The notes below the pieces were generated by a model. It worked only from the letters and a program-made list of their open reading frames with translations, did not search any database and was not told where the DNA came from. The position numbers and the translations under genes are program-made. Shown here one piece after another: positions 1-64,000 of a stretch of 64,000 nucleotides of DNA. Within the stretch, counting starts at the first letter, position 1; each line of letters starts with the position of its first letter. Source of the DNA: Pirellulales bacterium (GTDB taxonomy: Bacteria > Planctomycetota > Planctomycetia > Pirellulales > JALHPA01); contig JBGSSS010000005.1 in assembly GCA_041736895.1 (NCBI GenBank), positions 621 through 64,620 on the forward strand, given 5' to 3'.

Positions 1-159
1 GCGTTCGCTCTAAGCGGTGCCATCATTGAACCAAGCCCCAGCCCCCGCCCTCTGGATTCGCTCAAGGTACAGCTCACCGGCGAGCCGGGTAAAGAAGAAG
101 TTTGGGTCGATTACCACAACTACAAGACGGGCATCGCCGAGAAGCAGGTGCGCGGATGA
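1..159 (+). CDS. Rieske [2Fe-2S] subunit of a cytochrome bc-type complex, C-terminal end only (gene starts upstream of window)
   Basis: Frame 1 is open from base 1 and is absent from the ORF track: AFALSGAIIEPSPSPRPLDSLKVQLTGEPGKEEVWVDYHNYKTGIAEKQVRG*. The G-x-I-I-x-P-x-P-x-P-L tail resembles Rieske C-termini. Stop TGA 157-159 overlaps ATG 156 of the cytochrome b gene (ATGA). Confidence 0.55.
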   Translation, partial: AFALSGAIIEPSPSPRPLDSLKVQLTGEPGKEEVWVDYHNYKTGIAEKQVRG

Positions 160-2429
160 TCAAGTCGTTTCTCCTCTGGCTCGACAATCGAACCGGCATC
201 AAGACGCTCCTCAACGAAGCGCTCTACGAACGCATCCCCGGCGGCTCGCGCTGGCGATATGTCTGGGGCAGCACACTCGTCTTTACGTTCATGGTCCAGG
301 TCATCACCGGGATTTTCCTCTGGATGGGTTACAGCCCCAGCCGCACCACGGCGTGGGAAAGCGTTTACTACATTCAGCATGAAATGTCCGGCGGCTGGTT
401 CCTGCGCGGGCTGCATCATTACACCGCGCAGGCGATGGTCATCTTGCTCGCGCTCCACTTGATGCAGGTCGTGATCGACGGCGCGTACAAAGCGCCGCGA
501 GAGATCAACTTCTGGCTCGGCTTGATCCTGATGCTCATCGTCCTGGGTCTCGCACTCACCGGTTATCTGCTGCCGTGGGACCAGAAAGGTTACTGGGCCA
601 CGCGCGTCGCGACCAACATCTCGGGCATCGTCCCGGTCGTCGGCGATGCGACGCAGAAAATCGCCCTCGGCGGCGATGATTATGGCCAGCTCACGCTGAC
701 GCGGTTCTTTGCGCTGCATGCCGGGTTGCTGCCGGCGCTGTTGATTGGGTTTCTCGTCCTGCACGTCGCCGCGTTTCGCAAACATGGCATCCACGCGGTG
801 CAGCCACTGCGCAAACCCGACGAAATGTTCTGGCCCGATCAAGTCCTCAAAGACGCGGTCGCGTGCCTGGCGGTGTTGCTCACCGTGGTGTTCTTGATCT
901 TCTGGCCCGTGATCAGCGGCCGCGCGTCGCTGGATCACCCGGGGCATCTCGGCGCGGAACTCGGCTCGCCGGCCGATCCCTCGACAACGTATTCCGCCGC
1001 GCGGCCCGAGTGGTACTTCTTGTTCCTCTTCCAATTCCTCAAGCTGTTCGAAGGCTGGGGCGAAAAGGGCGAACTCATCGGCGCGATCATCATTCCGAGT
1101 GCCTTGCTGGGCATCCTCTTCCTGATGCCGATCGTCGGCAAATGGAAACTGGGGCATCGGTTCAATGTGGTGTACCTCTTCCTAGTCCTCGCCGGCGCAG
1201 GCTATTTGACCTGGGCCGCGATTCACGAAGACACGCTCGCGCGCGGAGTCTCGGGTGATCAATTCGCCGAGACGCGCAAGGAGCTCAAGCAGCGCACTTA
1301 CGCGCCGCATATTTCGTTAAAAACCGGCACGGATTACACGGCAATCGCATTGGCGTTCAATCAAAAGAAGAAAGACTTCGAAGCGCTTGAAAAACCAACG
1401 AGCGCCGAGACACAAGCCTTTGAAAAAGCGAAGCAAGAGTACGAAAAGGAAGTCGCGCCGTTGACGGCCGAACTCGCCGAATTCAAAAAACGCAAAACTC
1501 CGTTCGAGCAATGGCAAAAATCGACCGAATATCTTGCGGCCGTCGCATCGGCCAACGTGGAAGCCGAACGCGCGGTGCAACTCGCCGGCGGCCCCGACAA
1601 GATCCCCGTCACCGGCGCGCTCGATTTGCTCCGCAACGATCCCAAAACGATGGGCCCGCGTTTGTTTCAGCAGCATTGCCTGAGTTGCCACGACTATAAA
1701 GACCCGGACAACAAAGATCCGCTCGTCATGACAGCCGACCGGATGGTCTTGCCCAAGACCCAGCCCGACGTCGTACCGCCTCAAGTCGCCCGCGATATGG
1801 CTGGCAACGTCGAATATGAACCGAGCGGCGCGCCGAACCTCTTTGGATTTGGCTCGCGCGCGTGGCTCCGCGGGTTCTTGGACAAGACGAAGATCGCGCA
1901 CGTCAAGTACGAGGACCTGCTCCTACCAAAAGACCCAGCCAAGGAAAACAACCCGCTGCGTTACCTGCGCGAAGCGTTCGACGCGCCGTACTTCGGCAAC
2001 ACGAAGCATCGCACGGGCGATATGGTCGATTACGTCAAGAACATGGAGTTCAAGGACGCGGAACTCGACCAAATCGCCGCGGCACTTTCAGCCGAAGCGC
2101 ATCTCCCCTCTCAAAGTGACGCGGATCACAAGGACAAGGACCTGATCACCGCGGGCCAAGCTCTCATCGCGAATAGCGACAACTGCGCCCAATGCCATCG
2201 CTGGCGCGGGGACGAGAACAAGGACAGCGGAGTTCCGGACCTGCAAGGGTACGCCAACTCCGAATGGCTCCGCGAGTTCATCGCCAACCCCAGCCATGTG
2301 CGATTTTACGGCAAAGCCGGCAACGACCGCATGCCGGCCTTCGCCAAAAACGCCGACACGGACAACGGGAATACGCTGACGCGCAAGGAGATTGATTTGC
2401 TGGTGCGGTGGCTGCGCGGGGATCCTTAA
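156..2429 (+). CDS. Cytochrome b (b/b6-type N-terminal domain) fused to a C-terminal dihaem cytochrome c region
   Basis: ORF 102..2429, start moved to ATG 156 (MIKSFLLWLDNRTGIK), which overlaps the upstream stop. Cytochrome b hallmarks: WGSTLVFTFMVQVITGIFLWMGY, GLHHYTAQAMVILLALHL, LPWDQKGYWA. The C-terminal half has two CxxCH motifs (CLSCH, CAQCH) after a K/E-rich linker. Confidence 0.9.
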   Translation: MIKSFLLWLDNRTGIKTLLNEALYERIPGGSRWRYVWGSTLVFTFMVQVITGIFLWMGYSPSRTTAWESVYYIQHEMSGGWFLRGLHHYTAQAMVILLALHLMQVVIDGAYKAPREINFWLGLILMLIVLGLALTGYLLPWDQKGYWATRVATNISGIVPVVGDATQKIALGGDDYGQLTLTRFFALHAGLLPALLIGFLVLHVAAFRKHGIHAVQPLRKPDEMFWPDQVLKDAVACLAVLLTVVFLIFWPVISGRASLDHPGHLGAELGSPADPSTTYSAARPEWYFLFLFQFLKLFEGWGEKGELIGAIIIPSALLGILFLMPIVGKWKLGHRFNVVYLFLVLAGAGYLTWAAIHEDTLARGVSGDQFAETRKELKQRTYAPHISLKTGTDYTAIALAFNQKKKDFEALEKPTSAETQAFEKAKQEYEKEVAPLTAELAEFKKRKTPFEQWQKSTEYLAAVASANVEAERAVQLAGGPDKIPVTGALDLLRNDPKTMGPRLFQQHCLSCHDYKDPDNKDPLVMTADRMVLPKTQPDVVPPQVARDMAGNVEYEPSGAPNLFGFGSRAWLRGFLDKTKIAHVKYEDLLLPKDPAKENNPLRYLREAFDAPYFGNTKHRTGDMVDYVKNMEFKDAELDQIAAALSAEAHLPSQSDADHKDKDLITAGQALIANSDNCAQCHRWRGDENKDSGVPDLQGYANSEWLREFIANPSHVRFYGKAGNDRMPAFAKNADTDNGNTLTRKEIDLLVRWLRGDP

Positions 2430-2449
2430 GAAAATTGCGGATTCTTCCA

Positions 2450-2650
2450 TTACTCCGAGTCATCATCCAGCGGCTCGTACGGCCCCCAGCCAAGAAACTC
2501 GTTTTTCTTGGCGCACGCCTCGTTCCACGAAGCAGCCTCGGTGGACCAAATCATCACTGCGTCAGCGGGCAACTGCCCGCGCGCGTCGGCATTGTTCTGG
2601 GGAAAGAACGAGTAGTCCGGGCCGTGTTGCCAGAGTTCATAAGTTTGCAC
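2450..2650 (-). CDS. Hypothetical small acidic protein (66 aa)
   Basis: GTG start with AGGAG about 8 nt upstream. The sequence is non-repetitive and W-rich. It lies directly downstream of, and co-oriented with, 2696..3457. Confidence 0.45.
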   Translation of the reverse strand: MQTYELWQHGPDYSFFPQNNADARGQLPADAVMIWSTEAASWNEACAKKNEFLGWGPYEPLDDDSE

Positions 2651-2695
2651 GGGGATTGCTCCTGAGTCCGCAGATTCATCGCGGGCGTAAAATTC

Positions 2696-3457
2696 CTATT
2701 CTCGTTTCGCCGCCCAGCGGACAATCTTGCGAATCGCCTCGTCATAATTTTCACTTTTTTCCGGATGAGGACTGACGCAAAAGACGCGGCCCGCGCCAAA
2801 CGTTCCCCGCGCGAGCGCGGTGCATCCTTTCATCACGCCCTCGGGTGCGCCGTTCTTGGCAATCTCCGTGGCGAAGGTGGCGACTTCTTCGTAGTCGGGA
2901 ATGTCCTCTTTGCCCGCCGGGGCGAGGAGCGGCCCTTGATGATAATAGACGGGCAGCCTTTCTGATTTCACATCAAAGAGTTGCTGTCCCGGTTGAGCCA
3001 AACCGAGTTCGACGTCGCCGAACCCGCGAGCCCAATGCTTGCGGTCGAGGACCTTGGCATCGAGGACATGCAGCGACCAGTCGTAGTCGGCACTGGCCAA
3101 GTACGCGCCCGCGCAGATGCCGACATAGCCGCCCCCTTTGCGCAGAAATTGGCGTTCCTGCGTCAAACCCGTTTCGCCGAGCGTGCGGCCTTGCCCGCCG
3201 CCGGAACCGCCGGGATGAATGACGACGTCGAAGTTGTCGAGGATGCCGGCGCGGATGTCCGCCGCCTTGACGCGCGTCGTGGCGAAGCCGTGCTCCTTGG
3301 TCAGCGCGCGTTCGAGGTTCGCGGAGCCCTTGCCGCCGCCGCCCACGTCGTCGTAGATCGCGACGCGGAGGGGTTCAGTTGACGCACGCGGTTGTTCCTC
3401 GGCGCGGCAGTGATAAGTCGCCACACAACAAAGACAAAGTGCCAGAAATAATCTCAT
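2696..3457 (-). CDS. Secreted class-I glutamine-amidotransferase-like (BPL_N/ThuA-type fold) protein
   Basis: ORF 2696..3472 trimmed to the MRLFLALCLCC signal peptide. VAIYDDVGGGG, FDVVIHPGGSGGGQ and GGGYVGICAGAYLA resemble GATase1-like folds. The family call is from memory and was not searched. Confidence 0.6.
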   Translation of the reverse strand: MRLFLALCLCCVATYHCRAEEQPRASTEPLRVAIYDDVGGGGKGSANLERALTKEHGFATTRVKAADIRAGILDNFDVVIHPGGSGGGQGRTLGETGLTQERQFLRKGGGYVGICAGAYLASADYDWSLHVLDAKVLDRKHWARGFGDVELGLAQPGQQLFDVKSERLPVYYHQGPLLAPAGKEDIPDYEEVATFATEIAKNGAPEGVMKGCTALARGTFGAGRVFCVSPHPEKSENYDEAIRKIVRWAAKRE

Positions 3458-3711
3458 CGGCCGATCTCCCAAGGAAGCAATATCACCGGTCCTAATTTTA
3501 GCAACTTTTTGCAGCAGGTTTTATGCGAATTCGATGTGATAGGCTGTTCTTGGTGCATTGGATTTTCGAAGGCATGGCTCCGATGTCCAAAGTTCGGAAA
3601 TGTAGCGGCGACGGCGCGAAAGCATCGGATAATCCACAATTTTGTCGGGATTCGTTATAGTGCAGAGACCACGCCGGGTAGCGAACACGCGCCAAACCAG
3701 GGGCCACCGCA

Positions 3712-4218
3712 ATGCGATTTCATCTTTCAACACTCTTGCTCGCGATGGTGATCGTCGCTCTCGGACTCGGGTGGTACTTGGACCACAACGATCCGCGGCG
3801 AACGGAAATTGTGGGGACGTGGCATTTTCCATATAAGAGTCTGCCTTACGGGCAGATGGGCTACTACACCATGTTGACGATTTATGAAGACGGCACATTC
3901 ACAAAAGAAGAGATATTCCGCTCTCACAGTGACACCTATGAAGGAACCTACCATGTGGAGAAAGACGGCATCATCAACTTTCACGTTGTCAAGAAAACAA
4001 TCAAAACTGATTTGGATGAACACTTTTCAGAAATCTATAAAAAGATGAATCAGGATCCGCCGCCGAAGCGGCTGCCAATAACACTTGATGTGAATTACGA
4101 ATTACGCTGCGCCGTGGATAAAGCGGGTTTCTTACTTTTAGAAAATCTGTCCTTTCATTTCGATGAGGATAGTGAATGTAAGATCCGCTGGAATGGGTCT
4201 TTAGAAAGATCGAAATAA
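3712..4218 (+). CDS. Hypothetical membrane-anchored protein
   Basis: N-terminal anchor MRFHLSTLLLAMVIVALGLGWYL, typical of planctomycete hypotheticals. The gene is AT-richer than its flanks and is followed by a hairpin terminator. Confidence 0.65.
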   Translation: MRFHLSTLLLAMVIVALGLGWYLDHNDPRRTEIVGTWHFPYKSLPYGQMGYYTMLTIYEDGTFTKEEIFRSHSDTYEGTYHVEKDGIINFHVVKKTIKTDLDEHFSEIYKKMNQDPPPKRLPITLDVNYELRCAVDKAGFLLLENLSFHFDEDSECKIRWNGSLERSK

Positions 4219-4244
4219 GAAATAGTCACCCGCGTACAATAAAA

Positions 4245-4267
4245 AACCGCCGAGATTATCGGCGGTT
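4245..4267. terminator. Bidirectional hairpin terminator (stronger on the minus strand)
   Basis: AACCGCCG-agattat-CGGCGGTT. An A6 run precedes it on the plus strand (T6 after the hairpin on minus) and TTTGG follows it on plus. It sits between the convergent 3712..4218 (+) gene and the minus-strand operon ending with the MazF-like gene. Confidence 0.6.
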
Positions 4268-4280
4268 TGGTGGTTAGTTT

Positions 4281-4356
4281 CTTCTCGCCCTCGCTAACGC
4301 TACGCGCTACAAAAATTCGCGTTGCTTGACTCCCTTGCTTACGCTGCGGGCTGCTA
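4281..4356 (+). repeat. Two half-sites of the CT(C/T)GCTTACGC-N-GCGGGCT repeat family
   Basis: CTTCTCGCCCTCGCTAACGCTACGCGCTAC (4281-4310, compare 46080-46110) and CCCTTGCTTACGCTGCGGGCTGCTA (4332-4356, compare 51890-51914). Confidence 0.75.
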
Positions 4357-4384
4357 AATTGCGTGTGGGCTAAAGCCCACACTA

Positions 4385-4444
4385 CTAACCCGTCAACTGA
4401 TCCAACGGCCCCGCGGCACGGTGATCCGAGTTGCCGAATTTGAA
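4385..4444 (-). pseudogene. Displaced 3-prime-end remnant of a DUF1552-type gene (19 codons plus stop)
   Basis: The reverse strand reads [19 protein letters not shown], versus [19 protein letters not shown] for the intact gene end at 5001-5060. That is 15 of 19 aa; 43 of 52 hand-aligned nt are identical. Frame and stop are preserved and there is no upstream coding continuation. Confidence 0.75.
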
Positions 4445-4458
4445 TAGGTGTTATGGAC

Positions 4459-4788
4459 TTAAAATTGCGGTTTAACAAACTTCGCCCAAGTTTGCTTGAT
4501 GACTTCTCCATCGCTCGTTGATAATCGGCCAATCCTTGCCACTAACAATGATGACATCTCCAGACAATCAAGTCTCGCAAGCCGCACGGTCGACGGTTTT
4601 CGCAATCCAGCCGCTGCCCAATCGTTTAGCGGCACATCAAAATTTGTACGCGGAGTTGCTGTCGTGATCACCGCTACGATGGCATCATTTCCATCGAGCC
4701 ACAAGATAAGCACGGGACGAACTTTGGAAGCCTGCCCCGCGGTAAAGGGAACATCCGCTACCCAAATCTCACCGGGCAAGATAGTCAT
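4459..4788 (-). CDS. PemK/MazF-family toxin (type II TA endoribonuclease)
   Basis: ORF 4459..4821 trimmed to MTILPGEIWVADVPFTAGQASKVRPVLIL. It shows the G-[DE]-I-W-x-x-D...RP-x-L-[IV]-L pattern and later ITT...GL.KPS.V of MazF/PemK. It overlaps the upstream small gene by 20 nt. Confidence 0.8.
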   Translation of the reverse strand: MTILPGEIWVADVPFTAGQASKVRPVLILWLDGNDAIVAVITTATPRTNFDVPLNDWAAAGLRKPSTVRLARLDCLEMSSLLVARIGRLSTSDGEVIKQTWAKFVKPQF

Positions 4789-4996
4789 CGTATAGCCCCT
4801 CATCCTCCGGCGAATAACCATTCAAAAAAGCAGAATGGTCGCGAATCGGAATTTCTGCGGGATTGGTTTCAGCGGGCCGAATGGAAACTTGCCAATGGCC
4901 GGGTCCAAGAATTTTTCCAGCTTGCTCTGGCAAACGCAACAGCTCGCCGGGCTTCAAGAAAATATCGTAAGTCATTTCAAGTGGATTTGGTTCCAT
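4769..4996 (-). CDS. Putative cognate antitoxin (possibly AbrB/MazE-like swapped hairpin)
   Basis: 75 aa, immediately upstream of and overlapping the MazF-like gene. Acidic tail SPEDEGLYDDY. Its ATG lies only 4 nt after the DUF1552 stop. Confidence 0.55.
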   Translation of the reverse strand: MEPNPLEMTYDIFLKPGELLRLPEQAGKILGPGHWQVSIRPAETNPAEIPIRDHSAFLNGYSPEDEGLYDDYLAR

Positions 4997-5000
4997 CGTG

Positions 5001-6347
5001 TTACCCTGTCAATTGATCCAGCGGACCCGCGCTGCAGTGATCCGGGTTGCCGAATTTTTCGAGGCGGTGCCCGAAGCCGTGGGCGAGGGACATGAGTAGG
5101 CGGTTGTGCGGCGTTTTCTTGTACTTGAGCGAGCGGCCCATTTCGAGGTCGTAGCCTTGCCCGCGCATGCTGCCGACCATCACGAACGGGATGTCGTTGA
5201 GCGTGTGCGAGTTGCCTTCGCCGAGTTCGTTGGTCCAGATGATCAGCGTGTTGTCGAACAGCGACCCTTCGCCGTTTGGTTCCTTGGTTTCGGCCAGGCG
5301 CTTGCAGAGGTGGGCCAGTTCTTCGCAGTACCAGCGGTTGATCTTGGTCAGCTTGGCTTGGACTTCGTCCTTGCTGTTCGGTTCGTGCGAGAGTTCGTGG
5401 TGGCCTTCGTCGACGCCGAGCCATTTGTGCCGCGCGCCGCCGACCGAGTTCGTGTACTGCAGCGTGCCGACGCGGGCGAAATCGTTCGCGAAACTATTCA
5501 CGATCAGCTCGATATTCAGCCGGCTGATCTTGGGCATGTTGTCGTTTTCTTCTTTGATGCCTTGTTCCAGGTTCGGCATCGCGTGCGCGTTGGTCAGGTC
5601 GCCCGCCGATTGCAGTTCGACCTCGAGCTCGCGCACGAAGCTGGCATGCTCGACCAGGAGCTGCTGATCTTCTTTGCTGACTTGCTTGTGGATGGCGCGG
5701 AGATCGTCGCGGACGTCGTCGAGGATGCTCTTCAACTGCTCTTGGTCCTTTTGGCGGCCATAAAGCTTGTTGAACATCTGGTACGGGTTGTCGATCGGCG
5801 CGAGCGGCTTGTTCGCGCCGGTGTAAACCATGCGTGTCCAAGTATCGGCCCGATCCGGGACCATGACGCCGAATTCAAGCGAGCCGAAACGGGTGCGCGT
5901 CGTCGGGTCCTTTTGCAGGAAGTTCTTGATCTCTTGATCGATCGAGATGCCGCTCGCCCAGCCGGCGGGCGTGTGCGAGCCGCCTTGGATATTGCCGGGG
6001 AACAATTCGGTGCCGGTCAGCAAACAGCCGATCCCGCGCATGTGGTTGTCGCCGTCGCCTTTGATCAGATCGCCGACGCCATTGAGGATGAGCGTCTGCG
6101 CCTTGAACGGCTCCAGCGGCGTCATGATTTCTTTGAACTTGAAATCGCGGCCTTCTTCGTCGGGCCAGAAGTTTTTCTTGACGATGCCGTTGGGGCTGAA
6201 CATGACGATCAGCCGTTGCTTGCGTTTGCCGTTGGCCGTCTTGCCCGCGGCGCGCGCGAGGCTCGACAAGTTGGTCACGAACGGCAACGCCGCCGCACTG
6301 ATGCCCAGTTTGCGCAGAAACGAACGACGATCGGCAGGAAAGGACAT
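5001..6347 (-). CDS. DUF1552-type protein (Tat-signal, sulfatase-like partner of DUF1592-family proteins)
   Basis: Twin-arginine leader [23 protein letters not shown]. It sits directly downstream of a DUF1592-family gene, the usual planctomycete pairing. ELSHEPNS and [12 protein letters not shown] motifs are present. The DUF number is from memory. Confidence 0.8.
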
Positions 6348-6395
6348 GCGGAACCTATCGAGGCGGGAAGTCTATCGGGAAGGCAAATGCGGTTA

Positions 6396-6505
6396 GTACA
6401 CTGATTTTTATGATGTGACTGATGAACACTGATCAGCAAATGCAAGAAATTCTTGTTCTCTTTGCTGATCAGTGAAAATCATAAAAATCTTAAAAATCAG
6501 TGTAC
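6396..6505. repeat. 110-bp AT-rich nested palindrome inside the DUF1592-family/DUF1552 operon
   Basis: The outer arms GTACACTGATTTTTA (6396-6410) and TAAAAATCAGTGTAC (6491-6505) form a perfect inverted repeat. So do the inner arms CACTGATCAGCAAA (6427-6440) and TTTGCTGATCAGTG (6461-6474). Confidence 0.9.
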
Positions 6506-6523
6506 CATTCCGGAATCTACATC

Positions 6524-8845
6524 TTACTCTCCAGCTAATGACAGGGGCAACGCTGCGGTAACGACGATTTCCCGGGCCAGACGCTGAAAATTGTAGCCGT
6601 TTTTCACGTAATCTTGCTGCAGCTTCTCCAATTGATTCGACCCGTAAGCTCGAATCGGCTGCTTGATCTCGTATTGAAACAACTGCTGCGTCAGGGCGGT
6701 CGATACTTCGGGGCTTTCGGCCAGGAATTTGCCCAATTCTCGAGCGCCGCGGAATTTCACCGTCTTGTCGTCGCGGCTGACATAGCTCCCCTCGGCATCG
6801 ACGGGCCGCGCCTTTTCCTCCGCGCGATACTTGCCAATGGCGTCAAAGTTTTCCAGCGAAAAGCCCAATGGGTTGATCATGTTGTGACACAACTGGCACG
6901 CTTCGGCCTTGGTTTGCAAGGTCACGCGCTCGCGGGTATTCAGGCTCGGATGCAGGTCCGGCGCGATCGGCGTAAACGCTTCTTGCGGCGGCTTGATCAC
7001 GCGGCCGAGCATGCTTCGCGCCAAAAACACGCCGCGATGGATCGGTGAGCTCGTCCCGTTGTAGGCGAAGACGCTGAGCATGTAAGGATGCGTCAAGATG
7101 CCGGCGCGCTTGTCGGCGTCGAGCTTCACTTTTTTGAACGGCGAATCCGCCGGCAGGTCCGCGCCGTAAAGTTTCGCGAGCCGCCCGTTCAGGTACAGTT
7201 CCTCGTCCAACAGAAACTTGCGAAAGTCCGGTTCCTTGCTCGTCAGAAAATCTTGCAGCGACAATTCCAACGACGTGCGCAGGTCGTTAATAATTTCCTT
7301 GTTGAACTCGGGAAAAAGTTTCTCGTCCTTCGCCATGTCGATCGGCTGATCGATGCGCAGCCATTGCAGCATAAAGCCTCGCAGCTTGTCGCGAGCGCGC
7401 AGGTCCGTTTGCATGCGCGTCGCTTCGGCGACGAGCTGGTCGCGTGTTTCAAGTTTTTTGTCCGCGGCCGCTTTGAGCAGCTTCGCGTCCGGCATCGAAT
7501 CCCACAGCCCAAACGACAGCCGCGACGCGACGTCATATTGGTCCGGCGTTGCAGAGTTTTCCGAAGGCAAGCCGACTTCGCGATACAGGAAGCGCGGAGA
7601 CTTGAGCGCAAGGATCACGATCCGCTTCACCGCGGTCGTGCGGTCGGGCGAGTCCTTGAAATGCCTATCGACGAAATACGTCTTTTGCTCCGGCGTCAGC
7701 GGGCGGCGGAAGGCGCGTTCGACGAACTTGTAGCAGAAGTCTTTGACCCGCGATTCTTCCTTGCTGTCGATCGCCACATCGCCGCTCAGGGTTCTGAAAC
7801 GATCCACGACGTAGTTCGCGACTTCGAGCGCGCCATCGGTTGTCGCATTGTCCCACGCCTTGGAAATCGTGTTCGCCCGTTCGTAGCCGATGCTCCGATC
7901 GTCCGGCGGGAACGGCGCATTGACGACATACAACTCAGGGTTCTTCGACGTGGTCAGGTAGTACGCCGGGATGATTTCTTGCGTGCGCTTCGGCATCACC
8001 CAGAGGAGCTTGATCGACGACTTGCCGAGTTTGTTGACGTCCTTGTTCAGGTTCGGATCGCCAACGCCCCCTTTGCCCTTGATGTATTCGAGCCGGATCG
8101 GATAGACGCGGCCGCCGAGCAACGTGATCGACGCGCGGTACTCGGTGTCGTTGCCCGACTTGACGCCTTGATCAATCAGCGGCGGCGGGCCGTTGAAGAA
8201 CGATTGATTGACCCAGAGCCGGACGGAGTGTTCGGTCTGGACGACGAATTCGTACTCGCCCGTCTCGGGGGCGAAGACGGAACCTTCCCAACTGATCCCA
8301 AACTCTGGGCCTTCGATTTTTTCGTCGGGAGTCTTATTCTCAAAAGTAAAATCGACCGTCGCATCGACCCGCTCGATGACGCGATTCCGTCTGTCAATCC
8401 GGCGGCCTTTGTAGTAGTCGCCCTTGAGTCCAAGCTCCTGAAACCCGCTGCCTGGCTGGCGGAAGCTGGCGAGCAAATCCGTCACCGTGTTCTGGTACTG
8501 CTTCACCGTGAGCCGCGAGAGATCGATCCGCGCGGGCTTGTTCCGCGCTTGCGCGACGGGCGAGTAGAACGCTTCGTGAATGTACTTCGCCACGAGCGCC
8601 GAATCGGCGGCGTTGAGCTTCTCCGGCTCGCCCTCGGGCATCTGCCGGTCGATGTAGTGGCTGAGTTGCCCGAGCGAGCGATCGCCGATCAACGGTTCGG
8701 GGTAGTCTTTGCTCCCCTGCCCTTTGTCGCCATGACAGCTCGCGCACATTTCGCGATAGATGGCCGCGCCATCGCGTTCCGCGGCGCGCAGGAGCGACGG
8801 GATGAGGAGCAAGAGCGAGAGCAGCAGGCGACACAGCAATGTCAT
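6524..8845 (-). CDS. DUF1587/DUF1592/DUF1595/DUF1588/DUF1585-family protein with an N-terminal haem-c motif and a PA14-like insert
   Basis: ORF 6524..8914 trimmed to the signal peptide MTLLCRLLLSLLLLIPS. Evidence is CASCHGDKGQG, a PA14-like stretch (GISWEGSVFAPETGEYEFVVQTEHSVRLWVN), and the C-terminal LTHPYMLS...SPIHRGVF and CHNMINPLGFSLENFDAIGKYR. Confidence 0.85.
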   Translation of the reverse strand: MTLLCRLLLSLLLLIPSLLRAAERDGAAIYREMCASCHGDKGQGSKDYPEPLIGDRSLGQLSHYIDRQMPEGEPEKLNAADSALVAKYIHEAFYSPVAQARNKPARIDLSRLTVKQYQNTVTDLLASFRQPGSGFQELGLKGDYYKGRRIDRRNRVIERVDATVDFTFENKTPDEKIEGPEFGISWEGSVFAPETGEYEFVVQTEHSVRLWVNQSFFNGPPPLIDQGVKSGNDTEYRASITLLGGRVYPIRLEYIKGKGGVGDPNLNKDVNKLGKSSIKLLWVMPKRTQEIIPAYYLTTSKNPELYVVNAPFPPDDRSIGYERANTISKAWDNATTDGALEVANYVVDRFRTLSGDVAIDSKEESRVKDFCYKFVERAFRRPLTPEQKTYFVDRHFKDSPDRTTAVKRIVILALKSPRFLYREVGLPSENSATPDQYDVASRLSFGLWDSMPDAKLLKAAADKKLETRDQLVAEATRMQTDLRARDKLRGFMLQWLRIDQPIDMAKDEKLFPEFNKEIINDLRTSLELSLQDFLTSKEPDFRKFLLDEELYLNGRLAKLYGADLPADSPFKKVKLDADKRAGILTHPYMLSVFAYNGTSSPIHRGVFLARSMLGRVIKPPQEAFTPIAPDLHPSLNTRERVTLQTKAEACQLCHNMINPLGFSLENFDAIGKYRAEEKARPVDAEGSYVSRDDKTVKFRGARELGKFLAESPEVSTALTQQLFQYEIKQPIRAYGSNQLEKLQQDYVKNGYNFQRLAREIVVTAALPLSLAGE

Positions 8846-8987
8846 GCAGAAGACCTTTAGCTCCCGGTCAATGAGCGGGGGAAACGGCGGAAGGAAAGGA
8901 ATCAGGCGGGACATTTATTATAGCCGCAGTCGGCCAGTAATCACAAGATTTTTCTGTAGCCTGCTGAATGGGCGGATGAATGCATCG

Positions 8988-8999
8988 TTCAACGTTGAA
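8988..8999. promoter_or_regulatory. Perfect 12-bp palindrome TTCAACGTTGAA (candidate operator), 114 nt upstream of ATG 9113
   Basis: The same 12-mer with similar flanks (AATGC..TTCAACGTTGAA.CCGTYC) recurs at 15557-15568. Related split or half versions occur at 30517-30543 and 62153-62163. All four sites are intergenic. Confidence 0.4.
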
Positions 9000-9112
9000 A
9001 CCGTCCTTGTTGAATTGCGTTGATTTGCCACATCGATTCTTCTTACATAAACTAATAATCGGCCCACCAAATTTCCTGCCTCTGTGACGTTTCTTTTTGT
9101 TCTTCAAGACAA

Positions 9113-11029
9113 GTGTCAATAATGCGGTCAACGGTATTACTGTTTCTCTTGAGCATCGTCGCAGCGTCCCTTGCTTCGCCAGCGAGGGCCGCCGAGGTCG
9201 ACTTCGTCCACGATGTCGCGCCGATCTTGAAGAAGCGCTGCATCGAGTGCCACTTGGGCAAAGAGCCGAAGGGCGAAGTTTCGTTCGAATCGCGGCGGCT
9301 GCTGCTCGATGCCAAATTGGTCGTGCCCGGCAAGAGCGGCGAGAGCGAATTCGTCAAACGGCTGCTCAGCAAAGATCCCGACGAACGCATGCCGCCCCAG
9401 GGCGAGCCGCTCGACGAAAAGCAGATCGCGACGATCAAAGCTTGGATCGACGCGGGCGTGAAGTGGGACGACAATTACTCGTTCAAACCGAAGACGTACA
9501 AATCGCCGCTCAAGCTGCAACCCGTCACGCTGCCGCCGGCGCGCGAAGGACGCGATCACCCGATCGACCGCTTGGTCGATGCGTACTTGGCGAAGAATGA
9601 ATTGCCGTTTCCCGCGCCGTTGCCCGATGCGTTGTTCGCGCGGCGGGTGTCACTGGACCTCGTCGGGTTGCTGCCTGATGTCGAAGCGGCCGCGGCTCTC
9701 GGCGTGAGTTCCGCGGCCGACAAACGAGCGCAATTCGCCGCAGCGTTGTTGGGTGACAAACGAGCCTACGCCGATCATTGGCTTTCGTTTTGGAACGACT
9801 TGCTCCGCAATGAATATCGCGGCACGGGCTACATCGACGGCGGGCGCAAGCAAATTTCCGTTTGGCTCTATCAATCGCTCGTCGAGAACAAGCCCTACAA
9901 CCAGTTCGTCCATGAACTGATCTCGCCGACGAAGGATTCCGAAGGTTTCATCAACGGCATTCAATGGCGCGGCAGCGTCAATGCGAGCCAAACGCGCGAG
10001 GTGCAGTTCTCGCAAAATATTTCGCAGGTCTTCTTCGGCATCAACATGAAGTGTGCGTCGTGCCACGACAGCTTTGTCGATGACTGGAAGCTGAGCGAGG
10101 CGTACGGCTTGGCCGCCATCGTCGCCGAAAAACCGCTGGAGTTGCACCGCTGCGACAAGCCGACGGGCGTTATGGCCAAGGCGGCATTTCTTTGGCCGGA
10201 GCTTGGCAACATCGATCCCGAGGCGAAGAAGCCCGAGCGTTTGAAGCAACTGGCCGACCTTGTCACGCATCGCGACAACGGCCGCTTCGCGCGCACAATC
10301 GCGAATCGGATGTGGCAGCGGCTAATGGGGCGCGGACTGGTGCATCCGGTCGATGCACTCGATTCAGCCCCGGTCGATCCGCAGTTGCTGGAGTACTTGG
10401 CGAGTTATCTGGTCGAACAAAATTACGACTTGAAAAAATTGCTGGAGCACATCGTCACCTCGCGGATTTATCAGTCCCAGGTCATCGTGGCTCCGCAAAC
10501 CTCGTCCGAGGAATACCGTTTCCGCGGACCGCTGACCAAGCGCATGACAGCCGAGCAGTTCATGGATGCGGTGTGGCTGCTGACGGGTACCGGCCCCGAG
10601 AAGATCGTCGCGCCGATCAAGCCCGTCAGCTTTGACGAAGCAACGCCACCCGCGCGGCGCACAATCCGCGCCGTTTTGGGTCATGCAGATTTGCTGCAGC
10701 GTTCGCTCGGACGACCGAACCGCGAGCAAGTCGTCACCGTCCGGCCCGATGAACTGACAACGCTCCAAGCGCTCGATCTTTCGAATGGCACGGTGTTGAC
10801 CAACATGCTGCAGCAGGGGGCGGAAAAGCTGGTCAAAGCCGCCGGCAAAGACGGCATCGAGACGAACAAGCTCGTGCCGCAGATTTACGAGCAAGCCCTC
10901 GGACGAGCGCCGCAAGCAGAAGAGCTGAAGGCAGCGCTCGAGTTTCTTGGCCCCAAGCCAGACGCGACCGCGATTGCCGATTGGCTCTGGACGATTGTGA
11001 TGCTGCCGGAGTTTCAGTTGATACGTTAA
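9113..11029 (+). CDS. PSCyt (planctomycete cytochrome c) / DUF1549 / DUF1553 protein
   Basis: Signal peptide, then VAPILKKRCIECH (CxxCH). DUF1549-like IDRLVDAYLAKNELP...RRVSLDLVGLLP and DUF1553-like CASCHDSFVDDWKL follow. A DUF1501 gene comes next, the canonical pair. Confidence 0.85.
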   Translation: MSIMRSTVLLFLLSIVAASLASPARAAEVDFVHDVAPILKKRCIECHLGKEPKGEVSFESRRLLLDAKLVVPGKSGESEFVKRLLSKDPDERMPPQGEPLDEKQIATIKAWIDAGVKWDDNYSFKPKTYKSPLKLQPVTLPPAREGRDHPIDRLVDAYLAKNELPFPAPLPDALFARRVSLDLVGLLPDVEAAAALGVSSAADKRAQFAAALLGDKRAYADHWLSFWNDLLRNEYRGTGYIDGGRKQISVWLYQSLVENKPYNQFVHELISPTKDSEGFINGIQWRGSVNASQTREVQFSQNISQVFFGINMKCASCHDSFVDDWKLSEAYGLAAIVAEKPLELHRCDKPTGVMAKAAFLWPELGNIDPEAKKPERLKQLADLVTHRDNGRFARTIANRMWQRLMGRGLVHPVDALDSAPVDPQLLEYLASYLVEQNYDLKKLLEHIVTSRIYQSQVIVAPQTSSEEYRFRGPLTKRMTAEQFMDAVWLLTGTGPEKIVAPIKPVSFDEATPPARRTIRAVLGHADLLQRSLGRPNREQVVTVRPDELTTLQALDLSNGTVLTNMLQQGAEKLVKAAGKDGIETNKLVPQIYEQALGRAPQAEELKAALEFLGPKPDATAIADWLWTIVMLPEFQLIR

Positions 11030-11046
11030 TGGAACGTCGGTGCGCT

Positions 11047-11090
11047 CTCCTACGGATGGGCATACCATCCGCAGGCTTGGGTTGGCGCTG
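11047..11090 (+). repeat. 44-nt interspersed repeat, copy 1
   Basis: CTCCTACGGATGGGCATACCATCCGCAGGCTTGGGTTGGCGCTG. 42 of 44 nt are identical to the reverse complement of 35967-36010. It contains the hairpin CGGATGG...CCATCCG. Confidence 0.9.
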
Positions 11091-11150
11091 AAGTAGGTTT
11101 TCTGATATTCGTAAACGAAAATTTCCATCGACATTTTTCGAGACAATAAT

Positions 11151-12584
11151 ATGCTCCCCACAACGAATCTCACCCGCCGTGAATACCTCCGCACGATGAG
11201 CGCCGCCGGCTTGGCCGCGCTCGTGATGGACGAACCGCGCTTCGCGCGCGGGGCCGATCAGATCGACAAACCGCCGGCCAAGGCCGATGCCTGCATCTTG
11301 CTCTGGATGGCCGGCGGCATGGCTTCGCCCGAGACATTTGATCCGAAACGTTACACGCCGTACGAAGTCGGCACGCCCAGCGACAAGATCCTCTGCACGT
11401 TCCCCACGATCGACACGGCCGTGGACAATATCAAGATCTCGGCGGGCCTGGAGCAGATTGCGAAAGTGATGGACCGCGCGACGTTGATTCGCTCACAGGT
11501 CGTCGCCGATCTCGGGTTCATTCTGCATTCGCGGCATCAGTATCATTGGCACACCGGTTACGTCCCGCCGCAAACTGTCGCGGCGCCGCATCTCGGCTCG
11601 TGGATCGCACGGGTGCTCGGCCCGCGCAATCCGGCGATCCCGGCCTTTATCAACATCGGGCAACGGCTCGAAGGCGTCGGCGAATCCGAAGAGCTCAAGG
11701 CCTTTACCACGGGTGGGTTCCTCGGCAGTGAATTCGGACCGTTCAACCTGCCCTATCCCAACGACGCCATCGCCGCGGTGCAGCCGCCCAAGGGGATGAC
11801 GGCCGAACGCTTCGCCAAGCGCGAGAAACTGCTCCGCGAAACAATCAAGCGCGGCCCGCTCGGCGAGAAGACCAGCGATTACCATCAAGAGTCGATGATC
11901 CGCGCGATCGACAACGCGCATCGCTTGCTCAACAGCCCCGAACGCGCGGCGTTTGATCTGTCGAAAGAACCGAAGGAAAGCTACGACAAATACAACACCA
12001 GCCATTTCGGCCGTGGCTGTTTGCTCGCGCGGCGGCTGGTCGAAGCCGGCGCGCGATTTATCGAGGTCACGACCGAATATGTGCCGTTCGTCCATTGGGA
12101 CACGCACGAGAATGGCCACGAAACCGTCGCGCGCTTGAAAAAGGAAATCGACGGGCCAATTGCGCAATTGATCCTCGATCTCGAAAAACGCGGGCTGCTC
12201 GATCGGACGCTCGTCGTCCTCGCCAGCGAGTTCAGCCGCGACATGATGGTCGAAGGGGTGCCCGGCAGCACGGCCAAGGATCAATCGCGCGCGAAATCCG
12301 ACACGCTGCAAAAGCCGATCCACTACGGCTTGCATCGCCACTTCACCGGCTCCGGTTCGGTGCTAATGTTTGGCGGCGGCATGAAAAAGGGATTCCTTTA
12401 CGGCGAAACGGCCGACGAGCGGCCGCTGATCACGACGAAGAACCCGGTCACGATCACCGACCTGCATGCCACGATCGTCACGGCGCTGGGCATCAGTCCC
12501 AAGACGGCCTTCGACGTCGAAAAACGTCCGTTCTATGTGACGTCCGACGGCCACGGCAAAGCGGTGGCCGAGTTGTTTGGGTAG
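11151..12584 (+). CDS. DUF1501 (sulfatase-like) protein with Tat leader
   Basis: TRREYLRTMSAAGLAALV leader. Size and motifs (LLWMAGGMASPETFDPK, WDTHENGH, LASEFSRD) are typical of DUF1501 partners of DUF1549/1553 proteins. Confidence 0.9.
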   Translation: MLPTTNLTRREYLRTMSAAGLAALVMDEPRFARGADQIDKPPAKADACILLWMAGGMASPETFDPKRYTPYEVGTPSDKILCTFPTIDTAVDNIKISAGLEQIAKVMDRATLIRSQVVADLGFILHSRHQYHWHTGYVPPQTVAAPHLGSWIARVLGPRNPAIPAFINIGQRLEGVGESEELKAFTTGGFLGSEFGPFNLPYPNDAIAAVQPPKGMTAERFAKREKLLRETIKRGPLGEKTSDYHQESMIRAIDNAHRLLNSPERAAFDLSKEPKESYDKYNTSHFGRGCLLARRLVEAGARFIEVTTEYVPFVHWDTHENGHETVARLKKEIDGPIAQLILDLEKRGLLDRTLVVLASEFSRDMMVEGVPGSTAKDQSRAKSDTLQKPIHYGLHRHFTGSGSVLMFGGGMKKGFLYGETADERPLITTKNPVTITDLHATIVTALGISPKTAFDVEKRPFYVTSDGHGKAVAELFG

Positions 12585-12699
12585 AGCGCGAAGTCGGTGC
12601 ATGCTCCCCGCTCAGCCGGATTCGTGACGAAGAGCGCTAGCCCAAGGGACCAGGGCGACACTGCAGGGGTTTGTCAGAGACGACGCCAGCAACAGAAAA

Positions 12700-12739
12700 G
12701 GCGGGGCACACCGGAGTGGCCCCGCCTGATTTGATTTTC
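12700..12739 (+). terminator. Rho-independent terminator after the DUF1501 gene
   Basis: GGCGGGGC-acaccggagtg-GCCCCGCC followed by TGATTTGATTTTC. Confidence 0.6.
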
Positions 12740-12790
12740 TCGTCTCACCCAGCGTGGATCGATCAGCGTTAGATCGATGAGCGACGCTGC

Positions 12791-13612
12791 TTACCGAGCA
12801 CGGCGAAAGCGGAAAGCCAGGCCAATCGCGGCCAGACTCAGCAGGCCAATGGTGCTTGGCTCCGGTATAGCAACCGGAGTCAAAGTGAGATTACCCAAGC
12901 CACTAACCGAGAAATTGGAGTTGAAAATTAAACCTGGACCGGTCGGGACCGTGGTCGACGGACGAGACTCTGTTTCTAAGACGTGCCGGTACTCATGGCC
13001 AGCTACAAGAAAAGTTGCAAATGGGTCGAATATTTCCGGACCAGGGCTCAACCCATCGATTGTTGCAGGTGCTCCGCCTAGACTCGTGAATTGTCTGATA
13101 ACAACTTGATTCGCAGTGACATCGTAGAGCGTCCGGACAACAAAGTTCGGGGGACTGTAACGCCAGATCTCCACATCGTTAAAACTCGCAGCTGCATCTG
13201 AAAAGCCGGCACCAAAAAAAGCACTCACTTTGAGGGCTTCATTTGCCGTGAAACGTACTTCGGAAGTTGTTCTGAGAAGCGAGTGGATGTTGACAATAGG
13301 AATCGCAAAATCGGCTTCCGAACCCACCATCCCGGTGGGCGAGAACGAACTCGTGCTCGTGCCGCTGTAAGGAGGTGCGATTGGGTTTGACACACTGGCG
13401 GTTGTCGGTCCGAGTATACTGCTGTTCGATAGGCCCAGATTAATCGCGTTAGGACCATCAATAATCGATACCAAATCGGTGGAACTGATAAAGCTGATGC
13501 GGTCTGCCGCATTGGCATTCGCTGAGAAACAGCACATGGCCAAAAGAGTGAGGGCCGACAAAAGAACCCAAGCCCGGGGGGCGGGTACATGACGAGTTTC
13601 TTTCCGAATCAT
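12791..13612 (-). CDS. PEP-CTERM sorting-domain protein
   Basis: ORF 12791..13690 trimmed to MIRKETRHVPAPRAWVLLSALTLLAMCCFSANANA. The C-terminus is PEPSTIGLLSLAAIGLAFRFRRAR (PEP motif, TM helix, basic tail). The gene is AT-richer than its neighbours. Confidence 0.75.
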   Translation of the reverse strand: MIRKETRHVPAPRAWVLLSALTLLAMCCFSANANAADRISFISSTDLVSIIDGPNAINLGLSNSSILGPTTASVSNPIAPPYSGTSTSSFSPTGMVGSEADFAIPIVNIHSLLRTTSEVRFTANEALKVSAFFGAGFSDAAASFNDVEIWRYSPPNFVVRTLYDVTANQVVIRQFTSLGGAPATIDGLSPGPEIFDPFATFLVAGHEYRHVLETESRPSTTVPTGPGLIFNSNFSVSGLGNLTLTPVAIPEPSTIGLLSLAAIGLAFRFRRAR

Positions 13613-13889
13613 TAGACTTTCCTGTCTCGTAAGAGAAGCAACACAAGGGAGTAAAGCAATTGTCGAGACAAAATATGTGCACCGCACCATATCTGGACAT
13701 TTACATCAGGTTGTATAGTTAGCTTACCGACGGCTAGACTGTCAAGGATTTCAGACAATAAACTACGATTATCTTAATTTTTTACAGAAATAAATGGCCA
13801 GTGAATCATCAACCATCCTTGATCGCTTTCCTAATGCGCGGGTTTTTTACAAATCCTGGTGTAGAGCGATGACGAGCGCGGCGTGACAT

Positions 13890-14121
13890 ATTTCGGAGCC
13901 TGCTGGGGTGGCGGTACCAAAAACGGGTTCCTCTACATTGAAACGGCTAACGAGAGCCCAACGCGTGGTGACCAAGAACCCAGTCACGATTACCGACCTG
14001 AACGCCACAATCGTGACGGCCCTCGACATCAGCCCCAAGATGGCGTTCAGGGTGGAACAACGTCCGGTTCTATATGACTGAAGATGGACACGGCCGGGCG
14101 ATCGCGGATTTGTTTGGGTAA
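13890..14121 (+). pseudogene. 5-prime-truncated, twice-frameshifted copy of a DUF1501 3-prime end
   Basis: It aligns to 12372-12584 of the intact gene; 76 of 93 nt are identical in the hand-aligned core AAGAACCC...AACGTCCG. Two 1-nt insertions break the frame. With these repaired it reads ..TKNPVTITDLNATIVTALDISPK...RPFYMTEDGHGRAIADLFG*, versus ..TKNPVTITDLHATIVTALGISPK...RPFYVTSDGHGKAVAELFG*. Confidence 0.8.
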
Positions 14122-14218
14122 TGGAGTTCCCTGAAAAAGGTTAAGCTTATCGCTTCGACACGGTTCTTCACGTAACGCCTTTTTGCCGTGCTTCAAAAAC
14201 GTGCATACCTTGTGAAAC

Positions 14219-15160
14219 ATGAAAATTGTCATCGCCGGCGGATCGGGCCAGATAGGCAACTCGCTCGCGCGTGAGTTTACGCAGCGCGGGGACCAAGTTG
14301 TTATTCTCAGTCGCTCAACAAATAACGCCAATTATCTAACAGTCGCGTGGGACGCGCGCAAGCTCGGTCCCTGGACCCGTGAAATCGACGGCGCGGATGT
14401 CGTGATCAATCTCGCGGGCAAGACCGTGAACTGCCGCTACACGGCGGCGAACCGGCGCGAGATCATCGACTCGCGCGTCGAGTCAACGCGCGTCATTGGC
14501 CAGGCGATCGCCGCGGCGGCGAACCCGCCGCGCGTTTGGCTGCAAGCCAGCACGGCGACAATCTACGCGCATCGCTATGACGCCCCGAACGACGAGTTCA
14601 CGGGCATCCTTGGCGGCGATGAACCGAACGCGCCGGACACGTGGCGGTTCAGTATCGAGGTCGCGAAAGCCTGGGAAGCGGCCCTCGCCGAAATCCCGAC
14701 GCCGCGCACGCGCAAAGTGGCGATGCGCGCGGCGATGACCATGACACCCGATCGCGGCGGGATCTATGACACCCTGCGAATGCTTTGCCGCCGCGGCTTG
14801 GGCGGCACCGCGGGCGATGGCAAGCAATATGTCTCATGGATTCACGAACGCGATTTTTTGAACGCGGTCCATTTTTTGATCGAGCGCGAGGACCTCGACG
14901 GCGCGGTGAATCTGGCCGCGCCGAATCCGCTGACCAACCGCGATTTCATGCGGCAACTGCGTGAAGCACTCGGGGTCAAGATCGGCCTGCCGGCGACACG
15001 CTGGATGCTCGAACTCGGCGCGTTCTTTATGCGCACCGAAACGGAATTGATCCTTAAAAGCCGCCGCGTCGTCCCGGGGCGTTTGCTGCAAGCGGGTTTC
15101 GAGTTTCAATTTCCCGAATGGCGTGCCGCAGTTGCGGATCTCGCACGATCCAGTCACTAA
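14219..15160 (+). CDS. TIGR01777/YfcH-type epimerase-family protein (SDR with DUF1731 C-terminus)
   Basis: MKIVIAGGSGQIGNSLAREF Rossmann start, about 310 aa, C-terminal RVVPGRLLQAGFEFQFPEW typical of this family. Confidence 0.85.
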   Translation: MKIVIAGGSGQIGNSLAREFTQRGDQVVILSRSTNNANYLTVAWDARKLGPWTREIDGADVVINLAGKTVNCRYTAANRREIIDSRVESTRVIGQAIAAAANPPRVWLQASTATIYAHRYDAPNDEFTGILGGDEPNAPDTWRFSIEVAKAWEAALAEIPTPRTRKVAMRAAMTMTPDRGGIYDTLRMLCRRGLGGTAGDGKQYVSWIHERDFLNAVHFLIEREDLDGAVNLAAPNPLTNRDFMRQLREALGVKIGLPATRWMLELGAFFMRTETELILKSRRVVPGRLLQAGFEFQFPEWRAAVADLARSSH

Positions 15161-15556
15161 TTGGCATTTACCCAAGGTCTCCTTCCTTGGCCTGGTGACG
15201 AGAAACGGTGGGCGGAACTTTTCTGATTATTCGAGCCTGGCGCAGGGCAGAGTGTTGGTTCGGCCCTAGCATCTCGCTTGTTTGAGCGCGTCAACCTACA
15301 CGGCCGTATGGTCTGCCGCCTGGGACGCAATGCCACATCGCCAAGAGCTTGCTCTCGGACCGCCTGTGCTTTGCCGAACCTTGCTGTAGGGCATGTTACC
15401 CGATGCGCGGCGCAGCACGCGGCACTGCTATATCAAAATGCGCAAGGAGAAAAACGGCGTCCAGCATCTGTTCTGCTGGACCGCAGAAAGCTGATCGGGG
15501 GAAAATAAAAAATATATTTTCGCGGCGCGAATGCCGAATTGCTGCTGGCAAATGCG

Positions 15557-15568
15557 TTCAACGTTGAA
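15557..15568. promoter_or_regulatory. Second copy of the palindrome TTCAACGTTGAA, in the long leader of the DUF1559 gene
   Basis: Identical 12-mer and similar flanks to 8988-8999. It lies about 300 nt upstream of the 15862 start, inside a 700-nt ORF-free region. Confidence 0.4.
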
Positions 15569-15861
15569 CCGTTCGCGCTTGCCATTGATGACATCATGTC
15601 GCAGCGCGAGGCGCAGTGCAGATTTGTCGTATTAAAAAACGCGGGAGTTAAAACGTGGTCGTTTCATTGCCAAGAAATTATGTCGCAGTAATGAGCGTTC
15701 GGTGTCTCACACGGTCATGGCTGACGACCTGCTCATAAAATATTTTGCAAGCGCGCGAATCGAGGCTTCGATAAAAAAACATTGCGATCAAGCTGATCTC
15801 GTTTTAGGATCCGAGTAGTAGTCTCTTCTGACTATTCTTTTCTTTTCAGTCATCACTATCC

Positions 15862-16917
15862 GTGGGGGATGAGATGATCAGCTTTTCGTATCTTGAAAAG
15901 CGCAAGAGTGCGTTGCTCTGCGCGCGGGTTGTTCGAACCCCAACTCAACATGGCTTCACGTTGGTTGAGTTGTTGGTGGTCATCGCGATCATCGGCATTT
16001 TAATTTCGCTGCTGTTGCCGGCAATTCAGTCCGCGCGCGAAGCGGGCCGCCGGGCGACGTGCCTCAGCCAAATGAGGCAACTGGGGATCGCGAGCCACAA
16101 TCATCTCGATGCGCAGAAAGTCTTTTTTGCCGCGGCCGCCTACTACAACAAGAAATCAGGCCGGGTGTACAACAATCCCACGTCAGCCGAAATTTCCGAG
16201 AGCGTGCGCCATAACTGGCCCACGGCCCTGATGCCGTATCTGGAAGAAATGGCCGTTCAGCGGGCCTACAACTTTAAAGTTGCTTGGAGCAATGCCAAGA
16301 ACAAAAACATTATCCAGAAGCAAATCTCGTTGTTGCAGTGCCCTTCGGTGCCGCATTCCAGCGGCGAGCGTCTGGTGGCTGTCACCTCCGGCGGCAACTT
16401 GGCGGCCACGTCCGATTACACGGTGATCGAGAATGTCTCCGATGCGTTTTACAAAGCAATCAAAGCCAAAGTCCCTCCCGCGCTGCTGCGGCGGGGTTTG
16501 CCCGATGAAAAATATCGGCTGCGCAGCTCACGTGTCAAAGATGGCCTGTCCAAAACGTTGTTGATCGAAGAAGACGCCGGCCGCCCGTACTACTATGTCG
16601 CGCCCGGCAAGTTCGGGCCCGAGAGTCAGAGCTACAGCAACAAACAAGACGTCGCCAAGGGCATTGCGCTGGGCGGAGCTTGGGCGCAGCCAGATAACAA
16701 AATGACGCTGCACGGCACAAAACCTGACGGCTTAAAAGATCCCGGACCGTGCTTCATGAATTGCACGAACAACAACGAGCTCTACAGTTTTCACACAGGC
16801 GGCAGCTGCGCGGTGCTGGCCGACAGCTCGACCAAGTTTGTGCCCGATGATACGGATGGGCTGGTCTTTGCCTCGGCGCTGACCCGCGCGGGCAGCGAAT
16901 CCTCGTCGCTTCCCTAA
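15862..16917 (+). CDS. DUF1559 protein with N-terminal prepilin-type cleavage/methylation motif (H-X9-DG type)
   Basis: [45 protein letters not shown]. The start is uncertain (GTG 15862 or ATG 15874). Confidence 0.85.
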
Positions 16918-17078
16918 AGGCTGCAATGAACCCAACGCGTCCGTATTTTGCTCGGCACTTGATCGGGGGAGATTCGCTCGTTGATTTGAAAAAGGGGTTG
17001 ATTTTGGGCCAGCGGATGTGTTCATGTGAATACTGTTTGTAAAGAGAATGGCCGAAATAGGCGCGCGGCGGAGGCTTT

Positions 17079-17192
17079 GTAGGTCCCGGTCTCCGACCGG
17101 GACCTGGCTCGGCGTTTTACGCCGCGCGTGGACGACGCTGGAATCGTTGCTTACTCCCCGCACAAGGTCCCGCGGAGGACCGCGGGACCTAC
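17079..17192. repeat. Hairpin-pair inverted-repeat element (114 nt)
   Basis: GT + AGGTCCCGGTC-tcc-GACCGGGACCT ... AGGTCCCGCGG-agga-CCGCGGGACCT + AC. Each arm is a perfect 11-bp stem and the outer GTAGG/CCTAC close the element. Confidence 0.85.
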
Positions 17193-17381
17193 GGAACGCG
17201 GCGGCGGGCTTTGCAGAACTGGTGCGGTCGTTGCCTTAAAAGGCAACGAAGCCGCGGCGAGTGTTGCCTTTTAAAGCAACACGAAAATGCGCGCGGCGCG
17301 CATCATTTGAACTGAGACAACAACCGGAAAGCCCTTGGTTTCCGGGGTTTGCGCGCGAAATCGAGGCGTGCGGCGGGTGCG

Positions 17382-17514
17382 TTTTGCGCGCGAATTTTTT
17401 CGATTTTTTTGCGTTCTTTTTCGATTTTTTTCGATCTTTTTTTGATTTTTTTCTGTTTTTTCGCGCGTTTTTTCCGGCGTTTTCGCTGCTTTCCCGCGGT
17501 TTTACGCCGGTTTT
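17382..17514. other. Array of helically phased T-tracts (A-tracts on the minus strand); predicted intrinsically curved DNA
   Basis: T runs of 4-7 nt start at 17382, 17395, 17404, 17417, 17425, 17437, 17446, 17456, 17468, 17480, 17500 and 17511. The core eight (17395-17468) average 10.4 bp spacing. Confidence 0.8.
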
Positions 17515-17625
17515 CCCGAGGGTTGCCTCGAGGCAACACAAATTTTTGCTGACGATGCGAGTTGCGTTTTGTCCGACAACCGCGCGGAGCGAGGGCCTGC
17601 GAGTTCCCTTGGCCGAACGGTACTT

Positions 17626-18336
17626 TTAGCTTTTCAATTCACGCCCGCCGCTGCCATCGGGGGCTTTATGGCTGGCCAGTACAGGAGGCGCGGGATGCGA
17701 GTGGTGTTCTTTGATCATGCCGAGCGGCAGGAACTGGCCCGACGTCACGTCGTAGGCGTAAATCTCGCCCGTCTCGATTTCGTAGTGCCAGGCATGCAAC
17801 TTCAACGAGCCGCGCATCAGCCCGACCGCGACGGCCGGATGAGTTTGCAGGTTTTCGATCTGCGAGAGGACGTTTTCTTCGATGGTGGCGCTGAGGAGTT
17901 CGTCGCCAGACAGGTGGTGGTACTTGGCCCGCACGATTTGCCGAGTCGTTTCGGCGAGTTGCAGCCACTTGGCAGTATCGGGAAGTTCGGCGAGCATCTC
18001 GGGTTTGAGCAAGCCTTTCATCGCCCCGCATTGGGAATGGCCGCAGATGATGATGTCCTTGACGTCGAGCGCGCGGATGGCGAACTCGACCGCCGCCGTT
18101 TCGCCGCCATTGCTCGCGCCGTACGCGGGAACCATGTTGCCCGCATTGCGGAGAACAAACAGATCGCCTGGCGCGGTCTGCGTGATCAGATTCGGATCGA
18201 TGCGCGAATCGCTGCAAGTGATGAACATCGTGTTCGGCGATTGGCCGGAGCCGAGCCGCTCGAAGAGGTCGCGCTGTTCTTTGAAAACTTGCGAGCGAAA
18301 ATGATGGACCCCGGCGACGAGTTGTTGGACGGGCAT
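17626..18336 (-). CDS. Beta-class carbonic anhydrase
   Basis: ORF 17626..18483 trimmed to MPVQQLVAGVHHF, because the upstream part is translated repeat. CSDSRIDPN...VLRNAGN...CGHSQCGAM zinc-ligand motifs are present. Confidence 0.9.
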   Translation of the reverse strand: MPVQQLVAGVHHFRSQVFKEQRDLFERLGSGQSPNTMFITCSDSRIDPNLITQTAPGDLFVLRNAGNMVPAYGASNGGETAAVEFAIRALDVKDIIICGHSQCGAMKGLLKPEMLAELPDTAKWLQLAETTRQIVRAKYHHLSGDELLSATIEENVLSQIENLQTHPAVAVGLMRGSLKLHAWHYEIETGEIYAYDVTSGQFLPLGMIKEHHSHPAPPVLASHKAPDGSGGRELKS

Positions 18337-18449
18337 GGGGCAGGGAGTCAGGATTGCAGGAGACAGGAGGACAGGATGTGCTCCTGATAATATCCGGAAT
18401 TTTCGCGTGCGAATACGCGATCTTTCAAAACCGTTTAGCGGCGCAATTC

Positions 18450-18578
18450 GTAGGCCCGGCTGTGCCGGGCACAGCGAAGACATCGCCGGAAAATGGAATC
18501 TTGCATGCCAAGCAGCTTGGTTCGCAAAGCGTTTTGGTGTTGGAGAATCAACACTCGGTGCGGCACAGCCGCACCTAC
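18450..18578 (+). repeat. 129-nt structured interspersed element, copy A
   Basis: GTAGGCCCGGCTGTGCCGGGC ... CCAAGCAGCTTGG ... GTGCGGCACAGCCGCACCTAC. It lies 10 nt downstream of the TPR gene stop. Confidence 0.9.
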
Positions 18579-18588
18579 GTCAGAGAAA

Positions 18589-19191
18589 TTACACCAGCAT
18601 CGCGGTGAGTTGCCGGAAGCCCGGATCGTTGCGGATGGGGTCGAAATCGTGTTCTTTATGGACCAGCTCTTTGTAATCGGGGTCCAATTCGAACGCGATG
18701 GCCAGATGGCTCAGCGCCGCTTCTAGCCCGTGGGCCAGGCTCCAGTAACAAGCGAGATTGTAATGCACAATGGCCGTGCCGGGCTTTGCGGCGATCGCTT
18801 CTTGCAACGATTCGATGGCCATGTCCAGCCGGCCGCAGCGCTTGTAGCACCAACCGAGCGCGAGCCAGATGTGCAGATTTTCAGGTTCCAAATCCGCGGC
18901 TGCCCGCAGTGGAACGACGGCGTCAGCAAAGCGATCGAGCGCGCGGAGCGCTTGTCCGCGAAGATGTTGCGCGATGGCCCCGGCGCGGGTTCCTTCGGAC
19001 AAGATGTCCAGAGAATGCAACGCCCGCTGGGCGATGCGATGGCGATTTTCGACGCTGGCCGCGAGCGCATCGTCAAACAGCATGAGCAATTCGAGGTAAC
19101 CCTCGATTTCGCTCAAAATCCGCTGTCGGCGAATACGTTCGAGACTTTGCATCGTGGTTGTGCCTGCTCCGATTCTTCCGTGAGAATTCAC
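18589..19191 (-). CDS. Tetratricopeptide-repeat protein
   Basis: TPR-like A/L/Y periodicity (e.g. ALGWCYKRCGRLDMAIESLQEAIAAKPG, VHYNLACYWSLAHGLEAAL). Confidence 0.7.
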   Translation of the reverse strand: MNSHGRIGAGTTTMQSLERIRRQRILSEIEGYLELLMLFDDALAASVENRHRIAQRALHSLDILSEGTRAGAIAQHLRGQALRALDRFADAVVPLRAAADLEPENLHIWLALGWCYKRCGRLDMAIESLQEAIAAKPGTAIVHYNLACYWSLAHGLEAALSHLAIAFELDPDYKELVHKEHDFDPIRNDPGFRQLTAMLV

Positions 19192-19313
19192 TGATCTATC
19201 TCAAGTGTATGCCGCAAGAAACTTTTGCCAACTTCATTTACGCAATCCGATCAGATTGGTGCGAGCAAGACATGAATTTTTTATGAGAAGTTCACCTGCA
19301 TACGCCTTTACGC

Positions 19314-19346
19314 ATAAAAAACACCACGCTCTTGCGAACGTGGTGT
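19314..19346 (-). terminator. Rho-independent terminator downstream of the HDOD gene
   Basis: The minus strand reads ACACCACG-ttcgcaagag-CGTGGTGT followed by TTTTTTAT. Confidence 0.7.
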
Positions 19347-19379
19347 CTGGATTTGGCACTCATCTAGCTGACGCAGTTT

Positions 19380-19447
19380 CGTACGACGGACTTCTAGTCC
19401 GTCGCAACATTTTCCCAGTTTTCGACGGACTAGAAGTCCGTCGTACG
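19380..19447. repeat. Perfect 25-bp inverted repeat whose arms are themselves palindromic (68 nt)
   Basis: CGTACGACGGACTTCTAGTCCGTCG - 18 nt - CGACGGACTAGAAGTCCGTCGTACG. It lies 15 nt after the HDOD stop. Confidence 0.9.
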
Positions 19448-19462
19448 GTGAACGCTGCCGAA

Positions 19463-20374
19463 TTACGTTGTTTGCAGGGCTTCGTCGTAGCTAGCGACCA
19501 GCGTCTTGGACGGCATGGCCAACTTCAAGACCGGAGCAAAATCGATATACTCCTTGTCGATCTGGGCGAGCAGATCGTTGATCGCCGGAGCATTGGCCGG
19601 CTTGGTCGCTTGGAAGTATTGGTCGAACGTCGCAGCTTCGGTCCAAGTATTCACGCTGCACGATGGCAGGTAAGCCGACAACGCCACGGCGATCTTCCCC
19701 GGGTTCTTATCCTTGTTCGGCAAGAGGGATTCCAGGTTGGTGTGGCTTTCGAGCATGTTGGCGAATTCTTCGGGCATCTTCCAGCCGCGGGCCATGGCCC
19801 CGGCGACTTCGGCATGTTGGAAGCCGAATTTTTCTTGTTCGAGTTCCGACAAACGGCGGCCGGTCTTGGCGCGTTCGTCGAGCATCGCCAGATAATCTTG
19901 CGGCTTTTCCCTGGCGATCAACGGCACGGCCATGTCTTGCAGCAGCGCGGCGGCGAAAACTACTTCGGCATCTTTCAACCCGAGCAGCTTGGCATAAGCC
20001 CGGGCGAACAAAGCCCGGCGAAGCGAATCTTGCCAAAGGCTCTTAAGGTCAAAAGGTCCGCATTTCGGGTTCGGCATCAGGCTAAAAACCGCGCTCCACA
20101 AAGCAAAGTTCTTGATCGTGCGAATACCCACCAGGGTGATCGACATCTTGATGTTGCTGATCTCGCGGGAGAAGCCGAAGTAGGCCGAGTTGACGAACTT
20201 CAGAATCTGGCCAGTCAGGCCGGCGTCGGCTTCGATCGGCACGGCGAATTCGGCGGGGCCTTTGTTTGGATCTCGCGAGAGCTCCATAAGCTTGATCGCG
20301 CTTTGCGGCAGAGCCGGCAGTTGGGCATTGCCCAAGAGGGCCTGAAAGTTTTTTGTCGGAGTGGTCGTGCTCAT
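19463..20374 (-). CDS. HDOD-domain signalling protein
   Basis: ORF 19463..20437 trimmed to MSTTTPTKNF. LPALPQSAIKLMELSRDPNKGPAEFAVPIEADAGLTGQILKFVNSAYFGFSREI matches the HDOD signature. Confidence 0.85.
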   Translation of the reverse strand: MSTTTPTKNFQALLGNAQLPALPQSAIKLMELSRDPNKGPAEFAVPIEADAGLTGQILKFVNSAYFGFSREISNIKMSITLVGIRTIKNFALWSAVFSLMPNPKCGPFDLKSLWQDSLRRALFARAYAKLLGLKDAEVVFAAALLQDMAVPLIAREKPQDYLAMLDERAKTGRRLSELEQEKFGFQHAEVAGAMARGWKMPEEFANMLESHTNLESLLPNKDKNPGKIAVALSAYLPSCSVNTWTEAATFDQYFQATKPANAPAINDLLAQIDKEYIDFAPVLKLAMPSKTLVASYDEALQTT

Positions 20375-20829
20375 GATGCGTTCTATGTCTTGGGGAAGTT
20401 TCCCATGCCGGGGAAGACCGTGATTGCCGTAACCCATACGGCGGCGCGGTCAGGGCCGAGGTAGCCCGTCGCCATGCCAAAACTTAGGCCGTGATTCTCG
20501 GAGCGGCAAATTTCGGGAGGCGGAAAAATCAGGAAAATCTTGCCCCCCAATTGGCGCTAACAACTCCCTCATACTTTCAGTTTGACGCCATTTCTCCCCA
20601 GGTGTTGCAGAACCACCTCAAGAGTCGCAAATGAGGCAATTTCGCAACACCTTCCTAATCCCGGCTCGCACCGCGCAAAACACTGCACTGCAAGAACTTA
20701 AAGCCGGGCAATAGTCCCGATCAAACACTGGCCCTGGCTTTGCCTTGGACCTTCTGGCAAGCAACTCGGAGTCGTTCCCGGCGATTCGCCTCCTCCGTCG
20801 TTGTTTCCCGACAATCAAGGCAAAACCGA

Positions 20830-21180
20830 ATGGGCTTGGAATTCCTCTCGAAGTCGGTCTTTTGGATCTGGTATTCGCTTCAACCAGCGCCAACTCCCTT
20901 GCCGGAAGCTCCGGTTGTGCCGACCAAGCATATTTTGCAAGCGACCTGGATTGAACCGGTCTCGCTGCGAGACGAAACGAGCCTGCCGACATTGCGGCAG
21001 CCCGCCGAAACACGAAAGACATCGCGTATGCCGTCGAAAATGACGGGAATTCGAGAACAACAGCCGCGAAAGCCTCTTTGGAAAGCCGCAAAAACCTGGG
21101 AATTGCCGCCAATTCTCTGGGCTGGCTTCGAAGGATTTCTAGCTGCTGGCTTGGGGATTATTAGCCTAATAAAGCCGTAG
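20830..21180 (+). CDS. Possible small hypothetical protein with a C-terminal hydrophobic segment (weak call)
   Basis: Internal ATG of ORF 20740..21180. Codon choices (tcg, ccg, gaa, ttg) resemble real genes here. The stop TAG is the GTAGG terminus of repeat copy C, which would stop any ORF entering in this frame. No recognisable domain. Confidence 0.25.
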   Translation: MGLEFLSKSVFWIWYSLQPAPTPLPEAPVVPTKHILQATWIEPVSLRDETSLPTLRQPAETRKTSRMPSKMTGIREQQPRKPLWKAAKTWELPPILWAGFEGFLAAGLGIISLIKP

Positions 21181-21304
21181 GTGCGGCTGTGTCGCACAAA
21201 GGATTGAGCCTCCAGTTCAAATACGCTTTGCTTACCAAGCCGGCTGGCATGCGAGATCGAATTCTTGGCTATGTCTTGTGTTTGCCCGGCACAGCCGGGC
21301 CTAC
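21177..21304 (-). repeat. 129-nt structured interspersed element, copy C (inverted orientation, 128 nt)
   Basis: Its reverse complement begins GTAGGCCCGGCTGTGCCGGGC and ends GTGCGACACAGCCGCACCTAC. Confidence 0.9.
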
Positions 21305-21398
21305 GAAAATTCTCTAGAAAATTTGTACGGATTCGCGTGCCTGCTGGCACTATTACTCCTGGCGGCACCATTTCTGTGTTTCTGTCGGGAGATATGCG

Positions 21399-23762
21399 AT
21401 GCGACTGACGTTGCGGACATTGTTGGCTCATATGGACGATGTCTTGGAGCCGAATGATCGGGCCGAGGTAGGCCAAAAGATCGAAGAAAGCGAATTCGCC
21501 AAAACGCTGCTGCAGCGCATCCGCGATGTCACGAGCCGCACACGCTTGGGGACGCCGAAAGTGCTCGGCAAAGGTTTGGCCGCCGACTCGAATACGGTGG
21601 CCGAGTATCTCGATCACATCATGCACAATGAAAAGGTGCAGGAGTTCGAGAAGGTTTGCCTTGAATCCGATATCCATCTAGCCGAAGTCGCTTCCTGTCA
21701 CCAAGTTTTGGCCTTGGTGCTTGGTCACCCTGCTGATATTGATCCGGCGATGCGGCGGCGGATGTACGATGTGATCAACCGTCCCGATGAGCCGCTCGAA
21801 CCGGAACATCCGCCAGTTGCCGCTGCCGCGGCGAACGGCGCTGCGCCACATGTCCCGCCGGCCAATCCTTTGCCAGTTGCGGCTTCTCCAGCAACCCCCG
21901 TTCGCGCAAGTTCCCCGGATCCCATGGAACGCGAACGAACGGTTCCTGATTACCTCAAGTCTGAATCCAAAAAGTCCCCGCTGCTTTGGGCCATCGCTGC
22001 GGGAATCCTTTTGCTCCTCGGACTCGGTATCGCTCGTATTATCGGTCCGTTCGACAATAATCATCCGATCGCTGGCCTCTTTGGCGCGAAGCCTGATCCG
22101 ACGCCGGTAGCCAACAACACGACCACTGCTCCGGCGAACAACACTCCCGCCAAGACTACTACACCAGAGAATCCAACGAACAAACCTGCCGTCGACCCAG
22201 CCAACAATCAGGCTGCGTTAACTCCGGCAGTGGCGAACCCGGCAGTGACGACTCCCGCGACAGATTCCCCAGTGCCAACAACGCCGGCGAATCCCAATGC
22301 AGTTGTCGCAACACCAAATCCCGTCGTCTCCCCTGTCCCAGGGTCGAACCCTACAGTGAATCCTGCGCCAGTTCCTGCGACAAACCCCGCGGTAGCGCTC
22401 AACCAACCGAACAACACGATTGGCGTGGAAGGGGCAGCGCCCGCAGTTCCCGCGGGCAATCCGGCCAACGTTGTCGCACCAACGGTGACTCCGGCGACGA
22501 CCGGACCTGATGCCGTCACTCCGGTGCCTCCACAGCCAATGCCCGCGGCTGATCCGGGGAATGTGCCAGCCGCGCCCGTCGTACCGGGAATTGCCGGACG
22601 GATGACACAAGACGGGACGCAAGTCCTGCTGAGTTGGCGCACGCCGCCGGGGGGCGAAGGAGCCTGGGTCCGCGTCAATGCCAACGAGACGATCGCGGAG
22701 GGTGAACGGCTGCTCGGGCTGCATACATATCGGCCAGCGCTGCTGCTCAAGAACGGGTTGAGTCTGCAACTGATCGGCGAGACACAACTCGAAGTCTATT
22801 CCACCCCGAACGAAGATATCCCGCTCATCCGTCTCCATTTTGGAAGGATCGTTGTCGCCAGCAGCGGCAAAGCCAACACCAAGCTTGCCATCGAGCCAGG
22901 CGTCAAGCAATCCGGGCTCCTAACTCTCAACGATCCCGATTCGCTCATCGCGATCGAAGTCCAGCGAAGCCTGCCGGTTGGCTCGAACCCGGAAGCCGTT
23001 CAATCCCAAGTCAGCGCCAATCTCTACATCGCGGCGGGCCGCGCGCAGTGGCAGCCCGATGCGGCGGTCGCCGCCGGCGAGCCGTTGGCGGGGCCGCTCT
23101 TGGTCAAACTGCTCGCGCGGCCAGATAGCTTGCAACCGCCAGAGACCAAACTGCCAACCTGGATCATCAAGAACGAACTTTCGGGCTTCGATAGCCAGGC
23201 TTCGGGCCCCTTCTCGCAATTACTGATGAGCAGACAATCCGTCGGCTTGGCATTGAGAGAATTTGCCAATACGGATCGCCGCGCGGAAATCAAGTATCTG
23301 GCCGCGCGGAGTTTGGCCTTGATCGACGATTTTGATTTTTTCATCGATAGCTTCACTGACGTCGATCAAAAGGGCGTTTGGAAAAAGGAAATCGAAACGC
23401 TCCAGCAAGCGCTCGCTCGCGGGCCAGACACCGCGAAACTGGTGCGCGAAGCATTCGTCAAACAGCGCCCAGCCTATGGCGAAAAACTCTATCGCTATCT
23501 GTGGGGCGCGACCGTCGCGGACCTGGCGACCGGACTCGGCGACGATCTTATCGCATCGCTGGATAGTGATAATCTCGAGTTGCGCGTCCTGGCGTATCAC
23601 TGCCTGCGCACCGCGTCCGCCGATGCCGAGGGCAAAAGCCCGACGCATAATTTTGTAGCAGAGTCCAGCAACGCGGTCGCGCGGCAACAAGCCGTGCAGC
23701 GTTGGAAGCAGCATGTGCGAGATCTCGTGCGCAAAGTTCCGGCGGCTCCGGTGGAACCATAA
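21399..23762 (+). CDS. Large membrane-anchored protein: conserved planctomycete N-domain, TM helix, ~170-aa P/T/A/N/V-rich linker, C-terminal globular region
   Basis: N-terminus MRLTLRTLLAHMDDVLEPNDRAEVGQKIEESEFAKTLLQRIRDV (anti-sigma-like family common in planctomycetes). TM helix LLWAIAAGILLLLGLGIARII. Low-complexity linker at aa 231-397. Confidence 0.8.
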   Translation: MRLTLRTLLAHMDDVLEPNDRAEVGQKIEESEFAKTLLQRIRDVTSRTRLGTPKVLGKGLAADSNTVAEYLDHIMHNEKVQEFEKVCLESDIHLAEVASCHQVLALVLGHPADIDPAMRRRMYDVINRPDEPLEPEHPPVAAAAANGAAPHVPPANPLPVAASPATPVRASSPDPMERERTVPDYLKSESKKSPLLWAIAAGILLLLGLGIARIIGPFDNNHPIAGLFGAKPDPTPVANNTTTAPANNTPAKTTTPENPTNKPAVDPANNQAALTPAVANPAVTTPATDSPVPTTPANPNAVVATPNPVVSPVPGSNPTVNPAPVPATNPAVALNQPNNTIGVEGAAPAVPAGNPANVVAPTVTPATTGPDAVTPVPPQPMPAADPGNVPAAPVVPGIAGRMTQDGTQVLLSWRTPPGGEGAWVRVNANETIAEGERLLGLHTYRPALLLKNGLSLQLIGETQLEVYSTPNEDIPLIRLHFGRIVVASSGKANTKLAIEPGVKQSGLLTLNDPDSLIAIEVQRSLPVGSNPEAVQSQVSANLYIAAGRAQWQPDAAVAAGEPLAGPLLVKLLARPDSLQPPETKLPTWIIKNELSGFDSQASGPFSQLLMSRQSVGLALREFANTDRRAEIKYLAARSLALIDDFDFFIDSFTDVDQKGVWKKEIETLQQALARGPDTAKLVREAFVKQRPAYGEKLYRYLWGATVADLATGLGDDLIASLDSDNLELRVLAYHCLRTASADAEGKSPTHNFVAESSNAVARQQAVQRWKQHVRDLVRKVPAAPVEP

Positions 23763-23894
23763 GAAGCAGGACATATCGCTCGCCTTCGACTCGCCGCTAA
23801 CCGGGTTGAATGCGCTGCTACACTTTCGCGCGCCGCCATTATAATGCGAGTCCTGCCTGCGACTCTCCCCTGCCTTTCCCCCGGATACTGCGCT

Positions 23895-24944
23895 ATGAAA
23901 CACGCGTTCTTGTTCCTGTTGTGCTGGACTTCTTTCCTGTCGCTCGCCACGGCGCGTGATGTGCCTTCGACGGCTCAAACCGCGACGTCGATGACCGACG
24001 CCGCGCAGAAGTTCCTCAAGACGCTGGACGATGCCGCTGCAAAAAAAGCGACAATCGCCTTTGACGATCCGAAGCGCATGGACTGGCACAATATTCCGAA
24101 GGCCGAACGCAAAGGGCTGCAATTCAAAGACATGTCCCCGCTGCAGCGCGAGGCGTGCTTGGCCATGCTCAAAGCCTCTCTCAGCGATGTCGGTTACGAC
24201 AAGGCACAGAAAATCATGTCTCTGGAAGCCAACTTGAAAGAAGGCGAGAAGAATCTCAAGAACGGTCAGTTGCGCGATCCGCAACGCTACTTTCTGACGA
24301 TTTTCGGCAAACCCGCCGACAAAGGTGACTGGGGTTACAGCTTCGAAGGCCATCACTTCTCGTTGAACTTCGTCATCAGCAACAACCGTGTCATCGCCAG
24401 CACGCCCAGCTTCTGGGGAGCGAATCCCGCGACGGTGCAGATCTTTGTCGAAGGAGGGCCGCAGAAGGGAACCCGCACGCTCGCACAGGAAGAACAATTG
24501 GCGTTCGACTTGGTGAACTCGCTCGACGACGCGCAAAAGAAAAAAGCGATCGTCGCCGACAAGGCCCCCAAGGAATACCGCAATGCCGGCGACCCGAAGC
24601 CGCCGCACGCAACCGACAAAGAACTCGGCATCTCGGCGAGCGAATTGACTGACGCGCAGAAGAAAACGCTCATGTCGCTCCTCGAAACGTACAACGCGAA
24701 TCTTGCGAAGGAAGTCGCCGAGTCGCGCCTCGCGCAGATCAAGGCCGCCGGTCTTGAACGCGTCGGTTTCGCTTGGCTCGGCTCGACCAAACCGGGCGTC
24801 GGCCACAGCTACCGCGTCGAAGGGCCGACGTTCGTGCTGGAACTGATCAACGTCCAATCCGACCCCGCCGGCAACCCCGCAAACCACATCCACTCGGTCT
24901 GGCGCGACGCCCGGGGCGATTTCGGGACGAGCAAAACGGAGTAG
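23895..24944 (+). CDS. DUF3500-type secreted protein
   Basis: ORF 23844..24944 trimmed to the signal peptide MKHAFLFLLCWTSFLSLATA. YSFEGHHFSLNFVI and NPANHIHSVWRD resemble DUF3500. Family call is from memory. Confidence 0.7.
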   Translation: MKHAFLFLLCWTSFLSLATARDVPSTAQTATSMTDAAQKFLKTLDDAAAKKATIAFDDPKRMDWHNIPKAERKGLQFKDMSPLQREACLAMLKASLSDVGYDKAQKIMSLEANLKEGEKNLKNGQLRDPQRYFLTIFGKPADKGDWGYSFEGHHFSLNFVISNNRVIASTPSFWGANPATVQIFVEGGPQKGTRTLAQEEQLAFDLVNSLDDAQKKKAIVADKAPKEYRNAGDPKPPHATDKELGISASELTDAQKKTLMSLLETYNANLAKEVAESRLAQIKAAGLERVGFAWLGSTKPGVGHSYRVEGPTFVLELINVQSDPAGNPANHIHSVWRDARGDFGTSKTE

Positions 24945-25015
24945 CTTGCCGCTCGTAGCTCGAAGCCATGCTTCGAGTGCATTCCTCGTTACCAAGCCCC
25001 AGCTTGGTAACGAGT

Positions 25016-26641
25016 TCATGGCGTTTCACCTGCAAACGCAAACTGCTCCAGCGGCACCGAGAGATGTTCCGCGAACCACGCGGCTTGCTGCTTAAGCCGG
25101 CCATCGTCGCTCGCGCGTTCGAGGCGTAAAATCTCGCCGCGGACGGTTCGCACCGCTTCGCCGTGCTCGACGAGAACCTCACCCGCTTTGATCGTGTACC
25201 GCGGAGCTTGGAACATCGCTTCGTAGTTGGCATCCGGCCGATAGATCGTCACGTCGCCGCGGGCGCCAACGCCGAGATGACCGCGATCCGCGAGACCAAG
25301 CATCCGGGCCGGCGCTGCGCGGGTGATGATGCAGATCTCGTTCAAGCTATACTCGCGGTCGATCCCGCGCAGGATCGTTTGTTCGCGCACGGCACGTGGC
25401 AGCTTGGCGATTGCCTCGCGGCGGAACGCACTGTCCATCAGCAAACGCACCAAATACGGATACCGCCAAAACGTCGCGCCGTTTGGGTGATCGGTCGTCA
25501 GCGCCATCCGCCACGGATCGCGCATCAGCAAATACCATTCGAGCCCGATGACGAATTGCCAGGCGTGGATAACCGACTTGTTCTTGTACTCGATCGGAAA
25601 CACACCGCAGCCGCCGACGCCCTCGAGATCGTGATTCACGCGCCGCCCGCCGGTGATTCGCGCCAGGTACTGCGCCGCCGCGCTGTCACCCGTCATGCTC
25701 AGCGTCGGCCCGAAGAGGGCCTGGCCGACGTCGACAGTGATTTGCGGCTGCGCGTCGAGCTCCGCAACCAGTTCGGAGACGCGCGAGCCGAATGTCGTCT
25801 CATCGCCCGCGCCGCCAGCGTAGCTGTGATATTGAATGTGCGTCAGATGCGCCGGCAAGCCAGCCAACGCGCGGATCGTCGCTTGCGTCGTCCGCCAATT
25901 CCCCGGCAAGCCGAGGTTGTTGCCGTGCAGGTGAATCGGATGAGGCAGTTTGAGTTCTTGTGCGAGCTGCGCCAATTCGACAATGATCTGCCGCGGCGTA
26001 AGCTTCAGGTCCGGCAACTCTAGGTTGAGGTCCGACTCATCATGCGCGCGGCCTTGTTTCCAGGCCTCAACACCGCCGGGATTCACGAGCTTGAAAGCGT
26101 ACCCACGCCCCACGGTCAGAATCCAGGCCAGGTAATCTCGCGCGGCGGCGCGATCCCCCGCCGCGAGCTTTTCCAGCAAGTACCGATCATTGCCGACGAG
26201 CAAGTAACAACCCGAGTCGACTTGCGGCGTGTCTCGCAGATCGCGATGCGCCAGCCGCGCGAGCAGCGGCGCGATCGCCGCATCGAACACTGTCGTGTAG
26301 CCCAAGCCCGCGTACTTCATCCCCGTCATCCAACTCGTCGGCGCGATTCCGAGCGATCCGCCAGGTTGCAGCAACGTGGACGGCGTGTGCTCGCCCGTGC
26401 GGCGCGCCTCGGGCAGCAGCCCGCGGCCGATGTTGACCTTGCTTCCGGCGATATGCGAGTGCATATCGATCCCGCCGGGCATGACGACATCGCCCACGGC
26501 GTCGATCACCCGCGTCGCTTTCGTCCCGCGCGGCGGCGCGGCGATGACTAGGCCGTTCTGTATCCACAGATCTCGCACCTCGTCCACGTTGTTCGTCGGG
26601 TCAATGACCCGGCCGCCGGTGATTTGGAGGAGTTCGCTCAT
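25016..26641 (-). CDS. fhcA: Formyltransferase/hydrolase complex subunit A (formylmethanofuran dehydrogenase subunit A homologue, amidohydrolase fold)
   Basis: MSELLQITGGRVIDPTNNVDEVRDLWIQNGLV...VMPGGIDMHSHIAG. It is about 540 aa and is ATGA-coupled to the upstream subunit B-like gene. Confidence 0.8.
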   Translation of the reverse strand: MSELLQITGGRVIDPTNNVDEVRDLWIQNGLVIAAPPRGTKATRVIDAVGDVVMPGGIDMHSHIAGSKVNIGRGLLPEARRTGEHTPSTLLQPGGSLGIAPTSWMTGMKYAGLGYTTVFDAAIAPLLARLAHRDLRDTPQVDSGCYLLVGNDRYLLEKLAAGDRAAARDYLAWILTVGRGYAFKLVNPGGVEAWKQGRAHDESDLNLELPDLKLTPRQIIVELAQLAQELKLPHPIHLHGNNLGLPGNWRTTQATIRALAGLPAHLTHIQYHSYAGGAGDETTFGSRVSELVAELDAQPQITVDVGQALFGPTLSMTGDSAAAQYLARITGGRRVNHDLEGVGGCGVFPIEYKNKSVIHAWQFVIGLEWYLLMRDPWRMALTTDHPNGATFWRYPYLVRLLMDSAFRREAIAKLPRAVREQTILRGIDREYSLNEICIITRAAPARMLGLADRGHLGVGARGDVTIYRPDANYEAMFQAPRYTIKAGEVLVEHGEAVRTVRGEILRLERASDDGRLKQQAAWFAEHLSVPLEQFAFAGETP

Positions 26642-27753
26642 TGGGCGGCTCCCGGCAACGATGGTTCGCGTACGAGGGCGAGGAGTTGCCGCAATATCTT
26701 TTCTGCAGATGCCTCAGGTGCCGTTTTGGGAGAGAACAGAAGCGGTATGCCATCTTCACGCACGATTGTCCCCTGCTCTTCACTCAAGGGACTGCAAACG
26801 ATTTGATATTCGCTGGCTTGCCCTTGCAAAACTTGTTTCGAAGCAATGATTGCCGTCGGAATACTTTGCAAGTGCTGCGTTGCCACGGCGGTCCAATCAG
26901 TTGACGGACCATCGCCTAAGAACAGTGCAGCATCAATGACGCCATCGGCGAGCATAGCTTCGGCGTTCGTTACTCCGGGCAAGTATTCGGCGCAGCCGCT
27001 AAGACAACAAACTGCCGCTGGAAAACCCGTTCGCGCGGTGAGGACATACTCAGCCCCAGCAGTGTTCGACAGCATAGCGCCCGCATCTTCCAGCGGCCAA
27101 GCCGCGGCGCGTCCGAACTTAGAGCGTGCGAGCACTGCGCGTTCGATTTCTTCGATCAGAGAATTCGCCGCACCTTTGCCGAGTGAACGGAAGAGGCTCA
27201 CTGGCTGGTAGATTAATAACGGGTACTTCGCCGCCTGCCACGCGGCAAGCAGTTGCTCCTGTGGTCGCTCGCTTGTCGTTGGGTTCTTGAGCTTCTCACG
27301 CAGTGCCAAAACTTCGTCCCTATTCCGGCAGCCCAACTCGCGCACTCGGGCGGCGATACCAGTTCCACCGCTCGCGGCAACTTCTAGCTCGTGGCATAGT
27401 TTCGCCGGTAACGAGGATAAGCCCGCGACGGTGAAAGATTCTAACAACTTCGGATTATGTTCACACTTGACCAGCACCCACAAGTCATAATACTGCTGCA
27501 ACTCGCCCATTGTCGTCCGCGCTTCGCCATGCAATTGCAAACTCGTCCCACGCGGCGGAATCCGCGATCCGCGCGGCGTGTCGATCGCTCCGCGCAGACA
27601 CATTGCCAACTCCACGGCCAGTTCCTGAGCCTCGACCGTGAGCTGCGTCAGGCCGTAAATCAGCGGCGCGCGAGCCTCGCGCAACATCTTCGCGATGAGT
27701 TTGAGCTGCGCGTCGATTTCATCCGCCTTAGGCATGCAACCTTTATCATTCAA
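26638..27753 (-). CDS. fhcB: Formyltransferase/hydrolase complex subunit B-like protein
   Basis: 371 aa, 4-nt overlap with fhcA. The N-terminus LIAKMLREARAPLIYGLTQLTVEAQELAVELAMCLRGAIDTP resembles FhcB/FwdB lacking the Cys cluster. Confidence 0.6.
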   Translation of the reverse strand: MNDKGCMPKADEIDAQLKLIAKMLREARAPLIYGLTQLTVEAQELAVELAMCLRGAIDTPRGSRIPPRGTSLQLHGEARTTMGELQQYYDLWVLVKCEHNPKLLESFTVAGLSSLPAKLCHELEVAASGGTGIAARVRELGCRNRDEVLALREKLKNPTTSERPQEQLLAAWQAAKYPLLIYQPVSLFRSLGKGAANSLIEEIERAVLARSKFGRAAAWPLEDAGAMLSNTAGAEYVLTARTGFPAAVCCLSGCAEYLPGVTNAEAMLADGVIDAALFLGDGPSTDWTAVATQHLQSIPTAIIASKQVLQGQASEYQIVCSPLSEEQGTIVREDGIPLLFSPKTAPEASAEKILRQLLALVREPSLPGAAQ

Positions 27754-27783
27754 CTCCGCTTATTTTTCAATGGCGGAGAGATT

Positions 27784-28028
27784 GGCCACAAAGAAACACA
27801 AAGGACACAAAAAATACAAATGCATTTTGCCGCAAGAAAAGCAAAGAAAGCAAAAAGGGAGATAGGATTGCGAATGAATGCTAAACCCTCGCGCTAAACG
27901 TTATACGAAGCTATCGTCTCGCCAACATTGCATATGGCTCGGGTTGATATTGGAGTCTTCTTTTGTTTTTCTTGCTTTTTTTGCGGCAACAATCCTGTAT
28001 TTTTGTGCCTCTTGTGTCTTTTTGTGGC
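27784..28028. repeat. ~245-bp A-tract-rich imperfect inverted repeat
   Basis: Left arm GGCCACAAAGAAACACAAAGGACACAAAAAATACA...TTGCCGCAAGAAAAGCAAAGAAAGCAAAAAGG. The right arm is its imperfect complement, ...TTTTGTGCCTCTTGTGTCTTTTTGTGGC. The centre is about 98 bp. Confidence 0.85.
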
Positions 28029-28060
28029 TAAAAATCTTCTCTTAGTGGCCGCAAGCCTTG

Positions 28061-29599
28061 CTATAGAATCGGCCCCAACAGCCACGGCTGAAATTCTTGC
28101 TCGCCCAGGTTGAGCAGTTCGCTCTTGGATTTCTCGCCGCTGGCAACGCGCAGAATCGTCTGGAAGAGTTCCATTCCGACTTCGGCCACGCTGCGGCCGG
28201 CGCTGAGGATCGTGCCGGCGTCGAGGTCCATGTCGGCCTGCATCCGCTGGTACATCGGCGTGTTGCTCGCGACCTTGATCACCGGCGAGGGCTTGAACCC
28301 AAAGCATGACCCGCGGCCGGTGGTGAAGACTACCAGATTCGCGCCGCCGGCGACGATGCCAGTGACACTGACCGGATCGAGGCCCGGCGTGTCCATGACG
28401 ACGAAGCCGCGTTGTTTGACCTGTTCGGCGTACTTGTAAACGGCGTTGAGCGCCGTCGTTCCCCCTTTGACGATCGCGCCGAGCGATTTTTCGTAGATCG
28501 TCGTGAGGCCCCCTTCCTTGTTCCCCGGCGACGGATTGTTGTCGCATGTCGCGCCGTAAACTCCGGCGTACCATTCCCACCACTTGATCCGCTCGATCAA
28601 TTGATCGGCGATGGCCGGAGTGCGCGCGCGGCGTGTCAGGACTTGCTCCGCACCGTAAATCTCGGTCGTCTCGCCGAGGATTGTCGTCCCGCCGCACGCG
28701 ACGAGCAAATCGCTCGCCACACCGAGTGCTGCGTTGGCCGTGATGCCCGAATTGCCGTCGGAGCCGCCGCAGTTCGTGCCGAGGATCAACTCACTCGCGG
28801 GACAAGTCTCGCGGCGGGCTTCGTTGACGCGCGGCATCAGTTCCGCTACTAGCTTCACGCCGGCATCGATCGTGTTCTGTGTCCCGCCGAGATCCTGCAT
28901 TACGAGCACCAGCGGCCGCTGGGGCGATTCATGTCCGCGATTCTGAATGAGTTGCTGACTGTCGATCAAGCTGCCAATTGTTCCCGTTTCGCAGCCGAGT
29001 CCGATGATCAGATACCCGCCGATGTTGGCGTGCTTGCCCATGCCGCCGATGACGCGGTTAAGGATCTGGTGATGCTCGCCGCCAAATGGCATGCCGCAGC
29101 CATTGCCATGCGAGAACGCCAGCACGCCGTCGATGTGGGGGTACTTGCGCTGCCATTCGTCGGTATTGAATCGCCGCGCGATGTAGTGCGCCACCGAGGC
29201 CGAGCAATTCACATTCGAAATGATCGCGAGATAGTTCCGAGTGCCGACTTTACCGCTTGAGCGAAGAAAACCCTCGAAGGTGTAACCCGTCAACGGTACT
29301 GGATCCGCCGGAACCGCCGTCGATTTCTCCCACGTCTGCTGCAACACATCGGCGTGCAAGTTCTGCGTGTGGACCCAGTCGCCTGGGGCAATCTCGCAAG
29401 TCGCTTCTCCGATATGTTGACCGTACTTGGTCACCGATGCGCCGCGCGTGATAGCAATCACGGCCAGTTTGTGACCTTGTTTAATCGGTTCGCGGACGAC
29501 GATTTCCCGTCCCGCGACGACAATACGTTCGCCCGCCGCCAGCGGCCGCGCGGCGACGCAAGTATTGTCCGACGGATGAAGCTGGATGATGGAGAGCAA
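28061..29599 (-). CDS. UxaA-family sugar-acid dehydratase (altronate/galactarate dehydratase type)
   Basis: SAF-like N-terminus IIQLHPSDNTCVAARPLAAGE...IKQGHKLAV and a C-terminal dehydratase domain. The ORF-track start 29683 translates a repeat hairpin (MLQGGKLLGFA), so I propose TTG 29599. The start remains uncertain. Confidence 0.8.
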   Translation of the reverse strand: MLSIIQLHPSDNTCVAARPLAAGERIVVAGREIVVREPIKQGHKLAVIAITRGASVTKYGQHIGEATCEIAPGDWVHTQNLHADVLQQTWEKSTAVPADPVPLTGYTFEGFLRSSGKVGTRNYLAIISNVNCSASVAHYIARRFNTDEWQRKYPHIDGVLAFSHGNGCGMPFGGEHHQILNRVIGGMGKHANIGGYLIIGLGCETGTIGSLIDSQQLIQNRGHESPQRPLVLVMQDLGGTQNTIDAGVKLVAELMPRVNEARRETCPASELILGTNCGGSDGNSGITANAALGVASDLLVACGGTTILGETTEIYGAEQVLTRRARTPAIADQLIERIKWWEWYAGVYGATCDNNPSPGNKEGGLTTIYEKSLGAIVKGGTTALNAVYKYAEQVKQRGFVVMDTPGLDPVSVTGIVAGGANLVVFTTGRGSCFGFKPSPVIKVASNTPMYQRMQADMDLDAGTILSAGRSVAEVGMELFQTILRVASGEKSKSELLNLGEQEFQPWLLGPIL

Positions 29600-29652
29600 T
29601 GGTAAGTAAGACAGGGAGCAGGATGACCGGACTACAGCAAATTTTCTCTCGG

Positions 29653-29684
29653 CAAAGCCAAGGAGTTTACCTCCTTGGAGCATT
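29653..29684 (+). repeat. 30-nt hairpin repeat CAAAGCC(C/A)AGG(G/A)G-N4-5-C(C/T)CC(C/T)TGGGAGCATT, copy 1
   Basis: CAAAGCCAAGGAGTTTACCTCCTTGGAGCATT. Confidence 0.85.
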
Positions 29685-29696
29685 TCATCGCATCGA

Positions 29697-30476
29697 TCAT
29701 TTCACCGGCGGCGGTTCATGGAGCACGACCTTGGACTGATTCTTGCGCAGGCGAATGTTGATGATCTCGATGACCAGCGAAAACGCCATGGCAAAGTAGA
29801 TGTAACCTTTGTTCATGTGCCCGCCGGTCCCTTCGATCACCAGCATCACGCCGATCAGAATCAAAAACGAGAGCGCGAGAATCTTGAGCGTCGGATGCTT
29901 ATGGACAAAGCTGCTGATGGGCCCGGCAAAGATCAGCATCACACCAACCGCGATGACCATCGCCGTTATCATGACCCACAACTGATCTGGCTTGACCATC
30001 CCGACGGCGGTGATGACGCTATCAAGGGAAAAAATAATGTCGAGCAAGATGATCTGCACAAGCACCCACGTAAAACTGGCGGGCTTTGCATCGGCCGTGT
30101 TGTGTTCCTGCCCTTCGAGCTTCGCGTGAATCTCGTTGACGCTTTTCGCGATCAAGAACAGCCCGCCGATGAGTAGGACCAGATCCTTGCCCGTGACCTG
30201 CATGACCTTCAGCGGATCATCGACCCAGGTGATCCACTCGGGTAGCACCCCGAGGCGCTCGAGATCGAAGATCGTTGCTTGTAAACCCATGACCCAGCGG
30301 ATGCCAAACAACAAGAGCAACCGCATCGCCAACGCAAGCCCCAGTCCCCAGCGCCTGGCGGAGGCTTGCTGATGGGCCGGCAATTTCGAGGCGAGGATGG
30401 CGATGAAGATCACGTTGTCGATGCCCAGGACAATCTCCATGGCCGACAACGAGATAAGCGGGACGATCCAATCCAT
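29697..30476 (-). CDS. TerC-family integral membrane protein
   Basis: ORF 29697..30596 trimmed to MDWIVPLISLSAMEIVLGIDNVIFIAI, because the upstream part translates a repeat. A second LSLDSVITAVGM motif is present. Confidence 0.85.
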   Translation of the reverse strand: MDWIVPLISLSAMEIVLGIDNVIFIAILASKLPAHQQASARRWGLGLALAMRLLLLFGIRWVMGLQATIFDLERLGVLPEWITWVDDPLKVMQVTGKDLVLLIGGLFLIAKSVNEIHAKLEGQEHNTADAKPASFTWVLVQIILLDIIFSLDSVITAVGMVKPDQLWVMITAMVIAVGVMLIFAGPISSFVHKHPTLKILALSFLILIGVMLVIEGTGGHMNKGYIYFAMAFSLVIEIINIRLRKNQSKVVLHEPPPVK

Positions 30477-30565
30477 AGCTGAGAGCTCACAGAAAAAAAT
30501 GATAAATCGCGCGTTGCGTTCAACTGTAGCGCATCGTTGAACGAAGAACAAGCTGGAATCAACAG

Positions 30566-30597
30566 CAAAGCCCAGGGGTTCACCCCCTGGGAGCATT
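30566..30597 (+). repeat. 30-nt hairpin repeat, copy 2
   Basis: CAAAGCCCAGGGGTTCACCCCCTGGGAGCATT. Confidence 0.9.
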
Positions 30598-30637
30598 TAT
30601 CTTAGTGCAGCGCGATGACAGACAGCGATGTCACTCC

Positions 30638-30658
30638 CTCGCTTACGCGTCGGGCTTC
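30638..30658 (+). repeat. Half-site of the GCTTACGC..CGGGCT repeat family
   Basis: CTCGCTTACGCGTCGGGCTTC. Confidence 0.6.
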
Positions 30659-30737
30659 TATTGTACGAATTCATCTTGCGCTGATCGTCGCACTTCCCTA
30701 AAATCAAACCAGGGCATCCCAAAAGACAAGGATCGTC

Positions 30738-31991
30738 ATGCTGCTGTTGTTCGAGGATCATCTGGTCGGGCAGTTGGCACCGTTAAATTTCGGCAAGCCA
30801 ACATACGCGCTGTCGTGCGCGTCGCAACGGCTGGTCGATCTGGTGCGCAAGCAAACCGACTTGCCGGTCCGAGCCTGGGTCCGGCCGCACTTGCGCGAGC
30901 TCGAAGCGGCCGATTATCCCGAGGTCTGCCTGCGGCCCAACGAACCAACGGGCAAGGTCTTGCTGGTCAACGCGCGGCTTGTGCCGGCGGTGTCACAAGT
31001 CGAGCGGCTCCGCGCGATGTTCCACGGCAGCGATGAAGTCGTCCTGTACCAAGACGAAACGCTTGTTGCCGCGCTGCTGCATGATCCGCGTGGTTTGCTC
31101 GCGGTGCCAGTCGCCGACTGGCTGACAACGCTACGCGCTCGGCCGCAGATTGCGGCGACACACGACCCGGATTGGGATCTGTTCGCCTATCCCCATGATG
31201 TCGTGCGACTGCATCAGAAATATCTGGGGGAAAATTTAGCCGCGCGGCTGCGCGCGGGAAAACTGCGTCAAACCCAAGACGGACTTTATCTCGGCGACAA
31301 TGTTTCGCTCGGAGCGCATTTGACTGTCGATACGAGCAAAGGACCGGTGATCATCGAGCGCGATTCGACCCTCGGTCCGTTTTGCTTTCTGCGCGGTCCG
31401 TTGTACTTAGGCCGCGGCGCGCGGATCAATGAACATGCATCACTCAAGGACGGCACCTGCCTCGCTCACACGACTAAGGTCGGCGGCGAAGTCGAGTGCA
31501 GCATCCTCGAACCGTACAGCAACAAGCAACACCACGGCTTCTTGGGCCACAGCTACGTCGGCAGTTGGGTCAACCTTGGCGCCGGCACAAGCAACAGCGA
31601 CCTGAAGAACACGTATGGCACGGTGAACATGCTCTACGGCAACACCAAAGTGAACACCGGCATGCAATTCATCGGCTGCATGATTGGCGACTATGCCAAG
31701 ACGGCGATCAACACGAGCATCTTCACCGGCAAAACGATCGGCGCTTGCTCGATGGTCTATGGATTCGTCACGGGTAATGTGCCGAGCTTCGTCAATTATG
31801 CACGCTCGTTCGGTCAAGTGACCGAAGCTCCGGTCGAAGTCATGATCAGCACTCAGAAACGGATGTTCGCGCGGCGCGGGCGGGAACAGCGGCCTTGCGA
31901 CATCTTGCTCCTGCGCGAAATGTATGAACTGACGCGCAGCGAACGGGCGAACTTTGGCGAGCCGCTCACGCCGGAACCGCTGAGTTGGTGA
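30738..31991 (+). CDS. Putative sugar nucleotidyltransferase with C-terminal left-handed beta-helix (GlmU-like alternative family)
   Basis: MLLLFEDHLVGQLAPLNFGKPTYAL N-terminus. The C-terminus has hexapeptide-repeat character (GGEVECSILEPYSNKQHHGFLGHSYVGSWVNLGAGTSNSDLKN). Confidence 0.7.
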   Translation: MLLLFEDHLVGQLAPLNFGKPTYALSCASQRLVDLVRKQTDLPVRAWVRPHLRELEAADYPEVCLRPNEPTGKVLLVNARLVPAVSQVERLRAMFHGSDEVVLYQDETLVAALLHDPRGLLAVPVADWLTTLRARPQIAATHDPDWDLFAYPHDVVRLHQKYLGENLAARLRAGKLRQTQDGLYLGDNVSLGAHLTVDTSKGPVIIERDSTLGPFCFLRGPLYLGRGARINEHASLKDGTCLAHTTKVGGEVECSILEPYSNKQHHGFLGHSYVGSWVNLGAGTSNSDLKNTYGTVNMLYGNTKVNTGMQFIGCMIGDYAKTAINTSIFTGKTIGACSMVYGFVTGNVPSFVNYARSFGQVTEAPVEVMISTQKRMFARRGREQRPCDILLLREMYELTRSERANFGEPLTPEPLSW

Positions 31992-32050
31992 TCTAGGAAT
32001 GGATAATTGACAATTGATAATGGACAACGCAGGCAACGACTCCTTACTTC

Positions 32051-32090
32051 AAAAAAGAAAAAGCCGCGATTTGATTCGCGGCTTTTTTTC
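32051..32090. terminator. Bidirectional rho-independent terminator between convergent genes
   Basis: AAAAAAGAAAAA-AGCCGCGA-tttgat-TCGCGGCT-TTTTTT. Confidence 0.8.
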
Positions 32091-32112
32091 TTTTTACTTG
32101 AACTGACCGCCA

Positions 32113-33357
32113 CTACGCAGCTCGTTTTCGGCGGACACACCAAAAGGCAGCCAAGCCCGTGATCCCCAGGGCATAAGTGCTCGGTTCGGGAACCGGCGCG
32201 ATATCCCAACCGATGAGATCGAGTGCGCGGAAATCGGCTTCGGTAATCGCTTGAATGGTCCCAAAGTTGAGTGTTGGATCCATCATTCCGATGTAAAGCC
32301 CTGTGATATCATCCGCCTTCCAGTGACTTGCTTGGTTGCCATCCCCTTGCGTTACCCCGGTAGACATCCGAAATTCGCTGCCGATTCCCCAAGCGTTATC
32401 GCCAAAATCCGTAATTCCATTCGCCCCGGGAACGAGATTTCTAGTGGCCGTGCCAAATGTCGCGGCGTTGGTCGGATCGAACGCGGTATTCGCCGAATCG
32501 ACAAAGCGAAAGATGTCGAGCGGCGTGACAAAGATTGCTCCTGGAATGTTGTTATTCACCTTGTTATCAATATCATCAACTCGGGAAGTGAACCCGAGGA
32601 TGTGCCCGATCTCGTGGGCGGCCACCGTTTCAAAATCCATCGTCCCCGGCGTGACCCCGTTCGAGTTGTCAAAATCAAAACTAAAATTCGTGCTAAATGT
32701 GATCGTTCCATCAGCACCTCCAAACGTATCGCCGAGCGCTTTTAAATTGGCTTGCGAGATGGCGACACTACCATTCAAACTGAAACCCACTGGGAGGGAT
32801 GCGGTGAAGGTATTCGGCAGCGAATTGACAATTGCATCGTCCGCTTCATCGCTCGCATCGGCAATCAATCCATTGCGGATGCCGCCAACACCGGCGTAGG
32901 GCACGCCATAGAGAACGCTGCTGGCCTGGCCAATGACATTCGGTGCCAAGGCCGAAAGATTCCCATCGATGACAACCGTGATCGGGTCTGAAATTCTAGC
33001 TTCCCACTGCGCGGCTGCTCGATTGAACGCCGCCAAAGCCGCGGCATTCCCCGCCAAGGCCGCGTTGGGATTGATGACGATGTTAAATGACCCAAGATTG
33101 TTCGTCACGGTGCCAAGCGGCGTGGCATTGAGACTAGACGACGTGGTCAGCGGCATCACGGCATCGTAGGTGGCCAGCGACGGGCGCGGCTCGTTCAAAA
33201 AGACGGCATTTTCCACCATCGTCCGACTTGCCAGACAGCAAATACAGCCAGATGAATGCTCTCCGAGGTAGATTTGACCGAAGAGGGATTGGCTAGAAAA
33301 GCCAGCGCATAAAAGCACGGCCAGTGCCAAAAAAAGTCGGCGATTGATGTAGTTCAT
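32113..33357 (-). CDS. PEP-CTERM-anchored zinc metalloprotease-like protein
   Basis: Signal peptide, HExxH motif (VAAHEIGHILGF), and C-terminal PVPEPSTYALGITGLAAFWCVRRKRAA. Confidence 0.75.
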   Translation of the reverse strand: MNYINRRLFLALAVLLCAGFSSQSLFGQIYLGEHSSGCICCLASRTMVENAVFLNEPRPSLATYDAVMPLTTSSSLNATPLGTVTNNLGSFNIVINPNAALAGNAAALAAFNRAAAQWEARISDPITVVIDGNLSALAPNVIGQASSVLYGVPYAGVGGIRNGLIADASDEADDAIVNSLPNTFTASLPVGFSLNGSVAISQANLKALGDTFGGADGTITFSTNFSFDFDNSNGVTPGTMDFETVAAHEIGHILGFTSRVDDIDNKVNNNIPGAIFVTPLDIFRFVDSANTAFDPTNAATFGTATRNLVPGANGITDFGDNAWGIGSEFRMSTGVTQGDGNQASHWKADDITGLYIGMMDPTLNFGTIQAITEADFRALDLIGWDIAPVPEPSTYALGITGLAAFWCVRRKRAA

Positions 33358-33448
33358 TAGCGGTGTCCTTCAGGCCCCTGCACTTACCCAGAAAAAGAGT
33401 CATAACCCTCTCGACAGATGCAATCGTAACTTGCCGTCGTGAGGGTTA

Positions 33449-33802
33449 TCAACAATTTGGACAAGAAATTCCCGAAAGATTTTCGGGGCTCTCCCGCATT
33501 GATGAGGCTTGTTTTAGTTCGCTATCCACTGATTTACCACGTTTTCTATGAATTTTACTTATTTCTAACCACTGCCAATTCATCAAGATACGGCGATACT
33601 TGTTTCTGAATGCATCCTGCTTAGGCTGATCGCCATGAATATTAGCAGGGCAAGCATTACAGCCAAGCCGCTTCGCCAGAACGTTCTCCTTCGGCAGCGT
33701 CAGGCATGAATACCTGAAGTACAGTTCCGTGTAGCGATCAAGGTCAGGTGGTGAACTGCTGGGAGGGCGAGGCTCCTGCTGAACCGATCCGGAACCTGAC
33801 AT
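33449..33802 (-). CDS. Hypothetical protein (weak call)
   Basis: 117-aa ORF in an AT-richer gap between the PhoX and metalloprotease genes, on the same strand. No recognisable motif. Confidence 0.3.
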   Translation of the reverse strand: MSGSGSVQQEPRPPSSSPPDLDRYTELYFRYSCLTLPKENVLAKRLGCNACPANIHGDQPKQDAFRNKYRRILMNWQWLEISKIHRKRGKSVDSELKQASSMRESPENLSGISCPNC

Positions 33803-33827
33803 GATACGAAGGATGTTGTAATTCGGT

Positions 33828-35795
33828 TTACGTCCCGATCACCCCGCCGTCTTGTCGCCGAATCGCGATCACGCTCGGCCGCGGGGGCATGTTCGGCTTG
33901 AAATCGGGCCAGCGCGTGCTAGGCGCGTCATAAGTCGAACGCACGCCGGCAAACTCTTCATCACCCGGATGTTGAATCGAGGCAAACAAGGTCGTGCCGT
34001 CGGGCGTGAACGCGGTGCCGGTGACTTCGGCACCGGTGGGCGCGCGGAAGAACATCCGCGTCAACGCGCGGCCAGGCCCCGCCGTGTCCGTGGCGTAGAT
34101 GCCGTCGGCCAGTTTGTTGCCGGTAACTTTCGGGGCGCCATCGGTGGCGATCCAGAGCCGGCCCTGGGCATCGATCGCCGCGTTGTCGGGACACGTCAGC
34201 CAACCATTCGGGCTGGTCTGCGGATGATATTTGGCCCCGTCTTTGCTCGGGTCACCAGCCAGCAAGAAAATGTCCCACCGATACTCATTCGACGTATGAT
34301 CGAAACCGCTCCCTGCTGCCGGAGCCTGCAATTCCAAAATATGCCCGTGCAGATTCGCAATCCGCGGGTTCGAGTTGCTGGGCTTGAGCCGCGCGGCGTT
34401 GTTGGTGAGCATGACAAAGACGCGGCCTGAGGCGGCATGCACCTCGACATCCTCCGGTCGATCCAACGGCGTAGCCTGGACCGCATCGCCAGCGCGGCGT
34501 AGTTCGATCACGATATCGGCTTGTGAATCAAAACCCTCATCCTTGCCAAGTTTTTCTCGGCCATGCACCAACGACTGCCAAACCAACCGGCCATCTTCCT
34601 TGAACTGGGCGACGGAAAGCGTGCCATGATCGAGCAAATCACGATTCGCCGCGGCATTGTTCCGCTGATACGGCTTGTCGCTCACAAACCGGTACAGATA
34701 CTCGCCGCGGGAATCGTCGCCCGTGTAAACGACGACGCGCTGATCGTGCGAGAGCGTGACGGTGGCTCCTTCATGCTTGCAACGGCCAAGCGCCGTGCGC
34801 TTGACGGGAATTGATTTGGGATCATACGGATCGTATTCCACGATCCAGCCAAAGCGGTTCGGCTCGAGCGGTTCCTTGCTGAGATCAAAACGCTCGATAT
34901 GCCGCGACCAGGCGTAATCCGTCTCGCCCTTCAACCCTAGCCGGGCGTAGTTCAATTGCTCCTGCTTGGCGATTTTGGGGTCGGCGATATTCCCGCCGAA
35001 ATTGGTATCGAAGTTTTCTTCGGCGGTTAAAACAGTTCCCCAAGGCGTGATACCCCCAGCACAGTTGTTGATCGTGCCGAGAATTATCTTGCCAGTCGGA
35101 TCGGCCTTTGTTCGTAACCGCTCGTGGCCCGCGGCGGGACCGCTGATGCTCATTGGCGTGTCGGCGGTGAGGCGACGATTGTATGGGCTGTTGACGTCGA
35201 TGATCCAGAAGCCTTGGTCGCGGCGAACTTCGACCACCGCATGGCCATGCGCGGCGATTTCGATGTCGACTTGTTCCTTGGTCAGTTTCTTGACCGCATC
35301 CATCTTGTCCGCGATGCCGGGCCACATCAGGTACGCGATCGAATACTCGTGGTTCACGCAAAGCAAGCCGCGCTCGCTGTTCTGCGATCCGCGCGGCAGC
35401 GGCATGTAGGCGATAAAGTCGTTGTTGTAGCCGAACCGGCGGCGCTGCGTTTCGCCGGTCAGCTTTGCCGGTTCGAACTCGGGCATCCCTGGGAAGATCG
35501 CGTCGCCCCAACTGATGACGACGTTCGATTGATAATGATGCGCGACGTGAATATCGGCATCGAGCCCATGCGAGACTTCGGCAAACGTGAGAGTCGAAGG
35601 ATTCGCCTCGGTCTTCGCCGTTGCTTCCTGCGGGGCTGCAGCTTGCGGCTCAGGAACGGGTTGGCGCGACGAGGGTTCGAGAATATTCGGTAGCGGCAAA
35701 TCCTCGGCCGCATCGGCGATCCCAGCGAATGCTACGGTCGTTCCAGCAACGATCGCACCGCGCAGCCAATCGCGGCGATCAAGCCGCCGCTCCAT
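33828..35795 (-). CDS. phoX: PhoX-family (DUF839) phosphatase with Tat leader
   Basis: ORF 33828..35885 trimmed to MERRLDRRDWLRGAIVAGTTVAFAG. FGYNNDFIAYMPL, LCVNHEY and the beta-propeller-like C-terminus are typical of PhoX. Confidence 0.8.
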   Translation of the reverse strand: MERRLDRRDWLRGAIVAGTTVAFAGIADAAEDLPLPNILEPSSRQPVPEPQAAAPQEATAKTEANPSTLTFAEVSHGLDADIHVAHHYQSNVVISWGDAIFPGMPEFEPAKLTGETQRRRFGYNNDFIAYMPLPRGSQNSERGLLCVNHEYSIAYLMWPGIADKMDAVKKLTKEQVDIEIAAHGHAVVEVRRDQGFWIIDVNSPYNRRLTADTPMSISGPAAGHERLRTKADPTGKIILGTINNCAGGITPWGTVLTAEENFDTNFGGNIADPKIAKQEQLNYARLGLKGETDYAWSRHIERFDLSKEPLEPNRFGWIVEYDPYDPKSIPVKRTALGRCKHEGATVTLSHDQRVVVYTGDDSRGEYLYRFVSDKPYQRNNAAANRDLLDHGTLSVAQFKEDGRLVWQSLVHGREKLGKDEGFDSQADIVIELRRAGDAVQATPLDRPEDVEVHAASGRVFVMLTNNAARLKPSNSNPRIANLHGHILELQAPAAGSGFDHTSNEYRWDIFLLAGDPSKDGAKYHPQTSPNGWLTCPDNAAIDAQGRLWIATDGAPKVTGNKLADGIYATDTAGPGRALTRMFFRAPTGAEVTGTAFTPDGTTLFASIQHPGDEEFAGVRSTYDAPSTRWPDFKPNMPPRPSVIAIRRQDGGVIGT

Positions 35796-35966
35796 CACCG
35801 TCGCCAAATCCGCGGCTGGCGAAGGATTGATTCGGCACTCGTTTGGCTCGCCCCCGCATTCCGGTCGCTGATGAAAAAAGCTCATGGTTTTGAACTAGGG
35901 CTTGGGATTAGGGAATAGAGTTAAGTCACCACGAAGTACAATCACAAATCCAAAAAAGCGTTCTGC

Positions 35967-36010
35967 CAGCGCCAACCCAAGCTTGCGGATGGCATGCCCA
36001 TCCGTAGGAG
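35967..36010 (-). repeat. 44-nt interspersed repeat, copy 2 (inverted)
   Basis: The reverse complement CTCCTACGGATGGGCATGCCATCCGCAAGCTTGGGTTGGCGCTG matches 11047-11090 at 42 of 44 positions. Confidence 0.9.
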
Positions 36011-36060
36011 GTACAACGCCTAAATATAATTCCCTGCCAGTATAGTCCCCTGGCAGCGCA

Positions 36061-36090
36061 TCGACAGCGCCGCCTGCGGCTCGGTATAAT
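36061..36090 (+). promoter_or_regulatory. Sigma-70-like promoter for the lipoprotein gene
   Basis: TCGACA - 18 nt - TATAAT. GAGGA lies 4 nt before ATG 36124. Promoter rules for this phylum are poorly known. Confidence 0.4.
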
Positions 36091-36123
36091 CAGATTTTGC
36101 ATTTACAATTTGATGAGGATTTA

Positions 36124-36552
36124 ATGAGGAAGCTTGTCAACTCGAAAATTTCCGCTATGGCAATTCGCTTCGCGCTGCTGAGCCTTGGCTTGCTCTTCGT
36201 TGGCGGTTGCACGACGAAGAATGATCCGGCCGATTTGAGCGCCACCGATTGGGAATCAAAAACCCTGCTACAAGATGGCAAATCGACCGACTTGGGTGAG
36301 CTACAATCACTAAGTTTCGGCCGCAATGGAACCTTTCGCTTGACCCAAGGAATCGGCATCAAGCGGCGGGTGCTCGAAGGAACCTACGAACTCTCCGCCG
36401 GCAACCAAGTTGTCATGAACCTCAAGGACGAAGTCGAGGGAAGCAAGACGCACGTCGCCGACGTCACACTAACAAAAGACAAAGACGGCAAGCCCACAAA
36501 ACTCGTCTACAAGGATAGCCAAGGGACGATCGAGTTCGAACCGAAGAAGTAG
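36124..36552 (+). CDS. Hypothetical lipoprotein
   Basis: ORF 36097..36552 trimmed to the ATG after the GAGGA. Lipobox LLFVGGC in MRKLVNSKISAMAIRFALLSLGLLFVGGCTTKND. Confidence 0.65.
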   Translation: MRKLVNSKISAMAIRFALLSLGLLFVGGCTTKNDPADLSATDWESKTLLQDGKSTDLGELQSLSFGRNGTFRLTQGIGIKRRVLEGTYELSAGNQVVMNLKDEVEGSKTHVADVTLTKDKDGKPTKLVYKDSQGTIEFEPKK

Positions 36553-36555
36553 GCT

Positions 36556-36691
36556 GGGCGCTGGGGTTTGGGCGCTGGGCGTTGGTCAGCAAATGCTGCA
36601 GTGCTTTCTGCCTAAACGAACCTCGCAGCCACAAGTTTCGTCTTAAGCGTAAATCCTTTTCCCAACGCCCAATCCCCAGCGTCCAGCGCCC
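36556..36691. repeat. (GGGCGYTGG)n inverted repeat filling the whole intergenic gap
   Basis: The left arm GGGCGCTGGGGTTTGGGCGCTGGGCGTTGG pairs with the right arm CCCAACGCCCAATCCCCAGCGTCCAGCGCCC. The element starts 4 nt after stop 36552 and ends 4 nt before ATG 36695. Confidence 0.8.
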
Positions 36692-36694
36692 GAC

Positions 36695-37102
36695 ATGTCC
36701 ACCAACCCCTACGAAGTCACGCCGCGTATTTGGAACGAGTGGCATGAGCTGCTCAAGGAGAAGCTGCGCTGCGAAGCGACCAAAGCATTGGCGCTCGAGA
36801 TCGGCCGGCTGGGGATCATCCTCGGCGGCTGCATGATCTTTGCCGCGCTCATGGCCTTGATCGACCCGAACGATGACGTGCAAAACGCCCTCGGGCGTTT
36901 GGCATGGGCCGTGGGGTTCATCGTTGTCGGACTCGCGATCTCGTATCCGTTGTACAAGCCGGTGCGCACGCGGTTGAATGAGATCGAGCTGATTCTTCCC
37001 ACGGCGAAAGAGCTTGAGCCGGAGGATGTCGCGGATGACGAAGAAGCGGAATTAGATAATGCTTATGCTGAAGATCATCCAGGAATTCGTAACGAAGAGT
37101 AG
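36695..37102 (+). CDS. Hypothetical two-TM membrane protein with acidic tail
   Basis: LGIILGGCMIFAALMALI and LAWAVGFIVVGLAISYPLY helices. Hairpin repeat and terminator lie downstream. Confidence 0.6.
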   Translation: MSTNPYEVTPRIWNEWHELLKEKLRCEATKALALEIGRLGIILGGCMIFAALMALIDPNDDVQNALGRLAWAVGFIVVGLAISYPLYKPVRTRLNEIELILPTAKELEPEDVADDEEAELDNAYAEDHPGIRNEE

Positions 37103-37113
37103 CTGTAAATGAT

Positions 37114-37145
37114 CAAAGCCAAGGGGATTACCTCCTTGGAGCATT
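37114..37145 (+). repeat. 30-nt hairpin repeat, copy 3
   Basis: CAAAGCCAAGGGGATTACCTCCTTGGAGCATT. Confidence 0.85.
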
Positions 37146-37159
37146 CCTGCAATAAAGAT

Positions 37160-37188
37160 CCAAGGGGAAAATCCCCTTGGCTTTTTTT
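37160..37188. terminator. Rho-independent terminator shared by convergent genes
   Basis: CCAAGGGG-aaaat-CCCCTTGG-C-TTTTTTT. It lies 3 nt from the stop of the minus-strand response-regulator gene. Confidence 0.8.
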
Positions 37189-37190
37189 AT

Positions 37191-38543
37191 TTACGCCGAT
37201 TTTTCTAGTTGCTGCGCTTGATCCGCATTCAGCTTGTTGTAAAGCGTCTTGAGACTGATCCCGAGTTCTTCGGCCGCCTTCGGCTTGCTGCCGCCGTTGC
37301 GCTCGACCGCGTTGTGGATCGCTTGCAGTTCGATTTCTTGCAGCGATTGCCCGCCGGCCATCTTCAACGTCTGCCGCGCCGGCGCGGCTTGAAAACGCTC
37401 GGGCAGATGCTCGACATCGATCGGCAGTTTATCGCACAAGATCGAAGCGTGCTCAATGACATTGGCCAGCTCACGCACATTCCCCGGCCAGGCATAATGT
37501 GTCAGCAGATCCAAGGCGACGGGCGTAAATAGCTCGCCGGCCTTTGTCGCACCACTCAGAAAATGCTTCGCCAGGTGCGCGGCCAATTGCGGCACATCCG
37601 CGGCCCGCTGCCGCAGGCTCGGCAGTTGCAGCTCAAACGTATTAATCCGGAACAGCAAGTCCTCGCGAAAGTCGCCGCTTGCGACCATCTGATCCAAATG
37701 GCGATGGGTCGCGCTGACGACGCGCACATCAACCTTGATGCTCGAGTTGTCGCCGACGCGGCGAATCTCGCGTGATTCGAGCACGCGCAGGAGCTTGGCC
37801 TGCATCGCTTTGGGCAGTTCGCCGATTTCGTCGAGGAACAGCGTCCCGCCATCGGCGACTTCGAACAACCCGATGCGATGCTCGTCGGCCCCGGTGAAGC
37901 TTCCCTTCTTGTGACCAAAGAGTTCACTCTCGATCAGGTTTTCCGGCAGCGCGCCGCAATTGATCGCGACGAATGGCGCATCGCGCCGTGCGCTTTGTTC
38001 ATGCAACGAACGCGCCACGAGTTCCTTGCCCGTGCCCGTTTCACCGAGGATCAGCACCGTGCTGTTGGCGGGCGCGACCTTGGCGATCATTAGCCGAACG
38101 CGTTCCATCGCGGACGAATCGCCAATCAATTTCGTTGGTCCGGCGACGCGTTCGAGTTGGCGCTGCACGGCGCGGTACTTGTTTTGCAATTCGCGCTGCG
38201 CGGCGACGCGCTGCAGCAGCGATTCCAAATCGGCCAGTTTGCACGGCTTGGTCAAATAATCGTACGCCCCGTGACGCAGCGCGGCGATCGCGCTTTCGAC
38301 CGTGGATTTGCCCGTGAGGATCACCGCCGACGTGTCGGGGTTTAGTTCCTTGGCCCGCGCGATGACTTCAATCCCGCTTAGACCCGGCATGTCGAGATCG
38401 ACGAGCAGGCAATCAAAGACATTCCGTTCGAGCGCGGCGACAGCAGTCAACCCGTCGGGACACACGGTGACTTCGTGACCAAGGCGCGCGAGTTCGATGC
38501 GCATCAGCTCTTGGAGCGAGCGTTCGTCGTCGGCGAACAGCAA
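37191..38543 (-). CDS. Sigma-54-dependent response regulator (REC + AAA+ + Fis-type HTH; NtrC family)
   Basis: ORF 37191..38777 would overlap the kinase by more than 200 nt, so I propose TTG 38543 ([10 protein letters not shown]). Evidence is GETGTGKE Walker A, the [15 protein letters not shown] loop, and the C-terminal [16 protein letters not shown]. Confidence 0.9.
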
Positions 38544-38553
38544 CTTCAGCGAT

Positions 38554-40227
38554 TTACGCGGCGGTTTGGTGGCGATGGTTCGGCTCCTTGTGCATGTCGC
38601 TCGGCAGTGCTTGGCTTGCAGCTGCGAGAGGCAGAGTGACAGTGAATTGCGCGCCGCGTCCCGGACCTTCGCTGTGGGCAAAAATCTGCCCGCCATGATC
38701 CGTGACGATGCGATAAGTAATCGACAACCCCAAGCCGGTCCCCTGCCCTTGCCGCTTGCGGGTAAAAAATGGTTCAAACAGATGCGTCATCGTTTCGGTC
38801 GTCATGCCGCAGCCGTTGTCGGTGAAATCCAACTCGGCCCATTCGCCATTGGCTTCAACCGAAATGGTCAGTTGCCCATTGGCTTCCAGACAATCGAGTG
38901 CATTGGTGACGAGATTCAACACCACTTGCTTGATCTCTTGCGGGACGACTTGCGCCAAGATCGGCACGCTCGCGGGTTTCGCTTTGGCAAAGACAATGCG
39001 ACGGTCTTGGTACTTGCCCAGGTGGCTGACCATGTCGATGACTTGCTGCACGATCTCGCGCAGGTCCGTGAGCTGACGCTGCGCGTTGCCCAGGCGTGAA
39101 AAATCGAGCAGCTTCTCGGTAATCTCTTTGCAGCGAAATGCCTCGGACTGAATCATTCCAAGGTAGCGGCCCGTGACTTCGAGTGTCTCGTGCAGCGAGT
39201 CGATATCGACGTCGCCGGCGTTCTCGTCCGCGGTCGCTCGGAGATCGGCCATGCGGCCTTCGAGCGATTCGGCGCACATCGCGATGCTGGCCAGGGGATT
39301 GTTGATTTCGTGCGCAACACCGGCAGCAAGAAAGCCGACGCTGGCGAGTTGTTCATTGCGGATGACTTGGCGCGTGCGTTCTTGAACCTGGTGATCGAGG
39401 TCGTCGCGGATTTCTTGGAACCGCGCGGTCATCGAGTTGAGTGCTTCGCCCAATTCGGCCATCTCATCGCGGGTTTTGAGCTTAATGCGAAAATCGAAAT
39501 TTCCCCCAGCGACGCGCCGCGAACCGGCGACCAACTCCGACAGCGGCCGCACAATTAAGCGATAAAACAGGTACATGAACGCGCTCAACACCGCCACACA
39601 CACCGCCGTGGCGAACCAGTTGATGCCCATCAGCACGTGATATTCCGAGCGAACTTCAGCGGCTAGGGACGCGAGTTGGCTATGCAAGTGACTCGGCAGC
39701 GATTCGGCTTGCGCTTGCAGCACATCTAGCTGCATGCGGAGTTGATGCAAGACCACGGCATCGTCGTTCCAGCCCGGTTCTTGCAGCCGTTGTTGGATGT
39801 GATTGATCCCTTGATGAATCGTTTCGGCTGTCTCGCGCTCGAAGGACGTTTCTTGTAGCAGATCGCCTGGTTCGGTGCGGGCGGAAACTTCTTCTCGGTA
39901 ATGATTCAACGTCACCACGGCCGCGAGCAGGCGCTGTTCGAACTCATCGCGCACCAGCCAAGTTTCGCTGCGCGAGATCCCCGAGTCGGTCCAGACCAAA
40001 GTCGTCGGCCACTTGGCAAGTGTCACACGCAAGTCAGCAATCTGTCGGGTCAGCAAACTGGCGAGCGGCAATTCCTCGGCCCGCCCGCGCAAGCCTTTGA
40101 CCAGCCCGCGGTAACTGTAGACGCCGACGAGCCCGCTGATGGCCAATGCGCCAATCATGACGAGCAGAACGCCGAAGCCGACGAACAGTTTGTTGCGGAT
40201 AGGACTCATGCACGCGACCGAAAACAT
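38554..40227 (-). CDS. HAMP-domain sensor histidine kinase
   Basis: Two TM helices, HAMP (RPLSELVAGSRRVAGGNFDFRIKLKTRDEMAELGEALNSM), HisKA H-box HEINNPLASI, and HATPase G-boxes (DNGCGM, GTGLGLS). Confidence 0.9.
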   Translation of the reverse strand: MFSVACMSPIRNKLFVGFGVLLVMIGALAISGLVGVYSYRGLVKGLRGRAEELPLASLLTRQIADLRVTLAKWPTTLVWTDSGISRSETWLVRDEFEQRLLAAVVTLNHYREEVSARTEPGDLLQETSFERETAETIHQGINHIQQRLQEPGWNDDAVVLHQLRMQLDVLQAQAESLPSHLHSQLASLAAEVRSEYHVLMGINWFATAVCVAVLSAFMYLFYRLIVRPLSELVAGSRRVAGGNFDFRIKLKTRDEMAELGEALNSMTARFQEIRDDLDHQVQERTRQVIRNEQLASVGFLAAGVAHEINNPLASIAMCAESLEGRMADLRATADENAGDVDIDSLHETLEVTGRYLGMIQSEAFRCKEITEKLLDFSRLGNAQRQLTDLREIVQQVIDMVSHLGKYQDRRIVFAKAKPASVPILAQVVPQEIKQVVLNLVTNALDCLEANGQLTISVEANGEWAELDFTDNGCGMTTETMTHLFEPFFTRKRQGQGTGLGLSITYRIVTDHGGQIFAHSEGPGRGAQFTVTLPLAAASQALPSDMHKEPNHRHQTAA

Positions 40228-40463
40228 TCTGCTGCAACGATCGCGAAGTGCGATGTTGTCCGATCAAAATGGGTCGCGAGTGTAGCAAAGCAGCAAGTGC
40301 GACGCGAGAGAGAATGCAAGAGAATTCGCTTCGTTCATTCGCAATCGGCGTGCGATTGACATGCGCCGATGCTATCGACGGTTAGTCAGAGGGGACAAGG
40401 GAATAAGGGACTAAGATAAGACTGTTTTTCCCTTTGTCCCTCATCCCCTTAGTTCCCAAGTGA

Positions 40464-40492
40464 AACGCTCCTCTTCGAGTCGCCGCTAAACG
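40464..40492 (+). repeat. Exact 29-mer AACGCTCCTCTTCGAGTCGCCGCTAAACG, copy 1
   Basis: Identical to 44668-44696 and to the reverse complement of 49730-49758. It lies 11 nt from the LptF/G stop. Confidence 0.95.
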
Positions 40493-40503
40493 AAGCTGAG
40501 CGT

Positions 40504-41688
40504 CTAATAGCGCCGCACTTTTTTATACAGCAGCCAGCCAATGCCGAGCATGATGACATTTCCCAGCCACACGGATTCGCCGGGAATTCGGCCGGATTTC
40601 GCTTGATCGATGCTAAAGATCAAGAGCGGATAATACAGCAGCAGCACCGGCATGAAGCAGACAAAAAAGCTGGTCAAAATATCCGACTTGCGCATCAGCA
40701 CGGCCAATGGACTGCCAACGCAGACAAAGCAAAGACAACTAAACCCGGTCGACCAGCGCCGATGTGGTTCCATCTCGAGCCGATAAATCCGGTATTGGTT
40801 TTCCTTGAGATTCTTCTTCAGCGGCTCCCAAGCGATTTCACTGAGACCGTGGAAGTCGCCTTGAATCAATTGCAGACCCGCGACCGCGGCCATTTTGGTC
40901 CGTTGCGTCTTGAGCTGCCACACGGCTTGCTCATGAGCCGAATCGATTTCAGCCATCGGTAAATCGGTGGGGCTGCCAGAGGCGGCCCCTTTGCGCGTCG
41001 ATTCACTGAGTGAAACGACGCGCTGGATTTCACCCGGAATGCGACCCTTGGTCGTGCCCATCTCGTATTCCGAGTCACGACAAATGATCGTCAGCGTGTT
41101 CGCCGCCGGATCGGCCGTCAACTCGGCTTCCGCCGCGGTGATCGTATATGCCGGACTATCGAGGTTCGACTGAAATGTCAGCGTCGGGTTGATCAATCGG
41201 TGGCCATCGACACGCTGCACGTTGATCGAAAACCCTTTGGTGCTAAAGGCGCGCTGTTGAGTAAGCTTCGAGTAAGCGATCTCTTCGACCGATTCGATCA
41301 CGACCCGGCGGATGCCGGCCTTGCCCCAGGTCACCGTCACATCGCTCAGCCAAACCGTCAGCAAACTCAACGCGGTTCCCAATGCCAGCACAGGCCAGAA
41401 GATCGCCCACGGCGAGACGCCGGCGGCCTTCAGCGCGATGACTTCGTTATTGGACGCCATCCGTCCATACACCGTGCAGGCCGTGAGTAACACCGTGCCG
41501 GGAATCGAGAACCGCAGCGCCTCTGGCAAGACATACGGCAACAGCAAAAGCACCTGCTTCATGCCGAGGCCTTGAGAATACGCTTCGCGCATCACGCCGA
41601 CGATGATCATGAACAGCGTCATGCCCAGCAACGTTACGAGAAACGTTTGCAGCAATTCGCTCAGGACATAGCGGGTCATGATCTTCAT
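40504..41688 (-). CDS. LptF/LptG-family (YjgP/YjgQ) permease
   Basis: ORF 40504..41820 trimmed to MKIMTRYVLSELLQTFLVTLLGMTLFMIIV, a typical family N-terminus. Six TM helices with a periplasmic insert. Confidence 0.8.
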   Translation of the reverse strand: MKIMTRYVLSELLQTFLVTLLGMTLFMIIVGVMREAYSQGLGMKQVLLLLPYVLPEALRFSIPGTVLLTACTVYGRMASNNEVIALKAAGVSPWAIFWPVLALGTALSLLTVWLSDVTVTWGKAGIRRVVIESVEEIAYSKLTQQRAFSTKGFSINVQRVDGHRLINPTLTFQSNLDSPAYTITAAEAELTADPAANTLTIICRDSEYEMGTTKGRIPGEIQRVVSLSESTRKGAASGSPTDLPMAEIDSAHEQAVWQLKTQRTKMAAVAGLQLIQGDFHGLSEIAWEPLKKNLKENQYRIYRLEMEPHRRWSTGFSCLCFVCVGSPLAVLMRKSDILTSFFVCFMPVLLLYYPLLIFSIDQAKSGRIPGESVWLGNVIMLGIGWLLYKKVRRY

Positions 41689-41825
41689 GGCGGGCGAAGT
41701 GTAGCGAAACAAGGGTAGCTGGGACACGGGAGTTTTTTTGGCAATCTTCGGTGCTAGCACGCGGCACAATTCAGCCAGTTCCACTTGCGAATTTCGGGTC
41801 GTGCGAGTATTTCTTTGCATGCCAT

Positions 41826-41966
41826 TTAGCCCCCCCCGTCAATGACGGGGGGGAAGCGGGTGGAGCGACGTTTCTTTCTCTATCTAAATTAAGTTCATCG
41901 TCGATCAGATATCGGAGCGGGCACGAGCGTCATGTCCTGCTCCCCCGGTCATTGACCGGGGGCTAA
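41826..41966. repeat. Hairpin-pair inverted-repeat element (141 nt)
   Basis: TTAGCCCCCCCCGTCAATGACGGGGGGG ... CCCCCGGTCATTGACCGGGGGCTAA. It lies in the divergent promoter region between the LptF/G and GT87 genes. Confidence 0.85.
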
Positions 41967-41991
41967 TGATGAATCATCAGAGACCTAATCG

Positions 41992-43557
41992 ATGTCCCAA
42001 CACGTCCAACCTCCGCTCGTTACCTTTCGCGTCGGTGCCCTCTTGCTGCTCACCGCGGCACTCTGGGGTTGGTTCGACGTGCGGCATCGCGCGCGGCTGA
42101 GCGACACCGATCCGACCGTGCACAAAACCGACATCACGGTTTATACCGAGGCTGGCGCGGCGATGTTCGATGGCCGCGATCCGTACTTGGTAAGCAATCC
42201 GCGCGGGTGGCACTATCTTTATCCTCCACTCCTGGCGATCGCGATGGCTCCCTTGGCATTGTTGCCGACAACAGAGCAAGCCCTCGCCTGGTATGCGCTC
42301 AGTTGTCTGATGCTCGTGGGCTGCGTCGTGGAACTGCGGCGGCTTTGGCGGTGGCAGGCAGAACTGCGCCAAGCCAACAACGCAACTTCCGCTTCAACAT
42401 CGATTCCAACCTGGCTCGCCTGGACCGTGACTGCCGGCGTGGCGTTGCCCACGCTCAACTGCTTGCAACGCGGGCAGGTCGGCATCTGCATCGTCTACTT
42501 TTTGCTGCTCGGAGCGCGGTTAGTGCTCTGCAGTTCGAGCAAACTCGGCATGCTGCTTGGCGGGTTGGTGTTGGCCTTGCCCGTGACGATCAAATTGACG
42601 CCGCTCCTTCCGGCAGCGGTCTTGGCCGGAGGTTTGTTGGTGCAAGATTTGGTGCGTTGGGGGCGCGTGTGGCAATTGAAAAGACAGAAGTCTTCGCTGA
42701 ATCAGCTTCCTCTCACGCCGGCACTCTCCCAAGTCTTGTCTAATGCCATCGCGCGTCGTAAGAACCATGAACATGAACCTGCCGAGTCCATGATCAGCAA
42801 CAAACTGCCGCGCGGTGTGTGGGCTTGCGTCGGCGGAATCGCCGGGTTGATCCTGTGGTTCTTGCTGGTCCCTGCGGTCTCGATTGGACACGACGCCAAC
42901 GTGGCTCATCTCCGCACCTGGATGAATCGCGTCGTCGCGAATGACAATGTCGGCGGGGCCAACGATTTCAACTTCAAGAGCAAGCGGAATCAGAGCCTGG
43001 ACAATGGCGTGCGGCGGTTGGGGAACTTGGTTGCTTATCAGTGGTTTGCCGGGCCGAACGATCAATTGGTCGACCAGCCGAATCTGCCACAAGTCACGAT
43101 GCCGATGGAATCGGCGGCGGCGAATCGCGGGATCAAGCTCGCGGTGCTGGGCTTTCTCCTGGGTCTCGCGGCGCTCGTGCTGCGCACGGCGTGGCACGAT
43201 TCGCTGCTGATGTGGCCCGCGGTCTTTGGGCTAGGCTGTCTCGCGACGGTGATTGTCTCGCCGCTATCTTGGGGTCATCATTATGTGATGTGTGCGCCGG
43301 CGATGCTCTTTGTCCCGGGACTCTGTTTGCCGAAGCAACAACGCGCGGCGAAAATTCTCGCGGCGAGCGCCGCGCTCCTGCTGATCGCCCACTACATCGC
43401 GTTAGAACAAGCGGGCCGCATCGGTTTGCTTGGCATTGGGATGAGTTTGTGGGGTGCGGCGGCGATTTGGCTGACATTCGTGCAAGTGAAGCGGCACACG
43501 TTGCAGGTTCCTGTCTCTCGCTCGGTAACGAAAGAGGCAAAACGCCGCGCGGCTTGA
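41992..43557 (+). CDS. DUF2029 / GT87-type polyprenol-dependent glycosyltransferase
   Basis: Multi-TM protein with DITVYTEAGAAMFDGRDPYLVSNPRGWHYLYPPLLAIAMAPLALLP, typical of the family. Confidence 0.7.
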   Translation: MSQHVQPPLVTFRVGALLLLTAALWGWFDVRHRARLSDTDPTVHKTDITVYTEAGAAMFDGRDPYLVSNPRGWHYLYPPLLAIAMAPLALLPTTEQALAWYALSCLMLVGCVVELRRLWRWQAELRQANNATSASTSIPTWLAWTVTAGVALPTLNCLQRGQVGICIVYFLLLGARLVLCSSSKLGMLLGGLVLALPVTIKLTPLLPAAVLAGGLLVQDLVRWGRVWQLKRQKSSLNQLPLTPALSQVLSNAIARRKNHEHEPAESMISNKLPRGVWACVGGIAGLILWFLLVPAVSIGHDANVAHLRTWMNRVVANDNVGGANDFNFKSKRNQSLDNGVRRLGNLVAYQWFAGPNDQLVDQPNLPQVTMPMESAAANRGIKLAVLGFLLGLAALVLRTAWHDSLLMWPAVFGLGCLATVIVSPLSWGHHYVMCAPAMLFVPGLCLPKQQRAAKILAASAALLLIAHYIALEQAGRIGLLGIGMSLWGAAAIWLTFVQVKRHTLQVPVSRSVTKEAKRRAA

Positions 43558-43570
43558 ACAATAATCAATT

Positions 43571-43620
43571 ATCGCTATGACGCAAGCGGATGGGTACCAA
43601 TCCGCTTGCGTCATAGCGAT
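43571..43620. other. 50-nt near-perfect palindrome (perfect 21-bp stem, 8-nt loop)
   Basis: ATCGCTATGACGCAAGCGGAT-gggtacca-ATCCGCTTGCGTCATAGCGAT. It lies 14 nt after the GT87 stop and has no T-tract. Confidence 0.9.
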
Positions 43621-43717
43621 TCGGCGACTCCGATTGACTTGTCCTCGCGCGCCGACTGACTTTACAATACAGCTTTTCATTGATGGACGACTTCTCCAAC
43701 GCACTAACACGATCTTC

Positions 43718-44656
43718 ATGGCACGAAAAGTTATTATCGATGTCGACCCAGGGATCGACGGCGCGGTCGCCCTGGTGATGGCGCTGTTTGATCCGCGGCT
43801 CGAGGTCTTGGCCGTCACCGCGACCGGCGGCCGTGTCCGGCCAGAGCAAGCGACGCAAAATATTCAGACCCTCATCGAACAACTCGACCCGCCGCGCTGG
43901 CCGCGCCTCGGGGCCGCCGCGCCGGATCAACTCGTCGAAATCGATCCGCGGCAGATCAATGGACATGACGGACTCGGCAACTCGGGTCTCGCCGGCGCTG
44001 GGTTGGTCAAAGTTCTGCCGGCCGACAAAATCCTGATCGAAGAGGTCCGCGGCGCGCCCGATGAAGTGATTCTGCTCACCCTCGGCCCGCTCAGCAATCT
44101 GGCTCAGGCAATGCAGCGTGACAGTGCCTGGACCGGCTTGGTCGGACGGCTGATCGCGTCCGGCGGGTCATTAAATGCCGAAGGCGACGCCACGCCCGCC
44201 GCCGAGTTCAACATCTATGCCGATCCCGCCGCCGCGAAGATGGTCCTCTGCTCGCGGATGACCAAGACGCTGGTCCCGCTCGATGTATCACGGCAATTGA
44301 CGTTTTCGTTCGACTTGCTCGAGCAATTGCCCAAGGATATCTCGCGCGCCGGCAAGGTGCTGCGCAAGATTCTTCCGCATGCATTCCGCGCGCAGCGGCA
44401 AATTCTCGGCCGCGAAGATATTCAACTCACTTCAGTCGTCCCTATCGTCATGCTGACGAATCCCGAGCTGTTCGAAACGCATGCCCAAGCACTCGACATC
44501 GAATGCGAAGGAACGCTCACCACGGGCATGACGGTCTTTGATCGCCGGCCCGTGCCCGAGTGGCGGAACAATATCGAGGTGGCGCAGTCGATGGACGTGA
44601 CATCAGTCCGCGATTGCGTGTTGCGATCGCTGCAACATGCGGGGAGCGAGAGTTAG
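43718..44656 (+). CDS. Inosine/uridine-preferring nucleoside hydrolase family protein
   Basis: ORF 43577..44656 trimmed to MARKVIIDVDPGIDGAVALVMAL (the DxDxxxDD-type N-terminal motif). Confidence 0.85.
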   Translation: MARKVIIDVDPGIDGAVALVMALFDPRLEVLAVTATGGRVRPEQATQNIQTLIEQLDPPRWPRLGAAAPDQLVEIDPRQINGHDGLGNSGLAGAGLVKVLPADKILIEEVRGAPDEVILLTLGPLSNLAQAMQRDSAWTGLVGRLIASGGSLNAEGDATPAAEFNIYADPAAAKMVLCSRMTKTLVPLDVSRQLTFSFDLLEQLPKDISRAGKVLRKILPHAFRAQRQILGREDIQLTSVVPIVMLTNPELFETHAQALDIECEGTLTTGMTVFDRRPVPEWRNNIEVAQSMDVTSVRDCVLRSLQHAGSES

Positions 44657-44667
44657 CGGTCACGAAA

Positions 44668-44696
44668 AACGCTCCTCTTCGAGTCGCCGCTAAACG
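44668..44696 (+). repeat. Exact 29-mer repeat, copy 2
   Basis: It lies 11 nt from each of the two convergent stop codons (44656 and 44708). Confidence 0.95.
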
Positions 44697-44707
44697 GGAT
44701 GCAGAGA

Positions 44708-45703
44708 CTACGCGACATTTATCAAAATCTTCCCCAGCAGCGTCCCCTGCTTCTGCAGCGTGTTGTCTTCTTGCAGTTGATGCGCCGCCGCGAGTTCTGC
44801 GAGCGGAAATGTCTTGCCGATCAGCGGATGCAATTTGCCCCCGGCCAGCCAGCGATTCAAATCCTCGGCGCAGGCGCGCTGCTCGGCCGGCGTGGCCTTG
44901 AACATGACAAAGCCGTGCAGCGAGCAACCCTTCACATAGAACGGCCCGAGCGGCATCACCGGGCGCGAATTTCGCCCGGCGATGATCACGAATCGACCCC
45001 GTTCAGCCATCAGCGGGACCGCGCGGTCGAAGTCGGGCATCAATTGTGTCTCCCAAAAGACGTTGATCCCGGCGGGGGCGGCTTTTTTGACTTCTTCGTC
45101 GACGTTCATCGTTTTGTAGTTGATCACGACATCGGCCCCGAGCATCCGCGCGAGGGCCGCTTTCTCGTCGCTGCCAACAGTTGTAATGACAAAAGCGCCA
45201 AGTTGCTTGGCGATTTGTATCGCGACGGAGCCGACGCCCCCCGTGCCGCCGTTGATGAAGAAGACTTCGCCCGGTTGGAGCTTCGCATCGCGCACCAGCC
45301 CCAGTTGCGCCGTGATTCCCGGCAGCGCGATCGCCGCGGCCTGCTCGTCGGTCACGGCGTCAGGCGTCTTGTAGAGCCACTGCTCATCGGTGACGACGTA
45401 CTCGGCGCTCGTTCCTTGGCGGCCGAGCAAACCCTGGTTCGAACCCCAAACACGGTCGCCGACTTTGAACCGCGTCGCCAGCGGCCCCACGGCCTCCACG
45501 ATGCCGGCCAGATCCGCGCCCGGCACAAACGGAAACGTTAGCGGCATTGCAACGCTGCCCCCGCGAATATAAGTATCGATGGGGTTCACGCTCGCGACAT
45601 TCACGCGGACCCGAACCTCGGTTCCCTGCGGCTCCGGCATCGGCAACTCGCCAATGATGATCGAAGACGCGGGTCCCGTTTGAGTGATGTAAGCGGCACG
45701 CAT
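44708..45703 (-). CDS. Zeta-crystallin-type NADPH:quinone oxidoreductase (MDR family)
   Basis: ORF 44708..45868 trimmed to MRAAYITQTGPASS, because the upstream part translates the A-tract inverted repeat. VASVNPIDTY and INGGTGGVGS motifs are present. Confidence 0.85.
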   Translation of the reverse strand: MRAAYITQTGPASSIIIGELPMPEPQGTEVRVRVNVASVNPIDTYIRGGSVAMPLTFPFVPGADLAGIVEAVGPLATRFKVGDRVWGSNQGLLGRQGTSAEYVVTDEQWLYKTPDAVTDEQAAAIALPGITAQLGLVRDAKLQPGEVFFINGGTGGVGSVAIQIAKQLGAFVITTVGSDEKAALARMLGADVVINYKTMNVDEEVKKAAPAGINVFWETQLMPDFDRAVPLMAERGRFVIIAGRNSRPVMPLGPFYVKGCSLHGFVMFKATPAEQRACAEDLNRWLAGGKLHPLIGKTFPLAELAAAHQLQEDNTLQKQGTLLGKILINVA

Positions 45704-45772
45704 GGTGGGACTCGCGAATTTGTGATGCTGAACAGGAGTTAGCAGAGATGCGGAGAAGGCAAATGCGAGATT

Positions 45773-46072
45773 CGACAGAAGGCAACAAAGGTAACGAAGA
45801 ACTACAAATTCTGATTGAACAGAAGGCCGCAAAGAGCGCAAAGGAAAGACAAAAGGTAACTTGAACAAACGATCAATGAGGCAGCCGCGAAATGCAGAGA
45901 AGACTTGCGTCTTTACAACGATCTGAATTTCCTATGCCGACTCTGTACCGCTCTGAATTTCCTACGCCCCTCCGTGTTTCGCAATTGCATTTCCGAATTT
46001 CTTTGCGATCTTTGCGCCCTTCTGTTTAAACGCATTTTGCCTTTTCTTCGTTTCCTTCGTTACCTTCTGTCG
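45773..46072. repeat. ~300-bp nested imperfect inverted repeat, purine/A-tract rich
   Basis: Outer arms CGACAGAAGGCAACAAAGGTAACGAAG / CTTCGTTTCCTTCGTTACCTTCTGTCG. Inner arms AACAGAAGGCCGCAAAGAGCGCAAAG / CTTTGCGATCTTTGCGCCCTTCTGTT. The central direct repeat CTGAATTTCCTA(T/C)GCC occurs twice. Confidence 0.85.
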
Positions 46073-46079
46073 AAAACTT

Positions 46080-46110
46080 CTTCTCGCCCTGGCTTACGCC
46101 GCGGGCTTTC
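46080..46110 (+). repeat. Half-site of the GCTTACGC..CGGGCT family
   Basis: CTTCTCGCCCTGGCTTACGCCGCGGGCTTTC, compare 4281-4310. Confidence 0.7.
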
Positions 46111-46112
46111 AC

Positions 46113-46502
46113 TCAAAAACCTTTGATCGGCTTCGTGTGTTCCGCCGAGTGTTCGCAGGTGATCACGCTCGAGATTCCGCCGCGCGGCGTGAAGGCCGCG
46201 ATCAGCGTCATCTTCCGCGGCTGCAACTTCGCGACCAGATCGTCCAGGATCACGTTCGTCACATTTTCGTAGAAGATTCCCTGGTTGCGGTACGATTGCA
46301 GGTACATCTTCCAGCTCTTCAACTCCACGCAGAGTTTATCGGGCACGTATTTCACCGTCAGCGTCCCAAAGTCTGGCTGGCCCGTGATCGGACAGACCGA
46401 CGTGAACTCGGGGGCAACGATTTCGATCAAATAATCGCGCTGCGGATAAGTATTGGCAAACGTTTCAAGTAAATCTCGCGCGGCACTCACAAACGGCTCC
46501 AC
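46113..46502 (-). CDS. queF: NADPH-dependent 7-cyano-7-deazaguanine reductase (unimodular type)
   Basis: [44 protein letters not shown] contains the catalytic Cys and the QueF motif. Confidence 0.9.
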
Positions 46503-46563
46503 AACAAAAATGAAATACGGAGAAAAACAATGGCTTTTTCATTATGATAGGGAGACTCTTCCA

Positions 46564-46593
46564 CAAAGCCCAGGGGTTCACCCCCTGGGATCC
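46564..46593 (+). repeat. 30-nt hairpin repeat, copy 4
   Basis: CAAAGCCCAGGGGTTCACCCCCTGGGATCC, located between the divergent queF and queC genes. Confidence 0.9.
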
Positions 46594-46605
46594 CCTTGAT
46601 CGACT

Positions 46606-47304
46606 ATGACGAACTCATCCCCCAAACCGGCCGTCGTGCTTCTCTCCGGCGGCCTCGATTCGGCCACGACCGCCGCGATCGCCCGCGACCAGGGCTTTAC
46701 GCTCTACGCCCTATCGTTCGATTACGGCCAGCGGCACAAACACGAACTCGATGCGGCTCGCCGCGTGGCCGCGGCGCTCGGAGTCGTGCGGCATTTGGTT
46801 TTGCCGCTCGACTTGCGGGCGATGGGGGGCAGCGCGCTGACCGCCGACATCGACGTGCCCAAGGATCGCCCCGACAGCGAAATGGAACATGGCATCCCGA
46901 TCACCTATGTGCCGGCGCGGAATACGGTGTTTCTCTCGCTCGCCCTTGGCTGGGCCGAAGTGCTCGGCGCGGCGGATATGTTCATCGGCGTGAACGCCGT
47001 TGATTACAGCGGCTACCCCGATTGCCGGCCGGAGTTCATCGCGGCGTTTGAAAAGGTCGCGAACCTCGCCACACGCGCCGGAGTCGAAGGGACACTCCGC
47101 TTCAAGATTCACACGCCCCTGATCTCGTGGACCAAGGCGCAAATTATCCAACGTGGACTCGACCTGGGCATCGACTTCGCGCTGACGCATAGCTGCTACG
47201 ATCCCGACGCCAACGGACACCCCTGCGGCCATTGCGATTCGTGTCAGCTACGCAACCGTGGCTTCGCGGAACTTGGCATGACCGATCCGTCGTTAAAAAT
47301 GTAA
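46606..47304 (+). CDS. queC: 7-cyano-7-deazaguanine synthase
   Basis: [36 protein letters not shown] and a C-terminal [10 protein letters not shown] zinc motif. Confidence 0.92.
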
Positions 47305-47349
47305 AACGGGCAGCTAGCGCTGCTCCCGCTAAACGGAAGTATCATCACG

Positions 47350-48174
47350 ATGACGAAATCCACACCGCTGCAATCAAACTGGTACGACCTGCCGAAGTTT
47401 TACGATCTGAGTGTGGCCGATGAGACGGCCGGGGAGTTGGCGTTTGTGCAAGGGGCCGCTGCCAAGTTTCTGGATCAACAGCCCGCCGATCGACCGATAC
47501 GCGTGGTCGAACCGGCGTGCGGAACGGGACGTTTGACCGAAGCACTTGCAAGGCGTGGGTTTCAAGTCACGGCGTTCGATTTGAATCCGACGATGGTCGA
47601 ATTTACGAAGCAACGAATTGCTAAGCAGCAAGCCCGTGGGTCGCGTGCGGCGATTACAACACCCACCGTTTTTGCGGCCGACATGGCGCGCTTCACGATT
47701 CCGCAGCCGGCGGACATCGGCGTTTGCTTGCTCGACAGTTTTCGCCACTTGCTCAGCGAGGACGATGCGCAAGCGCATTTGCAGTGCATGGCCCGCGCGG
47801 TGCGGCCGGGTGGCATCTATCTGCTAGGGCTGCATCTCCTGCCGCCGGATGCCGATTTGGAATGCACTGAGCGCTGGACAAATCAATCCGGCAAGACGCA
47901 CATCACGACAACGCTGCGGGTGATGAGCAGTTCCCGAAAGACGCGTTTAGAGCAGATCCGCATTAGTCTCTTGGTCCGCGATGGAAAGCGCGTCGCGCGC
48001 TACCGCGATGAATTCCCGCTCCGTATGTACACCGCGGCGCAGCTCAAATCGCTCGTGGCAAGCGTGCCGGAATGGAGTCTCACGGCGGTGTACGATTACT
48101 GGTACGAGCTAGAGGAACCGCTGAAATTGACCAACGAGTTGTCGGACACGGTGCTGGTGTTGCGAAGAACGTAG
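47350..48174 (+). CDS. Class I SAM-dependent methyltransferase
   Basis: VVEPACGTGRLTEALARRGFQVTAFDLNPTMV (motif I). The stop TAG lies inside repeat copy B. Confidence 0.8.
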   Translation: MTKSTPLQSNWYDLPKFYDLSVADETAGELAFVQGAAAKFLDQQPADRPIRVVEPACGTGRLTEALARRGFQVTAFDLNPTMVEFTKQRIAKQQARGSRAAITTPTVFAADMARFTIPQPADIGVCLLDSFRHLLSEDDAQAHLQCMARAVRPGGIYLLGLHLLPPDADLECTERWTNQSGKTHITTTLRVMSSSRKTRLEQIRISLLVRDGKRVARYRDEFPLRMYTAAQLKSLVASVPEWSLTAVYDYWYELEEPLKLTNELSDTVLVLRRT

Positions 48175-48299
48175 GCCCGGCTGTGCCGGGCGAACGCAAG
48201 ACGCTGCCAATAGCTTCAATCCCGCAGACCAAGCGGCTTGGTCCGCAGAGAGCCTTTGACTTAGAATGTCTGCTCTTTGTGCGGCAGAGCCGCACCTAC
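48171..48299 (+). repeat. 129-nt structured interspersed element, copy B
   Basis: It fills the whole gap between convergent genes. Its GTAGG and CCTAC termini contain both stop codons (48172-48174 on plus, 48299-48301 on minus). Confidence 0.9.
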
Positions 48300-49564
48300 T
48301 AGCGCCGAAACTTGACTTGCGAGCCTTCGCTCAGGATATCATGAATGTCTTCGGCGTCCTTGGCGGACAAGCGAACGCTGCCGCGCGGGTCGCTCGGCGG
48401 AACTTGCGCGCCGTGGCCGTGGATCATCATCTTGTCGCTCAATAGAAGTGCGAAATTGCCGATCGGATTGTTCGGGTCGCCGCTGCCGAAACTTTGATTT
48501 AGCTGGCTGTTGTTGTACGTCGGATTCATCGCGCGTTTTTGCACGACATAATCCGCCGGGGTGTATTGAGACTCGCTTCCGAGCATCACGATGTCAAACG
48601 TGCCGGCGAATTGATCTTTCAAGAAGAGCGTCAGCTTGTTCTTTTTGAGATCGACGTCGGCGCGGAACGGGCCGGGAACCACCTTGAGGAACTGGCCCAC
48701 GGGCAATTGCTTGGGATCGGTCAAGCCATTGATCTTGGCCAGCATCTCCCACGGCACGTTGTACCGCTTGGCAATGACATCCAGCGTCTCGCCGGGGTCG
48801 ATGCGATGCGGGCTGACGAGGTGATACTTGGTCGAGTAGATGACCACGCCGGCGAGCTGGTTGAGCAAGTCGTTGACCTGTTGCTGCTCGCTCGCGCTCA
48901 TCGACTGATCGTCGTAAATCCGAGTGAGGCGAGTCAGGGCTTCGCTGAGTTTATTCTCGGCGATCAGTTGCTGAGTTTCCTTCATCACTGGACCAAACGG
49001 CGAGAGCGCAGCTTGGTTCACGTCGCTGCCCGTTGTCGTAAAGCCAGCCAACGGCGTGGCCCCGGCGGGTAAGTTCGTCGCGGCTGGCGTTGCATTCGCC
49101 GGCGCGTTCAAACCCGACATTGCTGGCGGAGCTAGATCGCCTGGCTTAGGCAGCCCGGCCAACGGCGGCAGCAGCGCGCTGCCGGGATTATCGCCCGCTG
49201 GCGGCGCATCGAGTTTCAAATCATTGCCGCTCGCTGCCGGCTTCAATGGTTCGCCAAATCCAATTGTAGCCGGTGGCGTCGTTGCCGAAGGCCCGGAAGA
49301 CGATCCCATCGACAACGGACTATTCACGATATTGTCCCGCCGCGGTTCGCGCGGCGAAAGCGTCGTCGGCGCAGGACTCGCCGGCGTCGCCGCAAAATTC
49401 GGCACCGTGCTCTTCGTATCGAGCGCAGGTACCGCGATCGCCGGGATCGACGCATCGACCCCGAGCGGAACCTGTTGCGGGTTCTTGAGGTGCAAGGTCC
49501 GATAGACGCCGTAACCGACGCCGACCAACACCAAGAGCATGAAAAACGACTTGAGCGAATTCAC
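48299..49564 (-). CDS. LysM-domain protein with a YkuD-like (L,D-transpeptidase fold) C-terminus in which Ser replaces the usual Cys
   Basis: ORF 48299..49723 trimmed to GTG 49564, which is preceded by AAGGAGG 6 nt upstream. TM helix FFMLLVLVGVGYGV. LysM segment YNVPWEMLAKINGLTDPKQLPVGQFLKV. The C-terminus reads MMIHGHG...PRGSVRLS where YkuD domains have H-G...G-C-[IV]-R. Confidence 0.75.
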   Translation of the reverse strand: MNSLKSFFMLLVLVGVGYGVYRTLHLKNPQQVPLGVDASIPAIAVPALDTKSTVPNFAATPASPAPTTLSPREPRRDNIVNSPLSMGSSSGPSATTPPATIGFGEPLKPAASGNDLKLDAPPAGDNPGSALLPPLAGLPKPGDLAPPAMSGLNAPANATPAATNLPAGATPLAGFTTTGSDVNQAALSPFGPVMKETQQLIAENKLSEALTRLTRIYDDQSMSASEQQQVNDLLNQLAGVVIYSTKYHLVSPHRIDPGETLDVIAKRYNVPWEMLAKINGLTDPKQLPVGQFLKVVPGPFRADVDLKKNKLTLFLKDQFAGTFDIVMLGSESQYTPADYVVQKRAMNPTYNNSQLNQSFGSGDPNNPIGNFALLLSDKMMIHGHGAQVPPSDPRGSVRLSAKDAEDIHDILSEGSQVKFRR

Positions 49565-49729
49565 GACGATCCTCCTTGATCGCGTGGAGTTCCGAAAATC
49601 AAAACCGCGTTGGCCCTGAAAGATGCTGCTGCCATCATGGCGCAACGCTCCCTCGTGGCAAACGTCGCGGAATAGTAGCGAGCGAAGGATTTTCGAGAAA
49701 GAGCAATTCAGCACTCCTTTCACAACGCC

Positions 49730-49758
49730 CGTTTAGCGGCGACTCGAAGAGGAGCGTT
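49730..49758 (-). repeat. Exact 29-mer repeat, copy 3 (inverted)
   Basis: CGTTTAGCGGCGACTCGAAGAGGAGCGTT. Confidence 0.95.
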
Positions 49759-49831
49759 CTCCGCAATCCGGGCTATTGCCGCCAGCACGGCTTGCCTATA
49801 ATCGGACACAGTATTTATTCAATACAGCAAG

Positions 49832-50389
49832 ATGCTTGCCGGTTGGTTGTTCGTTTCATTGATGAGTCTGCCCATGGCTGCTAGCAAAAAATCTTCCGCT
49901 ACTCCTCCGCCGAAAGCCGCGGCCCCAACCGCAAAATCGTCGGGCCCGCGCAAGAGCCGAATCTTGATCGCCGACGATAATGCGCCGAATTGCGAATTGC
50001 TCGAGGCGTTCCTGGCCGATGTCGATTGCGACATCGAGATGGCCGTCGATGGCCGCGACACGCTCGACAAGGTCGCCTCGTTCCAGCCGGACTTGATCCT
50101 GCTGGATGTGATGATGCCCAAGCTCAGCGGGTTCGAGGTTTGCAAGGAACTCAAATCCAACGCCGCGACGCGCGGGATCATGATCCTGATGGTGACCGCG
50201 CTGAATGAACTGGGCGATATCGAACGGGCGGTCGATTGCGGGACGGACGATTTCCTCAGCAAGCCGGTCAACAAGATCGAACTCGTCAAGCGCGTCGAGA
50301 ACATGCTCAAGCTGCACCACGTCAGCGACGAGAACGAACGTCTAAGGAAGTACATTCAAGAAATGGAAGACGACTCGGGCCCGACATAA
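49832..50389 (+). CDS. Single-domain response regulator (REC)
   Basis: RILIADDNAPNCELLEAFL...PDLILLDVMMPKLSGFEVCKELK...LSKP. The start is uncertain (49832 or ATG 49874). Confidence 0.85.
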   Translation: MLAGWLFVSLMSLPMAASKKSSATPPPKAAAPTAKSSGPRKSRILIADDNAPNCELLEAFLADVDCDIEMAVDGRDTLDKVASFQPDLILLDVMMPKLSGFEVCKELKSNAATRGIMILMVTALNELGDIERAVDCGTDDFLSKPVNKIELVKRVENMLKLHHVSDENERLRKYIQEMEDDSGPT

Positions 50390-50407
50390 GCGGATGCTCA
50401 TCATAGT

Positions 50408-50436
50408 CAAAGCCCAGGGGGTCACCCCCTGGGATC
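50408..50436 (+). repeat. 30-nt hairpin repeat, copy 5
   Basis: CAAAGCCCAGGGGGTCACCCCCTGGGATC. Confidence 0.9.
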
Positions 50437-50466
50437 TGCGGCATTGCTCTTAACCAAGGCAGACGA

Positions 50467-51186
50467 ATGGAATCGTCGCTGCATCGCGAATTGAAACGCA
50501 TCTATGCCGGCGAGGCCGCGCGCACCGAAGTTCGCCTCGGCCGCTACATCATCGACGCGATCATCTGCGACGAACATGGCTGCGACATCCTCATCGAGGT
50601 TCAGCACGGCCCGCTGACGGCGATTCGGGATAAGATCAAGGTCTTGCTCGAAAAACACCCGCTCCGCGTTGTCAAACCGCTGATCGCCAAGAAGCATCTT
50701 TACAAACGGGCACGCAAGAACGGCAAGAAGCTCGAAAAACGCGTCAGCCCCAAGCGGATGACACTGCTGCATATCTTCGAAGAGCTCGTCCACATGACGC
50801 GAATCTTTCCGCATCCGAACCTGACGCTCGAAGTGCCGCTCGTCGAGATCGCCGAATATCGCCGGCCGGGTCACGGCAAACGCCGCTGGCGGCGCGATGG
50901 CGATCATGTGGTCGAGGATCAGAAACTAGTTGAGATTCACGACACCTGCGATTTGCGCACACTGGCCGATCTCCGCGGGCTGATTGAGACGGAGGACCGC
51001 TGCCTGCCCGCGGAGTTTACGACCCGGGAATTGGCCGAGCAATGCAACGTTTCTCGTTCGTTAGCGCAGCAGATCGCGTATGTGTTGCGACAGTGCGGCG
51101 CGACGGTCGTGTTGGGCAAACAGAAGCGCGCGTGGCTCTATGCGTGGGCACCGGCGAGTGAAGCGAAGCAGCGGCTGGCGTCGTAG
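50467..51186 (+). CDS. Putative PD-(D/E)XK-like nuclease-fold protein with a C-terminal winged-helix-like region (CoiA-like motif pattern)
   Basis: SLHRELKRIY...EVRLGRYIIDAIICDEHGCDILIEVQHGPL fits the H-x3-K ... D ... E-[VI]-Q pattern of CoiA-type nuclease domains. The C-terminus TTRELAEQCNVSRSLAQQIAYVLRQCG looks HTH-like. This is a by-eye inference only. Confidence 0.5.
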   Translation: MESSLHRELKRIYAGEAARTEVRLGRYIIDAIICDEHGCDILIEVQHGPLTAIRDKIKVLLEKHPLRVVKPLIAKKHLYKRARKNGKKLEKRVSPKRMTLLHIFEELVHMTRIFPHPNLTLEVPLVEIAEYRRPGHGKRRWRRDGDHVVEDQKLVEIHDTCDLRTLADLRGLIETEDRCLPAEFTTRELAEQCNVSRSLAQQIAYVLRQCGATVVLGKQKRAWLYAWAPASEAKQRLAS

Positions 51187-51454
51187 AGTAGCCAACTCGC
51201 CGCGGCGAGTTGGAAACAATCGACGTTCCATCTCAGAACTCGATGATGCTTCCAAGCGGCATCCAAAGTGGCCTTCTCACGCCGTGAGAAGGATTCGCCC
51301 GAGTCCGATTCTGGGCAGACGATTCCTGTCGTAGCGGCGTTATTTTCTGCTCGCGGGGCGAGCAGGCCAATTTGAATGCCGCCGTGCTGAATCGGAGCAT
51401 GTTGGAATAGAATGTCCAACGGATTCCAACTTGCAGAGCAAGTTGGCTACTCTA
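51184..51454. repeat. 271-nt hairpin-pair inverted-repeat element filling a convergent intergenic gap
   Basis: TAGAGTAGCCAACTCGCCGCGGCGAGTTGG ... CCAACTTGCAGAGCAAGTTGGCTACTCTA. The terminal TAG/CTA triplets are the stop codons of 50467..51186 (+) and 51452..51802 (-). It also has internal hairpins (CCTTCTCACG/CGTGAGAAGG, CTGCTCGC/GCGAGCAG). Confidence 0.9.
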
Positions 51455-51802
51455 AAACTCGATCACGCGTACGCCCGGCACGCTTTCTTGCACAAAAATC
51501 TTGCCATCGCCCATCCGGCCCGTGCGGGCGACATCGACCATTTGCCGCATGACACTCTCAACGTGCTCGGCGGCGATCCAGACGTGGATCTCGACCTTGG
51601 GCAGAAACGCCATCGAGAAGTCCGACTCGCTGTACTGGTCGAGGTAACTCTTCTGCCGGCCGAAGCCCTTCACCTCGACGACCGAGACAGCTTCGAGTGG
51701 CGCACGTTTAATCGCGTCGAGCACCTTCTCCGCCAGATACGGCTTGACGATCGCCGTGACTTGCTTGATGCCGTGTGTCGTGTTGCCCGTTGGGGAGTTC
51801 AT
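51452..51802 (-). CDS. P-II family signal-transduction protein
   Basis: KQVTAIVKPYLAEKVLDAIKRAPLEAVSVVEVKGFGRQKSY...GDGKIFVQ follows the P-II fold pattern. Confidence 0.85.
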   Translation of the reverse strand: MNSPTGNTTHGIKQVTAIVKPYLAEKVLDAIKRAPLEAVSVVEVKGFGRQKSYLDQYSESDFSMAFLPKVEIHVWIAAEHVESVMRQMVDVARTGRMGDGKIFVQESVPGVRVIEF

Positions 51803-51852
51803 GGATCACTCCGCGCACAGCCGGGGATTCACATCCCCGGCTCAGAGATTAA

Positions 51853-51914
51853 TAGCCCGCAGTGTAAGCAAGGGAGTGAGTCGAGATCTTCCTTGCTTAC
51901 GCTGCGGGCTGCTA
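51853..51914. repeat. Full hairpin form of the GCTTACGC..CGGGCT family
   Basis: TAGCCCGCAGTGTAAGCAAGGGA - 14 nt - TCCTTGCTTACGCTGCGGGCTGCTA. It lies between the ferredoxin stop (51927) and the P-II start (51802). A second hairpin GCCGGGGA-ttcaca-TCCCCGGC is at 51820-51841. Confidence 0.85.
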
Positions 51915-51926
51915 TCGTTTAACTGC

Positions 51927-52313
51927 TTAACTGAAGAACGACTCGCCGAAGAGCTCAAGTGGCGGACGCGTTTCTACCGTCATGTCGCCCATCACTGTCA
52001 CCTTGCACGCGAGCCGCATCGTGTCTTCGTTGCCGATGTAAGAAAACAGCGCTGGAGACAGCGGGTTGTACTTGAGCGTGAACTTCTCGACCATGCCCAT
52101 CGGCTCGGCGTTGTCGATGCCCTTGGTGATTTTCACCTTGCAGGTGCCGCAGTGTCCAAACCCATGACAATTCACGACCTTGTTGATGCCAGCCCCAAAT
52201 CCATTGATCCCGTCATAGAGATTAATCCCGGCGGCGAGGGCTTCCTTACGAAGGTTCGCCCCTTCGGCGACTTGAATTTCCTTTTTTTCGTTGACGAACG
52301 TGATCGTTGGCAT
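51927..52313 (-). CDS. 2Fe-2S ferredoxin-like protein
   Basis: CHGFGHCGTCKV ... LACKV cysteine pattern. 128 aa. Confidence 0.75.
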   Translation of the reverse strand: MPTITFVNEKKEIQVAEGANLRKEALAAGINLYDGINGFGAGINKVVNCHGFGHCGTCKVKITKGIDNAEPMGMVEKFTLKYNPLSPALFSYIGNEDTMRLACKVTVMGDMTVETRPPLELFGESFFS

Positions 52314-52408
52314 GGTCGAGGGGACAAGGTCAAGTGACGAGGTGAAAGACGGTTAACCCTGCTATCGTACCCGGGTTTTTGGAGAAATTCCAGAGATGAA
52401 TTGGCGTT

Positions 52409-52672
52409 TTAACCACGCTTCCAAATCATGATAACCTTCACGATACAATCGTCAGGATACACGTCATAGACGACACCAAGCGGCGATTGAAAGAGAAAAT
52501 AACGATTCCCGTAAACGGACTCGATTCGCTGAGGATCGATTTTCAATAAGCGTTCAATTTCATTGGCGGCATCGGTAAAATACTTTCGTTCCAGGGAATC
52601 AGGCACCGTTTGCAGGTATAGTTCAGCAAGTCGCCGTTTTGCGCTTGGCGTGAAGACCACGGTAAATTTCAT
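52409..52672 (-). CDS. ParE/RelE-fold toxin-like protein, cassette 1 (T1)
   Basis: MKFTVVFTPSAKRRLAELYLQ...DAANEIERLLKIDP...VVYDVYPDDCIVKVIMIWKRG. It shares a 4-nt ATGA overlap with the upstream small gene. Confidence 0.7.
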   Translation of the reverse strand: MKFTVVFTPSAKRRLAELYLQTVPDSLERKYFTDAANEIERLLKIDPQRIESVYGNRYFLFQSPLGVVYDVYPDDCIVKVIMIWKRG

Positions 52673-52935
52673 GCGCCATATTTCTCCACGAGTTCCTTCA
52701 TGATCTCGGACAATGTTTGGTCACCTTCTTCTTTGTCACATTCCGCAAGAAGCTCCGGCGTGATCCAATCCGGAATCATCGTCGGTGCAGGCACAAAAGT
52801 GCCTAACACAAACCCGTTTTGATTGCAGATCGCTGTTGGTTGCGAGGCGTTGGCGAAGCTGGGCTCGAGTTGCGACCCAATCGTGATCGGTTGCGGGACA
52901 TTACTGCCCGGCAAAATTGGGCTGATAGGGTTCAT
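52669..52935 (-). CDS. Partner (putative antitoxin) of cassette 1 (A1), unrecognised family
   Basis: ORF 52669..53145 trimmed to MNPISPILPG (88 aa). It shares ITIG...[19 protein letters not shown]...WITPELL...TLSEIMKEL with A2 and A3. Confidence 0.6.
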   Translation of the reverse strand: MNPISPILPGSNVPQPITIGSQLEPSFANASQPTAICNQNGFVLGTFVPAPTMIPDWITPELLAECDKEEGDQTLSEIMKELVEKYGA

Positions 52936-53173
52936 CGATGAATCCTTTAGGAAACTGCCCGCTGAATTGAATAACGATGATTCTATCGTAAACCGTGCGA
53001 AAGAATTGGTCAATTTTCCGTCCATAATCCGCTGGTTTGTTTCGTAGTTCCGCGTCAATCTGGTTCGCGGCTCAGCTAAATGCTTTGATCGTTTCCGTAT
53101 CGGCGGGAAGCTGCAAATACAATTCCGCCAATTCGCTCTCCGCATCCGGAAGCCATGCGACGGTAAAGATCAT
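52901..53173 (-). pseudogene. ParE/RelE-like toxin, cassette 2 (T2), interrupted by an in-frame TGA
   Basis: [52 protein letters not shown]... The stop is at codon 34 (53072-53074). The C-terminal half has lost the C-[IM]-[IV]-K-V-I-x-I-W-K end. ATGA overlap with A2. Confidence 0.65.
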
Positions 53174-53436
53174 TTTGCCCTCTGGGCTTCCAAGTCACGC
53201 AAGATATCAGTTAATGGCCGACCGCCTCCCTCCGCCTCGCGTTTCGCAAGCAACTCGGGCGTCACCCAACTCGGAGTCTTCGCCGGCGCGGGAACAAACG
53301 TCCCCAACACCATACCGCGTTCATCGCAGACGGGTGTTGGGATCGCGGCGCTCAAGAAACTCGCACTCGTTTCACCGAGAACGGTGATTGGCCGTGCAAC
53401 TCCGGGACCGAAGGTGTGCTGACTGAAAGGAACCAT
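53170..53436 (-). CDS. Partner (putative antitoxin) of cassette 2 (A2)
   Basis: [88 protein letters not shown]. Clear paralogue of A1. Confidence 0.6.
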
Positions 53437-53568
53437 GATTCAATTTCCGAAAAAACGACTCTAGGAATACTTCTAATGTTCATCCTAAGTCGAAACAGCC
53501 AAGCGGTCAATTTTTTCTCTCGCGAGGGCGAACCGAAACAGAATTCGCGTGTCTCGAATCGCTGCCGC

Positions 53569-53877
53569 ATGAATATTTTGCCTCAGGGCAAGACACGTCG
53601 GCGATTCAGTTCACTTCTTCGAGCAAGGCACGGTGTCCCATGCAACCGCACGACTTCCAACACGGCATCGACGATCAACACTCCTTTCAACCCGCCGCAT
53701 TTTGAACGGCTCAGCAAACGCCGCCGCGGGTATCCTTCGGAGACCAAGGTGAAACGCGGCCGCCGCATCGTACACGGCGATAAAGAGCTACACGAAAAAC
53801 TCGGCCGGCGCGATCTCTGCCCCTGCGGCAGCGGCAAGCTTTTCAAGAAGTGCTGCCTGCATAGCGACCGCTTTTGA
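53569..53877 (+). CDS. Small basic protein with a C-terminal SEC-C metal-binding motif
   Basis: ORF 53416..53877 trimmed to MNILPQG. The C-terminus is [19 protein letters not shown]. Confidence 0.5.
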
Positions 53878-53971
53878 CGGCATCAATCGCGATGAATACT
53901 TTTAGAGAGTAAAGATATTAGCCCTCGCAGCATGTGCTGCGAGGGCTTCCTCAAAGCTTTCCAATTCCCTC

Positions 53972-55621
53972 TCATCGCGGCGGATAAAATAGCTGGTACG
54001 TTTTGTAGCCCCCGCCGAGATTGGCCGCGTTGTACCCGTGTTGCAGCAAGATACGCGTTGCTAGGTATCCGCGCATGCCAACTTGGCAATACGCGGCAAT
54101 CGGGCGATCTTTTGGAAGTTCGTGCAGTCGGCTGCGCAACTCATCCACCGGGATGTTGACCGCACTGGCGACGCTTCCGTTGGCATGTTCCTGCGCCGTG
54201 CGCACATCGAGCAAGAACGGTTGCTGGTCTGCCGGCTGTGCGAACACCGCTTCGACATCAAATTGCGGGTGATCGCCGCGCAGCAAACCGGCAGCGACAA
54301 AGCCCGCCATGTTGATTGGGTCCTTGGCCGAACCGAATTGCGGAGCGTAGGCCAGTTCCATTTCTTCGAGATCGTACACCGTCATTCCAGCTTGAATCGC
54401 CACGGCGATCACGTCGATCCGTTTGTCGACGCCGGCACCTCCAACCGCCTGTGCTCCGAGGAGTTTGCCGGTTTCGGGCTCAAAGAGAACCTTGAGCGTC
54501 ATCCCCTCGGCTCCGGGATAATAACCGGCATGATGGGCCGGATGAATATAAACTTTGCGAAATGGGCGATTCGCACGGCGCAGTATTTTTTCCGAAGCGC
54601 CGGTCATCCCGGCGGTCAAATTGAAGAACCCCAGGATCGCCGTGCCTTGCGTGCCGCGATATGTCGATGTTCGACCAAAAACATTATCCGCGGCGATGCG
54701 ACCTTGGCGATTGGCGGGCCCGGCCAACGGAACTTGCGTCGGATCGCCCGAGATAAAATCCCTGATCTCCACCGCGTCCCCCACGGCGTAGATATGGGGA
54801 TCACTCGTCAGCATTGACGCGCTGACTCGAATACCGCCGCGGGGACCAACCTCGAGCCCCGCATCGACCGCGAGTTTGTTCTCGGGCCGAACACCAATCC
54901 CTAAAATCACCAATTGCGCTGGCAGACGTTCACCCGACTTCAAACGAACGACAAGATCGGTACCCTGCTGCTCAAAGCCCTCAGCCGATTGTCCAAGCAA
55001 GACGTCGACGCCGCGCGCTTGCAACGCCGCGAGGATTGGCGCGGTCATTTCCTTATCCAACGGCGGCATCACTTGGTCCTGCAACTCGACCAAGGTTGTT
55101 TGCACACCGTGGCGGAGAAAATTCTCAACCAGTTCCAATCCAATAAACCCAGCGCCGACGACAACCGCCTGCTTGATCCCCTTGTCGACGCATGCCTTGA
55201 TGCGATCGACATCTTGCAAATTTCGCAGCGTGAAAATACCCGGCAATTCGAGCCCGGGCACTGGCGGCCGGAGAGGAGCCGCGCCAGGGGCGAGGATCAG
55301 TTTATCGTAACTCTCGTCATATTCGCGTCCCGTCGTGAGGTCCCGCACGCGAAGGGACTTGTTCTGGCGATTGATCGATTCGACGTTTGAATTCGTCCGC
55401 ACGTCGAGCTTGAAGCGTGTGCGCAGCATCTCGGGTGTGGTCACCAGCAGCTTCTTACGCTCCGCAATTTCGCCGCCGACGTAATAGGGCAAACCGCAAT
55501 TGGCAAATGAAACATCAGGTCCGCGTTCGAAGAGGATAATTTCAGCATCTTCGGATAGTCGCCGCGCTCGCGCCGCAGCAGAAGCCCCGCCGGCAACGCC
55601 GCCGACAATTAATAGTTTCAT
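53972..55621 (-). CDS. CoA-disulfide reductase-type FAD oxidoreductase fused to a C-terminal rhodanese domain
   Basis: MKLLIVGGVAGGASAAARARR, redox Cys in SFANCGLPYY, and rhodanese active-site loop CQVGMRG near the C-terminus. Confidence 0.9.
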   Translation of the reverse strand: MKLLIVGGVAGGASAAARARRLSEDAEIILFERGPDVSFANCGLPYYVGGEIAERKKLLVTTPEMLRTRFKLDVRTNSNVESINRQNKSLRVRDLTTGREYDESYDKLILAPGAAPLRPPVPGLELPGIFTLRNLQDVDRIKACVDKGIKQAVVVGAGFIGLELVENFLRHGVQTTLVELQDQVMPPLDKEMTAPILAALQARGVDVLLGQSAEGFEQQGTDLVVRLKSGERLPAQLVILGIGVRPENKLAVDAGLEVGPRGGIRVSASMLTSDPHIYAVGDAVEIRDFISGDPTQVPLAGPANRQGRIAADNVFGRTSTYRGTQGTAILGFFNLTAGMTGASEKILRRANRPFRKVYIHPAHHAGYYPGAEGMTLKVLFEPETGKLLGAQAVGGAGVDKRIDVIAVAIQAGMTVYDLEEMELAYAPQFGSAKDPINMAGFVAAGLLRGDHPQFDVEAVFAQPADQQPFLLDVRTAQEHANGSVASAVNIPVDELRSRLHELPKDRPIAAYCQVGMRGYLATRILLQHGYNAANLGGGYKTYQLFYPPR

Positions 55622-55712
55622 ACACAGACACCTTTGTTCCTTCTCTCAATCGTCAAACTCTAGAACAAATCACTAGCTTTCTGCAATTCAATAGTCTGTC
55701 CCGATTGGAAAG

Positions 55713-56135
55713 TTATTCCCCAATCACCTTAACCAGCACCCGCTTCGCCCGCCGCCCGTCAAACTCACCGTAAAAGATTTGCTCCCATGGGCCGAAATCG
55801 AGCTTGCCCTTCGTGATTGCGACGACGACTTCGCGGCCCATGATTTGCCGCTTCATGTGGGCATCGGCGTTGTCCTCGCCCGTTCGATTGTGGGCATACG
55901 TCTGCGGCGATTCGTCGAACGGCGCGAGCTTTTCGAGCCACCGCTCGTAATCGGCATGCAATCCGGGTTCGTCGTCGTTGATGAAGACGCTGGCCGTGAT
56001 GTGCATCGCATTGACCAAGCACAGCCCTTCTTGCACGCCGCTGCGTTTGACCAGCTCGCTCACGGTATTCGTGATGTTGATGAACCCGCGGCGTGAGGGG
56101 ACGGTGAACGAGAGATGTTCGGTGAGGGATTTCAT
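55713..56135 (-). CDS. yjbQ: YjbQ/UPF0047-family protein (secondary thiamine-phosphate synthase)
   Basis: [23 protein letters not shown]...[20 protein letters not shown]...[13 protein letters not shown]. Confidence 0.9.
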
Positions 56136-56147
56136 AAGAGCACTCGA

Positions 56148-56408
56148 TTAACTTTTCCAGATACCGATGACTTTAATCATGCAATCGAGCGGGGAGAATT
56201 CGCAAACGATATTCAACATATTGACTTGCAAATGAAAGTTTTTTGATTTCGACTCGCTCGCGTATTCTTGCATCAAGGAAGTGATCAGACTATCGACTTT
56301 ATCTGCGGCAGAAGTGATTCGTTGTTTCTCATTTTTGTCGGCACCTGACATCCAAATCACGGATAGATCATCAAGCGCCTGCTTCGTCCAGATGATCGTG
56401 AACTTCAT
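56148..56408 (-). CDS. ParE/RelE-fold toxin-like protein, cassette 3 (T3)
   Basis: MKFTIIWTKQALDDLSVIWM...SAADKVDSLI...SPLDCMIKVIGIWKS. Paralogue of T1. ATGA overlap with A3. Confidence 0.7.
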   Translation of the reverse strand: MKFTIIWTKQALDDLSVIWMSGADKNEKQRITSAADKVDSLITSLMQEYASESKSKNFHLQVNMLNIVCEFSPLDCMIKVIGIWKS

Positions 56409-56620
56409 TCGGGAAACCTCCGTTTCAATTCTGCAATGACTTCCTGTGTCGTATAGATGCCAGGTTCCGTCGCGCGTCGCTCAAGCTCCTCGAGCGTCCA
56501 GGGACAACCAGACATGGGATGAAACATGCCAACAATATGCCCCGTCTCATCAACCACCATCGTCGGAGTTTGCAAGGCAGATGCTTGCGTTGAGAGATTG
56601 CCAAGCGTAATCGTTGACAT
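56405..56620 (-). CDS. Partner (putative antitoxin) of cassette 3 (A3)
   Basis: ORF 56405..56668 trimmed to MSTITLGNLSTQASALQTPTMVVDETGHIVGMFHPMSGCPWTLEELERRATEPGIYTTQEVIAELKRRFPE. It has the same motif order as A1 and A2. Confidence 0.6.
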   Translation of the reverse strand: MSTITLGNLSTQASALQTPTMVVDETGHIVGMFHPMSGCPWTLEELERRATEPGIYTTQEVIAELKRRFPE

Positions 56621-56712
56621 CGATTCACCCAAAAAATGTGATAGCTTCGTAGCCTGCGCCAATCGCAACTGACTCTATTATACCCTGTCGTAACTTGCAA
56701 AGAAAATAATCA

Positions 56713-57315
56713 TTACACCCTCCGTACCACTGCGAACCACGCCCTCGGCCCCCCAACGCTAAAACCGTCATTCGGCTCAGGCCGAACTTCATATCGCGAG
56801 GGCTCAATCGATTCGATCACCCAACCATTAGCAAACGCGGCTTCGATCTCGGCACGCGTGACTCGGCGCGGACCTTCGGTGCCAGGCTCTGCGTCGCTGA
56901 AGCAAAGAAAGAACAATCGCCCGCCGGGTTTGAGTACACTGGCCACACCCGCGACGTAGCGGACTCGATCTTCATCGCCAAAAACATGAAACAACCCGCT
57001 GTCGATCACCGTGTCGAAAACCTCGGGCATTTCCGTTAACGCCAAGGCATCCATGACGAGAAAGGTCGCCGTTAGCCCTCGCTCGATCGCCTTCTGCTTC
57101 GCACGTTTGATCGGCTCTTCGAGAAAGTCGATGCCCGTGACCTTGCGGCCGCGTTGGGCAAAGAAAAGGGCGTTTTCTCCGGTACCGCAGCCCGAATCCA
57201 GGATCGAGCCGGTGATGTGATCAGCGGCGTCGATGAACGCTTTTTGTGGTCGGCCGGTTTCCCAGCGCGGCTGGCCGGCATAAATCGTTTCAAACGTCTC
57301 ACGGCCAATCGACAT
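56713..57315 (-). CDS. Class I SAM-dependent methyltransferase (TehB/TPMT-like size)
   Basis: ILDSGCGTGENALFFAQRGRKVTGIDFLEEPIKRAK. Confidence 0.8.
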   Translation of the reverse strand: MSIGRETFETIYAGQPRWETGRPQKAFIDAADHITGSILDSGCGTGENALFFAQRGRKVTGIDFLEEPIKRAKQKAIERGLTATFLVMDALALTEMPEVFDTVIDSGLFHVFGDEDRVRYVAGVASVLKPGGRLFFLCFSDAEPGTEGPRRVTRAEIEAAFANGWVIESIEPSRYEVRPEPNDGFSVGGPRAWFAVVRRV

Positions 57316-57350
57316 GGCGATTTCTCCTCATTCAGAATTCTTTCAAGCGA

Positions 57351-59147
57351 TTACATCACGCGTTGGCGTCGTCGTTGCAGCGCAAAGAAAACCTCTGCCG
57401 CCGCCACCAAACAAATCAAGTACCACCCTGCCTTGCCTGGCACCTCGCCGTAGCGAATGTATGGACTCAGCTCGCGCGCTGCAGGCGAATCAAACTCCAT
57501 CGCGTTGACCAACAAGATATCCGTCTTACGCCGGGCCCCTTGATTCAGAATTCTTCCCGCTGGATCGATGTTGCCCGAGAAGCCGGTGTTGGCCGCGATC
57601 AAGAGCGGCCGCCGTGCTTCGATCGCGCGGAACACGCCGCAGCGCAGATGCAAATCCAACTCGCTCGACCCAAAGAACCAACCGTCGTTGGTCACGCTCA
57701 CGAGCACATCCGGCGTCTTGTTTTGCGCCGCGAGTTCGAGCATCTGGGCGCGGATCACTTGCGGCATGACGGTTTCGTAACAGATGTTGGGGCTGATGCG
57801 CACCGTGCGACCGGCGGCATTCACGATTTCGTAGCTGCGAGCCTCAACCCCGGCCGATAGTCCGCCGGAGAGATGTGAGACCGAATAAATCCAGGGCAGC
57901 CACTGCCCAAACGGGATGAACTCGCCGAACGGCACCAGATGCCGTTTGTCATAGGGTTCGCGGAGCGCGCCGGTTTGGTCGATGAAGAAGGCCGAATTGA
58001 ATCGCTCATTATTCGGCGGGACAAGTGAATGCCACAGAACACGATCGGAACCCGTCAGGATCGCCGTTCCCACAGGCGCACGTTCACGAAAAAACTTTAG
58101 CAGTGCGTTGCGATATTCCTGCACGATTTCGGCCGGCGGTTTGTTCATGTTCGGCGGAGGCACAAAATCTGGCGCAAACGTCTCTGGCGGAACGCGGAAC
58201 ATCGATTCGGGCCAGACGATAAGCTCGATCTTTTGCGGCAGCGGCTGTATTGTTCGCAGCCGATCGCGCGTGAGTGCGACATTCGGATCCAAGTCCGTTC
58301 CCAAATTCTTAGGGATTTCTTCGCCTGACTTTCGCTCGCGCCAGGCATACGTCAATATTTCGGTCAGCCGTCCGTACTGATTCAAGACCTCGGCGGATGA
58401 CATGGCGCGGTGATCGAAGTACGAATCCACACTTCCTTGAATCAAGCCCGCGGTCAAAATCGGCGACGTCGGCTCGCGCAGCCAAGCATTACCGTACAGA
58501 CACGCGGCCGTAATGATGGCCGCAGTGCAAACGCTGCCAAATGCGAGTTGCAGATTCCGCTGCGGCGACGAGCTATACCACCACGCTACCAGCACGGCGC
58601 TGGGCAGCGTCACTATCCCGCTGACCAGCGATGCACCCGCAAGGTCGGCGCATTGGATCAGCGGGCCAACTTGCCATTGTGTATGACCAAGCCCCGCCAT
58701 GCTGAACCCCGTCAAGACCCAAGTCCGTGCATGCTCTAACCCCATCCAGACCAGCGGTACGGCCACTGGCAGCGGCATGCGCCAACGATGCACCAGCGCG
58801 CGGCATGCGCCGACGAACGCGGGCGTGTAAAATGCCAAGTACCCCGGCAGCGCGAGCCAACTAAAAATCCCGGCCCAATGCGGCAGCGTCAGCCAATACA
58901 AGACGACGCCCCAAAACAGAAACCCGGCCGCGTACAACGACAACCACGGCCGTCGCCCCGGCAACTCCGGCACCGCGATCAACCGCAGCCATGGAATCAA
59001 CGCGACCCAAGCCAGCGGCCACAGATCAAACGGCGGAAAGCTCAGGAACAAGAGGATGGAGCCCAGGCAAGCCTGAAACAACGTCCCCTGCCGCCAGCGC
59101 AGCTCATCGCGGAATTTCAACTTCGCGTCATCCATGACCATCCTCAC
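57351..59147 (-). CDS. lnt: Apolipoprotein N-acyltransferase
   Basis: Multi-TM N-terminal half and a C-terminal CN-hydrolase domain (LIVWPESMF, ICYETVMPQV, TNDGWF). Confidence 0.9.
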   Translation of the reverse strand: MRMVMDDAKLKFRDELRWRQGTLFQACLGSILLFLSFPPFDLWPLAWVALIPWLRLIAVPELPGRRPWLSLYAAGFLFWGVVLYWLTLPHWAGIFSWLALPGYLAFYTPAFVGACRALVHRWRMPLPVAVPLVWMGLEHARTWVLTGFSMAGLGHTQWQVGPLIQCADLAGASLVSGIVTLPSAVLVAWWYSSSPQRNLQLAFGSVCTAAIITAACLYGNAWLREPTSPILTAGLIQGSVDSYFDHRAMSSAEVLNQYGRLTEILTYAWRERKSGEEIPKNLGTDLDPNVALTRDRLRTIQPLPQKIELIVWPESMFRVPPETFAPDFVPPPNMNKPPAEIVQEYRNALLKFFRERAPVGTAILTGSDRVLWHSLVPPNNERFNSAFFIDQTGALREPYDKRHLVPFGEFIPFGQWLPWIYSVSHLSGGLSAGVEARSYEIVNAAGRTVRISPNICYETVMPQVIRAQMLELAAQNKTPDVLVSVTNDGWFFGSSELDLHLRCGVFRAIEARRPLLIAANTGFSGNIDPAGRILNQGARRKTDILLVNAMEFDSPAARELSPYIRYGEVPGKAGWYLICLVAAAEVFFALQRRRQRVM

Positions 59148-59289
59148 TCCCAGAATTCAATACAGAATTTTTGTATCATACTCTTTTGCGATCCTTTGTA
59201 GAATCTCAACGTCGTCGATTCAGGGGAGCGGAGCTCCCGGGCTTCGGAATTCTTCTTCCTCCTTCCTTCATCCTCCTTGATTCCTCTCT

Positions 59290-59910
59290 TTGCTTTCCCC
59301 AATCCCCAACCCCGAATCCCGAACCCCCGCGAAACTCATCCTCGCCTCGCGTTCGCCGCGGCGCAAACAATTGCTCAGCGACGCCGGGTATACCTACGAC
59401 ATCCTCGTGCCGGCGTCGGCGGATGAGTGCGGTTCGTGCAGCCGCGAGAGTCCGGCGGAATTGGTGCTGCGCCTCGCGCTGCAAAAGGCCAAGGACGTCG
59501 CCCGGCAACTCGTTGCCGCGAACCGCAACGGAGTGATCGTTGCTTGTGACACGGTCGCCGAAATCGACGGGCAGGTTCTCGGCAAACCCGAGAACATCGA
59601 CCAGGCGCGGCGCATGCTCACGATGATCCGCGGCCGCGAGCATCGAGTCCTGAGCGGGCTGTGTCTCTGGCAAATTCCAGGCGGCGCACCGTGCACGCAG
59701 CTTGATGTCACACGACTCGTCATGGACCCGATCAGCGACGCGCAGCTCGAAGAGTACCTCGACACTTATGCGTGGGAGGGGAAATCCGGCGCGTTCGGCT
59801 ATCAAGACGGCTGGGATTGGCTGCACATCGTTCAAGGCAGCGAAAGCAACGTTGTCGGGCTGCCGATGGAGTTGCTCGAGCGGATGCTCGAATCACAATC
59901 CGACGCGTAA
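59290..59910 (+). CDS. maf: Maf-family nucleoside-triphosphate pyrophosphatase
   Basis: KLILASRSPRRKQLLSDAGY...GKSGAFGYQDG. TTG start; no better start is available. Confidence 0.85.
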   Translation: MLSPIPNPESRTPAKLILASRSPRRKQLLSDAGYTYDILVPASADECGSCSRESPAELVLRLALQKAKDVARQLVAANRNGVIVACDTVAEIDGQVLGKPENIDQARRMLTMIRGREHRVLSGLCLWQIPGGAPCTQLDVTRLVMDPISDAQLEEYLDTYAWEGKSGAFGYQDGWDWLHIVQGSESNVVGLPMELLERMLESQSDA

Positions 59911-59932
59911 GCGAGGGCGCTAACTTTTTCTC

Positions 59933-59961
59933 TTGCTAGTTCTAATTTTAAGAACTAGAAT
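59933..59961 (+). promoter_or_regulatory. Candidate higBA promoter with an embedded operator palindrome
   Basis: TTGCTA - 17 nt - TAGAAT. The spacer carries CTAGTTCT-aatttta-AGAACTAG (59936-59958). It lies 30 nt upstream of the higB ATG. Confidence 0.45.
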
Positions 59962-59990
59962 CCAAGTTATAAGCAAACAAGGCCAAATTG

Positions 59991-60299
59991 ATGCGTGTCA
60001 TCACTAAAAGAAAATTGGTAAGCTTTTGGCAGGAAAACCCAACTGCTGAAAAGTCGCTGCGTGTTTGGTATCGCAACGTCAACAATAAGCAATTGGCATG
60101 GAAGGATTTTTCCGACCTCAAAGCGACCTACGCTACCGCGAGCAAAGCCGGTGATTGTGTGGTTTTCAATGTAGGCGGTAACAAGTTTCGCGTGATTGCT
60201 AAAATTAACTATCTGACGCATCTTATTTTTGTGCGCGCTGTGCTAACGCACGCGGAGTATGACCTGGATCATTGGAAAGAAGATTGCAACTGTGAATGA
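59991..60299 (+). CDS. higB: HigB-family toxin (RelE-fold mRNA interferase)
   Basis: MRVITKRKLVSFWQENPTAEKSLRVWYRNV...VVFNVGGNKFRVIAKINY...IFVRAVLTHAEYD closely follows the HigB family pattern. Confidence 0.9.
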   Translation: MRVITKRKLVSFWQENPTAEKSLRVWYRNVNNKQLAWKDFSDLKATYATASKAGDCVVFNVGGNKFRVIAKINYLTHLIFVRAVLTHAEYDLDHWKEDCNCE

Positions 60300-60320
60300 A
60301 TCGCTCAGAATGACACGATC

Positions 60321-60746
60321 ATGAAATACCTTACTAAAAACCAACAGACCGAATACCTGGAACTCATCCGCGAGTTTCCTTTGATTCCGATCAAATCCGA
60401 ACGCCATTTAACGGCCGCCGAAGCTATGATCGATCGTTTTCTTAAAGTAAAAAAACTCTCGGGCGGCGCGCGAGCCTATTTCGAAGTCCTCTGCGATCTG
60501 GTGGCCAATTACGAAGATGAACATTACCCCATCCCAATGGCAAGCGACGCCGATTTGCTGGAACACCTCCTCGAAGCCAAAGGCGTCACCCAAAATCAAT
60601 TGCACAAAGAGACCGGCTTGGCAAAGAGCGGCATCTCGGAAATCTTGTCCGGTAAAAAATCGTTCAGCAAAGCGATGATTGCCCCGTTGGCCGAATATTT
60701 TCATGTTCCCACTTCGGTTTTCACCGCAAACATTGGCAAGAAATAA
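60321..60746 (+). CDS. higA: HigA-family antitoxin (XRE-type HTH)
   Basis: It lies downstream of the toxin (reverse TA order typical of higBA). LLEAKGVTQNQLHKETGLAKSGISEILSGKKSFSKAMIAPLAEYFHV. Confidence 0.85.
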   Translation: MKYLTKNQQTEYLELIREFPLIPIKSERHLTAAEAMIDRFLKVKKLSGGARAYFEVLCDLVANYEDEHYPIPMASDADLLEHLLEAKGVTQNQLHKETGLAKSGISEILSGKKSFSKAMIAPLAEYFHVPTSVFTANIGKK

Positions 60747-60821
60747 CTCCGTCCCTCAATATGCTCGCCATCGGCGGCTTTGTTGAGATTATCCAAACAC
60801 CAACTTCTTACGAGTTCCCTC

Positions 60822-62027
60822 ATGGACATTCCCGCTATTCAATCCGCGCTGGCCGAGTTCGGCATCGATGCTTGGCTGCTCGCTGACTTTCGCGGGTCGA
60901 ATCCGCTCGCGCAAAAAGTGGTCGGGATTCCGCCAACCGCTCATCAGACCCGGCGCTGGATGTATTTCATCCCGCGCGTCGGGCAGCCGAAGAAACTTGT
61001 CCATCGGGTCGAGGCCGGCACCCTTGATCATGTTCCGGGTGAGAAACGCGTCTTTCTCAAGTGGCAAGAGTTCGAAGCCGGAGTCGCGTGGCTGCTCGCC
61101 GAGACGCTGATGCAAACCCCAAGGCCCAAGATCGCCATGGAGTACTCGCCGCGCAACGCGATCCCCTACATCTCGCGCGTCGATGCTGGAACCGTCGAAC
61201 TCGTGCGCGCCGTGGGGGGCGAGCCCGTTTCCAGCGGCGACTTGATCCAGCAGTTCGAGGCCACCTGGAACGACGAGCAGTGGGCACTGCATCAAACGGC
61301 CGAACATGTGACCACCTCGGCGTACGACCTGGTCTGGGATTATCTGCGTCAACAGTTGCTCGATAGCAAAACGCCTACCGAATGCGACGTGCAAGACCTG
61401 ATCATGGCGCACTTCAAGCGTCATAACTGCGTCACCGATCATCCGCCCATCATTGGCGTTAACGGCAATGGCGCCGATCCGCATTACTCCCCCGAACGAG
61501 GCAAGGACGCACCAATCCGTCCGGGCGACCTGCTGCTGGTAGATCTTTGGTGCAAGGTCGACCATCCGCTCGGTGTGTACAGCGACCTGACGCGCATGGC
61601 GTATCTCGGCCACGAGGTTCCGCAAAAACACGCCGGCATCTTTGCCGTCGTCGCGATGGCTCGCGACGCCGGGATCGCGCTGGTGCGCGAGCGGTTCTCG
61701 CAGAACCAACCTCTCGCCGGTTGGGAAGTCGACGCCGCCACGCGCCGCGTCATCGAAAACGCCGGCTACGGTGAGGCATTTTGCCATCGCACGGGCCACA
61801 ACATCGGCGCGAGCACCCACGGCAACGGCGCGCACATGGACAATCTCGAAACGCGCGACGAGCGCCGCGTCTTGCGTCGCACGTGCTTCTCGATCGAACC
61901 GGGCATCTACCTGCCCGACCAGAACGCCGGCTACCGCAGCGAGATCAATGTCTTTGTCGACGGCGAAGGGAGCGTCCACGTCACCGGCGGGCAGTTGCAG
62001 AGGGAGATTGTCGCGGTGCTGGGGTAA
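60822..62027 (+). CDS. M24-family metallopeptidase (Xaa-Pro aminopeptidase/creatinase-like)
   Basis: ORF 60780..62027 trimmed to MDIPAIQSAL. LLVDLW, HRTGHNIG and SIEPGIY metal-ligand motifs are present. Confidence 0.85.
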   Translation: MDIPAIQSALAEFGIDAWLLADFRGSNPLAQKVVGIPPTAHQTRRWMYFIPRVGQPKKLVHRVEAGTLDHVPGEKRVFLKWQEFEAGVAWLLAETLMQTPRPKIAMEYSPRNAIPYISRVDAGTVELVRAVGGEPVSSGDLIQQFEATWNDEQWALHQTAEHVTTSAYDLVWDYLRQQLLDSKTPTECDVQDLIMAHFKRHNCVTDHPPIIGVNGNGADPHYSPERGKDAPIRPGDLLLVDLWCKVDHPLGVYSDLTRMAYLGHEVPQKHAGIFAVVAMARDAGIALVRERFSQNQPLAGWEVDAATRRVIENAGYGEAFCHRTGHNIGASTHGNGAHMDNLETRDERRVLRRTCFSIEPGIYLPDQNAGYRSEINVFVDGEGSVHVTGGQLQREIVAVLG

Positions 62028-62095
62028 CCGGCTGCGCGAAAGTTTTTGCCGACACCGCTTCGCGCGATTCATGGATCTTTTCCAATAATTAAGGC

Positions 62096-62118
62096 GAACC
62101 AATTTCGGTCTTTGGTTC
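62096..62118 (+). terminator. Weak hairpin after the M24 gene
   Basis: GAACCAA-tttcggtct-TTGGTTC followed by TCTAAAATATTT. Confidence 0.3.
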
Positions 62119-62236
62119 TCTAAAATATTTGCCGAACGATCCTTTGCATGATACGTTGAATGCGGGAGGCTTAGTCCAGGCTTCCTTCTACTCCTGAAAC
62201 TAGCCTGGGCGATTACCTCCCATTTTTTATTGGTTT

Positions 62237-64000
62237 ATGGCAGACAAACCAAAAATCTCTGTCCGTGACATTCTGTTGACGCAGCGGGGCCTCGCTTTTG
62301 TCTCTACCGCTGGGGTCTCGGCGCAGTATGCCGTGCGGGCTGTCGAGCTAGAACTCGCGGAGCTGGGATATGTCATCTCTAAGCGCCTGCAAGAGCGCCT
62401 GTGTCGTTGCTCCAACGAAGGTTTAACGGCCTTCCGAGCCGAAACGATCAATGCTTTGCAGGAACATCTCGGCGTGCAAAAACACGAGCCGCTGTTCCGC
62501 CAGTTTCCCCAGGGCATCCCCAACGACACCGACGACCTTTGGTGGAAGAAGGTACTCGTCCATTTTCTACAAGCCGAAGATCAGCCGTGTTTGTTCTGCG
62601 GACGCACCGGCACGACTCACGTGCTGAATCCCTGCAAGCATGTGGTTTGCGATTACTGTTTCGACGGCTCGAACTACAGCGCTTGCCCCACTTGCGAGCA
62701 CCATGTTGACCGCAGCTCCCCATTTTTCAAAGCAGAGCCTGATCACCAGCCGGGTAAGGAATCTGTCGACTTTCAGCGGCTCGATCTGGGCGGCGATGAA
62801 ACAAAAGCAGTAAAAGAACTGTTCCTAAGGCTGTGCGAACGAAAACAAGCACTGTCCGAAACGGATCGCACGACGCTCGCGGCTATCGCGCGCGAATACA
62901 AAACTCAAATCCTCGCATGGCTGCCGGCAACAATACCCGTGCGCGAAAACGTCGCAATTGTCTTCGGCACACTGTTTCAAGAATGTCCCTCCGCCGAAGT
63001 CTTGCCGATTGCCAAGCGATATCTGTTAACAGCGACCGATGTGTTGCGTTTCCTCGCGGTCTATTCCGGCTGCGATGGCTCGCTGCTGCAGGAAACGATT
63101 CACAAACAAGTCGGAGTTCAAGAAAAAACGAGCCGATTTTGGAGTAAAGTCGCGAAATTTTTTGGCGACAATACCCCGCCAGCGCGGATCCACACCGTCA
63201 CTGTTTCGCTGCGCGTGAATCGTTTCAAAGTCGCGAAGCTCTCGCGCTCGCTCCGCCGCGCGCTGCTGGAAATCCTCAATCAACTGCCGCGCGAAGCGCT
63301 CTTCGAAGACATGCTCCGGCATCGCTCGTACTGGGTTTGGGCGGGCGAGTTCTTGCACCCTGGCGAATACGCCAAGCGCTACCCGCGCGTGGCGGAAGCG
63401 TTTCAAATCGTGCGCAAGAAGAACGAGGCCGGGGTCCCTGCGCCGAAATTCCAGACGTGGTACAGCCGGATTGAATCCGCGGCCAAGAATCGCGACATCG
63501 AATCCTTGGCCGCAACCTTGAGCGAACGCCCCGGCGAGTTCGCGCGGCGAATTGATTTCGCGCTGCGCATTGCCCAGGGCCAGTCAGCTCATCTAGAGCT
63601 CATCACGCAGTGTTTCCTGGCGCTGCTGCCGAAGATGGCGACCCCGGTGCTGCTCACGCTTTCGGCGCATTTGCCGAAGCGCATCGAACGAGCCAAGATC
63701 CGTGTTTATTGGCCCAAAGCCCGAGTTGCGATGGGTGTATCCGCGCCGGATCAACGCCAGTTGCTTACCTGGCAAGGAATTCAGCAACTCGTCCAGGCAG
63801 TCCGTGGCGAGTTGCTGGAGCGTTTTGCGAAGAAACCCCGCTTTACTCAAGGCATCGTCGATACCGAGCTAGCCGCGATTCCCGTTCCGTTTAATGAACG
63901 AACGGCGAGTCCGAGCGCGGTGACGCTTCCCCGCGGAGCGGCAGTGCAAGTCGAACTGCAAAAAACAATCCGTCTCTTCATGCATTGGTGCGAACCGGAA
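62237..64000 (+). CDS. Large protein with a canonical C3HC4 RING-finger motif, 3-prime end outside the window (>=588 aa)
   Basis: Not in the ORF track. The frame is open from TAG 62201-62203 to the last base and the first ATG is 62237 (MADKPKISVRDILLTQRGLAF...). Residues 118-153 are CLFCGRTGTTHVLNPCKHVVCDYCFDGSNYSACPTC. Codon usage resembles neighbouring genes. Confidence 0.75.
   Translation, partial: MADKPKISVRDILLTQRGLAFVSTAGVSAQYAVRAVELELAELGYVISKRLQERLCRCSNEGLTAFRAETINALQEHLGVQKHEPLFRQFPQGIPNDTDDLWWKKVLVHFLQAEDQPCLFCGRTGTTHVLNPCKHVVCDYCFDGSNYSACPTCEHHVDRSSPFFKAEPDHQPGKESVDFQRLDLGGDETKAVKELFLRLCERKQALSETDRTTLAAIAREYKTQILAWLPATIPVRENVAIVFGTLFQECPSAEVLPIAKRYLLTATDVLRFLAVYSGCDGSLLQETIHKQVGVQEKTSRFWSKVAKFFGDNTPPARIHTVTVSLRVNRFKVAKLSRSLRRALLEILNQLPREALFEDMLRHRSYWVWAGEFLHPGEYAKRYPRVAEAFQIVRKKNEAGVPAPKFQTWYSRIESAAKNRDIESLAATLSERPGEFARRIDFALRIAQGQSAHLELITQCFLALLPKMATPVLLTLSAHLPKRIERAKIRVYWPKARVAMGVSAPDQRQLLTWQGIQQLVQAVRGELLERFAKKPRFTQGIVDTELAAIPVPFNERTASPSAVTLPRGAAVQVELQKTIRLFMHWCEPE
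62588..62695 (+). other. RING-finger signature C-x2-C-x11-C-x-H-x2-C-x2-C-x8-C-x2-C
   Basis: Read directly from the translation of 62237.. (C118, C121, C133, H135, C138, C141, C150, C153). Confidence 0.8.

Follow-up and report, generated by a model that had tools for sequence, protein, structure and literature searches.

Di Nocera, De Gregorio and Rocco (2013) described GTAG-tagged REP sequences in more than 80 species, Planctomycetes included (PMC3733652). In Rhodopirellula baltica these authors distinguished the families GTAG-20 and GTAG-21, together with many tyrosine transposase genes that have repeats at their flanks; several GTAG REP families can coexist in one genome, and the genes for REP-associated tyrosine transposases (RAYTs) are flanked by repeats (PMC3733652). 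GTAG REPs form inverted homodimers or heterodimers around spacers of 20-100 bp, some of them conserved, others variable or structured. Their usual sites are the intervals between convergent ORFs or between ORFs on the same strand, in most cases at under 20 bp from a 3' end; their termini often provide a TAG stop, and they create spurious short ORFs (PMC3733652). A canonical REP carries GTAG or GTGG 0-2 nt 5' of a hairpin; the loop of this hairpin has 2-5 nt, its basal stem is fully paired over 7 nt or more, and at least three of the first four basal stem bases are G or C (PMC6006769).

Three other systems are close enough to be compared. In Pseudomonas fluorescens SBW25, Bertels and Rainey characterized REPINs, which are REP doublets mobilised by a RAYT (PMC3116915, PMC3337134). 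In E. coli, TnpA-REP cleaves REPs and joins them again after recognition of GTAG and the hairpin, and the REPs themselves have effects on the stability of mRNA, on the termination of transcription and on translation (PMC6006769; PMC12306157). Elements of the IS200/IS605 group (e.g. IS608) and their miniature derivatives, which likely share the mechanism proposed below, have subterminal hairpins at distinct left and right ends, and a Y1 HUH transposase recognises these hairpins when the DNA is single-stranded.

Here we describe a repeat that occurs three times in the window, that is, in the whole 64-kb stretch of DNA from a Pirellulales bacterium that was analysed, where the chance expectation is zero (copies A, B and C; Table 1). 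The three copies and their positions had been predicted from the letters alone; aligned from end to end they show a mean column identity of 81%, and an nhmmer search with a profile of the element recovered exactly these three in the window and no fourth one. The left 21-mer, GTAGGCCCGGCTGTGCCGGGC, matches three times, always without mismatch, and the right 21-mer, GTGCGGCACAGCCGCACCTAC, matches three times with 0, 1 and 1 mismatches, the expectation in shuffled sequence being 0 for both, so the 5' end is identical and the 3' end nearly identical among the copies, as the original prediction had it. The inverted-repeat match between left and right ends is also the one that had been counted, 17 of 21 positions. 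No target-site duplication accompanies any of the three copies (flanks aattc/gtcag, agaac/tagcg and ttttc/ggctt), again in accord with the earlier reading.

Table 1. Copies of the element, their REP ends and the neighbouring genes in the 64-kb window.
Feature	Position	Strand	Remarks
Copy A	18450..18578	+	129-nt REP heterodimer; spacer of 87 nt with palindrome CCAAGCAGCTTGG
Left REP of copy A	18450-18470	+	GTAGG-CCCGGC-TGT-GCCGGG-C
Right REP of copy A	18558-18578	read on minus	GTAGG-TGCGGC-TGT-GCCGCA-C
Copy B	48171..48299	+	129-nt REP heterodimer
REPs of copy B	48171-48191 and 48279-48299		
Copy C	21177..21304	-	128-nt REP heterodimer, reverse orientation
CCCGGC-type REP of copy C	21284-21304		
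TGCGGC-type REP of copy C	21177-21197		one stem mismatch
beta-Carbonic anhydrase gene	17626..18336	-	start approximate (~18336); copy A 114 nt upstream
TPR-repeat gene	18589..19191	-	own TAA at 18589-18591
Conserved 116-aa gene, unknown function (MGLEFLS...GIISLIKP)	20830..21180	+	ATG at 20830; stop is the copy C TAG, 21178-21180
787-aa gene downstream of copy C	21399..23762	+	begins 94 nt beyond copy C
Class I SAM-dependent methyltransferase gene	47350..48174	+	third base of last codon and stop lie within GTAGG of copy B
LysM / L,D-transpeptidase-like (LysM/YkuD) gene	48299..49723	-	stop 48299-48301 overlaps copy B by its last base

Each end of the repeat folds as a small hairpin, GTAG-GCCCGGC-TGT-GCCGGGC on the left and, read on the other strand, GTAG-GTGCGGC-TGT-GCCGCAC on the right. 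In all six ends GTAG is followed, with 0 nt between, by a G+C-rich stem of 7 bp and a loop of 3 nt, one end (the TGCGGC-type REP of copy C) having a single mismatch in the stem. The loop is TGT (CTC or TGT in the right end) and the basal stem bases are GCCC or GTGC, so that the ends in the window have the canonical make-up of a GTAG REP hairpin (PMC6006769; PMC3733652). They are also repeated, interspersed and extragenic, with three doublets (6 REPs) per 64 kb, all of them intergenic. Copies A, B and C have the REPIN layout of two inverted REPs around a short spacer, GTAGG being outermost; each copy is a GTAG-REP heterodimer, REPIN-like, with its tags at the outer borders. The palindrome-plus-unpaired-tag anatomy, the dimers, the placement at gene 3' ends and the use of TAG as a stop are those of the GTAG-REP families (PMC3733652), although, judging by the REP-encoded peptides in the supplement of PMC3733652, the sequence family of the window stems (CCCGGC and TGCGGC, with the TGT loop) is not that of GTAG-20 and GTAG-21 of R. 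baltica. The E. coli BIMEs, or REP Y-Z2 (PMC6006769), resemble the window elements in being inverted heterodimers of related yet distinct REP subtypes with a 5' GTAG guide at the foot of the hairpin; the E. coli stems, however, are longer and bulged, whereas those of the window are minimal, with 7 bp and a 3-nt loop.

The interior is far less uniform than the ends. The spacers of the three copies measure 86-87 nt and are 57-68% identical to each other, against about 0.46 at shuffle level. Near-identical copies were not found within the window, and at a spacer identity of only 57-68% there are therefore no recent copies among A, B and C. The palindrome CCAAGC-N-GCTTGG in the centre, which had been thought to be kept in every copy, is a perfect one in copies A and B, but in copy C it is imperfect (CCAGCCGGCTTGG). 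With the REPINs of SBW25 the window elements share the two inverted REPs with a spacer between them and, under RNA folding parameters, the capacity to form a hairpin, and SBW25 REPINs persist and are vertically inherited; in contrast to the window spacers, however, SBW25 REPINs occur as large near-identical populations that replicate as a unit.

The way in which the two ends differ indicates which structure is preserved. The four positions that depart from the inverted-repeat match form two compensatory pairs inside each hairpin (CC..GG versus TG..CA), by which the small hairpin of each end is kept perfect while the pairing of 21 bp between the ends is weakened; the outer 21-bp stem of the heterodimer thus contains 4 mismatches. 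Minimum-energy folding with RNA parameters joined the whole element into a single long hairpin (z-scores of -3.2 to -5.7, both strands considered), whereas with DNA parameters the REP at each end folded into a hairpin of its own. Eight variants of the stem, all of the form GTAGG-N6-TGT-N6'-C, retain pairing in 56 of 56 cells, and 5 of the 7 pairs change on both sides, a count that is partly circular since some of the variants come from a search that required complementarity. Among REP matches defined by pattern, complementary stem combinations dominate.

We consider it very probable that the copies are non-autonomous REP/RAYT elements, in which two inverted GTAG-tagged REP hairpins surround a passenger spacer of 86-87 nt. 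The reading is based on the GTAG-hairpin anatomy, the covariation, the occurrence of the same template around RAYT genes, the position at gene 3' ends and the lack of target-site duplication, this last property being expected of single-strand HUH/Y1 transposition and speaking against a classical MITE. By analogy with E. coli TnpA-REP and IS200/IS605, an HUH/Y1-type RAYT, with its gene at some other place in the genome, would recognise each small hairpin and its 5' GTAG on single-stranded DNA, and would then cleave and rejoin the strand, thereby moving or copying the doublet without target-site duplication. The two different stems may act as distinct left and right ends, and copies would survive only where they are harmless, that is, directly 3' of genes. 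Small deletions could then bring the TAG-containing tag against the reading frame, where it would become the stop codon. If E. coli REPs are a guide, the hairpins in 3' untranslated regions probably affect the stability of mRNA 3' ends or the termination of translation, and they may slow ribosomes at the stop. The likeness to IS200/IS605 extends to the absence of target-site duplication and of classical terminal inverted repeats; the IS elements, however, encode the transposase themselves and go in on the 3' side of a tetra- or pentanucleotide that is fixed, while the window elements would depend on a transposase in trans and no fixed target was found for them. In the 10 nt flanking 165 REPs a fixed insertion target was not found; the profile of these flanks shows no more than a slight bias towards C or T at position -1 and towards a purine directly behind the hairpin.

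The REP template of the window is widespread in the phylum. A scan of a genome collection (one genome per species, 596 Gb) with GTAGGYSCGGCTGTGCCGSRC returned at least 110 loci; among the matches listed, nearly all were in Planctomycetota MAGs, mostly as inverted doublets with GTAGG outward, and the groups represented were Tepidisphaeraceae, Phycisphaeraceae, Gemmataceae/Fimbriiglobus, Planctomycetaceae and Pirellulales. Other phyla contributed, among the matches listed, a few single matches, which is about chance level for 596 Gb. The dominant form among the matches listed was GTAGGTCCGGCTGTGCCGGAC-N(0-36)-GTCCGGCACAGCCGGACCTAC, whose spacer varies in sequence and length even within one genome. 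The exact pair of the window, CCCGGC with TGCGGC, was found elsewhere in L059 (a Pirellulales MAG, with a 31-nt spacer), L119, L130, L131, L139 and twice in L135. A comparison of elements with this REP pair covered 8 elements from at least 5 genomes; in related genomes their spacers, of 31-101 nt, are unrelated, unlike those of SBW25 REPINs. When metagenomes were scanned for the left REP, 16 loci were obtained, for the most part singletons or doublets of other types, the same end pair occurring only in L119.

The connection with a transposase comes from sister variants of the template. In a Planctomycetia MAG (OTE_78, locus L039), an ORF of 185 aa between two doublets matches the NCBIfam model NF047646, 'REP-associated tyrosine transposase', with 186 bits and an E-value of 2.5e-55 (cut-off 80), and also matches Pfam Y1_Tnp; its own stop is the TAG of a GTAGG. 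Homologs of this RAYT number 4,806 at E <= 1e-20 in a large protein collection, the named ones including Stieleria, Crateriforma, Pirellulales and Planctomycetaceae. Two of the homologs, about 60% identical, in a Pirellulales MAG (L132) and in Stieleria sp. (L133), are both flanked by clusters of REPs of the same template, GTAGG plus a 7-bp stem and a TGT loop, with the lineage-specific stems GTGCTC, GCATGC, GCACGC and TCATGC. A tblastn search with a planctomycete RAYT as query found no RAYT in the 64-kb window or in the fetched stretches of close relatives, and none is present in the 16 loci of the metagenome scan. In the loci examined, no RAYT was flanked by exactly the CCCGGC or TGCGGC stems, and the link to the transposase therefore rests on sister variants in other genomes.

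All three copies lie within 0-10 nt of the 3' end of a gene. Copy B fills the interval between two convergent genes, and copies A and C lie between genes on the same strand, 10 and 0 nt past the upstream stop, respectively. The best named relatives of the carbonic anhydrase and the methyltransferase of the window are from Pirellulales, which makes a Pirellulales-like planctomycete the most likely source of the window. It had been proposed that the GTAGG/CCTAC termini supply stop codons to the flanking genes, and this is correct for the methyltransferase, whose stop (48172-48174) is the TAG of GTAGG in copy B, and for the 116-aa gene that ends in copy C. For the LysM gene it applies by one base only, since just the last base of its stop is shared with CCTAC, inside which a second in-frame TAG is present. 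Copy A donates no stop in the window, where the TPR gene has its own TAA 10 nt away. The 20 methyltransferase homologs that were compared all end in ...VLVLRR-x, give or take a few residues, and copy B therefore neither truncates nor extends the protein. Copy C does terminate ORF 20740..21180, as predicted, the real gene in it being that of 116 aa; this ORF was first taken as spurious on account of its flat GC3, a view that was overturned by the conservation of the 116-aa product in two related genomes (79% and 61% identity). Near copy A, the start of the mechanical carbonic anhydrase ORF, at 18483, falls inside the element, and the true start is at about 18336 because the homologs have 231-238 aa. 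In a wider frame test with 187 perfect-stem REPs from all the DNA fetched, the frame of the tag TAG had 80 or more open codons upstream of it for 67 REPs, compared with 44 and 27 for the control frames, an enrichment that is real but moderate.

Orthologous sites in related genomes make the relation between element and stop more evident. At site B the element is present in L130, where both stops lie in the tags (AAG-TAG-G and, opposite, the CTA of CCTAC), and in L131, where the tag holds the methyltransferase stop; in L139 the remnant GTAGGCCCGGCT is all that is left and still supplies the stop. The same site is without element in L129 and L137, with the stops TAA and TGA at the same codon, and in L138, where gene order is kept, the methyltransferase ends with TGA about one codon later and an unrelated spacer of 171 nt follows. 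This intergenic region of L138 was considered as a decayed copy of the element, but a convincing similarity is absent. At site A, L135 contains the element with the junction GGTG-TAG-G, compared with GGTG-TAA-TTTCTCTGAC-GTAGG in the window; the difference is of 14 nt with GTA at both borders, and in L135 it is GTAGG that supplies the stop of the TPR gene. L134 is without element at site A, where the stop of the TPR gene is TAA, and at site C, where the small gene has TAA at the same codon. Hence occupied orthologous sites use the TAG of GTAGG as stop, and sites without element have mostly TAA or TGA at the same codon (about one codon later in L138); both occupied and unoccupied sites are thus seen between genomes, as events that are undated. 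The simplest reading of the tag as stop would be that small deletions move the tag up to the reading frame and halt there since the tag offers a stop; insertion targeted to stop-adjacent positions could also have produced the pattern.

The loci L131 and L135 belong to one genome (sample ERZ26052449), which we compared with the window. Four-fold degenerate sites of four genes are 0.60-0.66 identical between the two, and for the REP ends, taken over the three orthologous sites, 99 of 105 positions agree (94%). The spacers at sites A and C have identities of 0.48 and 0.51, against about 0.46 after shuffling, and differ in length (87 versus 101 nt), whereas the copy B spacer is identical to that of L131 in 52 of 58 positions (90%), with four-fold sites at 60%. 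This conservation of the copy B spacer, far above that of synonymous sites, is not predicted by the pure neutrality of a selfish element. Persistence at orthologous sites was considered as simple vertical inheritance of old copies, which is too simple because the spacers of A and C are unrelated between the genomes. The constancy of the ends around a changing passenger suggests, at the level of sequence comparison, that elements may have been replaced at occupied sites or inserted repeatedly at the same site, with constraint or homogenisation acting on the ends. The pattern of constant ends is compatible with the view of REP/RAYT systems as long-lived and vertically inherited.

A more far-reaching version of this idea, which we regard as unlikely, is that the pair of REP ends would be a module kept in place at the 3' ends of genes, with a spacer that would be repeatedly exchanged, either by RAYT-mediated replacement where an element is already present or by insertion targeted to the stop context, and that purifying selection would act on some spacers, as that of copy B, in their capacity as functional RNA or as binding sites for proteins. 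If it were true, REP/RAYT would be a host-integrated system that edits 3' ends and supplies stops, and not a selfish element.

We find it quite improbable that the repeat is a host-encoded structured RNA module, that is, a bidirectional terminator, a stabiliser of mRNA 3' ends or an insulator selected for its fold, whose repetition would be due to function and not to mobility. Such a module would account for the strong RNA folding on both strands into a long hairpin, with the z-scores given above, for the compensatory changes that RNAalifold detected in 7 of 36 pairs among 5 sequences, for the presence of every copy in a 3' untranslated region and for the conserved spacer of copy B, where 90% identity to L131 stands against 60% at four-fold sites; besides, E. 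coli REPs stabilise mRNA and terminate transcription (PMC6006769). However, no run of T/U follows the hairpin on either strand, a promoter/terminator consensus scan does not report the elements, and no Rfam family matched at the gathering threshold in the whole window; in a permissive E-value search of Rfam with two copies, the sole match was a chance one to a nematode snoRNA, with 17.9 bits against a gathering score of 50. Also the interior is not conserved at two of the three orthologous sites, the spacers at A and C being at shuffle level and of different lengths, and the mismatches of the heterodimer are at the expense of the long hairpin, both short ones being preserved. On these grounds the structured RNA, bidirectional terminator or insulator of the original prediction finds no backing in the window. 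An RNA module and an origin as REP/RAYT element are not mutually exclusive.

The original prediction also offered a MITE/REP-like element, which was correct and is now sharpened to a GTAG-REP doublet. As a classical MITE the repeat would be an internally deleted derivative of an IS with a DDE transposase, recognised through the 21-nt terminal inverted repeats, and its short length (128-129 nt), interspersed occurrence and imperfect terminal inverted repeats (17/21) would be in keeping with this. We hold it to be very doubtful, as target-site duplication is absent at all three copies and each 'terminal repeat' forms a GTAG-tagged hairpin of its own, the distinguishing mark of a REP. The four differences between the ends are compensatory within the hairpins, a pattern that is sensible only if the hairpins are what is recognised. 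In related genomes, moreover, ends of the same template flank genes of Y1/HUH RAYTs and not of DDE transposases, and elements that share their ends have completely different spacers.

That the repeat might be a conserved protein-coding segment (VGPAVPG...RHSRTY) of a family of small genes has next to no probability: the predicted inflated ORFs (18354..18608, 48072..48302 and 20880..21677) do exist and run through all the copies, and similar peptides recur in ORFs of other genomes, but their GC3 of 0.53-0.59 is without the third-position G+C excess of confirmed genes (0.64-0.72), conservation is at the DNA ends on both strands and not in one frame, the genes on either side of the elements are well supported and have homologs that stop right at the element border, and spurious ORFs derived from REPs are a documented annotation artefact (PMC3733652), so that membership in a conserved protein-coding family, which had been named as an outcome that would speak against the element, is effectively refuted.

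The preferred reading, non-autonomous REP/RAYT elements, places the repeat within what is already described: stop-codon use, 3'-end position and spurious ORFs are all documented properties of the known GTAG REP class, and this is not a new kind of element. For annotation, it explains the three inflated, spurious ORFs and the false upstream start of the carbonic anhydrase, and it accounts for the two genes whose stop is a TAG belonging to a repeat. To our knowledge, REP/RAYT systems have hardly been studied in the planctomycete phylum. What our analysis contributes is a clearly delimited REP template (GTAGG, 7-bp stem, TGT loop), whose stems covary, which has cognate RAYTs and which spans Phycisphaerae and Planctomycetia. 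If the combination of swapped spacers with REP ends conserved well above synonymous sites were genome-wide, it could bear on how REP doublets form and are maintained.

Finally, the window contains two more GTAG-bounded pairs of palindromes with stems of other families, at 17079-17192 and 51188-51450, which had not been mentioned in the original prediction.

The three REP heterodimers are not the only GTAG-tagged palindromes of the window. A fourth element bounded by GTAGG and CCTAC folds strongly (DNA z-score -6.0); its left end reads GTAGG-TCCCGG-tctccga-CCGGGA-CC and its right end GG-TCCCGCGG-agga-CCGCGGGA-CCTAC, and it probably belongs to a second family of REP heterodimers within this genome. 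ORFs 50467..51186 (+) and 51452..51802 (-) converge on another pair of palindromes, GTAG-CCAACTCGC-cgcg-GCGAGTTGG ... CCAACTTGC-agagc-AAGTTGG-CTAC, which extends exactly over the interval separating them; the pair is a third GTAG-REP family or else two singletons. Also, the 44-nt inverted pair contains the hairpin CCTAC-GGATGG-gcata-CCATCC-GCAGG, with tag-like CCTAC/GTAGG at its foot, that may be another REP-like unit.

GTAGG also supplies stop codons at loci of other genomes. At a related-genome locus orthologous to a window site (L129), the IU_nuc_hydro and ADH genes converge on a TCAGGC-type doublet that takes up exactly the space between them, and at the Stieleria RAYT locus (L133) the TAG of a GTAGG ends the PGI gene and likewise the RAYT gene. 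The cluster of metagenome contig L120, where three direct CCCGGC-type REPs at 34-nt spacing are followed by one inverted REP, is a BIME-like array.

Features identified in the window and in other loci
Feature	Location	Description
Fourth GTAGG...CCTAC-bounded element	window 17079-17192	114 nt; stem family other than that of the three copies
GTAG-tagged palindrome pair	window 51188-51450	263 nt apart
Lone GTAG hairpin	window 4363-4385 (-)	
44-nt inverted pair	window 11047-11090 and 35967-36010	95% complementary
Further stop codons supplied by GTAGG	L129 7463-7532; L131 (orthologous to a window site) 7323-7344; L133 1876-1897 and 2562-2583	
Tandem REP cluster	L120 11-145	metagenome contig
~32-nt interspersed repeat family	window 29653, 30566, 37114/37154, 46564, 50408	CAAAGCC(A/C)AGGGG..T.ACC.CCT(T/G)GG
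30-nt repeat	window 23774, 40463, 44667, 49730 (reverse complement)	AAACGCTCCTCTTCGAGTCGCCGCTAAACG; four places
27-nt repeat family	window 4286, 4330, 30634, 46085, 51888, 51849 (reverse complement)	CTCCCTTGCTTACGCTGCGGGCTGCTA; five direct, one inverted

REP sequences are usually described as species-specific, and for this reason the breadth of one 21-mer, GTAGGTCCGGCTGTGCCGGAC, is unusual. Among the matches listed (loci L001-L110, e.g. L005, L008, L015 and L073), it is identical in two classes, Phycisphaerae (Tepidisphaeraceae and Phycisphaeraceae) and Planctomycetia (Gemmataceae and Planctomycetaceae). In these same listed matches, the spacers of its doublets, of 0-36 nt, are unlike at every site, within single genomes too.

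Conservation at the DNA level with the orthologous loci L134 and L135 is strong over long non-coding stretches, 20465-20830 and 18337-18449; these may have a regulatory role or be leader sequences. The second stretch lies upstream of the carbonic anhydrase gene (conserved example, TTCCGGATATTATCAGGAGCACATCCTGTCCTCCTGT); a further conserved example, GGGGGGCAAGATTTTCCTGATTTTTCCG...GGCCTAAGTTTTGGCATGGCGACGG, lies near 20470-20560.

The window carries other interspersed repeats as well. Every ~32-nt CAAAGCC-type repeat includes a short palindrome, the GTAG tag being absent, and these repeats form one inverted pair at 37094-37205. Regarding the 30-nt repeat, two copies are identical and one inverted copy has 100% identity; the copy at 49730 sits directly upstream of the LysM gene's start.

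What the first reader, a model, noticed from the sequence alone, without database searches (positions are those of the whole stretch)
62237..64000. A 588-codon frame missing from the ORF track encodes a bacterial protein with textbook C3HC4 RING-finger spacing
Seen in sequence: frame 2 is open from TAG 62201-62203 to the last base of the window. The first ATG is at 62237 and the frame was presumably dropped from the track because it has no stop. Residues 118-153 read C-LF-C-GRTGTTHVLNP-C-K-H-VV-C-DY-C-FDGSNYSA-C-PT-C. This is C-x2-C-x11-C-x1-H-x2-C-x2-C-x8-C-x2-C. Established knowledge: this satisfies every spacing rule of the eukaryotic RING consensus C-x2-C-x(9-39)-C-x(1-3)-H-x(2-3)-C-x2-C-x(4-48)-C-x2-C, the cross-brace two-zinc module of E3 ubiquitin ligases. 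RING fingers are rare in bacteria. As far as I recall they have only been catalogued computationally (Pfam Prok-RING families), including one family described as fused to helical repeats and a C-terminal TerD domain. I know of no biochemical characterisation. Inference: the more than 400 aa after the RING look helical. The last residues in the window (VTLPRGAAVQVELQKTIRLFMHWCEPE) resemble the first strands of a TerD-type beta-sandwich. No E1, E2, ubiquitin-like or JAB gene lies upstream (M24 peptidase, HigBA), so any partners must lie beyond the window.
Basis: partly seen in the sequence, partly recalled or inferred. Interest (0 to 1): 0.8.

Follow-up and report, generated by a model that had tools for sequence, protein, structure and literature searches.

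The report
Known bacterial RING–TerD protein, function untested
The open frame is the first two thirds of an 862-residue bacterial protein that carries a genuine RING zinc finger and belongs to an already catalogued but never tested family, whose RING-less relatives in large phages sit among tRNA genes.

Summary
The frame is open from 62201 to the window end, starts at ATG 62237, and residues 118-153 match the C3HC4 RING spacing. No match occurred in 100,000 shuffles. An identical 862-aa protein on a public contig supplies the missing end.

It is a full member of NCBIfam NF041916 (MXAN_6230/SCO0854 family, 866 bits, cutoff 600) and of Pfam Prok-RING_4 (E 4.5e-18). The kind is therefore already known.

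- All eight zinc ligands are invariant in 40 homologues.
- About 25 relatives have lost ligands 1, 2, 5 and 6 but keep 3, 4, 7 and 8. This is the cross-brace partition.
- Profile and fold searches return only RING E3 domains for this segment.
- Residues ~565-740 adopt a TerD fold, although the Pfam scans list no TerD match.
- No E1, E2, Ubl or JAB gene, nor any conserved neighbour, lies near the gene in 79 genomes.

RING-less homologues are common in large phages. In 55 of 80 viral loci the gene lies in a same-strand tRNA array, sometimes beside a CCA-adding enzyme, RtcB or tmRNA.

Best guess: an RNA- or ligand-sensing core with an accessory RING that recruits a partner. E3 ligase activity is unproven.

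The parts
62028..62236 (+). 209-nt intergenic region between the M24 peptidase stop and the ATG of the RING gene
   Evidence: Gene calls on the identical contig L001. No sigma-70-like promoter match and no Rfam match at E<=1.
62237..64000 (+). Codons 1-588 of an 862-codon gene. The stop lies 825 nt beyond the window, at L001 11446.
   Evidence: NF041916 scores 555.8 bits for the truncated product and 866.3 bits for the full one, against a cutoff of 600.
62261..62470 (+). N-terminal alpha/beta domain (residues ~9-78). It is also present in the RING-less phage homologues.
   Evidence: AF2 model pLDDT 79-90. The family HMM aligns positions 16-112 to phage proteins.
62483..62572 (+). Conserved linker (residues 83-112). 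Predicted flexible, yet it carries invariant H83, P85, L86, R88, F90, P91, T98, W102, L107 and Q112.
   Evidence: Invariant columns in alignment A1. pLDDT about 40. The FP pair is also invariant in the phage and RING-less alignment A5.
62588..62695 (+). C3HC4 RING finger (residues 118-153). Ligands are C118, C121, C133, H135, C138, C141, C150 and C153.
62774..63916 (+). Mostly helical middle domain (residues ~180-560) with two long beta-hairpin strands (286-296 and 317-327). Rich in invariant arginines.
   Evidence: AF2 secondary structure and pLDDT mostly 85-95. Invariant R202, R271, R329, R337, R340, R341, R361, R393, R431, R437, R444, R482, R489, R507 and R529. No significant PDB fold or sequence match.
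63929..64000 (+). First strands (residues 565-588) of the TerD-fold beta-sandwich, which continues to about residue 740 beyond the window
   Evidence: Foldseek versus PDB gives TerD structures 3ibz, 2kxt, 2qng and 2qz7 as the top 5 hits, TM(target) 0.62-0.68. hhalign versus TerD gives E 2.4e-4.

Best explanation
The frame encodes the first 588 of 862 residues of a soluble cytoplasmic protein. It is an ordinary member of the MXAN_6230/SCO0854 family (NCBIfam NF041916, Pfam Prok-RING_4).

**Shown: domain order**
- N-terminal alpha/beta domain.
- Conserved FP-containing linker.
- A true two-zinc cross-brace C3HC4 RING.
- An arginine-rich helical domain of about 380 residues.
- A TerD-fold beta-sandwich with an invariant acidic motif (D595, D597, G632, D633, G642, E645, D648, D719, D729).
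- A small C-terminal alpha/beta domain.

**Shown: the RING is accessory.** The conserved core is the N-domain plus the helical domain plus TerD. The RING is degenerate or missing in some relatives and absent from nearly all phage homologues.

**Inferred: mechanism**
- The TerD pocket binds a metal (Ca2+) or a nucleotide-like ligand.
- The arginine-rich helical domain holds an anionic client, most plausibly tRNA-like RNA. The reason is that phage versions of the core are embedded in tRNA arrays next to a CCA-adding enzyme, RtcB and tmRNA.
- In the chromosomal bacterial versions, the RING recruits a protein partner encoded elsewhere. That partner could be an E2-like enzyme or another factor, coupling the sensing to modification, turnover or assembly of a target.

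**My probabilities**
- Family membership: 0.97.
- Genuine two-zinc RING: 0.9.
- TerD fold: 0.9.
- Core acts on RNA/tRNA: about 0.35.
- RING works as a ubiquitin-like E3: about 0.2.
For: **Membership**
- NF041916 scores 866.3 bits against a cutoff of 600, covering profile positions 2-842.
- Prok-RING_4 matches profile positions 1-46 of 46, E 4.5e-18.
- 713 word-index homologues. 3,108 50%-identity cluster representatives at E<=1e-3 and 1,558 at E<=1e-30.

**RING**
- All eight ligands are invariant in 40 sequences of 52-63% identity.
- Of 232 sufficiently complete relatives, 192 keep all eight ligands. 24-25 have lost ligands 1, 2, 5 and 6 while keeping 3, 4, 7 and 8. None shows the reverse pattern. 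This is exactly the cross-brace site partition.
- Three sequences have H4 replaced by Asp, which is also a zinc ligand.
- PDB profile hits are almost all RING E3s, led by BIRC7 at E 0.0022.
- All top 50 Foldseek hits of the domain model are RINGs: c-Cbl, BIRC7, cIAP2, RNF8, IDOL, PML and XIAP.

**TerD**
-.
- PGAP labels RING-less plasmid homologues 'TerD family protein'.
- A source names a BFVD structural homologue 'Putative tellurium resistant like protein'.

**Core versus accessory RING**
- Phage proteins align to the family HMM at positions 16-112, 167-297 and 331-763, skipping the RING.
- 74 of 80 viral homologues have no RING.

**tRNA link**
- 153 IMG/VR contigs encode a relative.
- 55 of 80 loci have tRNAs within 6 kb, 50 have at least three, 36 have one within 500 bp, and 29 have tRNAs on both sides.
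- All 421 tRNAs are on the gene's strand. 24 of 43 lineages (clustered at 60% identity) show the association.
- A CCA-adding enzyme is a neighbour in 5 lineages. It is also adjacent in RcXuper and RpAliso, where a permuted tmRNA lies upstream. RtcB is nearby in Weasels2.

**Other**
- TerD is known to bind Ca2+ (PMC8123226). TerD has been proposed to recognise nucleotide derivatives (PMC7159879).
- The protein looks soluble: the maximum 19-residue Kyte-Doolittle hydropathy is 1.59.
Against: - **No experiment.** No experimental data exist for any member.
- **No sequence-level TerD or TROVE match.** The Pfam scans (E up to 10 on 40 members and on the isolated domain) list no TerD or TROVE match, and neither does a PDB profile search. 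hhalign probability against TerD is only 43%.
- **Modest RING model confidence.** pLDDT is 51-59 in the full model and 63 in the isolated model. AF2 may also reproduce RING geometry from learned patterns.
- **The tRNA link is indirect.** It comes from phage homologues sharing only about 25-33% identity over the C-terminal half.
- **Phage tRNA arrays are also accessory-gene hotspots.** HNH endonucleases and IS200/605 transposases are the other recurrent neighbours.
- **No bacterial RNA context.** Bacterial RING genes are not near tRNAs above background (10 tRNAs in 1.45 Mb). No Rfam RNA was found beside them.
- **Related phages share synteny.** The locus counts are therefore not independent.
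- **Arguments against canonical E3 action.** No E1, E2, Ubl or JAB gene is nearby. Glu154 sits where BIRC7 has its linchpin Arg (alignment; the residue's role is from established knowledge).
Confidence: 0.55

Rival explanations
1. It is a canonical RING E3 ligase. The RING binds an E2-like enzyme charged with a bacterial ubiquitin-like protein, both encoded elsewhere in the genome. The helical and TerD domains select the substrate.
For: - Closest sequence and fold matches are catalytically active E3 RINGs of the IAP, Cbl and RNF8 type.
- Pro151 after ligand 7 is invariant, and a hydrophobic residue (mostly Phe120) sits at C1+2. These are canonical E2-contact positions by established knowledge.
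- Bacterial E1/E2/Ubl systems do exist, and rare RING E3s have been predicted (PMC10557695).
Against: - No E1, E2, Ubl or JAB gene lies in the window, downstream on L001, or as a conserved neighbour in 79 genomes.
- Glu154 is near-invariant at the linchpin position, where BIRC7 has Arg.
- The RING is dispensable in many family members, including almost all phage ones.
- No PADLOC defence model matches.
Confidence: 0.2
2. It is a Ter-type stress or conflict sensor. The TerD domain senses Ca2+ or a nucleoside-like alarm signal, as proposed for ter operons. The protein acts in phage exclusion or xenobiotic stress. Phages carry RING-less copies for superinfection exclusion or counter-defence.
For: - TerD fold with a conserved acidic motif.
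- Ter systems have been linked to phage resistance, and standalone TerD genes have been noted in actinobacterial jumbo phages (PMC7824862).
- A TerB gene lies 2 kb from the Deinococcus plasmid homologue.
- A HigBA toxin-antitoxin pair lies next to the gene in the window.
Against: - No ter genes (TerB, TerC, TerY, TelA) are conserved near the gene.
- No PADLOC hit.
- This reading does not explain the strict same-strand embedding in phage tRNA arrays beside CCA-adding enzymes.
Confidence: 0.2
3. It is a secreted effector that mimics host RING E3 ligases to hijack a eukaryotic ubiquitin system.
For: - Pathogen effectors with RING or U-box domains are known (PMC11354881; bioRxiv 10.1101/2024.11.19.624306, listed).
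- Myxobacteria and Oxalobacteraceae do encounter eukaryotic microbes.
Against: - The family is spread across free-living Myxococcota, Streptomyces, Oxalobacteraceae, Planctomycetota and Acidobacteriota, and its core occurs in phages.
- No hydrophobic N-terminal signal is present.
- The 862-aa architecture is conserved, with a bacterial and phage core that functions without the RING.
Confidence: 0.03
4. The Cys/His pattern is a chance match, or a non-RING zinc ribbon, in a non-coding or frameshifted frame.
For: None found.
Against: - 0 of 100,000 shuffles match the pattern.
- Hundreds of full-length homologues carry invariant ligands.
- An identical public contig shows the intact 862-codon gene.
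- Double zinc ribbon (DZR) models match only 8 of 40 members, at E>=0.82.
Confidence: 0.01

Closest known systems
MXAN_6230/SCO0854 family RING domain-containing protein (NCBIfam NF041916); Pfam PF14447 Prok-RING_4, which I recall (unchecked) was defined from Burroughs, Iyer and Aravind 2011 (a paper the library does not hold)
   Same: Everything measurable matches: full-length equivalog-level score, domain order, invariant RING ligands, and the TerD-fold C-terminal region.
   Different: Nothing distinguishes it. It is a 52-63% identical member, and its closest genome relatives are Pirellulaceae and Acidobacteriaceae MAGs.
Eukaryotic IAP-type RING E3 domains (BIRC7, cIAP2, XIAP; Pfam zf-C3HC4_3)
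   Same: - C3HC4 ligand order.
- Short ligand 6 to ligand 7 loop.
- Pro after ligand 7.
- Best profile and fold matches.
   Different: - Glu instead of the linchpin Arg after ligand 8.
- No C-terminal dimerisation tail.
- Placed internally in an 862-aa bacterial protein.
- No linked E2 or ubiquitin.
TerD tellurite-resistance proteins (K. pneumoniae TerD 2KXT; S. coelicolor 3IBZ, 2QZ7; S. avermitilis 2QNG)
   Same: - Beta-sandwich fold (TM 0.62-0.68).
- 'DLD' motif.
- A 'GD(L/N)R...DG..E' motif, aligned by hhalign.
   Different: - Not listed as a match in the Pfam scans.
- Fused into a multidomain protein.
- Not in a ter operon.
- Several acidic motif positions are replaced (N79 to L, G82 to A, D87 to A, D88 to T, in 2KXT numbering).
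Operon-encoded prokaryotic RING E3s (Prok-RING_1 type; the Caldiarchaeum E1/E2/RING cascade cited in PMC10557695)
   Same: A prokaryotic cross-brace RING.
   Different: Those are encoded in operons with E1, E2, Ubl and JAB/Rpn11 genes. This gene stands alone, with no such neighbours.
Ro60/Rsr (TROVE) RNA quality-control proteins and their phage homologues
   Same: Analogy by context only. Phage members of this family sit with tRNAs, RtcB and a CCA-adding enzyme, which is the kind of setting described for the ROT/TROVE RNA-repair platform (PMC7824862).
   Different: - No TROVE or vWA match by Pfam or by PDB profile search.
- No Ro60 among the top Foldseek hits.
- No Y-RNA or other Rfam RNA next to the bacterial genes.

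Membership tests
NCBIfam NF041916 (MXAN_6230/SCO0854 family) | Whole-protein HMM score at or above the curated cutoff of 600 bits, with end-to-end coverage | tested here: met
   866.3 bits, residues 10-861 on profile positions 2-842 of 842. The window fragment alone scores 555.8 bits.
Pfam PF14447 Prok-RING_4 | HMM score above the gathering threshold of 27 bits | tested here: met
   65.3 bits, E 4.5e-18, profile positions 1-46 of 46. All 40 aligned homologues match.
RING finger (C3HC4 cross-brace) | Eight Cys/His ligands with consensus spacing | tested here: met
   C-x2-C-x11-C-x-H-x2-C-x2-C-x8-C-x2-C at residues 118-153.
RING finger (C3HC4 cross-brace) | Ligands conserved in homologues | tested here: met
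   All eight are invariant in 40 sequences. 192 of 232 broader relatives keep all eight.
RING finger (C3HC4 cross-brace) | Cross-brace pairing: site 1 uses ligands 1, 2, 5, 6 and site 2 uses ligands 3, 4, 7, 8 | tested here: met
   The evidence is indirect. 24-25 natural variants have lost ligands 1, 2, 5 and 6 together while keeping 3, 4, 7 and 8, and none shows the reverse or a sequential split. The domain model matches only RING structures. The model's confidence is modest.
RING finger (C3HC4 cross-brace) | Binds two zinc ions | not testable with these tools
   Needs metal analysis of the purified domain.
RING-type E3 ligase | E2 binding and stimulation of Ub/Ubl transfer | not testable with these tools
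   Sequence proxies are mixed. Pro151 is invariant and Phe120 is mostly conserved, but Glu154 occupies the linchpin position.
Prokaryotic ubiquitin-like conjugation operons (Bil/Bub, E1-E2-RING-JAB) | E1, E2, Ubl or JAB genes in the same neighbourhood | tested here: not met
   None within 8.8 kb upstream or 2 kb downstream. No conserved neighbour in 79 genomes. The recurrent neighbours are kinases, sigma-54 activators, ECF sigma factors, AraC, TetR and LysR, at scattered positions.
TerD family | TerD beta-sandwich fold | tested here: met
   The top five PDB Foldseek hits are TerD structures: E 2e-4 to 1.5e-3, probability 1.00, TM(target) 0.62-0.68 over about 175 columns.
TerD family | Match to the Pfam TerD model or to TerD sequences | tested here: not met
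   No TerD hit is listed at E<=10 for the isolated domain or for 40 full proteins. The PDB profile search found nothing. Only hhalign detects it, at E 2.4e-4 and probability 43%, over the first half.
TerD family | Ca2+ binding by the acidic motifs | not testable with these tools
   The aligned 'DLD' and 'GD...DG..E' residues are 79-80 of 80 conserved, even in phage homologues. Binding itself is untested.
TROVE/Ro60 | TROVE helical-repeat ring plus a vWA domain | tested here: not met
   No TROVE or vWA Pfam hit in 40 members at E<=10. No Ro60 in the PDB profile hits or in the top 50 Foldseek hits. A fold search on the isolated helical domain could not be run.
Known anti-phage defence systems (PADLOC-DB 2.0) | Match to a defence-system protein model | tested here: not met
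   0 families at E<=1.

The most novel reading that the evidence does not exclude
The family is an RNA (tRNA) surveillance or repair platform. Its TerD pocket and arginine-rich helical domain sense damaged tRNA-like RNA or a nucleotide signal. In chromosomal bacterial versions, the RING couples that sensing to protein modification or turnover through an unlinked E2-like partner or an E2-independent route. That would make it the first housekeeping RING ligase of bacteria. Phages would carry the RING-less core in their tRNA arrays to protect or repair their own tRNA supply.
Probability: 0.1. Interest if true: 0.8.

Novelty: already known. Interest (0 to 1): 0.38.

Why it matters
The finding as posed, a bacterial C3HC4 RING protein fused to helical and TerD domains, is a textbook member of a family that Pfam and NCBI already curate. 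It adds no new kind of object.

What stays open is the function of a large family. It has about 3,100 clusters at 50% identity, spread across Myxococcota, Actinomycetota, Oxalobacteraceae, Planctomycetota, Acidobacteriota and many large phages.

- **Natural half-RING variants.** They keep exactly zinc site 2, which gives in-family evidence for the cross-brace and shows the RING is an add-on.
- **Phage tRNA context.** RING-less phage homologues are consistently embedded in same-strand tRNA arrays, next to a CCA-adding enzyme, RtcB and tmRNA. This points to an RNA-related role for the conserved core.

If bacterial RING activity were shown, it would bear on the origin of RING E3 ligases.

Tried and rejected
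**Literature**
- Burroughs et al. 2011, Anantharaman et al. 2012 and Daigle et al. 2015 are not held. Statements about their content rest on memory only.
- Literature searches for SCO0854, MXAN_6230 and Prok-RING found no experimental work.

**Negative sequence and model searches**
- A sequence-level TerD link was sought with a domain profile against PDB and Pfam. Both were negative. Only hhalign against four PDB TerD sequences gave a weak match.
- PADLOC gave no hit.
- No Rfam RNA, including Y RNA or tRNA-like families, lies near the bacterial genes. This held at gathering thresholds for seven loci and at E<=1 around this gene.
- No promoter match, and terminator matches were at the chance level.

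**Neighbourhood analysis**
- Conserved bacterial neighbours were sought twice with different ORF sets. Only abundant regulator and kinase paralogues appeared, at scattered positions.
- Protein neighbours in viral loci were mostly mobile elements: HNH endonucleases and IS200/605 transposases.

**Limits**
- The RING-only AF2 run raised confidence only to pLDDT 63.
- A chance or frameshift artefact was considered and rejected.
Full report
**1. The observation**

Translation of window 62201-64000 in the stated frame gives TAG followed by 599 sense codons. The first ATG is at 62237.

The RING regular expression occurs once in the six-frame translation of the whole window. It occurs in 0 of 100,000 shuffles of this 588-residue sequence. 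The ORF is missing from the ORF list because ORFs that run off the source are not listed.

A protein 100% identical over all 588 residues exists in the public collection (P0001, 862 aa). Its Logan contig L001 is base-for-base identical to window 53380-64000. It shows the gene ending 825 nt beyond the window.

**2. What it is**

The full protein scores 866.3 bits on NCBIfam NF041916, 'MXAN_6230/SCO0854 family RING domain-containing protein'. This is an equivalog model with a cutoff of 600, and it is matched end to end. Pfam Prok-RING_4 matches over its whole length at E 4.5e-18. zf-C3HC4_3 sits at its threshold. It is therefore a regular member of a curated family.

The family is large:
- 713 hits in the word-indexed search.
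- 3,108 representatives of 50%-identity clusters at E<=1e-3, and 1,558 at E<=1e-30.

Genome hits come from the following:
- Myxococcota (Nannocystis, Minicystis, Plesiocystis, Kofleriaceae, Polyangia).
- Oxalobacteraceae (Massilia, Duganella, Undibacterium, Janthinobacterium).
- Planctomycetota, Acidobacteriota, Verrucomicrobiota and Hyphomicrobiaceae.
- On plasmids or megaplasmids: Streptomyces, Kitasatospora and Variovorax.

**3. Is the zinc cluster a RING?**

Four lines of evidence agree.

- *Conservation.* All eight ligands are invariant in a 40-sequence alignment at 52-63% identity.
- *PDB profile search.* A profile of the family returns, for this segment, almost only RING E3 domains. BIRC7 is best (E 0.0022), followed by CGRRF1, cIAP2, cIAP1, RNF4, XIAP, Cbl and RNF168.
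- *Fold search.* An AF2 model of residues 105-177 (pLDDT 63, core about 72) matches only RING domains in its top 50 Foldseek hits. Probabilities are 0.75-0.99 and rmsd about 2-4 A over about 45 columns.
- *Natural variants.* I aligned 273 relatives to the family HMM. Of the 232 that were complete enough to score, 192 keep all eight ligands. 24-25 have lost ligands 1, 2, 5 and 6 together while retaining 3, 4, 7 and 8, for example '...LSCGH.....CPIC...'. None shows the opposite pattern or a 1-4 / 5-8 split. About 7 have no RING at all. Losing exactly ligands 1, 2, 5 and 6 is what a cross-brace predicts, because those four form zinc site 1. It is not what two sequential zinc knuckles predict.

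There are caveats. On a crude NJ tree these variants are not many independent events (at most about 7 transitions). The AF2 model confidence is also modest.

Double-zinc-ribbon models match only 8 of 40 members, at E>=0.82.

**4. The rest of the protein**

The full-length AF2 model has pLDDT 80 and pTM 0.78. It shows these regions:

| Residues | Feature |
|---|---|
| 9-78 | N-terminal alpha/beta domain |
| 81-112 | Low-confidence but highly conserved linker (H83, P85, L86, R88, F90, P91, T98, W102 ... invariant) |
| 118-153 | RING |
| ~180-560 | Mostly helical domain with a long beta-hairpin |
| ~565-740 | Beta-sandwich |
| 745-862 | Small alpha/beta domain |

The five best PDB Foldseek matches of the model are all TerD structures: 3ibz, 2kxt, 2qng, and 2qz7 chains A and B. 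They have TM(target) 0.62-0.68 over about 175 columns.

At the sequence level, the scans list no TerD match. An hhalign comparison with four PDB TerD sequences does align residues 561-652 to TerD 2-95 (E 2.4e-4, probability 43%). It superposes 'TDLDLS' on TerD 'FDLDAS', and 'GDLRDAPWPDGATE' on 'GDNRTGEGDGDDE'.

PGAP calls the RING-less plasmid homologues 'TerD family protein'.

The helical domain has no significant sequence or fold match. In particular, no TROVE or Ro60 match was found with the tools available. It carries about 15 invariant arginines. No 19-residue stretch exceeds a mean Kyte-Doolittle hydropathy of 1.59, so I see no membrane segment.

**5. Surroundings**

Upstream genes on the identical contig, in window coordinates:

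| Window coordinates | Strand | Gene |
|---|---|---|
| 53972-55621 | - | CoA-disulfide-reductase-like flavoprotein with a rhodanese domain |
| 55713-56135 | - | YjbQ |
| 56713-57315 | - | TPMT-family methyltransferase |
| 57351-59141 | - | Lnt |
| 59290-59910 | + | Maf |
| 59991-60299 | + | HigB |
| 60321-60746 | + | HTH antitoxin |
| 60822-62027 | + | M24 peptidase |

Downstream lie a convergent 387-aa protein with only faint SGNH-like similarity, and a carbamoyltransferase. There is no E1, E2, Ubl or JAB gene.

Across 79 genome loci with 10-kb flanks, no neighbour is conserved. The most recurrent neighbours occur in at most 11 loci. They are Ser/Thr kinases, sigma-54 activators, ECF sigma factors, and AraC, TetR and LysR regulators, at scattered distances and on both strands. 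The gene stands alone.

PADLOC has no model for it.

**6. An unexpected lead from phages**

tblastn against GenBank phages found homologues of roughly the C-terminal half to two-thirds of the protein. The phages were:
- Rhodococcus phage Weasels2.
- Rhodobacter phage RcXuper.
- Ruegeria phage RpAliso.
- Mycobacterium phage WXIN.
- Xanthomonas jumbo phages Xoo-sp13 and XacN1.
- Salicola phage SCTP-2.

These proteins are about 700 aa long. They align to the family HMM over the N-domain, the helical domain and TerD, and skip the RING. Weasels2 gp266 has no cysteine at all. BFVD fold search confirms full-length structural homologues in Campylobacter, Lactobacillus and Salicola phages.

Their genomic settings:
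- *Weasels2.* The gene lies inside the tRNA cluster, with RtcB 3 kb downstream.
- *RcXuper and RpAliso.* It is flanked by tRNAs, preceded by a permuted tmRNA gene, and followed directly by a tRNA nucleotidyltransferase.
- *Xoo-sp13.* A nucleotidyltransferase lies upstream.

An IMG/VR scan with a RING-less alignment found 153 viral contigs, many of 100-460 kb. In the 80 loci kept:
- 55 have at least one tRNA within 6 kb.
- 50 have at least three.
- 36 have one within 500 bp.
- 29 have tRNAs on both sides.
- All 421 tRNAs are on the same strand as the gene.
- After collapsing at 60% identity, 24 of 43 lineages show the association.

The only recurrent non-mobile protein neighbour is a CCA-adding enzyme, in 5 lineages. 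The others are HNH endonucleases and IS200/605 transposases.

Of the 80 viral homologues, 74 lack the RING and 3 keep only site 2. Meanwhile D595, D597, G632, D633, G642, E645, D648, D719, D729, W584, R579, R437 and G433 are conserved in 79-80 of 80.

The bacterial RING genes are not enriched for nearby tRNAs: 10 tRNAs in 1.45 Mb. They have no Rfam RNA beside them.

A jumbo-phage survey mentions standalone TerD genes in actinobacterial phages and ROT/TROVE RNA-binding proteins in some jumbo phages. It does not connect them to this family (PMC7824862).

**7. How it most likely works**

*Shown:*
- A conserved core of N-domain, helical domain and TerD sandwich, with an invariant acidic pocket.
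- A RING that is an accessory insertion present in the chromosomal bacterial branch.
- No linked ubiquitin-system genes.

*Inferred:*
- The TerD pocket binds Ca2+ or a nucleotide-like ligand. TerD binds Ca2+ according to PMC8123226. It has been proposed to recognise nucleotide derivatives (PMC7159879).
- The arginine-rich helical domain binds an anionic client, plausibly tRNA-like RNA, given the phage context.
- The RING recruits a protein partner.

Whether that partner is an E2 is open. Pro151 and a mostly hydrophobic C1+2 residue fit an E2 surface. But Glu154 replaces the linchpin Arg of BIRC7 (alignment; the residue's role is from established knowledge). The RING is also dispensable in much of the family.

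My estimates are about 0.35 that the core acts on RNA and about 0.2 that the RING is a ubiquitin-like E3. An equally likely alternative (about 0.2) is a Ter-type stress or conflict sensor.

**8. Comparison with what is known, and novelty**

The protein is a member of NF041916 and Prok-RING_4, and all testable membership criteria are met. It works like, but is not shown to be, an IAP-type RING E3. It has the TerD fold but fails the Pfam TerD model. It is not part of an E1/E2/Ubl operon. It is not detectably TROVE.

[quoted passage not shown] I found no experimental work on this family in the held library.

The finding itself is therefore already known as a kind. The half-RING variants and the phage tRNA-array context are, as far as I could check, not described, but they are leads rather than results.

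**9. Verdict**

Novelty is 'already known'. Interest is moderate-low (0.38). This is a correct identification of a curated, uncharacterised family, with a new and testable functional lead from its phage relatives.

Noticed in passing
P0221, P0243, P0262, P0205, P0211, P0157, P0166 and others (relatives): About 25 family members keep only RING ligands 3, 4, 7 and 8 (zinc site 2) and have lost 1, 2, 5 and 6. About 7 have no RING at all. Three have His4 replaced by Asp.
   Followed up: yes
L083 3218-5296; L084 3098-5260; L085 3900-6056; viral loci L089-L168: RING-less homologues of about 700 aa are widespread in large phages. In 55 of 80 IMG/VR loci they sit inside same-strand tRNA arrays, sometimes beside a CCA-adding enzyme, RtcB or a permuted tmRNA.
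   Followed up: yes
window 56713-57315 (-): A TPMT-family methyltransferase lies 5 kb upstream of this TerD-domain gene. Bacterial Tpm enzymes methylate tellurite and selenite (from memory). It is not conserved in other loci, so this is probably coincidence.
   Followed up: partly
   Followed up: no
P0204 (781 aa), P0257 (803 aa): These relatives have no RING aligned, yet they score 754 and 711 bits on NF041916 (cutoff 600). Automatic annotation would therefore name them 'RING domain-containing'.
   Followed up: partly
L007 7937-9847 (+): In a Polyangia MAG, an RtcR-type sigma-54 activator (a regulator of RNA-repair operons) ends 154 bp upstream of the RING gene on the same strand. This was seen in one locus only.
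   Followed up: partly
L012, L028, L029, L031, L033, L036 (bacterial loci): Of the 10 tRNA genes found within 10 kb of bacterial RING genes, 7 are tRNA-Pro, and one of those lies inside the gene and is probably a false call. The overall tRNA density is at background level.
   Followed up: no
L135 4412-4486; L143 9193-9269: The tRNA arrays in two viral loci include a tRNA with a CTA anticodon (an amber suppressor, labelled tRNA-Pyl by ARAGORN).
   Followed up: no
L082 12387-12806 (-): On a Deinococcus plasmid, a TerB-family gene lies about 2 kb from the family homologue that PGAP labels 'TerD family protein'.
   Followed up: no
window 62483-62572 (residues 83-112): The linker before the RING is predicted disordered (pLDDT about 40), yet it holds ten invariant residues, including an FP pair that is also invariant in phage homologues. 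It may be a docking motif.
   Followed up: partly
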